A stretch of DNA of 63,059 bases, counting the filler, from Perkinsus chesapeaki ATCC PRA-425 (lineage: Eukaryota > Protista > Perkinsozoa), in assembly GCA_013115145.1 (NCBI GenBank). It is 6 parts of 6 records of this genome, joined end to end, with 100 filler letters (N's around TTAATTAATTAA, not from the genome) between each part and the next. Parts side by side here need not be neighbours in the genome. Positions count along the whole stretch, not along the records: positions 47,547 to 58,361 come from JAAPAO010000874.1; 5 more parts are not named here. The stretch is one strand, 5' to 3'. The translations under genes were made by a program, and so were the position numbers. Of the stretch, positions 1-63,059 are shown piece after piece. Within the stretch, counting starts at the first letter, position 1, and each line of letters opens with the position of its first letter. The notes below the pieces were generated by a model that had not been told where the DNA came from, ran no database searches, and saw nothing but the letters and a program-made list of their open reading frames with translations.

Positions 1-400
1 CATCATCGTCTTCGCCATCATCATCAATGCCGAGAGGTTTTGCGATTTTATCATGAGTTTTAACGGGGGAGGATCTCTCAGAGTTATGCCTATCATCATT
101 ATCCGACACGACCTCGGCTGCATCAGTCTTCGTACGTGCTGTTTGAGAGCCTACCAGATTTCCGTTCAGCCAAGAATATTTGCCAAGTGCGTAATATGAA
201 AAGATGCATAATGTTGGAGCGCCTACCGTGATGATGATGATGCTCCGATCCACCAGCGTGTACTGTTAGAGATTTCTTTTTGCGATGAGAGTGACTCTTC
301 CTCTCTGATCGAATATACAGTTCGCTGGGCTCCTGCTACTGTCAGCCTAACTGCTCATTCCGCGTTTAGTCTGCCTGTGATCTCCTTCACCTGAGACCAT
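1..400 (-). CDS. Possible 5' part of an uncharacterised low-complexity (D/H/S-rich) multi-exon gene that runs off the window start
   Basis: Minus-strand open segments bounded by GT/AG (EPSELYIRSERKSHSHRKKKS..., DAAEVVSDNDDRHNSERSSP...DDDGEDDD). No recognisable domain. Confidence 0.25.
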
Positions 401-1605
401 TTTCTGATGGCTAGTGAGAAATTTGTCATTTTTTACTTTCTGTGTCAGAAAACTTCACTGTCCTATTTCGCTTTGGTGGTGATCCCTTGGTCGGTTCCTC
501 GTTATTAGCATTGCTTTCCTCAAGTTTCAGTTTTTCGACATCGTCGTCGAGCGACATTATATTACTAGAATTATAACTAAGGACTCCCTATTAGTAAGGT
601 TAATGTTGACATGATCGGGTTGATGTGAGAATCACACCGTAACGCATCATTCCCGCTCAGCTCACAACAAGTTAAGCATTGACGAGAAAAACAACTTTAA
701 CGTCAACGGCAGGGGGCAGCATTTTGGATAGACAAAGACGAACAGCTATGAATAACCTATAATCGAATGATTTACTAAGACCTCCATCGAAGGAGCTCCT
801 GAAAGGTAGCTGAGTCCTGAGAGTTAGCTGAAGGTTTACTGCTCCAGTGAGTTTGCATTTGTTGGGTAAGTCGATAAAATTAATAGTACAAAAAAATGTA
901 CAAGGCGATTTAATATGCAGCACAGCTCACACTCATCCCACAATAATAATGCTACCACCCTGGCCTCTATGGTAGGCCTATTAGCTTAATATTTGACCAG
1001 GTTTATACTTCTAGTATAATTGGATTGACGATGCGTCGGTAATAATGTGCACGCAGGGATGCTGAGCAAAGTAGTATTTTGAGAGTACATACCCTGTCAG
1101 GCGACAGTGCTACTGCTGCACTTCATAACAGCGTCGTGCTGCACTTTGAAAAAGGCTATGTTCAACATAGTGAACACATGCACCGGACCAGACTGGTGTG
1201 GCGCTCGAAGCGCCGCGCTCCAGGGGCGCCACCACGCGCCATGCTCAGCCTCACAACACACGCGCCTAGTGTAGGCGGCCTAGGGGATACTGGATGCCCC
1301 AACACACGCATGCGCCCCAGACGCCTGGCCAAAACCCTGTGGCTCATGTTCTGTAATATTACCGCCTTGCTGTGCTGCGACTATGTCGAGAGATGGCGCG
1401 TGATCCTCGTGACCCCGCGACTGAACCCAATAACGAGGTTATGGCTAGCTATGTGTATCTCCTCGCGTGTGTTTCTTCTGTACATCCCGTCGACTATGGC
1501 ATTATATCGAAGCTTCATTCACGGCGGCGACCCCCGGCCGTTGTATCACCCGGGAAGCAAGATGTTTTCATTGTCAGTTGACGACTTGCGAGTTATTTCT
1601 CCCTC

Positions 1606-2569
1606 ATGACTTTTCATTATCTTACTTTGGTGCACCTCCTTCTTGCTGTGGTATGTGAGATGATGGCTCAGTGAAGATCCTAATGATCCACTCTACGAAG
1701 ATCAGAAGCCATACTTTGATGCTATCAACGTCACCGAGGCGTGGGATATAATCCACAAATTCAGTAGAGAGCAACGTGTTGTGACCATCGCCATCATTGA
1801 CGAAGGTATGAAATCAGACCATGAAGATTTAAAAGCTAATGCTGTTAACGGATACAACTTCGCTGACCATACAACAGACACTCGCGACAAAGATGGACAT
1901 GGTACTCAGATGGCGGGCGTCGCTGGTGCTGTAACAAATAATGGTAAAGGCATTGCCGGTATCGCGAATAAGGTCAAACTGATGCCCATTGTGGTTGATA
2001 CGGAGGATTTATCAACTGTGGTAGATGGCATCAATTATGCCATCGATAAATCAGTCGATGTGATCCTTCTTGCAGCTACGCTACTTCGTCCTGAGAGGGC
2101 TATCGAAGCTGCAATAGTTACAGCCGGGGAAGCCGGAATACCGTTTGTCTGCCCCTCTGGAAATGGTGGTGCAGACATCTCCGCTGGTGGAAAAGATGCT
2201 TACCCCTGCTTGTACGCCAAAACAATCGACAGTGCTATATGTGTGGCTGGAACTCAAGGTGATACTATGACTTTAGACGAGGACAGCAGCTACGCACCGT
2301 TCGTGAGTGTAGCTGCTCCAGCCCATGTTGAGGCTACGTCGTGGACAGGTGAATACGCTACGTCAGTGGGGACATCCCTGTCAGCGGCAATTATAGCTGG
2401 TGTGGTTGCACTGATGAAAAGTGCCTCTCCAAGTCCTTTAACCGCCAATGCAATAAAAAAAGTGATAATAGACACAAGCACCCCAGGAGTAAAAAGTTAC
2501 TCCAGCTCGAAGTTAATGAAGTTTGGAAGGATAGATGTACTTGAAGCGGTGAAGAGGTCTATTAAATGA
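1606..2569 (+). CDS. Subtilisin-like S8 serine protease, secreted type, no pro-domain visible; signal peptide out of frame with the catalytic domain
   Basis: Catalytic motifs IAIIDEG (Asp), GHGTQMAG (His), PSGN (oxyanion Asn), GTSLSA (Ser). The frame extends upstream through NDPLYEDQKPYFDAINVTEAW. A hydrophobic leader MTFHYLTLVHLLLAVVC starts at 1606 in a different frame. Confidence 0.9.
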
Positions 2570-2631
2570 GCTTCTACTACATCAACATTTCACTCCCTTG
2601 AAGATAGTGGAGTGTTTCATGTATTAATTGT

Positions 2632-2776
2632 ATTAGACATCACTATTATTTAGATTAGACATCACTATTATTTAGATTAGACATCACTATTATTTAAATT
2701 AGACATCACTATTATTTAGATTAGACATCACTATTATTTAGATTAGACTTCACTATTATTTAGATTAGACATCACT
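2632..2776. repeat. 22-bp minisatellite (ATTAGACATCACTATTATTTAG), about 6.6 copies
   Basis: Units start at 2632, 2654, 2676, 2698, 2720, 2742 and 2764, with two point variants and no spacers. Confidence 0.95.
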
Positions 2777-3014
2777 GTTCCACTCGTCGTGTTAAGTTAG
2801 TTTCAGCGTTTTCCCGTGTAGTCCGGAGGTACGATACAACTCAACACAGACATACCGACACACCAAACCAATCGGGTTCGTACTAAGTAGGAAAGTGTGG
2901 ACGACGGTAGTATAGCAAATGCCATAGACTTGGCACCTAGCAGCAGCGTCAGAAATGCGATGGCATCAGAGGAATGGAGGGCAAAAGCATACGAGAAGTT
3001 ACCTTAGCTTTTGG

Positions 3015-4490
3015 TTATGTGAGGTCTTCAATGGTAATCAGTCGGTGGTCTTGGAAATTCACGTCTTGGCCTATTGAGGGCCTAACCGCTGCCATTAACC
3101 TGGCAGGAGTACTTTATCCAAAGCTCAACGGAAAACCTACGATGTCCACGCTTCTCTCTCTTCTTGCAAAAGGTCCCCATGCAGTTCCTCCGAATCTACG
3201 CGATTCTAATAAGAAAATTCAGCAGTGATAACGCCTGGTAGAAAATCAGGCAGTGCGTTAATACCTACCTTGGACTTTACTTGTTCACCGTTGAGCACCA
3301 CAAGCGTTGTCAAGTGATAGATAACCCTCAAGTTGAATAACCTATAGGATGGCTTAAGTAAGCAAGGCAGATCCCTACGGTAGCTGAGTGATCGGGTTAG
3401 TTTTAATGTTAAGATCTCCAATCTCCGGAAATGCACGATGGATGGCCTATCAGAGCTGCTGTGGTGATATTTGCCGCGATCCGAGCACCTCGACAACGGC
3501 TGGGAGATCCTCAATTTGGTTCCTCGAAAGATCCAGTTTAATCATCCTGGGACAGATCGAGTCTTTAAAACCTTCCAGAGACTGAGTAGCACAAATGAAA
3601 GGATTCGAGCGACATTTGGGACCTTCATGAAGTTGCCGGCAAGATCGAGCTCACGCAATGTGGTAAGACCATTCAAGTTCGGTGCCGATATCAACTGGTT
3701 GTCAGCCAGCCTCAGTGTTGTGAGCTCTCTTAGGCCGGAGAGATTCTCAGCGGTGGTGATTTGATTCTCCGATAAATCCAAGATGTCCCTGGACCAGGGG
3801 ATACGGAAAGGCTGGACTGGCTGGTGGCTCACAGTAGTGTAGTCCTCTGAAGGCTGTGGGGTGGGATACATTTTATGGAGTTACCACGAAGATTTAATGT
3901 ACGGAGGTGACCTCGGCAGTTCGACCAATCTCCGAGCTCCTCTAAATTAACACAATGGAGCCGTAATAGCCGCTTGTTACGGATATCATTGTAGCTCATG
4001 TCGACCTTCTCGAGGAACTTGGGGAAGCTGAAGCAGTCTGGACGTCGAAGAAGATTATGAGAGGCATCAATGACCCTCAGGAAAGGCATTTCCGACCTAA
4101 TCCATGTTCGCTTGGCAAGCTTAACAATTAATGCCTACAGTGCATCCAGTCTTCTCAATTTGTTATGACTAACATCGATCACTTGTAAGTTGCAGTATTT
4201 CCTAAGTGCCTGGAAGGGGGAGCAGTTCCTACATGTTTTGAGACGAATAACATTACTGGGTCGAGATTGGTGAGAGCTAAGTCGGAAATAGTGCAGGAAA
4301 GGAAGGCATGGCTGCCGGCATGCAACGGTGTGAGGCCTACTTGCCCGAGACCAGCAACGATCTAAATGAGTGTTCCTAGCAATCTTGTATGATAACTACG
4401 CACTTGCTCTCTAGTGAGGGGTGATACATCATCAGAGACTAACTCCACTTCATCGGGGATGATACCTTCACCAGGCTGACGTGCTGTCAT
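3015..4490 (-). CDS. Multi-exon leucine-rich-repeat protein, LRGUK/LRRC23-like N-terminal LRR type (probably axonemal)
   Basis: Spliced segments GSHAFLSCTISDLALTNLDP, LRKYCNLQVIDVSHNKL, MPFLRVIDASHNLL..FPKFLEKVDMSYNDI, LDLSENQITTAENLSGL, RVIYHLTTLVVLNGEQV and NRVDSEELHG give SDS22-like LRRs plus an LRR cap. ATG at 4490, TAA at 3015. No guanylate kinase domain seen. Confidence 0.75.
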
Positions 4491-5385
4491 TAGAGTATAC
4501 TGCTGTTCCCGACTTTCCTATGTAGCCCAGCAGGAGCAGGAGCAGCAGCAGGACAACACAGAACCATGTGACCGATGAACACTCAATAGAACGTTCAAGT
4601 TATTCGCTATATACCATTGCATTTTCCAATCCAGCAGCAATCGAACACATTAAACATAAATGCATGTACGGAATGCGACTATGCAGATCAGCACCAGAAC
4701 CCTGCCGATACAGTCACTAATCAATATACATTTGCCGTGGGTGTCTTCACTGTCGTCGCCCAGATCTCACATCGGGCATATCAGGTTTCGTTTATCTACA
4801 GTCGATCTCATAATTGACAACAATTGCAAGAGTTGTGGCATGGAATGGTATTTTACAATGTTATCATGACTAAGCTCTTGTGGCACAGCCAGATGTAAAG
4901 GTGAGGCGAATATCTTATTAGAGGTTTGCAAATACGGTAGAGTGGATAGAGCTATCTGATGGAAGTCTGTAGGGAAATACACGACGTTTGGGTGGTAATG
5001 ATGATGCAGAGGCCTGCAAAGAGGAGATGTGCGGAGATGACAGTAGCCTGCATATGTTCCTCACCTCCATAGGGAATGCAGGCCCGAATGAGATTCGGTA
5101 GCAAACGGAGGGCTTTTATCGATTCCATTGATTATGGGATGATGGTGGTGTGAGAGATGATAATGCATTCCATTAATAATTTATTGTTACTAGCAACAAC
5201 CCTGTGGCGGCCGAGTAGCTGATACTAAATCAACGGTTAACTCCTCGGTGATCCTGTGGTGGCGATATCAGCCCGAAACCAAGGCAGACTTGATGAAGAA
5301 TGGCGACTTGTACAAATTGACAAGGTAAACACGAAGGACTTGAAGAAATGATCTACAGTATATAAATCCAACAACACAATAATGA

Positions 5386-7562
5386 CTAACGAATAGTTGG
5401 TTGATTCTTCAAATCGAAGTAACCTCCCAGTCTTGCTCTCCCATAGTTCTCGTAATCAAAGAGGGGATCGTCATCAATATCTTCATCATCATCATCAGCA
5501 GCAGTCTGCTGCTGCTGTTTCCGATCTTGCTCAAAGTGTTGTATAACACTCCAGGCACACCACCGCAGCTCAGCTGCCATCGCATATAATCGAATAGTCT
5601 CCAACTGAGTTTAATAGATGTTCATTACGGAACAAAAGCACAATGAGCTTACCATCGAGTTATCGTCACAGCGGGCATACTCATCGACAGTCAAATAATT
5701 ACGCAAAAAAAGTAACTGGAGGAAGGATCGAACCATGGACCTTTGGGATGAAAGAATCGAGCTCACCTGTAGTTCCCTACTAGGGAAATACTTGTCTATA
5801 TTATAATCATCATTTACTATCAACATGCTTTCCACAACCTGAGAAACATTGACATGTCATCCCAAGAAAGCATGTCGCTCGGTAACTCCTTTATTGAACC
5901 AAAACAGTATGCATGAGCGATGTAATACAAAAGCACACAATTGGGTGGGAAGTAATGCCACCTTGGCCACGCTGTGGTCCAACCTTCGAAGACGAATCGA
6001 TTTCAGAACCATTCGCAGGAAAGGGGTTTCCATATTTCGTTGCCGAAAGAGTGGTTTTGTATGGAGCTAAAGCCTCCGCTTTGTTTTGTTGTTGATATAC
6101 TTCAAATTGAGGTTTCGACAGCCTTGAAAGACAGTCACCATCCAAATGTATCATAATAGTGGTGTTTTCTATGTCCATGGTATCTGTCCCATTCTTCCAA
6201 GTACCCCGTCATTTATTCACTCATACCACCTTTACCCACTTTCTATAATAAGATCAAACATTATATGTCAATTCCAATCGACTTCGTAATGGATAGATCA
6301 AGAACAACACGCCACCTACCGCAGCAAAGTGATTTGCTATATCAGCAGCAGCAGGGTTAAATGCACAATATTCATAGTCAATAAACTTCAACTGGCTGCT
6401 AGGGTGCTCCTTCGACACTAGTATGTTACCAGAGAGAAGATCGTTATGACAAAATACAACCTAAAGTCAAAATGCTCTTCCTGGGAATAGAACCCACGGC
6501 CATCCTCGTCAAAGGCCAACACACTGACAAACTCACCTTGTCGAGCGGGCTGCCAATACCCTTCTCTCGAGTCCGAATTGTCCCTTCCAACCAGTGCGCC
6601 TGCTTCTCAATAGAGTCTAGCATCTCCGTGAAGTCTGTCTCCTCATCCCCAGGCGATGCTCTAACCAACTCACGACCCTTTTCAACGTACGATGATATCC
6701 TCTTCCACAAATCGATGCTTTTGCCACCATCGGCTATTTCTGCAGCAGATTTGGGCGAGAGGGAGTGCATGTATCTATCCATATCCTCCGATCCAAACAA
6801 TCCCAGGTTCGATCCCCACACTCACCTTAAATGTTTCGCTATCGAAGGTATCCATTTTTCGGTGACCATCTCTAGAGGCTCGAGCGGCCGCAAATGTGAG
6901 AAAAACTCTTCTATTCGGCCATTCCTAAGATACCAATCAATCGACTAAAATCTTCACGGTGCGCAGATTACCGAAAGATTCCCAGGAGCGCGGGGCCGAA
7001 CCCTATCGAACTCAAATCGTTGAAGACTTTATTCTCGTTATCTCTGTCGATTATAGAACTTCCTGCTTCGCCAAAAACTCGGACGAGGCAAATCGGCAAA
7101 CCTTCCCTTGGCGTCGAGACTTCTCCATCGTAATCGCCTTTGGAGCTCCCAGCCGTGCTATCAGCAGGGGCACTAGTCGAAGGCGACACTTCATCCGTCT
7201 AACAATCGAAAGGTATCAAGTTCGATTCAGATGGACGCCATTACTTTATTCACAAACTTGACTTTGAATAATGAATTGGTGATGCCACCAGTTACTCGAA
7301 TGACTTCAGTCACTGTTTGACCATTCCGGAGATCCACCATTGTCGACTTTGGCACATAAAAACGGCGAACTCTATCGTAGTACTCAACTAAGCATTTACC
7401 TAACGGAGCTGCTTTCACACTACAAACGAGGGAAAGAGGGGGAGAGCTCTCACGGCAAATGTCCGAAAGCTGGCCAGTTAGCTGAGGATTCGACAGGTCT
7501 ATTGTGTCGTCGATGTGTGGTATGCAATCCCAGGAGGAGGAAGAGGAAGAATGAGTAGACAT
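5386..7562 (-). CDS. Choline/ethanolamine kinase, multi-exon
   Basis: VTGGITNSLFKV, LVRVFGEAGSSIIDRDNE, Brenner motif VVFCHNDLLSGNIL, CK motif LKFIDYEYCAFNPAAADIANHF, and C-terminal LRWCAWSVIQ...FDYENYGRARL. Confidence 0.92.
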
Positions 7563-7923
7563 AACCGAGAAATAGTATACTACAGAGAGATGGGGGAAGG
7601 TAGAAGATTCGCCCAAGCAATCTAGGAAGGTAAAATCGGGAACAACTTGCACGTGGTGAGTTACGGAAGAATCTTCCGTCATTTGGGTAGGAATCACATC
7701 TCTGTCAATCAGTTCCACTGGCGATATTTTCCTTCGATGAGAGGGCGTTGTGCAAAGCGATTCAAAGGATGATTCTATTAAATGTGATTCTAGAAGGGAT
7801 TGATGAAACTGGTGTGTTGCGTAGAGAATGAGCATACTTAACTAAACTCAACTACTTAATTGTGAGGAATACGTAATTGGTGAACAAGAGTATCTTTATA
7901 TTTCAGGAATGCACGCTTCAACC

Positions 7924-9440
7924 TCAAGATACCTTCTTGCCAGCCCGAACAACATTATACAATTTACTCCTAGCGAGCTTAGACAACGATTTTCGCACCT
8001 TGAACGATGGCCTCTCCGTCACGCGCCGCGAAATTGTCCCCATCTGCAAAAGTGTACATGCCCCATCCTTTCCAACTTCCCTCAGTCTCTCATCATGTGC
8101 ATGCGTGCAACCCTCCTTGGGGACATCCCCCCAAGGCTCGCCAGTTTTCTCGATAACAGCGGTGAAGAATCCACCAGTGTTGTTGAGATGAGGATAGACT
8201 CTCATACATGGGGAGAGATCAAACGCTCCACTGGGCCACATTGATGGTCTATACCACTCCTTTCTAGAATCATCGTAGGAAATCACCTCACAGTGGAATG
8301 CTTCCGGTGAATCTTCTTTTTCCTCGACAACTTGCCATTCGTTCAGACCAGGATACGTTCGAAAACCGGAAAGTTTCGCGGGGAGAAGTTTGCCGTGAGG
8401 AGACACTACAAAAGAGCGATAAGACGATTTTCGTGGCGCAGTGACGATGTACTCACCTGCTTTGAGAACGGCTTGCACCACCGCCTCATTTTCGAGGGGA
8501 TTTACACTGCAAGTTGAATATGACATTCGACCACCGACCTTCAGCAGAGAAAACGCTCGCAATGCTATCTAAGCTCGAAGCGTGCAAGATATAGAATAGG
8601 TCGACTGGCATTCACCTGTATCTGTGTATGATGTAATCTTCTCCCTAATGACGGATCCCAATGCTTCCATTTAACCGGATATTTCCGAAACGTTCCGTCG
8701 CCCGAGCATGGCACGTCACAAATAATCCTATCGAATGTATGATTTTTTGGTATCAATTGTGCCTTATGATTTATCACCATAAACCCCTCAGACTCTCCAA
8801 CTCTACCAGATAAGATATATGCTCTTCTCGTACTTAGTTCATTCGCCACCACAACTCCTCTTCCTCCATCAATCACATCAAGCGCCTGTAAAGTTTTACT
8901 CCCCGGCGCCGCACTCGTATCCAAAACCTCGTGCGCAGGTTCGATCCCCAGTACCGCCACCGGAACCATCGAAGCCACTTCCTGTCGTCTCGCTATACCT
9001 TCTATTCCACCATGATTCGTCTTAAGCCATTCGTTTAACTCAGGATACGCCTCTTTGGCAGTTTTAGGGTCACATCCAAGTTGATAACCATGACACCATT
9101 TAAACTCTTTTGCACCAGGAATCCATCTCCCGTTTCTTTCCAATGTGACATCATCAAAGATACTCCTCGGTGGTCGTGACGTATCCTTTCGCACTCGAAA
9201 GGATATCGGTAATGGAGCTCTCAAGTGGTTGATAAGATCCATCCATTCCTCATCTCCTTTGTTCATTTTCAATCCACATTTCCTATAAAATGTCTCCCAT
9301 CTCTCCACCCCGGCAGTAACAATCTCCCCAAAGCCCTTTGACATCGGTTCTCCCTCCTCCTCATCCTCCCTCAACTTCCTTTTGGACCAGCTCTTCTTCC
9401 GATGCTTTGATCGTTTGTGCCTCCGGCTTCCTGTGGTCAT
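7924..9440 (-). CDS. NSUN2: tRNA (cytosine-5) methyltransferase, NSUN2/Trm4 (NOL1/NOP2/Sun family)
   Basis: RQEVASMVP, LDTSAAPGSKT, FDRIICDVPCSGDG (motif IV Cys), YSTCSVNPLENEAVV (motif VI Cys), RVYPHLNNTGGFF. One short intron at about 8568-8614. The true 3' end may include a further exon. Confidence 0.9.
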
Positions 9441-9737
9441 GGTTAATAAAGCAACCTCTTTACAAACAACTTTAACATAAGCCACTGCTGCTCCCGTGCG
9501 TGTGTGGCAGAATGTGAACTACATAATTTCCTATTATTTACTTTTCACTGGTCCAGTGGTGAACGTTGGAATTCTCGACAAGTTGTATCAAACGTTTCAT
9601 CGCATCCGGAATGATAAAGAGTGTATATGTAGATATCGTTGAGGTCCTAGATGAAGTACTAGAGACTCATTGGCGGATACCTTGATATACTGTCAACTAA
9701 ACATTATGAAGGATGATGAAACTCAAACAAGGCATTC

Positions 9738-12700
9738 TCACACATTCTTTCTATGCACAGGGCAACAGCCAGTAACATCAGCACTTCGTAGACTAGGCAA
9801 TGCGTATCTTAGCTTAATTCGTGCATCTCCTTCTCGTATCGCCTTTGTTGATAAAACCACCGTAAAAGGGCCATCATAACATACCAATTCCAACACCACG
9901 TACTTCCGCTGCTTATCCTCACCATATACCTCGCTATCAAACACCTCCTCAAGATGCGCCAAACCTACAACAACAATAGCACTCGCAGCACGCATGCGCA
10001 AATTCTTCACAGTGCGTAATAAAGATATCTTCTTTTTCTTCTTACAGCATATGTTATGATTATTGACCTTTTCCACTATTGGTCCACCAACCCATCCACT
10101 ACCATATCCCGAATTACATTCGTCCGCCAATACTTGTGTTAAAACGATACATTCCTGGAAGGAGGAGGAGGAGGAAATGATGATAGTTAAGCCAATCCAT
10201 CAATAATAACATTTAATAATATCTTCACAGTTGGGACATTAAATCACTCTATAAAACACCTTAGCTGGGATTCGAACGCGTGCGGAATATATTGCAACAA
10301 TCTATAAAGTGGAGCCAACATACAGAAGGGTTATACGGATGGATAACGGCATTACTAGTGACATGAGTGTAGGCAGACTACCGAGTTTAAGGTTATTGAT
10401 ATTATTACTTGTGACTAGAATCTAACCTACTACACTACTACCTCTAAGCCTCCTTCTCCCCCTTCAGCAGCAGCACCCTCCCTCTTTTTTCTTGCTGTGT
10501 TCAATATATGTTGTAGATGTGTTGGTCTATCTCTATCAGATGACCATCCTCTTAGATAATCCATACTCAGTGGTTGAAATACTAAACCTAATAACAACAA
10601 CGAAGTAGCATTAAAGTTCAATAATTGATATCGATGATAAGTAGGGTAGCACTCGGCATTGCTGGGATACATATTTGCCCGCCTTCCTCAGGTGCGTCTC
10701 CTAAGCTCCTCCAACCTTAGCAATCAAATGCCAACCGGCGGCCCGAAAGTTGTCATTTTTGACCCAGTGGGATGCTGCCCACTATTACCTCCACTAACCA
10801 TATAAGGTGGCGCTTTAACATCATAACTTTGCCCTTTTTGAACCAAGAGACAATCCTTCTGTGATAGTAACTTAACCTTTCTATGCTCTAATATTGACAT
10901 ATCTCCATTCCCTCTCGACAGCACCGTAAGATTCACCGTATCACCGATATAGAAACTATCGAGCAATGCCGTCATGTAAAGCCGACGGCCCAAAAACCTA
11001 AAACCAAAAATAAAATGATATATATTAGCAAAATAATAATACTACCAAACATGACCAAAGTTGTCCAGTGGGGTATCATTGATCGCAGTGATAACATCAT
11101 ACTTCTTCAAGGCTGGATTGATCGACCAAGATACCATTACTCCTTTATGGACCGCCGCGGATTTACTATCTGAAATAATAAAGCTCGGCCACTAGCACGC
11201 CGGCAACCTTGTCTTTGTCTCGGTGCTCCAATCAAACAGTATCATTTTTCACCATAGAGGGAGCCTTCCCAATGGCCAGTTTAACGAATACAAAATCATC
11301 CCCATCATCTCCCTTTATCACCTTTTCCTTTCATTCCCAGCCATTCCCTAAATTGTTCATTCTCAACCGGTTGGCATGTCACTCCCAATGAAGGTAAGTC
11401 CAAAGATTTTTCTGTATTCGTCGTCATTGATGATGAGCCTGTAAGCCTTCTTATAAACCTCCATATCAGATAGCTTGGCACCGCATGGCCTTGATTTTCA
11501 ACACCACGAGAGACATACTTTTGAAAAGCTACACCTGATAAGAGCTCACTATAACACACCGACGGTAATAGTCCTCAAGACAGGTTGACCTCTCTACAGA
11601 GATGGGAGGAACAATCCGAATGTATATCGTACACTTGAAGCATGCTACAAACGTCTGCATCATTGACACGCTTCAACCTAAGATTGCCTTTATTACCAAG
11701 AACCTTATCCGAGTTAGGGCACATTACCGGACCTCCTGAGTTGCCAGCATTGATAGCAGCATCGACTGTTATACCCAAAGCAGGTCGAGCACTGTGGGAA
11801 TATTCAACAACCTGATAATGATGAATAGTTGGACTTAAGTGATAAGAGTTAATAATACCTCACATCTGGACACCACTCCACTTGTCACTGATAGCTTATC
11901 GCCTCCTACAGGATACCCGACTACCTAATACTACCAGTAACCACGGTAATGTGCTCTTCTTCGGGAACCCGTCAAACGTATCTTTCTCCACCGGAAATAA
12001 ATATCAAACGCTTACTCCATAACTCGTCACTTCCGGTTCCAATAATGAAATCCATCCAGTCTAGTCATACCTTACAATTTAGTTAACACAATCAACCAAT
12101 TCCTTATCAGCTCGTTCAAACTCGCAAAATTTTCCCTCCAAAAATTTCCCAACTGTTCTTCTTCTCGCCATCATACAGTACTCCAAACTTTTACTACTTG
12201 TACGGTGTCCCTCAATTCCGGTAGAACGTCCCATTTGGCCAATTCAAGTGGTTCCATCTTATGAATGGGATGATGATGCGATGATGATGATGACGAGGCA
12301 TCCGGAGGACTATCACCTGAATGTTTGTTATTATTAATAGTAATTGTGATATTATCATCCAAATAGTATACATCACAGAATATGTCATTACCTCGTCGAA
12401 TAGTCGAACCGTGGTAAATTTCCGAAACTTATTACTTGTCAAAACACTGTACCATTAGACAATGACAAATTTTAAAAATAATTATCAATAGTTTTACCTA
12501 CTCTACAACAGGGTGAAGTTATTATATATTCACTTTCATTATCCTATTATCTATTATTATACACTTTTATTATCTTCAATAAGTCCCCTTATTTCCTACC
12601 ATTCCTAAATTCCTCTTCCGAACCCTCTACATCATCTATCTCCACCAATGCTAAGTCAGAGTCATGGCACACTGCCCGGACAATCGCAGGATATTTATTA

Positions 12701-13044
12701 GGTTCGAAGTAATCAGTGTTCCTCTGTACCGTCAAATAGATACTATCCGCCACGACATGAGCCGCAGTTAATATTAAATTCCTTTTCCTCCAAGATTCAT
12801 CGACGGAATCCGGCGGCATTGATATGAGGCACCCCGAGCCACTTGAAGCTTCCACCGGTGTGGTCTGCCAGGGGACAGTCCAACTTGGTCTTTGCCGAGT
12901 AACATGTAATTTAACGACAGATAGGTCGGCTGGACTTGGTTGAATAGATGATAGTTTTCGTATTGTTGTTGATAGTAATCGATGAGGGGTGTGGGCAACA
13001 TCATGTATGGGGAGGAGGAGTAATCGACTGGTTGCTTGGATCAT
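9738..13044 (-). CDS. Deg/HtrA serine protease with PDZ domains (Deg2/9/10-like), multi-exon
   Basis: Triad: LILTAAHVV (His), CHDSDLALV (Asp), AAINAGNSGGP (Ser). Also VVGYPVGGDKLSVTSGVVSR, PDZ LGVTCQPVEN...YDVITAIND, and PDZ2 YMVSG|GLVFQPL and QVLADECNSGY. Confidence 0.9.
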
Positions 13045-13620
13045 GCCAATCGAGTGGAAAACTATTAGTTCCGCAATTTGGGATATATTGAATGGTTAGT
13101 GATGCTTGATAGGCTATTGCTACGTTTTAGCCAGTTTGACCAAGCTTTCGATGAGTTCATGGGGTCGTTCAATAAACCAATTTTGAATTTCAAAATCTTC
13201 TTACACGTTAAATGTGATCCTAGAATCGATTATGAATTCCAGAATTGATTCATGAAGATTTATTGCGTTGAGATTTTCTAAGTCAAAGCAAGAGCGCAAG
13301 ATCCTACGTCTCATCATCATCCACAGTTGTCGAATTGTCTCTTTGAGAGCACAACAAGAGTTGGTATGTTAGAACTGAATAGACCCCTATTGAACATGTC
13401 TCTCTTCTGCTTAAGCGATTAATAATCTACCCATGCATATTCCGCCTCAATCGAATGGTTAATGAAATGTTGTCGTCCCATGGGAATAAATACTATTACC
13501 TGATAAGTCGCTTAAATTATTGAGAATGAAAAGCTAAAAACTTCGCCAACTGCTACACTTTCAATGGTAGCTCGTCGGATAAGGTGTGTTCTGTGTCATT
13601 GTATAATAGAATGTTTGTTA

Positions 13621-14976
13621 ATGGTATCGAGAGCCAGTATTGAATTTGAAGCAGAATTGGCAACAGCTTTGGAGAAAAGTAAAGTGACATTTGAAGAAGA
13701 GCAAAAAAGACGAATAGGGTTGCCGGATAGAACGCATCATAATAATAATAATAACTTTTTAACAAGAAGTCTCACACAGACTTTTACAGAATTAAAAAAA
13801 GACAACTCAAAGCCACATAGACAAAGTAGGATAGTGAAGGATGCGGAGCAGGCTTTATTGGCTATGGTGGCTAGGAGACAGGAGAATAGGAGGTCCGATG
13901 TCAACCTTATTTATATCTTGCACGGTTGAAGCTAAGATATTATCTCAGGCAAATCTCCGATTCGAGAGCTAGTTCTCGTAAATCTTCCGAGTGCGCAGAA
14001 TCAGTGGTATGTTCGTTGGATTCATCATCTGTTAAAGTCGAAGCAGCTTTGGCCGCATTAGACGTTCAAATCGTCGACGTTGGAAGTCGGAATACATCCG
14101 AAAATGGTAACATAAAAATGTTAGAATCTCTCTTGGCCCTTCTCAGCTGAGCTTCAAAAACCCCTTCCTGAAGGGCCATAGAAAATACCCTCTTTTCTCA
14201 CTGGCTTCCTTTGCGATTTTTTGCCCATCAACGTATTGCTCATCAGACTTGATCACTAGTCGGGCGGTTCTGTAAAATTAATTATTCGAAAACGCTCACG
14301 ACTAGCCTCGTTGTTAGGGGATGAGATGTACAATCAATGCTTTTATCTGTCATTGGCGGCATCTTGGTTGGCTACAATATCTGAAGGTTTCATTGATTTA
14401 CAAGAATCTGCCGACTTAATTAAAGAGGTGAGGATATCAACCTAATTCGTATCTTGCAAGCTCAACCTTTGGATATCTTTTTCAGACAGCACTGTCGCTG
14501 AAAAGATTCATTGAAGGTCGAGTTCTAGAATCTCATCCACAATGGAGCGAAACCGGTCAAGTTGGCGAGAACATTCAAGTAACCTCTGCATCACCTCTTT
14601 ACTTCATCCGCTCAGATCTTCTCACCAAATATCTGCAGCAATAGTATTCCTTCGAAAAATTATCGTTATTTCGACCTTGTCTTTTTTTCAGGCCTTCAGT
14701 GACTTCCTTCCCTATGCTATGTGCCGCCGCCGCAAAGCCGGGACAAGAGGGCCCATGGATGATTTGTGCATATTCGTTATTAGTGAAGTTGGCCAAGCCG
14801 ACCTTTATATTGGACGAAAATTTTCTGATAAGAAATCAGACGTCATCTTAGTGTATCACACTCCTGGTCACTACCAGTGTATTTTACAGTCAAATGGGTT
14901 ACCGATGAAAAGGAATAATGTTAAGAATGCATTGGAGAAATGGGGAGTTATTGTCGTTGAAACACGAGACATTTAA
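13621..14976 (+). CDS. Uncharacterised protein with an N-terminal UIM-like helix and a putative OTU-like Cys/His peptidase domain
   Basis: Phase-consistent exons give EFEAELATALEKS...IVDVGSRNTSENG|DEMYNQCFYLSLAASW...|TALSLKRFIEGRVLESHPQW...|AFSDFLPYAM...LVYHTPGHYQCI. Family assignment is by motif resemblance only. Confidence 0.65.
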
Positions 14977-15243
14977 TAGATTATTTAATATGATGTTATC
15001 TAGTCAAATCACTGCTTGAGTTGGTTAATCTTATCAAACCGTAATCATAAAGTAGTGGAATAGATAATGAATTGGTAGATATCTCAGCGACTTGGTATTC
15101 CAACACATTTCTACAGTTTATCATCATCATCATCTCAATTGACCATCGCATCGCATTTTTACTCATTCTTACTGTGTGATAAACTTTAAGGCGGCCATCA
15201 ATGCCATTCAATGCTTCCTTCAGTACCATCATCAACTAGAGAA

Positions 15244-17131
15244 ATGTCAACTCTCAACACCATCGAAGATGCTCTCAATAACCTCTATCCATGTGATAGA
15301 CCATTCAATTGGATTCAAATCATTAACTCTCCTACTCTAGCCGACCTCACATCAATAGTCAAAGGCCAATACCACACCGACAGTGTAGATATATCCCTTC
15401 GTGTCTTTGGTTCTGCTGCCACTGGTTTGGTCAGCGACCATTCTGACATCGACATCAATTTGGCGATTCACGACGATAGTGTTGAGCCAAGGCGCTTCGT
15501 GGCTTGGTTAGCTACTAGTGCTGATCTTCATGGGAGATTCATCGTTGAGAATTGGGCATCCCAAGCCCGAGTGCCGATTGTAAAACTCCGTGATTTGCAT
15601 ACGAGCAAGGTGTTGGATATAAGTGTGTGTAATTATCTTCCGGAGATCAACTCAAAGCTCATTGCTGGATATGTTGCCATCAGCCCGAAGGTCCGTAGAT
15701 TCATCATGACTATTATAGTAAGAATAGCCTTTCTGCTGAGTTTTCGAATTCTCTATTGTTGGTCGAACTGAGATCGATTCTTTTAAATGTCAATAAGCTT
15801 GCTAATTTATTCGTTTCAATAACTCCCCCAAAACGGTGAATGAGGTATGTTTTAACCGTAACTGCAGTTTCGTTCGCTTCTGAGCGAAAGCCCAAATGAT
15901 CAGTGTTATGTAATTGCTTTATTATTTTCAGGCATGGTCAAAGTGTCGAGGGCTCTGTGGTGTCCAACAGGCAGGAGGCCTGAGCAGCTACGCTATAACA
16001 CTCATGTGTATCTTTCTATTGCAAGTAACTTGTATGTTTACGAATAGTCGTCTTCCCTCCTCATTTGGCTACCATCACTGACTCACAAAATTTATCATTA
16101 AAAGTATTAGCATTCATATTTGGCCTCGACATGGGATCGATCAACATTACCCTTTATATCAACTTGTATTATTGGTTGTTATGTCACCTTCCTACTCAAT
16201 ACCAGTTGAAATTCGATAGATTTGCCCTTCATGGATCTGCTTGAGTTTTCTCCTGCGATGATGCAAGTTGGCTTATTTCACTCTCTTCATCGAATACATG
16301 AAATTACGTTGCATTCCTCCCCACATTCTATGACAGCTGGTTTGTTTTTAGGCATGCGGATATCTTCCTTGCCTCCAACGAGAGGCAAATCAAACAGATT
16401 CTTTCGAGTCCGATGCAGACGGGTATCAAGAAGCGTATCTTAGGTTCAACAAAGATTCAATCCTTGGCAACCTCGGATTCGCAGATCCGTGCAATATTGA
16501 CATGTTCTACGAAGCCGATTCTCCCAGTAGTTGCACTTCAACTGTAGCAACATCGACGAATGTCTTAAAATCTTCGCAGTGCGCCATTGAGGTTAACGAG
16601 ATGATATCCGAGGAGTATCTTTGTTATCGATATGCTTTGGAGCAAGTTAAAGTGGTGGATTTGATAAGATTATTTTTTATATTTTATAACCAATACGTGT
16701 TTGCATCAAAACACACGGTAGTTGTATCCATAAGGCAAGGCTGTCTGATGACGAGACACTCCTCGAGATTTGAGAATCTGAAACCGTCGAATGTGTCCCG
16801 ACGAAAACTGATAATCGAGGATCCATTTCTGCTGGATGTCGATCTAGCGCGAGTTGTTCATCCGGACACATATGAGCAACTTCGCTTGGAGATTTGCCAA
16901 GGCTTTAATCCCTTTAGCGAAGAGTGTCTCAAAGATTTTATAGAAACAATATCGCACCCAGGTATCGAACCTGTGCGGGTTGATGGCGAGAGGCTTCCGA
17001 GATTGGAATTGCCAGTACCGGTTAGGAGACCGAGTCCGACTCCTTTGAGCGATGGGGAGGTCGGAGGTTCGATCACGCCAAGCGGCGATTTATTACTTAA
17101 AAGGATTTATCATATCAGGCGAAAGAACTGA
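15244..17131 (+). CDS. Non-canonical poly(A) polymerase / terminal uridylyltransferase (Cid1/Trf4-like) copy 1
   Basis: VFGSAATGLVSDHSDID (GS..DxD), ARVPIVK, LDISV (third Asp), AWSK..GGLSSYAITLMCIFLLQ, PAP-associated LIIEDPF. Introns at 15718-15931 and 16025-16351. Confidence 0.9.
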
Positions 17132-17411
17132 TATGAAATGCGGGAGGAGGTTAAATGAGCTCAGCGAACGCGACAAAGATACGCTGTGCGCACTCGGAAG
17201 ATTTTTGGTGGTCTTTTTGCGGTATTAATTAAAACTTAAAGTAAAAAGTCGAATATCCTTGTTTATTGTATAACGTATCTTGGTGATGCATGATAACTCC
17301 TCCCAAGTCACATATTCTTGGTGATGATCTGATACAGACATTTGTTGTGTTGGGAATCCTAACTTGGACCGTGCAAGATACATCGCGAGTTAAGTTGACG
17401 CTCTTCTTGTC

Positions 17412-18832
17412 ATGTCTGAGACCGAAGCTGAAGTGACTCAGCCGACCGAGGAACTATCCGACGAATCAACAGGGTCGAACGATCCACCTGTCCACTTGGA
17501 GGACCCAAAGATAGGGTAAGCTTCCATCATGTACTTGTCAAAGATGAAATATCTAAATAGTTCAATAACCATAAAGCTACGAAAGCTATTCCCTGATATG
17601 TATGTCGATGCTAAAGTAGAACCGGAACCAGTGGGAAAAGATAAAGTTATAGAAGATGGAGGCGACAAAGATATTAACGAGGTCAGCATTGATGCATAGG
17701 GCAAGATACCGCAATCTAAGATATTACAAATATCCAGTTATTATTCGGTCAGCGGCCTTCCGCGAACCTTTTATAACAATTGCTTTGAGGAATGTGGCGA
17801 CGGTAAAGTATATTGGGGAACTAACGTTGTGACGCATAACAGAATCTTCCTTCATCTAGCGTCGGACAAGTGGGCCTTCTCGAGGAGGAATGAATAAGTC
17901 GAAACGATATCTATCAGCACGTCTCTGAACTCGAATAGTCTTGCTATTGAGTGTGAGTAGATACCAAAAGACGAGGAAGAAGAAGAACACAGTGAAGAGG
18001 CTCCACGAACAGTCCTACCTTATCCGGTCACGGAAGCAGCGAGGGTCAGAGCGGAGGCATGTCAACGACTTGATGAACTTATGGCACGACAAGCTGAAGA
18101 TGAAATTAAAATGATAGAAGATATTTTAGTGAGGCAACAGGAAGAACGGCTAGTTGAAGACGAGAAGGCAAAGAATGATATGAAGAATATTCATGGACTC
18201 GATTGGGGAAGGCAAATCCCCAAAAGAAGGCTCCTACTTGAAAAGTAGCTAACTGGAATTCTACTGTTTTGTAAATGTCACTTAACTGTAGCCACAGTTT
18301 CACTCGCACACTTTTTATATTATGTTACGGAGAATTGAATTTGCATACACGAATGTCAGGTGCTTGTGCTGCTCCAAGAACATACATAAAGAAGGCCAAG
18401 AAGGAGCGACGACCAATGGTTGCTCATGTTCGCACACAAAAGGCATACTTGACGATTTATCTTGCCGAAAATTGGGGTACTCATTCGAGTCGACGGGAGG
18501 TGGGCAGGAAATGATCAATTCAACTAGACGGACAGCTGAGGAGACCGAGAAGTGATTTTGTTATCATTTTTGCACTGTAACATTTACATTAGATATCTTC
18601 ATCCGTGCAGTATACTCATCGATTCAGAAATACGTCTGCGGTATCTACCGACTGGCAGGATAGGGAGGTGAGGCTATGGCTGCTGAACCGTTGGGAATAT
18701 AGTCTCATTTGTAGGTTCCCGAATTTAGTGAGCACGTCTATTCCTGAAGACCCGAACTATCTCAAGTTAACTTATTGCCTGAAGCGGAGGCGTCGTGATA
18801 AATATGAATGGCCTGAGCCTGTTGTCCCATGA
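17412..18832 (+). CDS. Uncharacterised multi-exon acidic/coiled-coil protein
   Basis: ATG at 17412 (MSETEAEVTQ). Phase-consistent exons ...RAEACQRLDELMARQAEDEIKMIEDIL...LLLEK|CLCCSK...EETEK|YLHPCSILIDSEIRL...|FPNL...WPEPVVP*. One internal junction is unresolved. Confidence 0.5.
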
Positions 18833-19186
18833 GAAGGTGTTCTTCTGTCCTTCATCCATATTGTTGCGTAGCAGTAGTTGCTATATTATAATAGGGGAAA
18901 CATTATCTAGTACAAATCCGAAGGATAAATCGTAATTGACGGAAATAAAGATGGGGCTAGTGATGGGAAGAGTGGCGCTACCCACGATTCTCGTCTTGAC
19001 GAATACGACCACGTTTGGCATCCGGTGTAAACCAAGTGGCGATTCGAAGTTGATTTTGGCGTCTCATTGGTATAACCATTGTAGCACAATTTCCGAGGTA
19101 TTCTCGCTCGCATGATAATGTTTTCATCGAGCATCGAGGAAATTCCAGCACTATGAGCTGCACACTAGAGATGTAATCGTTGTTGG

Positions 19187-20496
19187 ATGATCCAACTTGG
19201 ATCAATCGGAGGAATAAATGATCGTTGTGCCGTCCCCTGCTTCAAGATTCTTGACTGGTTATTAGCCATCTCTGTCAACATGTCAAAACGCTACTTCCTG
19301 ATTATTTTTTTGAGGAGTACGATCGGTTATGCTGCTGCCAGAATACGTGAGCATAGATCATCGCTGAGCCTTCGAAGCGTTCCATCGTCAAAACCGTCCT
19401 CGTCTGTTGAACGATGCTCTTTAAGCGGCTTTATACAAGCTACTGGACACCCAGAAGAGGTAAGCAGATGTTACTGGCAACGGGTCATTGCTAATAATGC
19501 TAGCAATGCGAAAGAGTGCCTACTAATGTGTGTAGGTTACTATTGGAGCATCCTTGAGACCAATCGGAAAAGATGAAGAAGAATCAGTTGAATTGGATTA
19601 CATCACCATTGCATCTAATGACACCTCACTCAACGGGCAGCAGCAAATCCACTATATACAGCACTTTATAGATGCCGGTATCCCAGCTGTGGATCATAGC
19701 AGTTCGAGGAGCACCGCTTTTGACAGAACTGGGAACAAATGCAAAGAGTTTATTATACGATATGGTATTGATTTAGAGTTAAGGTCCAACATAAACAAGA
19801 GTGCATATGTTGAAAATACTATAGAGGATCCTGAAAAGTGGACGCTTGCCGTAATAGCTCATGAAGCAACTGTGGCATATACGAAGAACGGGAGAAGTAT
19901 TGTGGAGTTGGGACATCACCAAGTATCCGATACCATGGGCACCACAGTGAGGCATTATCGTCAAACCCACTGAATAACCGTGCGTAGTTCTCTCGAATTA
20001 TTTCAGATGAGCAGCTGGATCACCTTCTACATGGAGAAGGACGGATTCGCAAGGCTGGCTGGGCTGAGAAGTTCTCATATCGGTTTTTACGAGTATAACG
20101 CATTTGATTGCACTTGTTACATCAATCCACTTCAGGAAGCCCACCATAAAGGTAGATGAGTTAGATGATTTAAAAGAGCATGGCAAACTACTCCGATTGA
20201 AACCATCTGAGGACGCTGTCGACTTGTGCATAAGGCAGGGCATACAATACGGTCGTTATATCTATAAAGGACTGAGTGAGGGTATTTGGCAGAGATTATC
20301 ACGTAACCAACCCTTTACCGAGGGGGCTGACATGTTAAGCCTTTATTATAATCAAAGGCTTGCGGTTAGAAGCATAGTTAAGTCGATCTGGTATAAATTA
20401 ACTGGAGCTCGTGGGATGATGCTCAACGAGACTTCTTCCACGAGTTTGATCGTACAACGTCTACATGATGGCATAATAGTAAACCACGAAGTCTAA
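19187..20496 (+). CDS. Probable multi-exon uncharacterised gene
   Basis: Three consecutive protein-like plus-strand ORFs (19187-19576, 19554-19973, 20104-20496) with GT/AG-bounded junctions. No domain recognised and the start is not located. Confidence 0.35.
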
Positions 20497-21251
20497 TAGT
20501 CCTTCTATTAATTATCTATTGCTCCGGTTGCACCCGTTCTCACTACTGCAGTTGTGCTCGCTGTTGCTGTTATCTGAGGATTGTTTGTCTAGTTGCCCCA
20601 GTGTACAACATTGTGTAATAAGTAAATTAAAAAAATATAAAGGCGTCCAGTGTCGCCCTGCCCGAGAGAACATTGATCGAGGACGCCTGTTTTCACAATT
20701 CTGTTGCTGTTACGATAATTCTCAAGACTAATAAGAAAAAATATCGACATTTGAGACACTCCAGCAAGACTTTGTGTCAAGCAATTGGCTGAGCGTTGCA
20801 GTCAGGAATGTTTTGAGGCGTTTCAATAGCGCAGTGTTATCCTTCCACCGTAGCACCACTTTGGGGCGGCTCTCCAATCTCTTGGAGATGTGTGTTTATT
20901 GCAGTCGCAGCAATGTACTGCTGTAGTATTCACGTGATGACAACGCAACGCTATTGGTTTAAGTAAAATCTCCCACTAGGGCGGGTAATAGACAATATAC
21001 AGTACTCGGACATCATCACCGTTTTGATCAAAATAATTGAGGAGACCCCCATGCTATCACGGAACCGACTCCATCTGACTTTGCGCGCCTGTTGCTGCAC
21101 AGAAAGTCTCAATGTAAAACTGTTCTTCAGAATAGAACCCCAAAGTGGTGTTGTGGACGGTATTTGGGAAACTTTTTTGATAGAAGGAAACAGTGAAAGT
21201 CTCATGTTCAGGAAAAGGCGCGAAAAGTTACGATAGAATAGATACCAATGC

Positions 21252-23682
21252 TTATAGGGTCTCCCGTTGGGAAGCCCTTCGGACATTGTCATTCATCAAT
21301 GATCCATTTAATTGCTCGGCGGTCGTTTGGAGCGCACGACGAATGATGGTCTAAGACTTAGAAATAAAGCATCGACAAATGCTATTTCAGCATACCCAAT
21401 CATGGCAGTTGGATGCCAAGTCCTTCTCTCGCAGGAAAGGATCATTGATAACAGGCGAGATCAGAAAATCCCAACGCGAAGCCTGGCTGCTTTTGTTTTC
21501 CAGGGCTGCGGTGGTGATGTCGACGGGGTTACGGTAAGAGAACTCGCCGAGGCCATAGAAGCGAAAGAAGCCGGCGAATAGTTGGGCTTCATCATCGGGG
21601 CCATAGTCGTGAAAATGCGGACAAATCTCTCTTCTGAATATCGCAGTTTGAACGGCTTCATCATCGGAATCTAAAAGAATCATAACCAGCTAAATTGATA
21701 CAGCATTAAACACACCATAGAAGGATGTCGTCGAGGTTGGGTTGTTTCTCGTCTTGCCGTTGAATGGCCGCTGAAGGCTGGGGAGGATACCAACTCTAAC
21801 TTGCAGATAGAAAATAACCATCATTGTCCAAGCATAGGAAGATAACCGACGGAAGTTATTCTGCATGCTGGAGACAAGACCCGCACCCTTTGCCCATGCC
21901 TTCACAGCACGGACCACCGGGGTTACGCAGCAGTGTAATCTGATTGAAAAACCGTATTACCCATATGTGGCAGCCGTGAATGACCTGCCGTATTCTCTAA
22001 GAAGTTCAGAATTCTTAACCCCGAGTGAGTTCATAAATGATAGATCAACTTCGACTGTCTGCCCCGATCGCCGCGCACCATCCTTGTCCCATGTGGTCAA
22101 CTTGAGCTTGATTATCGGAACTCTAGCATGAGCAACTACCTCAACGACCTGACAGCAGCCCTGACGGTTACAGTAATGACGGTGAAGTTTAATAACCTTA
22201 ATTTGGTGGGGAGTTCTGCCGTACGCAACCAAAGGTTGATGTGCCAAGCGTTCAGAAAGCCTCCTTACAAATGATTGGGAATGTTTATACCATCGAGCGG
22301 ATCTGAAAGAGTTATCTCTATAGGAGGCCGTTCAAGTTTAATACGGTTACTTTCCTTCGGTCAGGCCAGCATCGATTGTTGTTTCCTTGTCTCGTAGAAG
22401 TACAACTGCATCGACGTCACTTACGCTACCGGGAAGAGAAAAGCCACTCAAAGCCGAGCCGAAGACCTGCTGGCATTTGCAACTAAATGACGGTTACTAT
22501 CGATGTCATTACCCTAATGTAGCCATGATAACGTTTAAGCCCCTTAATATTCTTGAGAGTTTCAGCGATTTTAGAGGAAAGCAAGGTAGTAAGTATTCCT
22601 TCCCATTCAAGTGCCGATGGCTTCGGGTGGTCCCCCTGACGGAGCAACTGGTTAGTATGAGCCCTTTTCGGAGGAACTGTTGTCTTGGTGGGATTATGCT
22701 CCGAAGGCAGTATTGCATAGGCGCCGATAACCCTGGTCGTAGATGATATTATAAATTCCTTTCTGAGTAAGGTCACGCACCCTGTAGGATTCCAGGATAT
22801 GTCGACCTCAGGTATTGTTCCACAAACCAGGCATAGTATAGATAGGAAAGAAAGCCCTCGATGAGACTTGCTTTGGAGAGCATCGTCACCGTCAATGGAA
22901 TTGGATGATACGTCCAAATGATGAAGTTTCACATGATAATCCAGCTTGGAAACCCATCTCTGATCGACGTTGTTGAGTCTTAAGAGTTGCTTGGCTTCAA
23001 GACCACAGTCTGCCATGCGAAGCCTTCCAATATCAATATCAATAATAGACCTTACTGTTAAGTCATACCATGCAGCAGCATCATCAGACGTATCCGGCAA
23101 CTCCTTCGCCAAGGCGGCAATGTTCCCCACCAAACCCATCATAAACCGGCAAAGTTCATCAGCATGTTGCTTCGGTGTGTTGGAGGCATCTACTGTGATA
23201 TTAAGCACCGGTATGAGTCTCGGGCCTTGATGGACATCTACCATGTCTGCCATAGCACGAGTGACTCTTCTCAGATTATGCACGATGCCCCTCAAAATGG
23301 CTTCACTAGACTTCTGCGTTTCAAAAGGTGATGCTCGTGCAGCACTAGTCTTAAGATCGATTTCAACCGAAACAGTCAAGTAGTCCGTAACTCTATGACC
23401 AGCATGATAGCTGTAGAAGAGCTCCCATGCTTCACACGGATGTAGCCAATAGCACAACAGTGAGGAGGGTAGATGACGAACGTCAATTTCTCGACGGTTA
23501 GCGACATTCACATTGCTGATGGAGGGTCTATCGGGTCGAGTAGTGTGGATGACACCGATAGATACTTTAACAACGTTTTTCGACCAAGTAGTTTTAATAT
23601 CTGACGAAACATGTCCCGAAACCTTGACCGACTCGGGACAGTAGCATGTTTGCTCTTGCACTTGCCACGCTGCCATTCCCAA
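21252..23682 (-). CDS. TUTase / non-canonical PAP copy 2 with a long N-terminal extension containing an LRR-like segment
   Basis: Exon join RYHGYIR|VFGSALSGFSLPGSVSDVDAVVLL. Also HARVPIIKL, VEVDLSFMN, AVKAWAK..LSSYAWTMMVIFYLQ and PVINDPF. The N-terminal exon has LRLNNV...LHHLDVSSNSIDG...VDISWNP. The last exon DW|TIIRRALQ...ETL* ends at 21252. Confidence 0.85.
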
Positions 23683-23849
23683 TGTCGAGTAAACAACTGC
23701 TACTTACAGAAAACGCTCATCTACCCACGCAGAAATGCTTTCCTATCGGAAAATGCGAAACACCCTCCCCGTTTGGGTGCTCCTCTGTAACAAGACTAAA
23801 ATAACTCAAGAGTAGATGAATGACGATCGGTTAATGATGATGATGTTTA

Positions 23850-25570
23850 CCAAGATATAACAATGGTCAATTTCGTCGTCTATCAAATGCAGCAGCTGTA
23901 TACACCACTTATAAGGTGATGAAACTATATCATCATCTAAACGAACATTCTACTAGAATCTATAATCATCATTTATTCCCTCCATCTTTTAGGTGTCACC
24001 TTTCTCATCACTTTTGCTGTGTATAATGTGCGAGACTACTATAACGGTGATTATACCTTAAAGATGAGGGTGATGATAATAACGATATACCAAAGAGAAT
24101 GTGATGATGATGTTGTTGACAACTACAGCAACAACCACCATTATCATAATCATTAATGACCGAGCATAAAACCAACAACAGCAGTAGTAGAGGGCGGCGG
24201 AGGAGGAGGCGTACTGGATCCACAACCACCAAACATACTGCTGGATAACTACCCACTACAATAGCGAGTCGGAAACAACAATGAATAAGAAGAGCAGTTG
24301 GCTGGTTATCATCATAATAATCAATTGTGCGGGAGGGGCAACATTATTATAACACTTCAACGTCGTTAAGTAACATTGTTGCCGTGAATGATGATGTAAA
24401 TACAGAAAGCCTTCCGAGAGGTAATCACTACTGCTCTTACGCATTCTTCTTTTAATGATGATACTGTTGTTGCTTCAACTACTACCAGTACAATATTCGA
24501 AAACATGACCACGACAAGACGAAGATATGGCGGCAAGTTGATGATTATGATGTTACTTTTGTTGGTGTCGAGGACAACGGCAGCCTTTGCCTTACTATTA
24601 TCTAAAATAGGCATCATGCGCCCTCCCAAAATATGCATGGCAAAAAAGACAAGTAGTAGCCTCCAACATAGATGGCACCATAGTCATTATCAATAAGTAT
24701 ACCAAATAGAAGACTGACGAATTAATGTCGTCATTTGTAGATGCCATCTATCAAGTGAATATGTATATTAATAATGACGGTGGTTATATTTACTATAAAG
24801 TGTTGTTGATGAAGGCTGTGATGATGATGATGTGCTGTGTGAATCTGTGAACTCGTTAGCACTTTAGCAAAGACAATGACAGTAAATAAACCAATAGTAC
24901 CATCAGTGATAGGAGATAGGAAATAGTCGCACCGGACGAACTGTTCTCGATCGATCCAGCGAAAATTCGTCAACACACATTGACGATGATAGTGAAGATA
25001 ATCGCCTTGCATATCAGGGAACAACAGGAGCCGTCGACAGCAACATAGGAGGAGGAGCAACATCATCAATAGCAACAACCGTTACCAGCCTGATAACAGT
25101 TGATGTCGGTAATCATCAGCAAATGCAACCATTCAACTTCATAAATAAGACATAGACGAATCTAATCATACCATAGATAGCTACAACGAATAGTAAAGTC
25201 GGCAATATAGATAATAAGTATCATCATAAGTAGTGTTATTATTGGCCTATTGGAAGAGGAAGATAACCATACAATAATTCATATACACATCATCAGCAAG
25301 ATGAAGTTAATGAGAATGGTAGAAAATAATACCCTGTTGTTGTTGATGATGACGAAATATCGTCGAGGATAATAATGATGGCACGTAGAATCTGCTACAA
25401 TATTGGCAGATCCTAGTACCAACATTAAAGCGCGATAAAAACGACGATATAACTGATACCATCAATACTAGTACAGAGGAGGCATGCCACTACTACCAAC
25501 AAGAACCACTACATACGATATAGCTTATTAACGATGATGACGACGATACTATAGACAACAAAGACGATAA
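23850..25570. other. AT-rich low-complexity tract (GAT/AAT/CAT/CAG triplet runs) downstream of the Mei2-like gene
   Basis: Imperfect trinucleotide runs with stops in all frames and no long clean ORF. Confidence 0.6.
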
Positions 25571-25578
25571 TGATGATG

Positions 25579-27070
25579 TTAGAACATGCTCCAAGGAAGC
25601 ACATTGGGCATCATAGGACCAGAACTACCAAAAGCTGATGAGGAGCAACTGGATGGGATAGACGATTCGACGGACGGGGCAACCTGTAACGGAAGTCTAA
25701 CAGAAAAGTTACAGTAATTTAACTTTACTACCATTTGAGCGCCACTAGCCGACTTGCGATGCTTTCCCCCCTGATGCTGCTTCTCACCACTCTGTCTTCT
25801 GGTCTCTGAACCCTTGCTAGCTGTGACGCCGTGACGTCCCACTACCGCACCAGCTTGATGCTGATTGTTAGCAGAGGTTTTATGAGAATGCGGCGGGACC
25901 GCATAAGGAACCAAACATCCTTGAACAGGGTCAATCACCAAAGGCAAATACTCGGGATTTTTGATCCTGTGAACGCTGGCATTTCTGACCAAATTGTCGA
26001 GGTTCCTCTGAAGCCCCTGTACAACAGCCACAGAGATACTCAAACTGTTATTAACACCAGCAGCAGCCTCAGCAGCTGAGGCTGACATAGGAGGAGTGCT
26101 GCCGGGCAAGTGTAACTTATGGAATACAGATTTGAAGGCAGTTGCCAATGTTGGGTTGATGAAGTTGACAAAGGCATAACCGAGGTTCCTTCCAGATGAG
26201 ATATCCGTTGGAAGATAAAAGAAATCAAAAGTGCCCTCGAAACCACGAGAAGCGAGCTCCTGTATGAGCATACGTTGAGTGTATCTCTTAGGAACATTCC
26301 TGATCATCATTGTAGTAGGGCCACCAACACTAGAAGCCACATGGTTGTTAATAACAACCACCTTGTTGCTCTCAGCAGTGATACCAGAGTCGGAGAGAGC
26401 AGCGGGGCTCTTAGGGCTCTTGGGGTCATCCAACTCACCGATGGCAGGAGTACGGCTGCAGCTTGCAACACGATTTTGACGGCGAGCCTGAAATGGAGAA
26501 TAATTGTTGATGAAAACGATTAAAACGTACCTTCCTCCGCCTGGCAGTAAGGCTCATGCCATTCGCATCGGCAGCCTTGTGTGGATGAGTCGGTGGCTGG
26601 CTAGTAGAGTTGATGGTGGGAAAGAAGTTGTAGAGATCAAGAATGCTAGCGGGCATCTCGATAGGGACTTCAGTGTTGTTACCAGCAACGGCAGTCAAGT
26701 CGTTGCAAGAGGATGCACTGGTGGATTGAGGAGATAGATCACCATCATCAAGAGGACGAGAGATTGGAGGACATGCCTGTTGACCTGATACGAAGATACC
26801 ATACTTATTCACCTTTTGTGAATCTTGCAAGGTTGAAGCTAAGATACTCTTCTTACCCTGCATGAAACCTCCATTTGAAGTAGTATCGACCTGTGCGGCC
26901 CTAGTGCTTCGAAGGAGCATTCTAATGTATGCTTGATCCTCAGGGGATAAAGCATCCATCAAATTCTTAAGGTCAACATCATCATTGTCAATATCATCAA
27001 ATGTTGTTGATCCTCCTCGCCAAGCGTTAGCAGCTGTACTGTAGGGGTCTAGGGGAGCTGCGGTCATCAT
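25579..27070 (-). CDS. Mei2-like RNA-binding protein (C-terminal RRM3 / RRM_2 type)
   Basis: PTTMMIRNVPKRYTQ...FDFFYLPTD...NLGYAFVNF...VVQG. The 43-nt GT-AG intron 26488-26530 joins the two ORFs in frame (RRRK|ARRQ). Confidence 0.88.
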
Positions 27071-27571
27071 TTTATTACAGGAGATTGGATTTATGAGAAT
27101 CCTTCTACACCAAGGTAGAAATACTAAAAATTCAAGCAATAACAACAACATCAACCTTCAATATTCAATACTGACCAGCCCCTTGACCACTTGACTTGCA
27201 CGCTACTCATTTCTCCGCGCGCCCGTTAATGACCGCGCGCCAGGAAACTTCCACGACGACAGAAACGTTGGTGACGCCGCAACAGCTTTGACACTGAACA
27301 TGTCTTTTAATCTTAATGACAACGGCCCCGACTGAAATCACACTCGAAAGTTTTGGAAGCATTTGATGTGAACTTAAAACTACATTATTAGACATCCAGC
27401 ACGGTTCGAACCTCGCAGCACTCACCAATGGTTTTATAATGCTATATGAGAGGGCTTAGGCCAACGTGAACGACTCGACCCCAAACTGCCTAATCAACAA
27501 GACGGCTCAAAAAATAGCGGCTTTATTACCTGCGTATAGATCAAAAAATAAAAACATAAATTCCGACTCAG

Positions 27572-27635
27572 GGTCTTATAGTGTAGTGGTTAGCACTCTG
27601 GACTTTGAATCCAGCGACTCGGGTTCAAATCCCGA
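27572..27635 (+). tRNA. trnQ-UUG: tRNA-Gln (anticodon TTG), 3' end truncated by the contig end
   Basis: GGTCTTA-TA-GTGTAGTGGTTAGCAC D-arm; anticodon arm CTGGA-CT[TTG]AA-TCCAG (anticodon 27605-27607); T-arm TCGGG-TTCAAAT-CCCGA. Confidence 0.93.
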
Positions 27636-27735
27636 NNNNNNNNNNNNNNNNNNNNNNNNNNNNNNNNNNNNNNNNNNNNTTAATTAATTAANNNNNNNNN
27701 NNNNNNNNNNNNNNNNNNNNNNNNNNNNNNNNNNN
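27636..27735. other. Artificial contig linker N44-TTAATTAATTAA-N44
   Basis: An identical 100-nt linker with stops in all six frames occurs five times in the window. Confidence 0.99.
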
Positions 27736-27789
27736 TGTTCTCGCAGTACGGCGGGCTAGATATGGCTGAGAAAACCTGCCTATCCTCAG

Positions 27790-27939
27790 ATCCTGTGCGA
27801 TGACCGTCACGAGAGCAATGCAACTATATCGGAATTCTTAGTTGAGCTTGATCTTGGTGGAGGCTATTACTCTTCCATCGCACTTAAGAACATCGAAGAG
27901 CGCAGTGTGACAACAGTCGTTATAAAAGGAGCATTTTGA
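27790..27939 (+). CDS. Possible terminal exon of a gene truncated by the contig start
   Basis: CAG acceptor followed by a 49-codon open frame (ILCDDRHESN...VVIKGAF*). Confidence 0.3.
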   Translation: MLCDDRHESNATISEFLVELDLGGGYYSSIALKNIEERSVTTVVIKGAF

Positions 27940-28375
27940 TCGTTCTTAGTTATTATAACTATGTTATCTATCCGGAGCCTGCTATAAAGCCGCTTAGTTT
28001 GTATGCTTTGATTGTACCAACTGCAGTTTACGGCGGTTTAGCTTTTTCAACATTAGCCCTTCTTGAGTCCATGCTTCTTGTCGAATCGGGCGAAGTCGCG
28101 TTTTGGAGTAGATAAGGCAGGTTAGGTCACAGAAGATTATGAACTGGAAAATATACACCAGAGTCGACCGAATTTTATCTAAATTTAAAAGGCAACACGT
28201 AGGTATATTGGTAAATTACTGGGCGTAGCTGCTGGAAAAAATTCCTGGGGCCCAAACTGGTCTACCTCATGTCAATAAGGATAAATGATTAACTAACTGA
28301 ATCGCCAGACGAGATCTGACTAATCAGCGCCCGTCCTCCCAGCAGTCCTCCTCAACTTAGTCGTTTGTACCTACC

Positions 28376-31300
28376 ATGAACAGTGATACTGCGCATTTCA
28401 CCCTCTGCGACGATATAATACCGTCCAGCTACTGCCGACAGGTAAGATCGTTCTTTCTGGAATGATTTAGAAAGATGTCAACAATCGATAGCCAGGCCCG
28501 TGATTCAGTTCACTCGGAGGCCAGACTGGTCTCATCACTTTTATCACAACGGAGGCTTCCATCTGAGCCTTGGACGGAGCAGGAGATCAGATCCTTCCTT
28601 CTCAACATTTCATCTTGGGATACTAATAACTTCAAAGGTAGCTCCGCCGCTCTCTATAGCGTCTGAACCATCATCTAGCTCTCAACTTTCATCGCTTGTC
28701 GGTTCTTCAGATAACATAGGAGTTGGTGAGCGTGAAGGGCGCTATGTTTCCAACTTGGTATATGAGCGTAACTTTGGTCTCATGCATGGCATCGGCCGGA
28801 GTGGGGTAAGTATCATCGCAGCGGGAAGATCCCGCTATAATATAGATCCACCTCTCGATCCCGTTATGAACTGAAATCAATTATAAATTATAGTTGATTT
28901 TTCTACGATTTTAAAATTTGCGTTTCTCATCAACCCCGAACATCGTTATAGACCTCATACTGTTATGAAGCCAACTTCATGAGATTTTTATCGCCAACGG
29001 TGACCGCGAGCGATTGACGCGGTTTACGATGCTTTGCCATTCTTGTTGCCAAGAAAACTGCTTCACTGAATCCAGAGGTTTAGTCGGTACATTGTTGAAA
29101 AATGATCGTTCGACGTTTTCAGTGCATTCCCTTGTTCAGGACATCGCTGCCGTTCAACCCAAGGCAGCCGGCAGCAGCTTGATACTTCGCCTCACCAGAT
29201 ACTTGGTTGCTGATGCAATAAGACTTGCGGGTGAGATAATAGCACTGCCTTCATAGTATAGCCTCTTTAGAATTCTACGCAGAGGTGCGAGCCGCGTGCC
29301 GGATCACTGGGGCTCGTAATTCCTCGTAATTTACGAGTCGTAAAAGCAACCCTATCGAGCCACTGGCTCGGAGCCAGAGCACATAGCAGTATAATCTCTT
29401 GCTTTCTGTCACCATTGCTCATTACGAGACTCATAACTGCCTAGCCTCACATCTAACGTTGACCAAGTTACCAGCTTGGAATGTCGTGTCTCGATAACAA
29501 GGGATCTAAGGGCTGAGTCAAGCTCGCATCCGCTAATGGATAACTACCATATATATAATTGGATATACAGTATTTTGCTGTCAGTGAGCTATACTACTAC
29601 CTCACTGTATTGTCGGAGTATCAATGATACGGGGTTAACGACACGTACACCGAAAACCCGTATCCCTATCATGACAAGTTTTCAACCCGAATTTAAGTCG
29701 CGTACAGGTGACAGGGACGTTCCCCTTGGCGCAACAAGTCACTGTATTAGGCTAAAGCTTCGCTGCGTGCGGTCGTTGACTCTACGAGGCCTTCCACAAC
29801 ATCAGTGTGGAGTATTGTCTGCCGTACCTTTCCTATTATGAACTCTCTGGCTGTTAATGATTGAGTGTACAACGGAGGCGCTGCGGATTTCGATGGCGTG
29901 TATTCCGTAGCTGGCTATGTACATGCGGATTTCGATGGCGTGTATTCCGTAACTGGCTACGTACATGCGGATTTCGACGGCGTGTATTCCGTAACTGGCT
30001 ACGTACAAGCCGTTACAACGGCTGTGATACAATGTATCTCAGCCCTCCAGAGGAGCCGACAGGCTTCTGGTCCTCGAGATGAGCAGGCTGATGCTCGGAG
30101 CTGCAGAGAGTGGCGCAAGATACCCTGGGTCTTAAGGTTGTTATTGTGAACTGAGACAACCTTCACCCGCGATGATCAGAATGGATATTGGCACCGTGTG
30201 TGGTTTAGCACACGTCGAACTGTGTTTGTGATCGTCACTGGACTCCGCCAAACGGAGATTCCAGTAAGGCTCGAGGTTCATGGCCAAGCATGGAATGGTT
30301 CTATAACCCATGATGCGTTTGTTATCCCTACTGCCGAGGAGAACAATATAAGCTCATAATACCAGTTACCCAGGTTTCTAAGGATCAATGATTCTCAGTC
30401 TCGTAATTATTGCCTTAGAATGAATTCGACCAATTTCGTTGATGAGTTTGTCACTCGAGTAAACCAATTTCGCTTCGCTATAGGTCACCTCAGTGCGCCA
30501 CACTGTGTAACACAAACTGTGTTAACTGTCCATGAGGCAGCTCGCTCTTTTACTGGCCATCAACTTCCGTGTCAGGAATCCCTTCTCTTGTCAACGATGT
30601 CTCCAAGGGGTCGCCGTGTCTTTTGCCGGTGGCGACTGGTATGGCTATCACTCTTGTCTTGCTTGCTGTAATGAAGAGGCAGAAGTTGGTGCATTCAAGT
30701 GCCAAGTGAGTCTGTCGGAAACTGAAAACTACGAATCATAGATCTCCGGTCCTTCGCGTGTCATCATTATCGTTCGTAGCCAGTAGCTTATAGCTGAGGA
30801 CCTTAGATCTACTGCGCGCGTGGTTGAGAGTCTCAGGCAGAGTACCTCGTTCCTGCACCTCGTATAGGAACCAAATTTACCTCTGAAAAATCCTTTCTCT
30901 CGATAAACACATCCCGCGCGACTATTATAGGCGAATGCTTGCTCTCAGGTACGTTGTGTGGTCTAGAATAGATCAAAAAAGCTGTTTAAAAGCTATGCAA
31001 CTTGCTGGGCTGGAGGTGGTGAGTGTCGACCAGAAGCCCTCTGACTCGCCGAATGAACAAGGCTTGGTCACAGATGTTGACGCCATTCGGGAAAAGGTCC
31101 TTTACCACTTATCTGGCACCTCAGTACCACCTTACAGGTTCTATCCCTGGGAGGGGCCGACTCAGTGGTTGCTATAATTGGCACAACATCAACTTTTGCA
31201 CCGCGGAGCCCGGATGATATACCCGCCCTCGGGAGGATTGCTAAAGAGTTCGACGTAAACTACCATTACCGTAAACTTACCACATAAGAATGAGACTGTT

Positions 31301-32473
31301 GTATCAGGTCCCTCTTGTAGTCAACAATGCTTACGGCCTGCAATGTACCAAATGCTGCTCGTTGATAGAAGAGGCTAACCGAGCCAAGGACTCTCGGGCA
31401 GGCATTTAAATGCGAATTGGAAGGATGTTGTCAGCTTCAGGTGGACGCCGTCGTGCAAAGCACAGATAAGAACTTTCTTGTGCCCATCGGAGGATCCATC
31501 GTTATCGGCCAAAATGACCTTGTTAGTGCAGTCGGAGCCGGGTATGATATAGCTGCGATTGGGAGCCCTAGTACATCCAAACTTCAAGTGTCGTGCTAAG
31601 TTAGGTATCCGGGACGCGCTAGTATGTCACCAATACTCGACATGTTTATCACATTGATGACCTTGGGAAAATCAGGCTGGGTGTCCATGTTAAAGAAGAG
31701 GAGGGACATGTATAAAAGTTTCAAGCTAAGATTGCAGAAATGGACTTCAGAGAGAGGCCTCAGAGTCCTTGAGGTGTGCTGCTAGTATCAGCCTGCTACT
31801 ATTGTATATTATTCTGGTTTGGGGCCCTCCTCTACGTTCTTAACTCTGAGCGTTCCCATGGCATACGAAAAACAAGCTTCGGAAGTACCACCGTTTTCTA
31901 GGTGCCATGGAACAGAATATCGTTGGCTATCGACCTGTCATCATTGGAACTCCAGTCCGGAAGTGCAGCAACTGAGGTAATCTGTCAGCTTTGAAAACCC
32001 CTTGACTCGCAAGTACTGGGACAACAGTTACACTGAAAAGCCGATAAGCGGCTGTATGTTGGCAGTGCCAACTTGGCACTTACCCTCTAAACAGCTGTAT
32101 CTTTTCAGCTCGGAAGTGCACTCTTCACGCGCCGCGTCAGCGGACCTCGCGTAGTCTTGTGTGATGCTGGAGAAAGCAAAAACATTGGTGGGATGGTTTT
32201 TAGTAACTACGGGAGCCACAGCGAGAATTATCTAGCAGTAAGTGGAGCCTCTATCTTCCTCATGCATTCTCATTTTGCGAAACAGTAAAATGTACCCTCT
32301 CTCAAGCTAAGCCTCTGTACCCTCTGTGTTCGCTTTAGGCGAAAAGCTACATGACCTGCGCTTGCGCAATAGGGTGCGAGGAGCGGGAACTTGATGAGTT
32401 TTTGAATCGCTTTGACGCCATCTTGAAGGAACTCCGAAGGCGCAGGGTCTCTCCGGTTGAGAGGAAAGTCTAG
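28376..32473 (+). CDS. SEPSECS: O-phosphoseryl-tRNA(Sec) selenium transferase (SepSecS / SLA-LP), multi-exon
   Basis: MNSD...YCRQ|ARDS, DTNNF, GVGEREGR, HGIGRSG|DIAAVQPKAAGSS, LPVATGMAITL, AK|YVVWSRIDQKSC, TTSTFAPRSPD, VNNAYG, PLP-Lys motif VQSTDKNFLVPIGG, YPGRAS, LGSALFTRRVSGPRVV, CAIG. Stop at 32471-32473. Confidence 0.96.
29882..30007. repeat. Three 42-bp tandem repeats inside SepSecS intron 4
   Basis: Unit TGCGGATTTCGA(T/C)GGCGTGTATTCCGTA(G/A)CTGGCTA(T/C)GTACA at 29882, 29924 and 29966. Confidence 0.95.
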
Positions 32474-33185
32474 ATTTCATCACTTCCGCTAATTCTCGAG
32501 TTCATTCGATGCTTTTTGTTGTTAATTCATAACTCGATTATAGTTGGCCCATTGGGCCAGGCCCAACCGAGTCAGGTTGCTTGTCCGCTATCATTCTGCA
32601 TGATTCATGCAGACGATCACACATACATGGTATGTACAAATCGTACAGTGGCTGACGTGTGGGTTCGCAAATTAACAAGCGGGCCAGCTCGGGTACCTTG
32701 TAATCTAATGTATCTCTTGATAAACAGATCCCGATATTTCTAATTCACTGAGCGAAATTCTCACAATTCTAAGAATTGAATTCTTGGCGCCTGTTTGAGA
32801 ATACGCGAGAATGCATTTTCTCGCACGGCGGGATTTATCGATTTGTTTTATGTCAGCATTAAGGATGTCACCAATGCCGATATGTCGGCAAGTTCCACTC
32901 TGAAAAACTCCGGCTCTGTAACTCGATGAAGTGTGATAAAGTGAGACGAGGCTCAATTGTCGGCACGCCTAGCGCTCTGCGCGATAAGTCGATCACGCGA
33001 TCGATAGTCGATTGTAGATAACTGATACACAAGCGCAGGCACTAACGCGCAGAGATTGGTAACAGTAATTCCGGAGCGAGCGAAGCGAGCCGCCCCGCTG
33101 CGAAGCATATACTCCAACAACAGGCACATTCGCGTTGTGCGTGCGTTTCCGGATGAATTATTTTGCAACATCCTAGAACCAAGTA

Positions 33186-34965
33186 TCACCAAAGTCCTTC
33201 TCCCGTCTGGCCCTTCGTTGGACGAAGTGCGTCCTGGATACCAACCCACCATCTACGCCGCACCTCGACAACCTCTTAGAGTGCGACAGAGACGACTTCC
33301 GCCACCACAAGGTCCTCTGGTTGGTACCCTAGTAGGGTAACCCTACCTATACATAGGCCCGGAGAGAACCAAGCTCCCTACCCTTCAAGGTCTTCTCAAC
33401 CAAGTCGTACAAGACCCACCACCGCTTGACCTCCCCGTTCCCAAGCCAACGCAGGTTTACTCCTCTCACGTGCACCTTTCCCTGGTACAGCACAAACTGA
33501 TAATGCAGCCCACGGTCTTCACTCCACATCAGACGCCTGGGATATGTACTCCGAGTATTCCGTTGGTTATCATACCGTCGCCGACCTCAACATGAACAAC
33601 TACACAACTGATACTACACATACTTCACCAGCCAACGGAGTCGACCATCTTGCTAACACACCATCTTCGAGGCCCAGTCAACCAGTCAAGGTTGAATTCT
33701 CATTTACACACGACCATCTTCAAGGTCAGTCGAGGTACCAATTTGGTACACATAAAACACGTTCGACCTGTTGGCCGCCCAATCATTACTCTGATCGAGT
33801 GGTTCGTTCCCTATCATTCCTACTGCTTTTAGCTATTTGGTAGCTATTCGCCTGGGTTACTGGGTAACTATGCCACCACTACATGATGATCAAAGATTAG
33901 TTTCATGCCCCTGGCTTGCTGTGCTGTCCACAGACTGAGCTCCGGTGGTAGCCCTAACATATCTTTGATTATACTTGATAATAAGAATCTTCTGTATAAA
34001 TTGCGAGCTGCGACAGTGCCTGCCTGTTGTGCGTTTCTATAATTTCTTCCTTGTTATCTAAATAGTCTTCTACTCACACGAGATAGCGATTACCGCTTCC
34101 TGATCAAACGACTCTCGAAGGACGATTAATCTGGTAATTCTTCTTTGTTCAACACGGCCAATGAGGAACGAGAAGGCTCAGTCTTGCTCAGTGTACTCTC
34201 GCATAGGGAACATGTACGCATGTACAGCAGGGTGCGTGAAACGACAGGCCCTGCCCTCATAACGATTTATTGCGAAAAACTTTCTTGAATTGAGACATAC
34301 CAATCGGAAACGTTCGTTCGAGGACAATGATTTTTTGGAGAGCCATTCCGCTTCTACTTTACGCACGCATAGAAGGAGGGCTCTGCCCTCGGCACGCACA
34401 ATCACTGTGCCACAATCCTCCATTTTACAGGCGGCGAAGGGCAGTGGATAGCCGATACGTAACTGCTGAGCCATCCGCTAGGGAGATGCCTACATTCACC
34501 ATTAATTTTATCTTCGATCGCACTGGGCTTTGCTGTGGTGACGAACTTGGTGTTTAGCTGCTTGAAGTTGGTTTGCGAAGAACGACTTCTCAGTCTCGGT
34601 CGCCATCGAACTCTCCTGAGCGTACTTTGTTTTGAACTTGCAAGCAGTTCTGAGGTGGATATTTTTTAGTCTGGGAAGTCGGTCTGATGCATAGAAGAGG
34701 AGCTCGCTGTCTGGCAGCCCGCCACTCACCCGACGGCCACGGCAGTGTTCATGCGTACGCTGAAGAAACACACATGCGCTAAGGTGACTGGGTGAACTAT
34801 TAAGATGTAAGTTTCACCAGATTCCTAAGTGTTGTACGATTCGCTCCTCATAACTATCTTCTTGATTATAGCAATTGTAAAGGGAACTCACTTGGTGGTG
34901 GTTAATGCGAATGTCCATTCCGCTGAATCTAGCCGCTTACGTAGGACTTCAAGTGTATCTGTCAT
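33186..34965 (-). CDS. One or two uncharacterised multi-exon genes
   Basis: Splice-bounded protein-like segments MTDTLEVLRKRLDSAEW, MAQQLRIGYPLPFAACKMEDCGTVIVRAEGRALLLCV, YPRRLMWSEDRGLHYQFVLYQGK|VKRWWVLYDLVEKTLK|GYQPEDL. The full chain could not be phased. Confidence 0.35.
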
Positions 34966-35791
34966 ATGCTAGTTGCTCGAGCCCTCCCAGTAAAGATTAG
35001 TATTTTGATAACCGATGCATCCTATCCATTTTCTATATCTCTTCATCTCCTGCTGGTCCATATGTATGTTTAATGGTTGCAGCGAGCAGTCTCCCAATAA
35101 TGAGGGGAATGCGGTAACAAATATAACAGCCACCGGGTGAGGCCGCTAGATAATACTGTAGAGTGAATAGGTCTCGCTGGCTACGCTTAAAGTAGTAAGT
35201 TTCACTGACCCGCTCTATATTGAATTTCCGTTGGAATTATTGCCTCCTAAATCTGCTTATTGTATGTCATGGTGTATTCGCAGTGCAGTTTAGTTATGTA
35301 GTAGGCATGTAAATATCGGCGTCTAAGATGCCGCATCTTGCGTGCGGCCGCTAAACACGTTTGACTGAAACGGTTTGAGGAGTTTTGTGAAGGTTATAAA
35401 CTGCAAAGGTCACAAGGGGTCAAATAAAGTGGCATAACTCCTCCTGCGTTATGGCAGTAGAATCCTCGCTTCAGGGTGACTACTACTCCGAGTGGTAAAA
35501 AATGGGCATCTGTGGATGTCGAGGTCACCAATGGCGCTGCAAGATATGCAAAAATCAAGCTGAAGACAGGTAGGCATTGCTGTTGATTTGCTAAGTACTT
35601 TTACATAAACCTCTAAGCTTAAAACGGATCTCTTTATCAGATTCAGTGAGCACCTGGCCAATCATAGGCTATGGAGGGTCGGTTATCGAGAGGACTGGTA
35701 ACGAGATCAAGCAACTTAACGATGCAAAAAGAAAGGAGTTCATCGATGCGTAGATACAGTCCAGGAAAGTCATCCGTTGGAATTATTATCA

Positions 35792-35891
35792 NNNNNNNNN
35801 NNNNNNNNNNNNNNNNNNNNNNNNNNNNNNNNNNNTTAATTAATTAANNNNNNNNNNNNNNNNNNNNNNNNNNNNNNNNNNNNNNNNNNNN
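35792..35891. other. Artificial contig linker
   Basis: N44-TTAATTAATTAA-N44. Confidence 0.99.
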
Positions 35892-35995
35892 TATGTGACA
35901 GTATTATTAACTGTAGTATGTGAGACAGTATTATTAACTGTAGTATGTGAGACAGTATTATTAATTGTAGTATGTGACAGTATTATTAACTGTAG
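35892..35995. repeat. 25/27-bp minisatellite TATGTG(AG)ACAGTATTATTAACTGTAG, 4 copies at the contig edge
   Basis: Units at 35892, 35917, 35944 and 35971. Each contains a small ACAGT..ACTGT inverted repeat. Confidence 0.93.
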
Positions 35996-36847
35996 TATCT
36001 GGTTGTGCCCTAATGAAGCTGTACCCAGAGATTCATAAAGTCAAAAGAGTAGCACTGGAAACCCGAACACTTTACAATGCCGGCATGTCGTTAGCCAAAG
36101 ATTTCACTCTATCCATTTTCAGTTCTTCAGCATTCGCCTTGTACTTTTCTGCTGCTCGTTGATATCTACGACTCCTTTGCAGCACCTCACAAATACAACA
36201 ACTAGTCCTACACTGTCGAACAATGCTCACCTTATCCCTGAAATCAGCAGTAGATACTTCCGCGGGAGATCCTGAAACTCCAGCTCAACATTCACAACCA
36301 TTGTATACAAAGTAATGCCCCCAGCGGTTTCATGAGTATACATGCCAACATGACGTAGGTTTTCAAGTTAAGTAGAATGGTAGTATATTATCTGGTAATA
36401 TCACCACATCCGTGGTACTGGTGTGAGAGTGTTATGGTACGGATTCTATACTACATTGTACATTGTATTACTATTGTATAACCCCCTCACATCAGTTGCT
36501 ACTGATATCGAATATTCTGTTCATTGCGGGAGATACCAACAGCGGGTAATTTAGGTACCATATTGTAGACGTATAATACATCATCTGTCGTATAGTAAGC
36601 GGGCAAATCGCACTCTTTGAGCAAACATGTACTGTATGGTGATTCGAATTCATAATGCCCTAAACAGCACTCCGGCATTATTGCAATACCAAACAGCTAG
36701 TGACGTTGTCGACAGTAGCCGTCATTAACTTGGCCTACTCGTTCTCTCCCGACGAGGACGTTCCCTTGCAGCCACTGCGGCTTCACGAGCAACCGTCCAT
36801 CTGCATGCTGATTCGCCTGAGTACGTAAAGCGTAAAATTGCCCCTCA

Positions 36848-37899
36848 TCACGCTCGAGTCGTGGGTTCGAGCTGACACTGACTTCTAGGCGCCGGGCTGT
36901 CTGATCGTCTAGCTCTTCCATCAGACCATGTTTCAACACCACTGAACATATGCTTTGCCAGCCTAGTAGATGCTGACTGGTCTCGCGCTCGGAGGACCTG
37001 GAAGCATACCTAGGAGCATTCAACTGTCGATGTTAGACGACATAGCGAAAAGCTTAGCAGCAACCGTACCGAAGAACTTTTACAGATCAAATGGCGAATA
37101 TCACTGCATGCAAAACATACAATATACGATGTAAACAGGAAAGAATATAGCTTATCCATACGAATGACAGCAACAAGTACTAGCTAACTTCGAACAACGG
37201 CAACTGTGTTTTTCCCATTACGACTGCCTCGTCGAGCAAGTGTCTCGCCAGAGCGCTATCAGGGTCAACTTCGAGCATTGCTTTGGCATGGCGTTCGACC
37301 TCATCCCAGTCACGTAGTTCCTTGTAGCACAGAGCCATTCGATACCTGAAAGCCCTTCCAACATAAATTGCCTTCTCCTTGATACAAATACTGCATGGCA
37401 AGGTTCCAGAAATGACCGGTGCCGAACGTGAGTATTGAAATAAGGGCCATGTTGATCTTACTAAGAATGGCCGCCAGTAAGGGAAGTCCTAACCTATGTT
37501 CAAGGTCGCTCAGAGAGTAAGGGGATGCCCAAGCTGCGGCGAAGCTACTAACCCGATTCACAATGGGATACTTACAGTGTCTTCAAGAGTACTTCAGGGT
37601 CATCGTCTCCACCAAGTAAGATGCACCTAAGCGCTCGTATCCCCTCACGAGGCTCGCGACATTTGAGGTGCGCCATGCCGAGGTTGAGATAAAGTGATCT
37701 TTCAAGCTCCCAGTCCGGAACTTGTTCGCCCTAAAACCATCACATTAGCTATTCAGTCCAGGGCACTCTTCTCTACTTCGTTTTCACCCGAACCATCAAG
37801 CATTTCGACAGCTTGGCGCCAGCAAACCGCGGCTTGTCCGTATTCACCATTCTTGTAGTTGACAAGCCCTTCCTCCTTCAGTGCCCGACAGGCGTCCAT
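36848..37899 (-). CDS. TPR-repeat protein (FKBP/cyclophilin co-chaperone-type TPR triplet, no PPIase domain seen)
   Basis: MDACRALKEEGLVNYKNGEYGQAAVCWRQAV..|..SLYLNLGMAHLKCREPREGIRAL..KTL|YRMALCYKELRDWDEVERHAKAMLEVDPDS..LFE|VLRARDQSASTRLAKHMFSG. The 3' end is uncertain. Confidence 0.75.
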
Positions 37900-38229
37900 A
37901 TCAGAGTAAAATTACACGTTTGCAAAAAAAAGTTACTCAGGAAGACCGTCCGCCAGAAACGATTGAACACGAGATATGAACTATGCAGCTCTGTTCAGGT
38001 AGTAGCAGAGCATGCTAAGTAGCCAGTGCCGGTTGGGCCAGCAGGCTATTATTGTCAAGAATACTGCGAGTGTGTTTATTATAGACAGACTGAGTAGCCA
38101 GTGGTATATAACTCCCAGCCCGCAGCGCGCTTGAACTCTGAAGTTTAACTAGCAACTCGGATGCAATTTTCCAAGTTGAACTAGCTCAACCCGGCAGTAA
38201 TCATGGGGAAATATTAGAAGATATTGTAA

Positions 38230-40081
38230 TCAAATTCGGGATCTGCCAAATGAACCATGACGGCCGACTCTATTCTGCGAGAAGCTTCGCGCGCCGTCTC
38301 GTGTTTCACCACTCTTCATGGTCTCGAGGCCTCGTTCACATTCTAGCCGAAGAAGGCGCTCCTGATTTTCAAACCTAACGAGAATAAAAAATAGAAGTGC
38401 GTACTCCTGGTAGAGGAGCTCTGTTTGGTCCCGCTAGAATGTCTGAGCTCACCTGGCTGTTATTAATCCAAGTCGATCAGAGCGCATGCATCGTTGAGGG
38501 AACGCAGCTATGGTCTCGGCCAGCCTGCAGAGACGGGTGTCGCCCAACAACTCTCTCAAGAGCATCCGGCTGTCTATTTAATGCGGTCATTTATTCGAAG
38601 ACTCTAGCGAAGCTGGACAGCAATGCAGTATTATCACCACGCTCGAAGCTACAACTCCTACTTAGTGCCAATTGCTAATATAGGAGGCGCAAGACATGTC
38701 ACTTGGCACTGTCTTACTCAAAAATAGTAACGCCGCATTGTGATGCTTTGCAATTCCAGAGCTGGGAGCGAAAAAGGCCCTCGGAGAAGTTCGGAACGAG
38801 TTATCTCAGCCACCTGATCGCTTCCGGGAGGAGTTCTTCCTCTCGATCGACTGCTCGAGTAGCCAGACCCCAACGGAGGGCCTCTTTCGCATCTACAGTT
38901 CGTCCAGTTAGAAGCTGAGGAAAGCTGCAACTACAACGAAGGAGACCCCTACCATGTCCATAGCTCGGCTATACCCAATCACGCTTTGGAGGTTAATAGT
39001 ACCGCCATCGACAAGCGGCACACCAAACCTATTCGCAAGTGCAGCAAAGTAGGAAAGCGAGATAAGGCCGCACCTCCGGCAGTAGACACCGAACCTTGCC
39101 GAGGGGTCAATGATCCGAATATCGCACCACACAGCCAGTTCGAGCCCGCCAGCTACGGCATGGCCGGATATAGCAGCAACGACGGGCTTGGAGAGGACGA
39201 GCCGAGCGACTGAGAAGACAACGCATGTTGAGGTTCAATCGACCAGGAAGGGGCATCGATGTGCACTGCAAGCGGGTCGAAGCAGACAGCGAGTTCAGAT
39301 AGACTAAACTTCAATCTCAAGCCCTAACTCGAGCCACGGGAACCCCTGTAAATTGACATGGGCGAGTCTGACTAATGGCGAGACCTTATTCAGCTTCCAA
39401 GGCATTGCCGGCTAATTTGAACGACCCTTTGCAACAAGCACTACATGGCCCTTCAACACAGCATCATCTGCCTAAAGGGGTTACACAGAGGTCAGAGCAT
39501 ACGGACATGAGCTTCATGCTTACCGAATGCTCCAACTACTATTATGTTAAACTATTGTATGGGGCACACACCATGCCTCCTTAGGGTTCAATATTCACCA
39601 AGTAGACTTGATTTAAGACACTTAAAGAAACCGAAAAATAGGACTTTACATCCAAGTGGGGATTTGTCTCCGCTAAGATCGATATCCGGAGTAGAACGTC
39701 CAGTTGCCACAGACTTCAAGTCCGCACCGGCGCAGAAATCTTTACCTTGGCCGTATATAATCTGAGGAAGAATCAACCCAGATGCCTACTGCCCCACGGA
39801 ATTGAGCCCGGTGGTAAGTAGCCGACGAGTGAACCGATTAATTGGATTCCAGCCAGTTGTGGTGCGTAACGCCGAAAAGGAACGAAGCTTGACATTAGAC
39901 GAGACACCGTATCCGCTCTTACGGCAACTTTTAAATCCTCATCCGTATCAAAGTTCTTCAGCGCGCGATATAGAGCATCTGCCATTGGGCCATCTATGGC
40001 ATTTCTCACATGCGGCCGATTCAAAGCGATGAGCAATATCTCACTAGCTGAACCGGCAGTTGTAATTTCGATGGATGCCAT
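38230..40081 (-). CDS. Enoyl-CoA hydratase/isomerase (crotonase family), multi-exon, C-terminal SRI
   Basis: IALNRPHVRNAID, FCAGADLK, LSKPVVAAISGHAVAGGLELAVWCDIR, FGVYCRR|FGVPLVDGGT, RAMDM|LLTGRTVDAKEAL, IAAFPQRCMRSDR, GRHGSFGRSRI*. Confidence 0.92.
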
Positions 40082-40694
40082 TGAAAATATCGTATTAGAA
40101 GGGCAACCGTAAAATCTAGGAGCGGTACGAGGCCATTACTTCTACGATGGAAGTTACTTCCAGGAAGTAAGGATAAGACTTTATTCCGAGAGCATGCTCG
40201 CTAGAGAACGAACGGTAACACCGTTTGTGTATACGCTTCTGATAGACTGTTTCGGAAACCCAAGCAGTTCCATTTTCACGACTTGACGACAATCGCCCTA
40301 GCCGAGCTCATAAAGCAGACGGCTCATTTCCAGGGCGTGGACTGGCCTTGGGTCTACTCTACGAGCAAAGCGAACCTGTTTTTCGGCGCCACGAGTAAGT
40401 AACTGCTACACTTGCCAGAGGCGACAGAAGAACCACTGAATAGTTATATTGCGCGACATAAATTTAAGTGAGTGGATTCCCGGCGAATGTCATGCACATT
40501 GAATCCCAGGTACAATGGTACGAAGTTTATAATGTAGCAGCCATGTTGGAGTCTCTACTTTGCATTAACAAAATGCTGTCATTGCCACTTCGTGCGAGTC
40601 CGTTGAGGGAAGACGTATAGCACAAGTTATTGCAATTGTGTTCTCCAAGCGCTGACGCATTTATTTCTGGGCTTAACGATACACAATTGACCGA

Positions 40695-41766
40695 TCACGA
40701 AAAGTATCCCTTCACAAGCAAGGCTATAATGATAACTAGTAATAGAACAACCGAAGAAAAATGAGATGCCGTGTGTCGTGAGGGATCGCTGCCAGCAGCT
40801 ACCGAGGAGGCACCTGACAAACTGGCTGAGAAGACAATTTGATGAAAGATACCCAAATCACATGCTATAAGTACCAAGCCAGTTACTGTACCTGCATGAC
40901 TGTCGGATAAATAGGTTGATAACCGAACCGGGTTCGTCATCAAGTCCTGTGTTACTTGCCGTGCTCGATCGGCGAAAGTCACTCTGTCACGTCGATACCT
41001 GAGGAAGACGATGATCGGCTTGGGCACCGAAAGGCTTACAGTTCTAATGCCTCATTATTCAAGCCGTGCTCTGGATTGGCGTCGGTGAGTAGAGACAGCA
41101 CCGCAACGCAAACCTTTTCTATACCTAATCCGTCCCGATTTATAACAATGTTACAGTGACCTAGCTAGGGCTTCCTATAGAATAGGCGACTCGCGAATGG
41201 CGAGCGCCTTGCACGAAGCGGGGGTCGCTGATGCGTACGTACTCATTATAGGCGACCACATCTCTTGGTTCAATAGTATGTCCATGCAGACGCCACCAGT
41301 TTGTGGGCAGATATTCGGGTGGAACGGAATTGTAGTGAGTCCGAATCTCACACAGGGGGGCTTGAAAGGGTACTCATCACTTAGCGTAATAACCTTGAAC
41401 GGGAATCCTCAAGGTAGCCCGAAAAATCGTAGCCACGGTATAATTATAGAAGCTCTTCAAATGTGACCAAGCACTAACTCAAACTCACCAGTTTGAAAAT
41501 GCCGCCCACATAAGGACTGTCATCTGAAAAGGTAGAAGCGATTACGCCAACGCAGCCTTGGCAACGCTAGACTCAATGAAGGGGTTAGTCTCGAAGAATC
41601 TCGTGTTAAAATGGCACATGGCAGGGATTACGGTACACTCACCAGGGCCATGAAATGTGACCACGATTGTTCGCTCATCCACGAGTTTTGCTTCGTGGAT
41701 TTCTCCTTTGTCTGCAAGTATGTTGAGTTGACTGATTTCTCTTGCTACTCGGCTGCGATTGACCAT
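40695..41766 (-). CDS. Ubiquitin-conjugating enzyme E2 with a C-terminal hydrophobic anchor, multi-exon
   Basis: [14 protein letters not shown]...HGP|[12 protein letters not shown]|[30 protein letters not shown] (catalytic Cys 41286-41288)..WSPIM|[26 protein letters not shown]|YRRDR..|..[21 protein letters not shown]. Confidence 0.88.
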
Positions 41767-42299
41767 CGGAAAGGCAAGACTGCCGCGCCCTTCCTAGCAA
41801 AACACGACAGCTGAATGAACATTGAGACACCATACGAATTGTGATCATGACAGAGAGTCGGGAGAGTGAGGCTCCCGTGGTTGGTTTCGCCAGTCATGTA
41901 CGTTATCACCTAAGAGCGAATTAGTGCTCAAGCGGAGCGATATGCATTATACAAGTGAAAACCCAGTAAGTCCGAGATATCTGACGTCCCTCGCAGGATT
42001 CCAAACATCAGAGTCGGCTTCCGGGTTGAGGCAACTTCGAAGTACTGGCAGTCTCTTAAGCAAACTATCTATCATTCAGGATATGAATTTCAGATTATGC
42101 TTTCAGAGATTAAACACACATCTCCTTACAGTGAATTATTCACTGTGAATATAAGTTACGAGTTTCTATTATAACCCCTACCGTGTACGGCATAATAGAA
42201 GGATATCTGCTCACATCCCGAGAATGGTTGTGCGAGTGCGAGTAGGTATCGCACTTGGCTATAGGTATTAGGTGTTGCACGGATTTCGCGCGCCCTGGC

Positions 42300-45050
42300 G
42301 TGACGCGAAATACCTCGCGAATTGAGTCACAGTGAGGGTGGCTCGAATCTCCCTCAGGGTGGCTCGGAATGAGATGCGCTATCTCCGAGAGACTACTATA
42401 TAATCCTATGCCAAATGTTAAGGCCGGTCCTCATGCTCTGGACCTTCCTGGCATAGCGGACAAACGAGGAATCTCAAAGAATCCAAACCCGACGGTTGGA
42501 GATGATTATTAAAAGCGCATGTGAATCATTTCACATTCTAGTATTCTGAAAATCGACCAAGTAAGTGGGTCCCATCTAAAACAAGCCCCACTGGCATACC
42601 TCTGTTGACGGCAGCACGTCCATGATGGTGTGGGGTGTCCTCCGATATCCTCAAGAGTATCTCCTCTTCGACACGCCTCCAGCCCTCGCGCGATACATAC
42701 CCAGGATGTAGTGGATCTATCATGCGAGTACATGCACGAATAAATTCTATACCCTACCTTGCGCAGCTCCGATGGCGGTCCATACCATTGATTCGGCCTG
42801 GTGTGTTGCATCACGAGGAGGTGATCGGCCTTGACGACCTCCAGCCTCGTTGTCAGGGAAAAGCGAACGGACAGCAGTGTGAAGTGTCTAGGTGAAGCAC
42901 AGACTAATTGCCCTAAAAAGGTGACTGACCGAGACAGGCAGACCGCGAGCTCCGCCTCCTCTGTTCTTGACTAATTCTGTGAAGGCTCCATCCCAGCTGC
43001 CGTAGCGTCCGATAATTCTGAGCAGCAGTACCTTCTCGTATTGCGGTGGTCAAAGCCAACACCGAGCTCGTTTGGTCACCTTGTTGAACCGTTTAGTAAA
43101 GCTTTAAAGCCCGCTCCACTTGAACGGGCTTCAGAGCTTTGCAAGCAGTATTAATATGATTCAATCAACTAGTAAGCATACTTGATGTCTAGACAGGTTT
43201 TCAAGTTTTTTGCACTCACCTTCCGCGAATTTGCCGCAGCCGTGATCGTACAGGGCTCTGCACTTGCTTTATCGGTGGTACACGGTCTCTTTCTACTGAT
43301 CGTTCTGGCTTAGGGCTTGCATAAGGCGGACTAGGCCCCCGATGGTGCGGCGGACTTCTCCTTCTATCTGGTGTCGATGGTGTTTCAACTCGGTGCTGTG
43401 ATGTTTGCAAAACTGGTAGTGCCTGCCATGTTAACCCATGTCGGAAGCGAATCATATGAACCCGATGCCGAGGCATATTACCCCAAACCGCCCACCATCT
43501 TCTGAGAGAGATCTTCTCATCCCTGATGGTTTAGGGCTCTCAGATCTTAGACTGAGTGACTATCCCGCGCGTGAATTAGGTAAATAATCATACTTTTGCA
43601 ACGGTCTAGTAGAATTTGGCACCGAATTGCTCTGGGCGGTAGTCCAGGTCCACTTCCCCGCTGGGCTCACAGGTTGCGATAGTGGCTGATACGCGACTAT
43701 CATGAGAGGCTTCGTTCCTTGCGCATTACAGCCGCGAGTCCCGCTCCCTGTAGCTGGGATCTCCTCCATCCTAGTTCATTCCGTAGCTCACTAGAGGAAA
43801 AACTTGCAAGAGCTGTTCTAGATTTGTCATCTTCTGGACGCGGTGGTTTTCCCGGATCTGCATGATTGGCTGCTCCTCGAAACCAGAGCTTCGAAAGTTC
43901 AGTGAATTTTGATTTGGGTTTTGGACTTACTGGACTTAGTTCAGTACTAGTATTACTGTACTACGGCTCCCCCGCTCTAGTTGATATACATGGTTATTGG
44001 GCGGCAAGATTGCGGATAATCGCACATTTCGAAATGTAAATTCGTCCCCTCAATGAGAGGTCCTCTTCGATTCAATATTGCAAGGCAGACTGTTCGATCA
44101 GCGTTGAAGAACAGTGGGCTCGTCAAACACTCAAAAACCAGCGCCTGGTCATCCTGTGAGTACTTGCAACGTCTTACTCTCGTTGGAGCGGTGAAGTGAT
44201 TGTGAGATTGGTGTCTCCAACCTCTTCAATAGATCCAGTCCTGACCGTACCGGTGTCTGCATTGTGACAACATCCCGGTTCCGAGGGTCGTTGACTAAAA
44301 GAAGTCAAGAGGAGAGAATGCTGCGGTATATTTACGTCCTCACATTTTGATGACTGCCTTGGCAGATTGAGCTCTAACTGCTCTAGTCTGGCAAGGACCT
44401 TCTTGCGCTTGTCGATCTGAAGACCAAACGAGCTAGTACTATACTCTCAAGCTACTTATGCTCTGGAGTTGTAAAGCGTTTGATATGACAGAAACTGGCC
44501 TATCAGTCTGCTGTCTCAGTAGCAACAGCTTAGACCCCAGGCTGACCTCGATATCTCCTAGGATCCACTCAACCACAATACTCAGATACCGCGCGGATTC
44601 AATTGACGTTCTACATCAGCAAGACGTCTGCACATCACTGACAATCTACAAACCCACTTGAGCTCCTTTCCCTTCCCCTGCTTATCATTATCGTCTCCAG
44701 CAAAACCAGCATGACTTTGCCGTCTGCATGATTCTAGCTCGCTTAGTAGAGCAACATAGGTTCTCTAAAAACGAGCTTCAAAAGAGCAGGAAGGCCAGTT
44801 AAGGCCACCTGCAGCTTTGCAAGATCGGTCTCGGCGATTATTCTTTTAGCTCGCTCTTCCTCACATAGCATACAGTCGCGGCGAGAGGCTGGCATACCGT
44901 AGGACACCAAACAGGAACTACTGCACAACCAGCTCATGAACGGAATTATGCCTGGAGTTCTCACTGAGAACTTCTCAGATATCCGTAATTGCTCATTGTA
45001 AGCCCAAGAAGTGTGCGGTAAAGATCATAGTTATGGGAGAACGCGTAGAT
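42300..45050 (-). pseudogene. Heavily degraded coding-like sequence, possibly a gag-like retroelement remnant
   Basis: Short protein-like frames broken by many stops and frameshifts (Pro/Arg-rich stretch, Cys/His-containing segments). No RT or integrase motif found. Confidence 0.3.
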
Positions 45051-45705
45051 AAGCGCCTAGCCACCTCCCACCGGCGACCCGTGATGGTCTCACTCAACGG
45101 TGCGCCGTGACGTCGCTGCGCCAGGCCGTGCAGGCGCGTCTGGCAGGGTGGTGACCTGGTCCCACCCCCAAATTATAAATTATAACACCAAATGCAAGGC
45201 AAATTTAGGCAAATTACAACAGTACCCGCTGGTATGACCACCCAACCTAGATATGGGATACCCCAATAGCCCCGAGTGATAGGATATGTGACATATCATA
45301 TGTCAGAGATATAATGTCACAATTCATGTGTATGGAAGAAAATGGTGCGCCACGGCAAGGGTGACTCAGTGAGTTACCCTTACCTTACCTCAGTCAGACT
45401 CGCCCTGAGTGAGTCGGACCTCTATAAGAGAACCGGACTAAAGTTATTGAATAGGGGGCTTTTGGCACTCCTCCCCCAAATTCTACGCAAACCCCCTAGA
45501 TTTTCAGGTGCTAGAAACGTTTTTGGTCGATGTCACCAAGAGACGAATAATATTTGACACATAGTGACAGTCACGGCGACTGTCACCATTGGTGACAGTC
45601 ATCTAATCCACTCCTGAACAACTATAAATAATGGTGGCTCCTCGGAAGGATTCTCTTCCTTACGGAATGCGACCTCCATCTCAGGTTTATCTTTTATTGC
45701 CTACT

Positions 45706-47034
45706 ATGCGTCTCGTCTCTGCCTTCCTACTCGCCTGCCAGGCAGCTTCTCAAGATGTCCGTGGAGAGCGAACCATTGCTTCTATCCTCTCTGGTGGCTC
45801 GGTGGTTGACGTCAATACTATTCCGGACCTTCTCTCTCAAGCTGGTGTTAAAGAGGACCTAAGGATCACCTCCTTCCTCTCTTCATCCCGCATCAAGACG
45901 CTGAAATTCGCTCAAGCTCAAATTGTACCGACATCGACTGGTTCTGTGAGCAATGCTGACCTCTGCGCTTACCTACATGAGGCTGAACGACATTTACCAG
46001 ACCTGGTTGTCACCTGCGGGAAGGATATCAACGGCGAAATGACCCAACTTGATGACAATCTGCATGTTAATGACCCGAATGCAAAGTTCCAGACACAATT
46101 AGACCGTATGAGAATGGGAGACGTCTGGGGGCTTATTCAGCAATATCCGAGGAAAAATGTCACAGTGGCCGTCATCGATGAAGGAGTTGACTTTACTGAT
46201 CCGGACATGGCACCGCTGAAGAGCACATTTACTACTAGTGATGGTAGAGTTATTGACGGCGGGTGGAACTTTATTATTGACAACTCGACTCTCACTGTCA
46301 CAGGCTATCATGGTCAGCACGTTAGCCGTATACTTGCCGCTCGAGGCAATAATTCTGTCGGCATGGTTGGAGTCGCTCCGGACCACATCCGTTTGTTATC
46401 TCTACAAATTTCTGGTTCATTGGCTCAGTTCATGGAGGCACTTGATATGGCAATAGACATCGGCGTTGACGTAATCTCTATGTCCCTGAGGTATTTTTTG
46501 GACCAGCACTCACTCGCTCAAAGGGACCTTCTCCATCGCGTATTGAGGAAAGCTCAGGAGCGTAACATTCTGCTGGTTTCTGCGGCTGGGAATGAAAATA
46601 AAGTTGCCGACGACTGCTATCCATGTTGGTTTGGTGGACCCAAGGCTATGTGCGTTGCCTCTCTCAACAATCGTGTGAACTACGACTTCGATAGATCCTC
46701 AAATTTCGGCGACCGTGTGGATATCGCTGCCTTCGGAGTGCGTATCTACGTTGGAACTGGAAGCTATGGTCAACATCAATGGGGCTCGGGCACTTCTTTC
46801 GCCACTCCTATGGTAAGTGGAGGTGCTGCCATACTCCTATCTTTAGGGGTTGAGCCGTCCATGGTCAAACGCATACTTCTCGCTGGTGCTGATCGCTTCC
46901 AAGTTGCTGGTAAATACCTGAGTCCAAGCGGTGGTGCTTTGAATATTCTATCATCCGTCAGAAGGGCCATTAGTATGTATAACCTTACCTCTTCTGCAAG
47001 CCGAGTGAATCTCCGCTACAATTCGCAGCTTTAA
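45706..47034 (+). CDS. Subtilisin-like S8 serine protease with signal peptide and pro-region, intronless
   Basis: Leader MRLVSAFLLACQAAS (ATG at 45706), VNDP, VAVIDEG, YHGQHVSRIL, SAAGN, GTSFATPMVSG. Confidence 0.92.
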   Translation: MRLVSAFLLACQAASQDVRGERTIASILSGGSVVDVNTIPDLLSQAGVKEDLRITSFLSSSRIKTLKFAQAQIVPTSTGSVSNADLCAYLHEAERHLPDLVVTCGKDINGEMTQLDDNLHVNDPNAKFQTQLDRMRMGDVWGLIQQYPRKNVTVAVIDEGVDFTDPDMAPLKSTFTTSDGRVIDGGWNFIIDNSTLTVTGYHGQHVSRILAARGNNSVGMVGVAPDHIRLLSLQISGSLAQFMEALDMAIDIGVDVISMSLRYFLDQHSLAQRDLLHRVLRKAQERNILLVSAAGNENKVADDCYPCWFGGPKAMCVASLNNRVNYDFDRSSNFGDRVDIAAFGVRIYVGTGSYGQHQWGSGTSFATPMVSGGAAILLSLGVEPSMVKRILLAGADRFQVAGKYLSPSGGALNILSSVRRAISMYNLTSSASRVNLRYNSQL

Positions 47035-47446
47035 TGCTGCACCATTTTTTATCTATTCTCCGGAGCCTCGTACCCTGGTTCTATCTCCTTCCTGCATCAT
47101 CGCAGGTTTTTATGTAGTAGGCTTATTCCGCCTACTCGCGTCACCGTTCTCGAAACAGTGTTGCCAGGCAGTATTCGCTTTACTGAGGAGCATCTCCATT
47201 GGCTGTTAAAGAGTTGCGTTCTATCTGTATACAAGTTAGGGCTATGATACATAGCTATGACTTTATAGATCTGAAACAAACGGGTGGGGTAAACTCAACG
47301 AGTCGAACAAATTTGACGGGAACCGTTTCGGCTCTCCCTTAAGAATGAGGATTGTCTCTGAAATTCTATCCGCTCTGCAGTGTGCCGCATGCCGCGCCGG
47401 TAATGCGCGTCCTCCGACTTATTGGAAGTGCCCCCCACTAGAGCCA

Positions 47447-47546
47447 NNNNNNNNNNNNNNNNNNNNNNNNNNNNNNNNNNNNNNNNNNNNTTAATTAATT
47501 AANNNNNNNNNNNNNNNNNNNNNNNNNNNNNNNNNNNNNNNNNNNN
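47447..47546. other. Artificial contig linker
   Basis: N44-TTAATTAATTAA-N44. Confidence 0.99.
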
Positions 47547-48672
47547 GGGTGTAACAGTGTCCTCGCGGCAACCGTATTCGTGCCAACCCTCCTCCCAGTC
47601 CCCCGCATCTACGGTTTTAATAGGAGTGTCATGAGTCATGACTCATAAGTAGTGCTACATCATATCACATCAGAGCCACTGAGCAGGCAAGAAAACCGAG
47701 CGGCCTATGTGCTATCTGCTTTCATGCTCCACGTGGGCCATGCTCTATTTCGACCAGCTTTCTAAAGCAGCGGTGATCCTTTCCGCCTCGGCCATAGTTC
47801 TTCACCGGCTGCAAAACCCTTAACACCCCCCTCGATTATTCTTATAGTTGGGCGAGCTGTTTTTATGGGTTTGGTTCCTCCATGTGTTGTGTATTCCACG
47901 CGCCACTGGGACACTGTGAAAGTGTGGGAGGCCCCAGAACTCAGCATTGTTGGGTCAGCAACCTAGACTATCTAGCACTCAATAATATTTTGCACTAAAT
48001 AACGCTCCCTTAGGGTTCCTGATCTAGCTACTCGGAAATTACTGTGGGCCGTCTTATTCGGACAAAACGTTGTTTCACTCGGGCTGCAGGGTGGAGCAGC
48101 TCCATACAGCAGGCACTTCTAGCAAGTCAGAGTCATTCTGACTGGGAAAAAGTGGCTTGTTAACTAAAGACTTGACTGGAGTGCATCCCGACCAGAATCT
48201 GGGCTACAGATGAAGGGCTCAAAACCGAATCGTCTTGAAGTGAGATTCATATCTGTCAGAACCGGCTTAAAACATCCCAGAATACTTCAGCAACAGCGTC
48301 ATTGCCATTTATACGGTGATGCTACACATCGCGTTTTCCAGCCTCCAAAGATGTTTCGGCCGTATAATAGCGGATTCATGCATGACCGAATGGTGCCCAG
48401 GGCTACATGTTCGCATGATTCCCACGTGGCTAGAGGATGTGCTTCTCCGAACTCAATGTAACACAAGCAAATCGTGTATAGTGAGCAGGAAATATTTGCC
48501 AGCAGAAATGAATGCGTCACTGCGACGGCTGACGAGACTCCTGCATAGACTGTAGATAACCTTGGAGTTAAACTCTTTCATATCCGACTTAGTCAAGTCC
48601 ACTAGCATAAAAATTCATGAGGGACACGGCTGAGGCTGAGCTATGCTTCCCCACCACCAAGTGATATCCCAA

Positions 48673-49118
48673 TCACGGAATCAAGTGAAGCTGTACAGTC
48701 GGACCTCCTGCTCCCCTCATGTAATAAGTCTTACACTTGCTTCCTTGATACATATTTAGGTAGCTACCAGTGGCCATATTGCCATATCGCAGCAGTTTCG
48801 AGAAACAGTGCTCGTCGAGGTCAATGCAGTTATTACATGAGTATTGAGTCGAGTAGAAACTAAACTCACAATCTCGAGTCGAGACTCTCGACAAGTGAGT
48901 GACACTCCATTAACCTGGGTAAAAGTGAGGTCCGGAGTGAAGTAGTCGTCATCCTGATATTTTACAGCCGCTGTTTAATCGATTTCATACAAGGACCCAT
49001 TGTAGCCGCCATCACGATACACGCAGTCGCAACCTGCCAGATAACTGGCCTCAAGCAATGCAGTAGTAACCCGAGTAAACAGCCAAAGGGGCGACTTGAT
49101 ATTTTCGACAGCAGCCAT
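48673..49118 (-). pseudogene. Pseudogene paralogue of the secreted Cys-rich protein at 57802-58236
   Basis: MAAVENIK..LAGCDC..EID*TAAVKYQDDDYFTPDLTFTQVNGVSLTCR[+14 bp]DCEFSF..CNNC..LLRYGN..SY..MY..CKTYYM..PTVQL. It has one premature stop (48975-48977) and a 14-bp frameshifting insertion. Confidence 0.75.
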
Positions 49119-50159
49119 TGTGATTCTAGTAAAGGAAATAAGGAGCGTAGAATAACCCTGAAATAGTGCATTAATCATGATTGGTGTTGCCAGTGCCATC
49201 GTTGCATCCTCACCGGAAGGACCTTCCGTGACGTAAGAGCCCTTGCATATGCAAAAGAAACTGGTGACCTGTGCGAGATCATTTCGGCGACTGCAGCTCC
49301 CGATTTGTGTAACTCGCAGTTGCTGCCTTCAATTTTGTGACTTTTGCATTAATATGCGCCACCCTGTTGAGCTGGAGGAGCTGAGCGTTAGTCCATTTCG
49401 CAATTAATTCAGCCAAGCCTGTAGCTATTGAGCTAGTCACCCGAGGGTGAGTCGGAGAATTGTTATACAGCTATGTAGATACTTACACCTTGCTCTTACC
49501 ATGAAGTGTTATACGAAAGTCTCTTTCATGAAATCCAAGTGGACTGGTAATATGCTAATAGTGCTGTCTCCCTCCATGCACCACGTGTATCATATACCAA
49601 ATTGCCCGCCTCTGCTACTGGCGATAACCTCCTGAGATTCATTTTGATTTTTTTGCACATCCCTCATTCTTGAACGTATAATAATTGTTCAGCCTTGATT
49701 ATAACTCTATACAAGACTAAGTACTGGGAGGATTCTGTTCCTCCATGTGTCCTATGCGTCACGCGTCACTGTGGGCCACAGCCTGTGGCGGCGGTCCCAA
49801 CCTCAGGAGCGTAGTCGACCAACAACCAATCAAACCGATTTACACTGCTGGGTTAGGAGTCCTAACCTTCGCATTGAATTTCGGAAGATACGTGACACAG
49901 ATAAACGATCACATTTTTGCACTACACCTTTTTAACATCAAGTTCGCACTTAGGAACATCAATTTCGTCTCAACGGGCGAATTTGAGCGCACGAATCTGA
50001 AACGGGAAGATTCACTTCGCCGTTAGGATTTTCAATTTCGCCATAGTTTTGCTTTGTTCTATGGGCTTGCCCTCTAAGACAAACAATAAAGATAAAGCCT
50101 TGCGCCAGTCCGATAAGGACTATAGACTAACTAATAAGACTAAGGGGATAGCTGCTGCT

Positions 50160-52017
50160 ATGACTCTTCCTGGCCTGCCGTCGGGGCGCCAAGCTAAAAG
50201 TTCCGCGAAAATCGGTATGAATTCTCCGGCACAGCCCGTGCGATTACCAGGTCCAGCAAAGGACCATCAACCCAAGAGTTCCGCGAAAATTGGTAAGAAA
50301 TCACCTGTGAACATTCCTTTAGTTAGGGACCCTTGCTTCTCTGATATAAACGTCCAGTGCGACTTATATCCAGATATCTGCGAGCGTCACTGGGATAAGC
50401 TACAGTCGACTGTAGTGGCCAACGAGGGAAAGGACAACTGGGCTGATTACAGCCCAGATCATGAGGATGTGTCTATGGGACAGTTGGAGTCTGATCTTTT
50501 AGATCTTCACTCCCCCTCCCCTAGGCCCCCCTCCCCTGTGTCCTCGGTAGCTATGCCTATCTTCCCCCCTTCGCCTCCCCGCCGGACGAATCGTATTCCT
50601 ACCGCTCGTCCCTCTGGTCCTGGCGAATCGGGTGTCAATAAGCTATGTTCCGCTGGCGTCTCTAATGGTGGAGCGTCAGTCTGTGGCCAGCAGGTTGCGA
50701 CAGGTGCGGCTAATGCCAACCCTGCTCCAGCGTTGTGCCAGATCATTGCGCTTTTGCGTACCCTGATCAGTACTCTCCCTTTGGGTCCTCAAGCCCCGAT
50801 TATCTCGGCTCTTTTGGACTCCATTGTGGAGCTTGTACAGGCCATCCTGGGCAGTAGTTCGGTTGAAGCCAAACCTGTGGGTCCTACCCCAACCTTGCCT
50901 ATACCACGACGTACGGTGACTCCTAACCCGAGTGCTCCTAAGCGTCAGGCCCAGACTGCGCGTTCCAAGGCCGGACCTGCCCCTGTGCAACCGCGCCTGG
51001 CCAATCCGGCCCCTGTGAGACGTCAGAGCCCGGCCCCTGTCGGCAATGATGGGTTTACGGTGGTCACTAGACGCCGTGCGCCTAAGTCCTACGCAGCTGC
51101 GGTCAGCGGTAACGCTGGCCCGGCTCGCGGCGGACAAGGGCCACGCGTCCAGCAGACGCCGAACCCATTTGCGTCGGCAGCGAAGAAGGCGGCTACCAGC
51201 GGTAGCAGACCTGTTGTCATCGTCAGACCGACGGCACAGGCCCCTGCGCTCACTGAGCAAGGCACAATTCTCTGCCTTGCGTGTAGCTGCCCTTCAGGCC
51301 TTGCCCAAGGACATCGTCGTAACCGGCGTGTTTCCTGTAGGGCAAGTGGGTCTCGGCCTAAGCATCCGTGATGCTGCGGCCGTCCCTCGGGCAATCAGTT
51401 GTATCGGCGCCAATTTGGCTGGATACAACTGCAGTAAAAAGCAGACGCGTGCCCCGCGCATTATATGCTTCGGGGCCGCTGTCTCAAGGGATATTTCGAC
51501 CGCGGCACTTGAAAAAGTGATCCGCGAGGAGAATGACTCCCTTTTCGCGGGAAAGGTGGTCCCCAGTGGAATCGTACAGTCGATCCACTGGCGCGGACCG
51601 AACCTTGTGCTTGCGGCCTCACCAGAGTTTTACAGTGCTCTGGTGGCATCCACGGGTCACAAGATCAAGATGAACCATCTGAGTACCAGATGGTCTCTTG
51701 CTCGTGACTCCACGGTATGTTACTACTGTTCCAGGCTAGGACATATTGGTCCTAACTGCCCTGAGAAGAACAGTGGTAAGGCTTGCACCTGCACTAGGTG
51801 TGCTGGCTCTCATGAGAGGCAGCAATGCACAGCTGGCGGCGAGCGCTGCCGTAATTGTCTGGATTATAACCAGACGCAGGCTCGCCTTGGTAGGCCGGGT
51901 CGCCGACAAGCCAATCATCAGGCTACGTCGGTCGACTGCCCCAGTGCCTTAGCCTTCTGCCGCCGCTTGGCGGAGAGAACGGACTTCGGTGCCGCGTTGG
52001 CTCCTAGCTCTAACTAG
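50160..52017 (+). CDS. LINE ORF1 (Pro-rich N-terminus, three Cys/His knuckles), split by a frameshift near 51250
   Basis: CYYCSRLGHIGPNC, CTRCAGSHERQQC, CRNC...H...DCP. The frame switches between QAPA(L) and LSKAQFSAL. Confidence 0.85.
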
Positions 52018-52018
52018 A

Positions 52019-55000
52019 ATGTTGGAGTTAGCGCAGCTCAACCTGGGGAAACGGCAAGTAGCTAGTAGTCTGGTTGGTACTTTTGGAGTTGATGTGGTAC
52101 TTTGTCAAGAAGTACCGAAGTACTTTACGTAAAGTTTACGCCACCCACATCCTTTTCCTTCCATGGTCGGAAAGGGTGTGGGGTTGGCATTTTGCTTAGG
52201 AACGGCATTGAAGGCACGACGATGATGGCGAGCGAAGACTTCTGTCTCGTAAGGACCCATCTAGGTACCTTCGCTTCACTATACGCCCATCCCAACGATG
52301 AGGCTCGGCGAGAGAAGGCCTTTCAAGATTTGGAAGACGCCTTCGGCATCGCCGGCCGATTCATTTCAGGTGCTGACTGCAATGGCTACTCTGCGCTACG
52401 GGGCTCCCCACTTCCTACTACGAGCGCCCACGATGCCCAGTGGAAGATTGGCGATGACTTCCTTGCCACCTGTCTGCGTGGACATGGGACGGTCTTAAAT
52501 AGGCCTGACCTGTTCCCAGACCCGACCTTTGTCGGTGGCCAAGGAAGCTCTCACATTGACGTCACTGTGGCTATTGGCCGTGTGCCACCACACGAGTGGA
52601 GACTCTCTGATGAGTTCTCAGGTAGCGACCATAAACTTTTGCGGCTTACCATTCAGGATAAACAGCCTACTGCACCAAAGCGACTACAACTTCGACTCAC
52701 CAACCACGAGAAGGTTGGTGAAGTCGCTGCGTCTATCCCGGACCACTCCTCTGCTGTGGAAATCGCCGCTACATTATCGGAGGCTGTAGCGGCCAACACC
52801 CCTCTTATGGAGGGACGTGATTCCCCTTCGTGGTGGAGTCAGAAGCTGACGAAGCTGAAGCAAGGACTCAACAAAGCGCAGAAGAAACTCCAAGCAGCCA
52901 AGAGGAACGGCGCCGTGCTACAGATAGAGCACTGGCAAGAAGAACTCCTGGAGAGAAGAAGAGTCTACCGGATTGAAGTCCGCGCAGCGAAGAAAAGGGC
53001 CCGGGATCGCTTTTATGCATCCCTTAAGGACTTTTCGAGCTGCATCCGTGGCCCTAAGAGTAAGTCTTCTGCTGCTGTTCTTAACGGCAGGCCAGACTCC
53101 AACCAAGCGGAGTACCTACTGCAACAGCTGTTTCCTCGAGATGATGACCGGCAACGAGGCCTGGACCGAGCTGGCATGAAGCCGATCCAGCCAGAGTGGG
53201 TGTATGCGGTTACGGGAGATGAAGTTCTGCAAGCGATCGGAAAATTGAAGATCTCGGCTCCCGGCAGCGATGGCGTCAATGGGGAAGTCTTGAAGAAGAC
53301 GGCGCCACTACTAGCGGCTAAATGGGCCGAAGCCTTCACTGAGATCCTCCGGAGTGGAGAATATCCCGCGGAGTGGAAAGACGGTAAATGCATAGCTTTG
53401 TCTAAACCAGGTCGCGACATCTTCACGGCATCTGGTTGGCGCCCTGTGGTATTACTTCGATGTGCAAGCAAGCTTCTCGAGTCCGTCATAGCTGAAAGGC
53501 TCATTCACAGCCTTGGCGAGAAGTTTCGAGTGCCTGAGATCCATGGCTTCTGTCGAGGACGCAGCTGCGACACGGCACTGGCAAGGATAGTTGAGGCTTA
53601 TAAGGATGGAACGAGCAAAAAAGGCCACCATACCCTATTGCTTACGCTGGACGAGAGCAATGCTTTCAACAGCGTTAAGCATTCCTTTCTCGTTTCAGAA
53701 TTGTACCGTTTAGGCGTGCCACCATATCTGGTGCGCACTCTCAGGTCCTGGCTCACAGGCCAACAGGTACATCTGGACTTTGGAGCCGACTCTGCAGCCA
53801 TCACCTTGGAGCGAGGAGTCCCGCAGGGGTCCATTCTCGGACCCTTGCTCTACTCGATCTCGACTCTCTCTCTGGCGTCCCTGCTTCGACCGATCGATGA
53901 TCTGGTCAGCACCTTCTACGCGGACGACAAGACCCTGGTCCTGTGTACCAAAGGAAAGAAGGACTTCCTGATGAAGTGGAACCGCATTGAAGACCTTATT
54001 ACGCTATGGGGGAAGGCCTCTGGTCTGACCCTCTCGCCTAGTAAGTGTTCCTATATGTGTCGTTCCAAGCTACAGGTCCCAGCACTATTTATTGACGGAG
54101 GAGCCATTCCGAGGACGAAGGTGGTGAAGATACTGGGCCTTTTCGTCGACCAGCGCCTGACCTTCGCGACCCACATCAGGAAGAGATGTGTGGAAGCACG
54201 GAAACGGATTGGAGTGCTCCATGCACTTGGTTGGGAACGGGCTGGCTTGGACCATCGTCGGGTTATCCGTACATGGCACCAAGCAGTCCTACCCTTCCTT
54301 GCGCATGCGGCCTCCATTTGGGCACCAGTCCTCTCGGACTCGCCCAACCTTAGTAAGATTCTTGACAGTGTCTCTGGCTTCGTTGCTAGAGTCGCTATCC
54401 GAGCGCCAAGATCGGCCTCCACGGCTGCGGTCACGATGATGGCTGGCATCACACCTGCTAGCATAATGGTCCAAACCCTTGGAGCAAGAAGATCGGCTGC
54501 CATCGGTGACAATGAGGCTTTGAAGAAGGCTCCCGGCATCGGTCCCATTGAGGGCGGTTGGCTGGTCGAGCAGAGGACGCCTCATCCCCTTCCTCCTTGG
54601 CTACCTCCCCTTCCCACGACTATCCGTCCGAGGAAGGAGGCCTTAAAGGAAGCGGTGGAGTATACGGCACCGGCCATCTTCACAGACGGCTCGAAGTATG
54701 AAGATGGCGCCGGCGGCGCTTTTATAGCGATTATTGATCGCTCTGCTATCGAGAAACAGTCGTTCCGACTGCCTCGATATGCAACCATTCACCAATGTGA
54801 ACTGGAGGCGATTTGCCGCGCTCTGAGATGGATTGCCTTCTCAGAGCACAAATGTAAGCAATGGCGTGTCTTTACCGATTCTCAGGCTGCGATCTTAACG
54901 ATCAAGAATCGAGTAACGGCCGAGCGTTCTGGCATCGCCCAAGATATCGCTCGTCTCTCCCTTCTGGTTCGTGCGGACATCCACTGGTGTCCAGGCCACG

Positions 55001-55545
55001 AGGGAGTAAGATGGAACGAAGAAGTGGATGTGCTGGCCAACATCGGGCGAAGATCCTTCTTCCCCTTGGACCGCCAGCCTGCTCCACATGTCTCCACTGC
55101 GCTCGTGAAGAAGAAGGCTAAGGAAGCCATTCTGGAGTCGACCCGCCAGTGGTGGACCGACAAGAGGCGTACCCTAGGAACGGCCGTTAAGGACTTCCTA
55201 TGGGGTTATAGCCATGCCAAGCGCTACCTGAAGGCTGGTAAGTCTTCGCCAGAATTGGCGGCTATCATTACAGGTCATGCCCCGACTCCTCACCACCGAC
55301 ATGTAATGGGTACCAGAGCCGATCCTTCCTGCCCCTGCGGCTGGGCAGATGGAGACATCAAGCATCTACTTCGAGACTGTCCTTTGTTGGACGGGGCCCG
55401 ACGCGACTCGAAGCTTTCTCGAGTCATGCCGAAGGCTAATTATAAGATGATCCTCGATCGTCGGTATCGCCCGTCTCTGCTGAAGATGGCGAAGCTGACT
55501 TTCGAGTGGCTGAAGAACCTCCGAGAAGCGGAGGCTCAGCCTTAA
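52019..55545 (+). CDS. LINE ORF2: AP endonuclease, reverse transcriptase, RNase H, C-terminal CCHC; frameshifted by an 11-bp insertion at 52130-52140
   Basis: MLELAQLNLG..LCQEVP (ATG at 52019), GADCNG, SHIDVT, GSDH; GWRPVVLL, GVPQGSILGP, FYADD, KILG; FTDGSK..CELEAI..FTDSQA..HWCPGH..NEEVDVLA; CPCG..HLLRDC. Confidence 0.95.
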
Positions 55546-57013
55546 CTAGTGCTGACTGCGGCATCGGCGCATTTTTGCTGGTGTTCGCCTTTTTGATATT
55601 TTAGGACATTTTGTTTCTTGTCCTGCCCATGAGTACTCTGGCGTCCAACGCCGATTCCTAGAGAGTAAAGTCCGAGGTCGGCCATTCGATGAAGGAAGGT
55701 TAGGAAAGGAGAAGGTGGAAGGGTAAGCCGTCTGATAGTTGCTCGCTGGTGTGGATGGTCAGGTCTCTCCAACTCCCGAAGTCCGGAGGCGTCTTGCTCT
55801 TGCGGCCGCTGACCACAAGTTTTTGGTGAAAGCTATGGGCCGGACCATGCTAGGGCGCGGCAAGCTACCCCTAGGCCACCGCAGACTTTACCCTCCGGGA
55901 TGTCTCTTTCAAGTCGGGTGGTGGGCCTCGTGCCCCTTGGTCTTGTGGTATGGTATCCGGTAATGTCACTTGGTCTCCTGCGATCTCTATTGTCGCAATT
56001 GGCCCGCCTCTGGATCTTGCCTACGCCAGAGGTCTGTGGTCAGTGCCTTGAGCACGGTGCAAGTTGCGACTATAGAACTCAAGTCCCAAGCGCCAGAAAA
56101 GAAATGAAAAGAGAGCTTTGCTCCATCCTCCGCTGGTCTAAAGGACCAGGGAGGACCTAGGGACAGCTACTCTGACGCATGCCAGTCAGACCTCTCAAAT
56201 GGGTCTGGCCCTTCTGTTGCTCCCCTCCGGGATGTCTTCTGAGCACAGTTGGTGGGAATCTCGTTTGTCTTGAGTCCCCTGGCACCTGAGCAAGCAATGA
56301 CCAGTGACAAGTCTACCGGTACCTACCCTGGCACTCTACCATATGCTGGATCCTGTTCTTGTTGGTTAAGCCTCGAGAGAAGAACCTGAAGGACGGAGGG
56401 AGTTGCCTCAAGACTCAGCCTGAAGCATCGGCAGCGACTTGAAGATGGCGAGCCTGCCAGGCTCAGCCTGGAAGCTGGATCTGGACCGAAGCCTTCTGGA
56501 TTCTTGGACGACTCAGGACTGAATCAAAGGGATGAAGCTGCGGCCAAGGAGGAAGAGTGGCCGTAATTAATTTGACCGAGTTCGCAGTATAAGACATGTC
56601 ATGATGATTTGTTGTATTGCATGACTCGGTGTATCATGTTATTATGATAATTGTACTCTTTCAAAAATTTCGCCATAGGATTCTCAGGTTCGACAAGAAG
56701 TTAGTACAGTCAAGTTCACTCGACTAGGACAATCAATTTCGCCGTTAGGATCTTGAAGCGTTCTCAGGGTTCGGAGCTTGTCGTTGAACTCTTGGACCAG
56801 CGAATCCGGATTAGGCTGAATCGTGAGCTGGTCTCGGTCTCTGACTACCCCTTGCATTCGAGTTAACCTAAACTGACTCTAAGTCAAGTGGTATTCCTAC
56901 TGTATACTGAAGAAATAAGTGTTAAACAAGATATTTCATCAAAAGAGTTCACCATTTGAGCGTTCACTATCTGCCGTATTGATCGGAAAGATATCCTAAA
57001 TAACTCTCCGAGG

Positions 57014-57757
57014 TGCAGGACACTAGCGCATCCTTGTCGCTGTACCAATCCTCTTTAGCACACAATGGGTCTGTCCCGATGGGAGAAGATAGGAGCTAAG
57101 CTAAGACTATGAAGATGATGCAGCTCTATCGAGTAATTACTGGCTCATTAATAGGCATTCCTTCCCTATTTCATCCAGTGTAGTGTTGTCTCAATTATCA
57201 AATCACTAGCATGGTGCACCGTCCGGGAAAGACGAACGCATGGTGATTTGCTGCCCGAGTAGCACGATGCATTGATGGTTAATTCTTAGGGTTGCCTAGA
57301 CTGAGGTGATCTCAGTAGAAGTCATGGGCTTTCAAAGGGTTCGCTGAAACCCGAAGATATCATCTCGTGATGAGAGCTTATTGTACGCGAGAGGCGTATG
57401 ATACAGCTTGTTCTACGCGAGAGGCGTATGGCATTGATCACTCTACACGTGAGGTGTACGGTGGGTTTCGATGCGATGAGTGCATCTCTGTATCTATTTG
57501 AAATGCAAGTCGAACTACTCTATTCCTGTGCTACTGATGATTCGTGCAGCTGGGGGGCATGCAGGACGCTAGCGCATCCTTGTCGCTGTACCAATCCTCT
57601 GTAGCACACAATAGGTCTGTCCCGATGGGAGAAGATAGGAGCTAAGCTAAGACTATGAAGATGATGCAGCTCTATCGAGTAATTACTGGCTCATTAATAG
57701 GCATTCCTTCCCTATTTCATCCACTGTAGTGTTGTCTCAATTAGCAAATCACTAGCA
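57014..57757 (+). mobile_element. Miniature non-autonomous LTR retroelement (TRIM-like): 198-bp LTRs, PBS, PPT, 4-bp TSD
   Basis: LTR1 57014-57211 and LTR2 57560-57757 (TGC...GCA, 5 mismatches by eye). PBS TGGTGCACCGTCCGGGAA at 57212-57229. G-run at 57552-57557 just before LTR2. GAGG duplicated at 57010-57013 and 57758-57761. The 348-bp interior is non-coding. Confidence 0.92.
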
Positions 57758-57801
57758 GAGGTCAGGTCCAGGACCGATCACAGAATTACGGCAAGCTAGA
57801 G

Positions 57802-58236
57802 CTAATCATAGATCTTTATAAGCTCTACGTCAGGGCTCTTCTGGCTTGTCAGGTAATATAATGTGCAGTTATCTGGCATATACAGACCAATGTAGTTGGA
57901 GGAACCTATGTTACCATACTCCACCAATTCCTCAAGATCGTTGGTAGACTCCCCACAGCCGCGGCAATGGAACCGTCCATTCAAATATGCAAATTCGCAA
58001 CCCAGGCAACTGAATGGCACGCCATTCTTCGTGAAGGTGAGGTCTGCGTTGAAAAATTCATCTCCTGCGTAGTCGATCATCACACGGTAAGTGATCCCGT
58101 CGCGGGAACGCTCATAAGTACCAATATCAAAAGTACAATCATTGTCACAGCCCATAAGGTGGAAGACCATTAGCCACATAGTAGCCAGCATAATAGCCAG
58201 CACGCGCACCGATTCAGTACTGCAGCCGATAGCCAT
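57802..58236 (-). CDS. Small, probably secreted Cys-containing protein of unknown function (144 aa)
   Basis: Open frame MAIGCSTESVRVLAIMLATMWLMVFHLMGCDNDC...SPDVELIKIYD* with a hydrophobic leader. A homologous pseudogene lies at 48673-49118. Confidence 0.7.
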   Translation of the reverse strand: MAIGCSTESVRVLAIMLATMWLMVFHLMGCDNDCTFDIGTYERSRDGITYRVMIDYAGDEFFNADLTFTKNGVPFSCLGCEFAYLNGRFHCRGCGESTNDLEELVEYGNIGSSNYIGLYMPDNCTLYYLTSQKSPDVELIKIYD

Positions 58237-58361
58237 TGAAGTGTAGTTTAATAATAGACGGGAGTAAATGAATAGGCCTGGAATAGAATAGCTCGTTAAC
58301 AATGTCCTCATACGGGCGCACAAAAACAGGTAGTTAGTGCTTGAAGTCCCTGTCACCTAGG

Positions 58362-58461
58362 NNNNNNNNNNNNNNNNNNNNNNNNNNNNNNNNNNNNNNN
58401 NNNNNTTAATTAATTAANNNNNNNNNNNNNNNNNNNNNNNNNNNNNNNNNNNNNNNNNNNN
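58362..58461. other. Artificial contig linker
   Basis: N44-TTAATTAATTAA-N44. Confidence 0.99.
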
Positions 58462-59297
58462 AGTGAGGTCATGACAGTATCATCTGATGGTGCCAACCCT
58501 AGACTAATGGACAGACAGGGCAAGACTATATGGCAAGGAAGGAATGTGCAGGATTCTAAACTCGATCTGAATGGTAGCGATCAACTGAAAGTAGATCAGC
58601 ATGAGTGAAATTACTAAGCAGAAAATCCTCCCACGCGCCATGTAATTGCGCGCTACGTCAATTGAGTCATATGTTGAATAGAGTGGTTCAAGCTAGCAAT
58701 GAATGCTGTAGAGGATTACTTGATTGAGAAGTGTGATTGAGTAAATGCGAGTTTAAAGAGTTCGAGCTGCACGCTCCAGTAACCAATAGTAATGGCTGTA
58801 CGCCAAAGCATAGAGTTTAAGAGTAAAGGCTCAATACAGTATTACTGTATCCAAAAAGAAAAGGTTACTGTTGGGTTGTTCAAATGGACGGTCCTTTGAG
58901 GACCTCTGTACGGGCACCCCTTTTTGAGTTGCGTTCTATTTACGTGACCTATCAAGGTTGTTACTCGCATTTAAGTATTGAAACAAGCCCAATGGGCACT
59001 GCTCATCATAGAAGCACCTGTTGCAAATGGGTTGCTTAATAGAATTGTGAGGCCAGAAACTGAGAGCTTTAAATGGAAAGAGATACGTAAACCGAACTGC
59101 TTGGTTGAAGCCTTCAATTTGGAGGCAACGAGGACCTAGTTAGCTATCGATTAACTGGGCGAGCGCCAAAAACAAAAATGATTTATAAAAGAAAACCATC
59201 ACATATGCAAGCCCCTTGTGGGTTGTGTACAATGGTAGTAGACAGCGCCGGATATTTTAGTTTGTATTAAGTATCTTCGCTAAGCGGAGACTCCGCT

Positions 59298-61098
59298 CAG
59301 GGGCGGCTCTAGGCCTATGACCACAGGGGGGCGGGAGAGGGGCGAGAGCATTCTCGTGGGGTCCGGCTTGAGAACGCAACTCGAGTCACTTTAGGGAAAT
59401 TGTCTGCCGACTCGGTAGTCCCGAGGGTTGTAAAGTTTACAATGTAAACTCGTACAGTAACAGCGACAGCAGTGTGCCCTACTTCAAAAGCATTCTCCTG
59501 TTGCACTCTGCGAAAAGATCAATTACATCATCGAGATTCAAGCTTTCAAGCCTCTCACGAGCGATATTGAGGACCCCAAGGTTCGAAAGCCTAGCATCCC
59601 CGGTAGAGTTACGCAAATAATCCATGATCCTTCGCATTGTAGAAAAACTCCTCTCGCTTGAGGCTGATGAAATCGGGAGCGAAAGTGCAATACGTAGAAG
59701 CCCCACCATGTTGGGCAAAACTCTCTCCTGCGGAAGAAGGAAAGAGTAGAAGCTACGAAGGTCTTCTGGTAAATCCTCGCCGCCCCGTTGTAGAACATCT
59801 CGCAAGAGTGCAACTTCAAGCTTCGGTGCTCTCGAAGGGGCAGACTCATCAGGGTAGTAATGACAGAAGATACCGATCAAGTCCTCCTCGTTCAAAAAAC
59901 GCGGGCTGCCTGGGGTCATGGAAAGCACGCCTTTATACACAGCTTCGTTCTCGGGAGCTTTGAACCGTCTGAAAAGCTCCCATCTGACACTTTTGCACAG
60001 TGGTATGAACATATTCTTACGAAAGTCTTCGCGGCTGACCCCGGCCTGATGGAGAACGGGCCGTGCTCTTCGCCTAACCCTTCGAGCGAGGATGGGAAGA
60101 CCAAGGTCACGAATAAGCCGATTTGCCTCATACCACAAAAGATCCCAAACTTCATCATCTTCCGTCGGCGAAGGCCTGTGCAGACGTGTGAGCGCAGCGT
60201 CTATATCGGCCAACCCTTGCGCTAGAGTGTGTTCCTTATCCTGCAAGGATTCCGCAACGTCGGCTGTAACATTCAATACCCAGCGCATAGTCACCAAGTT
60301 AACCATGAACTCTGCGTTAAGGCGTAGTCGGAGTCCCTGAGCAGTGCCACCTCTATCCCCGCCCTCTTCTTGGGGGAAGACCTCGAGGGTCTCGAATATA
60401 GCGGTAACTAAGGCACGGAACTGGCAAACCCAGCGCGTCTCGGAGAGGGACGGCACCATCCTGGGCTGCTTTCCAGGGTTGGAGTCCTGCTGGGACTTCT
60501 TGAAAACCGGATTCACGATGGAGCTGGCTAGGAAACGGTGAAGGTCTTGGCACACCTGGAAGAGTCCGGAGAACCTCTCAGCTCTGCATACTTCAACAAC
60601 CACAAGGTTCACCCTATGTGCAAAACAGTGGATATAGATAGCCGACCGAGCCTCATTGGCTCGCTCTCTGACGCGCTGGGCGACTCCGCTCACAGCGCCG
60701 CTCATGACGCTCGCTCCGTCGTAACATTGGCTAACCATGAGAGAAGGATGTATACCGACCTCACCAAGGGTGCGGAAAATCTCCTCTGTAAGGTTGGCGG
60801 CATCCAGTTTTTCGCACCGAACAAAGGCAGGGAACTCTTCTTTGATCTGCGCGTCATACATATACCGGACGCAGACGGATAGTCGCTCCGTATGAGCGAT
60901 ATCGCGAGCCTCATCGCATATGAGGCTGAAAGCACCGCAAGCAGCCACCTCGGATGCTAGACTGACGAACGAGCTTTGCTGCGCAAGCAATGAGATCATT
61001 CTGTATAGAGTGATGAGTGTATCTAGCATTCCCAGGACCATCGGAGAGCCTCTGCTTGACAACGTCATCAAAACGACTCAGCAAACGAGTCAGTTCCA
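59298..61098 (-). mobile_element. hAT-superfamily DNA transposon, 3' half: candidate TIR plus transposase, truncated by the contig end
   Basis: Candidate terminus CAGGGGCGGCTCTAGG at 59298-59313, about 165 bp past the transposase stop. The partner TIR is not in the contig. Confidence 0.8.
59479..61098 (-). CDS. hAT transposase (DUF4371/ZMYM1-like with C-terminal dimerisation domain), frameshift near 60960
   Basis: NARYTHHSIQNDLI (upstream frame), FSLICDEARD, QCYDGASVMSG, IHCFAHRVNLVV, LSETRW, LPISSASSERSFSTMRRI. Confidence 0.92.
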
Positions 61099-61198
61099 NN
61101 NNNNNNNNNNNNNNNNNNNNNNNNNNNNNNNNNNNNNNNNNNTTAATTAATTAANNNNNNNNNNNNNNNNNNNNNNNNNNNNNNNNNNNNNNNNNNNN
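61099..61198. other. Artificial contig linker
   Basis: N44-TTAATTAATTAA-N44. Confidence 0.99.
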
Positions 61199-61712
61199 GA
61201 ATAGAGCCCTGACTCACCCCTGTGTACGGCGATTTTCTCCCAGGGCACTTTGTATTTTGGCGCACCGTGCGCCGTCTCTGATAGGAGCCTCCATCTGGAG
61301 GGGTACCCCAGGAGTTATTCCAGGCGTTGCTGTCACAGCATAGTATCACATGGTGACCAGTGATGAAGTTGAAGTTGAGTCCCTCCAGGCAGTCCTCCAT
61401 CGTGATGCGACCGTCGGAGGGGCAGTAGCCAGAGACAAGTCGAAGGGTTGGATAGCGAGTACCGCAACAGTCGATGTCTATCGCCGTCCAGTCGCGACAA
61501 GCCTCGAGACCCTTGACGACTCTGAATGATATCGATTTCCGAATGAGAATAGCGCTGCGACATGGGCTCCGGGCTGACACTAGTTGCCAGCCATGAGACT
61601 CCGCCGCCAAGATGTTCCTACACTGTTCTAGTCTTGGTGGTTCTTGAATAGCAATAGCATCAGCATCTACACTAGTGACTGCTTCTTGAAATACTACAGT
61701 GCTTCTACCCAT
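61199..61712 (-). pseudogene. Second LINE ORF2, N-terminal AP-endonuclease portion, apparently internally deleted and truncated by the contig end
   Basis: (IRINQIN)MGRS..AIAIQEP..SAILI..SGYCP..ILCCDSNAWNNSWG, followed directly by an RT-like GVSQGSI motif. Confidence 0.8.
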
Positions 61713-61762
61713 ATTAATTTGATTAATTCGAATGGTACAGGGGTCGAAAGACCTGGCCTTCG

Positions 61763-62755
61763 CTAATACAGTTTAGCTAGCGGACCAAGGTCCCGCATAA
61801 CGAGTCCGCGCACTGTGGGGCAGACGCGATGGTCCGTGGCGTTGTGGGGGCCTTGACAGTTGGCACAGCGTGGCGGTCCTCCAGGGCAGGATCGGCCATC
61901 ATGCCCCTTCACTCCGCACTTGTAGCAGACTGGGTCGCGCGAGCAGGCTCGAGCGAGATGTGCCTCCCTGCCAATAGCACAGCAGTTGTAGCACATAACT
62001 TTGCGGTGCCGAAGTTCGGGCTTGAGAAGTCGCCAGCCCACCTTTACACCAGCCGTGAGGATCCCTTCAACTGAGTCTCTGCGTACTCTGACGAACGCAT
62101 TGAGACCTTTCTTGTACACCGATGTACAGCTGTCCCCAATAGAGTTGCGAAGCTCCTGCTCAGTGATCTCGCCCACCTCCCTGATGAAAAGCTCAGGATC
62201 CACTGACCCTAGAACCTTGGCTTGATAGCCGAGGTCTTTGGCGGCCTCACTTGCACGAACGCGATCCCCGTCGGATACACGAATACCAAGCCTGTCATCC
62301 TTCGCGAAGAAGCTGTCCGTAACAACTGTTTCTGCCTTCTTGCCCACCTTTGTGACGATCTGGATGCGACGCTCCGTGCTCTTGTCCGAAGGACTAATAT
62401 CGCCACCTGTGAGCCAAATTAAGGCCCCATCCTTGCAGGTGTCTCTAGGTGAGGGGCGTGTCAGTAGTGAATTCCCATAGTCAGAGGGTGGTGGAGTTGC
62501 AGCAGCCTTTGCCTTTGACAGATCATCCTTGAGAGCTGAGTGATCTTCCAGCAGACTGATAAGCCTCCCTTGGGCTTTAACCAAGCCTTCCTGGCACCCA
62601 GTATATAGGTTATGCAGATCCTCCAGCAGATCGCGAACCTCCTGCTTCTTAGCCACCCCCATCGAGGAGGCGCCACAGACAGCCATAACCTTTTCTTTGA
62701 TCTCCACGAAACCAGGAGCACTGACGTCCGGAGCGGTGTTGGTGGTGTTGGTCAT
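61763..62755 (-). CDS. Second LINE ORF1 (coiled coil plus three zinc knuckles)
   Basis: CYNCCAIGREAHLARAC, CYKCGVKGHDGRSC, CANCQGPHNATDHRVC. It directly precedes an APE ORF. Confidence 0.88.
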   Translation of the reverse strand: MTNTTNTAPDVSAPGFVEIKEKVMAVCGASSMGVAKKQEVRDLLEDLHNLYTGCQEGLVKAQGRLISLLEDHSALKDDLSKAKAAATPPPSDYGNSLLTRPSPRDTCKDGALIWLTGGDISPSDKSTERRIQIVTKVGKKAETVVTDSFFAKDDRLGIRVSDGDRVRASEAAKDLGYQAKVLGSVDPELFIREVGEITEQELRNSIGDSCTSVYKKGLNAFVRVRRDSVEGILTAGVKVGWRLLKPELRHRKVMCYNCCAIGREAHLARACSRDPVCYKCGVKGHDGRSCPGGPPRCANCQGPHNATDHRVCPTVRGLVMRDLGPLAKLY

Positions 62756-62765
62756 TTCGTTTCAG

Positions 62766-62830
62766 AGAAAGAACGAAAACAGATACTAGAAAGAACGAAA
62801 ACAGATACTGGAAGAACGAAAACAGATACT
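62766..62830. repeat. Three 21-22-bp tandem repeats (AGAAAGAACGAAAACAGATACT) in the 5' UTR of the second LINE
   Basis: Units at 62766, 62788 and 62810, 10 bp upstream of the ORF1 ATG. Confidence 0.9.
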
Positions 62831-63059
62831 ATAGTAGGAGGCAATACCATAGTACGGCTACTTGCAACTCACTTAATAATAAGCCACAACAATATCATAC
62901 TCAATACTATCCAACTCAATATCATATTGACAATATGCAGTTTCTTGCTCCTTTTCTCACTTGATGTGTGGGCCACTCAGGGTGACTGTCCCTTTACCAA
63001 CGTATTCTTGTGTATCTTCATCTTTAGTACTAGCATACCGAATGAAGTTCCGTTGTGTT

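Follow-up and report, generated by a model that had tools for sequence, protein, structure and literature searches.

A Putative TRIM-Type Miniature LTR Retrotransposon of Perkinsus chesapeaki, a Parasite of Clams

Genomic Context of the Element

The window analyzed here is a stretch of 63,059 nucleotides in which six pieces of the Perkinsus chesapeaki ATCC PRA-425 assembly (GCA_013115145.1) are joined end to end, and all coordinates below refer to it. Positions 47,547–58,361 correspond to the 10,815-bp contig JAAPAO010000874.1. This contig carries an apparently intact non-LTR (LINE) retrotransposon on the plus strand (50049–55545), a 744-nt element bounded by two long direct repeats, and, immediately beyond it, a small gene on the minus strand (P0006, 57802–58236).

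The first open reading frame of the LINE consists of two overlapping frames (50049–51371 and 51046–52017), with a weak match to a CCHC zinc knuckle that falls below the Pfam cut-off. The second (ORF2, 52102–55545) is uninterrupted and encodes 1147 aa, in which domains for endonuclease, reverse transcriptase, and RNase H are recognized. With 100% identity it matches the P. chesapeaki protein FOL47_010807, annotated at NCBI as a single hypothetical protein of 1770 aa, and the closest relative found beyond this entry is a P. olseni protein with 35% identity. Together with the TRIM-type element described below, there are thus two retroelement classes on one contig.

The gene P0006 is real and codes for a protein of 144 aa that has conserved cysteines and is hydrophobic at its N-terminus. 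Secretion is plausible; no Pfam family was matched. Its paralogues FOL47_006364 and FOL47_006365 (65 and 63% identity, MAFFT) are arranged in tandem on another P. chesapeaki contig, and the family is small and was seen only in this species. In the partial paralogue, conservation reaches into the sequence upstream of the P0006 ATG, suggesting that flanking DNA was copied along with the gene in a recent duplication. Judged from these protein matches, that is, the identity with FOL47_010807 and the P0006 paralogues in P. chesapeaki, the DNA of the contig is that of the parasite (Alveolata, Perkinsozoa) and derives neither from its clam host nor from a contaminant. The stop codon of P0006 lies at 57802–57804, which leaves, as the initial annotation had it, a gap of 44 nt to the second repeat. 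The element is oriented toward the 3′ end of this gene, which faces the 3′ LTR, and may be located in or beside its 3′ UTR.

Structure and Borders of the Element

A repeat search, a MAFFT alignment including 10-nt flanks, and BLASTN all delimit the same two direct repeats of 198 nt, at 57014–57211 (5′ LTR) and 57560–57757 (3′ LTR), both on the plus strand. They are 97.5% identical, with five mismatches (two transitions and three transversions), a degree of likeness over such a length that is beyond chance. Likeness begins precisely at TG on the left and breaks off precisely at CA on the right, giving termini of the form TGCAGG...CTAGCA. [quoted passage not shown] A 5-bp TSD does not fit the flanks of this pair of LTRs.

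The whole element measures 744 nt, of which the interior makes up 348 nt. Abutting the first LTR on its 3′ side is an 18-nt primer-binding site (PBS), TGGTGCACCGTCCGGGAA (57212–57229), and abutting the second LTR on its 5′ side is the polypurine-tract-like (PPT) sequence CTGGGGGGCA (57550–57559), which was recognized by sequence reading and alignment. The PPT is short, being a run of six G (57552–57557) that ends 2 nt before the LTR, with CA placed between the two. When the element is read on the minus strand, the LTR is followed by TGCCCC, which lacks TGG and matches no tRNA, and this orientation has been rejected. Overall, the anatomy is that of an integrase-mediated LTR insertion. The initial annotation had listed two 198-bp TG...CA LTRs with five differences (about 97.5% identity), a GAGG TSD, a PBS next to the first LTR, a G-rich PPT, and a total of 744 bp with a 348-bp non-coding interior, and each of these has been recovered here as measured.

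On the 10,815-bp contig there is no second copy, fragment, or solo LTR of the element, either when it is searched by BLASTN against the contig or when the contig is compared with itself. The exact 22-mer spanning the LTR–PBS junction gave no match in metagenome contigs, and the 18-nt PBS gave none in viral contigs; Perkinsus non-coding DNA is expected neither in these collections nor in the protein collections searched with frames of the element, and blanks of this kind have no bearing on copy number. A 56-aa frame within the LTR, compared with 1.84 billion representative proteins, yielded 68 weak matches (29–48% identity). Every one of them aligned in multiple stretches with a long repeat protein, and of three that were scanned with Pfam, two are LRR proteins of the BspA type. 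We have rejected them as repeat-pattern noise that does not represent copies of the element. We infer that the element belongs to a family extending beyond this one copy.

Primer-Binding Site and Its tRNA

The reverse complement of the PBS is TTCCCGGACGGTGCA-CCA, i.e., the form of a tRNA 3′ end (tRNA positions 59–76). Complementarity extends over 18 of 18 positions (the CCA and the 15 terminal nucleotides before it) and is lost at base 19, which stands opposite A58. In retroviral replication plus-strand strong-stop synthesis stops opposite A58, a length of 18 nt being canonical for the PBS. A match of 18/18 to a tRNA 3′ end located right at the LTR border has a negligible probability of arising by chance.

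We have scanned metagenomes with a pattern for the T-arm and acceptor stem (GTTCGANTCCCGGACGGTGCA), obtaining 77 loci, on which ARAGORN was run. Among the predicted tRNAs ending in ...TCCCGGACGGTGCA, 27 were tRNA-Gly (anticodons GCC or CCC) versus only two tRNA-Ile(GAT). The glycine set includes a 71-nt tRNA-Gly(GCC) of eukaryotic type, predicted as six genes in estuarine or marine contigs. The designation of the PBS as tRNA-Gly type, already proposed in the initial annotation, is thus supported, since among environmental tRNAs the matching 3′ end is nearly confined to tRNA-Gly and the site has the canonical extent of 18 nt.

At about 50 of the 77 loci the tRNA 3′-end pattern was located within tRNA-derived SINE-like repeats of host-associated metagenomes and not in tRNA genes. 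This repeat is present in many contigs of the metagenomes Ga0209781 and Ga0209364 (e.g., L005:1368-1470), has the same GTTCGACTCCCGGACGGTGCA at its end, after which comes a conserved TTGCCGGGTAGCCTAGGTCAACTCA tail, and is not called as a tRNA by ARAGORN; it is unrelated to the Perkinsus element. On the side of the element, the PBS is followed at 57230–57239 by AGACGAACGC, in which CGAAC fits the complement of the tRNA T-loop (GTTCG) if two extra bases are allowed. Either chance or a PBS that continues in degenerate form could account for this match.

A Predicted Tandem Hairpin Array in the Interior

A duplicated 17-mer, TACGCGAGAGGCGTATG, had been noticed previously in the interior. The duplication is real and forms part of a larger tandem array with a period of 30 and 2.5 to 3 copies: Tandem Repeats Finder reports 2.5 copies of period 30, and three tandem 30-nt units can be delimited at 57375–57464 (plus strand), around 150–250 nt downstream of the PBS. 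Each unit is predicted to fold as a hairpin whose loop comprises five bases, GAGAG in two of the units and GUGAG in the other. When the three units are aligned, a helix of nine pairs is obtained in which 27 of 27 cells are paired, and at four of the nine pairs both sides have changed (U-A to C-G, A-U to G-C, C-G to U-A, and G-C to A-U). Controls in which the 3′ partner was slid were only 15–62% paired, and 7 of 500 shuffles attained the observed values. The predicted fold has a z-score of −2.8 for the 101-nt array and −2.9 for the whole interior. These values are suggestive of a hairpin structure that was kept after the duplication of the units, as judged from three paralogous units within a single element.

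Among retroviral packaging signals, HIV-1 psi contains stem-loops with GGAG and GGUG loops that are bound by nucleocapsid zinc knuckles. The Perkinsus array is similar in that several short stem-loops, their purine loops rich in G, are grouped between the PBS and the expected start of gag, a likeness that is one of form only. Because of this location downstream of the PBS and of the purine-rich, G-containing loops that recall retroviral packaging stem-loops, we propose the array as a candidate cis signal for packaging in trans, which gives a concrete sequence to consider in this role.

Nature of the Element and Alternative Explanations

Altogether, we consider, with a probability of roughly 0.85, that the nuclear genome of P. 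chesapeaki harbours here a complete miniature LTR retrotransposon of the TRIM type, which is non-autonomous. The initial annotation had described it as TRIM-like, and this description holds: the size, LTR length, TG...CA ends, TSD, PBS, PPT, and lack of coding capacity are all present in the one copy. The longest open frame of the interior measures 76 aa, and a search of 5.8 billion clustered proteins yielded no homologue for it. A LARD, which is also a non-coding LTR element but of several kilobases, is ruled out by the total length of 744 bp.

The main rival reading is that a full-length autonomous LTR retrotransposon lost its gag-pol region by deletion in place, in which case the 744 bp would be a one-off remnant and there would be no miniature family. 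A single copy is known, and the structure of one copy fits both histories. Nevertheless, no trace of gag or pol appears in any frame, Pfam giving no family above its cut-off for the four frames of the element that were scanned. A deletion would also have had to leave both the PBS and the PPT intact and abutting the LTRs, and to leave between them an interior with a structured tandem hairpin array and compensatory changes, in an element whose total size is well within the TRIM range (PMC10886601). We regard such a remnant as unlikely.

Considerably less probable is a specialized small LTR element with an unusual mode of RNA production. This would be either a retrozyme, which has hammerhead ribozymes in its LTRs and forms circular RNA, or a TRIM of the pol-III-driven group (Cassandra, Helenus, or Ajax), whose LTRs include a pol III promoter within sequence derived from 5S rRNA or tRNA. 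The size and the 4-bp TSD are indeed like those of retrozymes (PMC4918200) and of the animal Helenus (PMC10886601). However, the RNA searches provide nothing of what these elements carry: Rfam at gathering thresholds gave no match in the whole contig, Rfam with E-values up to 10 on both strands of 56800–58000 returned nothing beyond noise, so no match to a hammerhead, a tRNA, 5S, or any other small RNA, and ARAGORN detected no tRNA-like sequence in the element. Given that neither program reveals a hammerhead, tRNA-like, or 5S-like motif, the element is a plain TRIM and neither a retrozyme nor of the pol-III type.

Finally, that the two 198-nt repeats are merely LTR-like and were produced by segmental duplication at this site or by faulty assembly is hardly credible, in spite of the fragmented assembly (a 10.8-kb contig), for it leaves unexplained the TG...CA ends, the 4-bp flanking duplication, the 18-nt tRNA-complementary site starting with TGG right at the repeat border, and the G-run just before the second repeat, while the five differences between the repeats speak against duplication by the assembler.

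Proposed Mobilization and Relative Age of the Insertion

The TRIM-type element would depend on an autonomous partner. It would be transcribed by RNA polymerase II from the 5′ LTR to the 3′ LTR, and its RNA would be packaged in trans by the Gag that an autonomous LTR element in this genome supplies. The three tandem hairpins with purine loops that follow the PBS may serve in this packaging. Reverse transcription would likewise be provided in trans by an autonomous Perkinsus LTR element, the 3′ 18 nt of tRNA-Gly annealing to the PBS to prime minus-strand DNA, and the G6 tract priming the plus strand. The integrase of the partner would then join the TG...CA ends over a 4-bp staggered cut, leaving the GAGG duplication. 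Candidate autonomous partners exist in the genus: the annotation of P. marinus contains more than 350 "retrovirus polyprotein" entries with reverse transcriptase, RNase H, and integrase, together with matching ESTs (PMC2868825).

The five differences in 198 nt correspond to a Jukes-Cantor corrected divergence of 0.0257. Since the LTRs have diverged by 2.5% from the time of insertion, the insertion is fairly young and not brand new, in terms of relative age only.

This picture implies that a tRNA-Gly-primed LTR retrotransposon making a 4-bp cut has been active fairly recently in a lineage of commercially important clam and oyster parasites. A bolder reading, less likely than not, is that the element represents the first TRIM family of alveolates and that the three covarying G(A/U)GAG-loop hairpins act as a cis signal hijacking the Gag of a tRNA-Gly-primed autonomous Perkinsus LTR element. 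If this were true, a natural cassette of 744 bp would show the minimum that retrotransposition in Perkinsus requires in cis. There is also the possibility of an exchange of the family with the bivalve hosts, themselves carriers of TRIMs. On the practical side, small elements adjoining genes can mislead both gene prediction and assembly in fragmented Perkinsus genomes.

Comparison with Known Miniature LTR Elements

TRIMs are defined as non-coding elements smaller than 1000 bp that have two LTRs and an interior bounded by a PBS and a PPT, and they are on record from plants, green algae, hymenopterans, taeniid cestodes, and bivalves, the pol-III variants having been found in fungi too (PMC10886601). 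The Perkinsus element resembles them in its length below 1000 bp, LTRs within the 100–350 bp range, TG...CA ends, PBS, PPT, TSD, and non-coding interior. Its host, in contrast, is an alveolate protist of the Perkinsozoa, a group absent from the distribution given in PMC10886601, and in the literature that we searched TRIMs are not described from Perkinsus or any other alveolate, nor did it yield anything specific on Perkinsus LTR elements or protist TRIMs. Also unlike known TRIMs, its interior bears three covarying tandem hairpins, and no sequence relative was found.

With retrozymes, which are non-autonomous LTR elements of plants, it shares the small size, the lack of coding sequence, the PBS, the PPT, and the 4-bp TSD, but differs from them in that Rfam detects no hammerhead motif, whether inside or outside the LTRs. 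Cassandra, Helenus, and Ajax (TRIMp3) have the same TRIM architecture, whereas the LTRs of the Perkinsus element contain no 5S- or tRNA-derived sequence, and its relation to tRNA is only the ordinary complementarity of a PBS.

The 4-bp TSD is like that of the animal Helenus (PMC10886601) and of PbTRIM from ants, which has 4-bp TSDs and a tRNA-Leu PBS, while in plant TRIMs the TSDs measure 5 bp and the PBS is that for tRNA-Met (PMC3532108); the PBS of the Perkinsus element departs from both in matching tRNA-Gly. In summary, all the structural features that define a TRIM are found in this element, which is of an ordinary kind in a host group without prior report, and this example from the Perkinsozoa extends the range of TRIMs to the alveolates.
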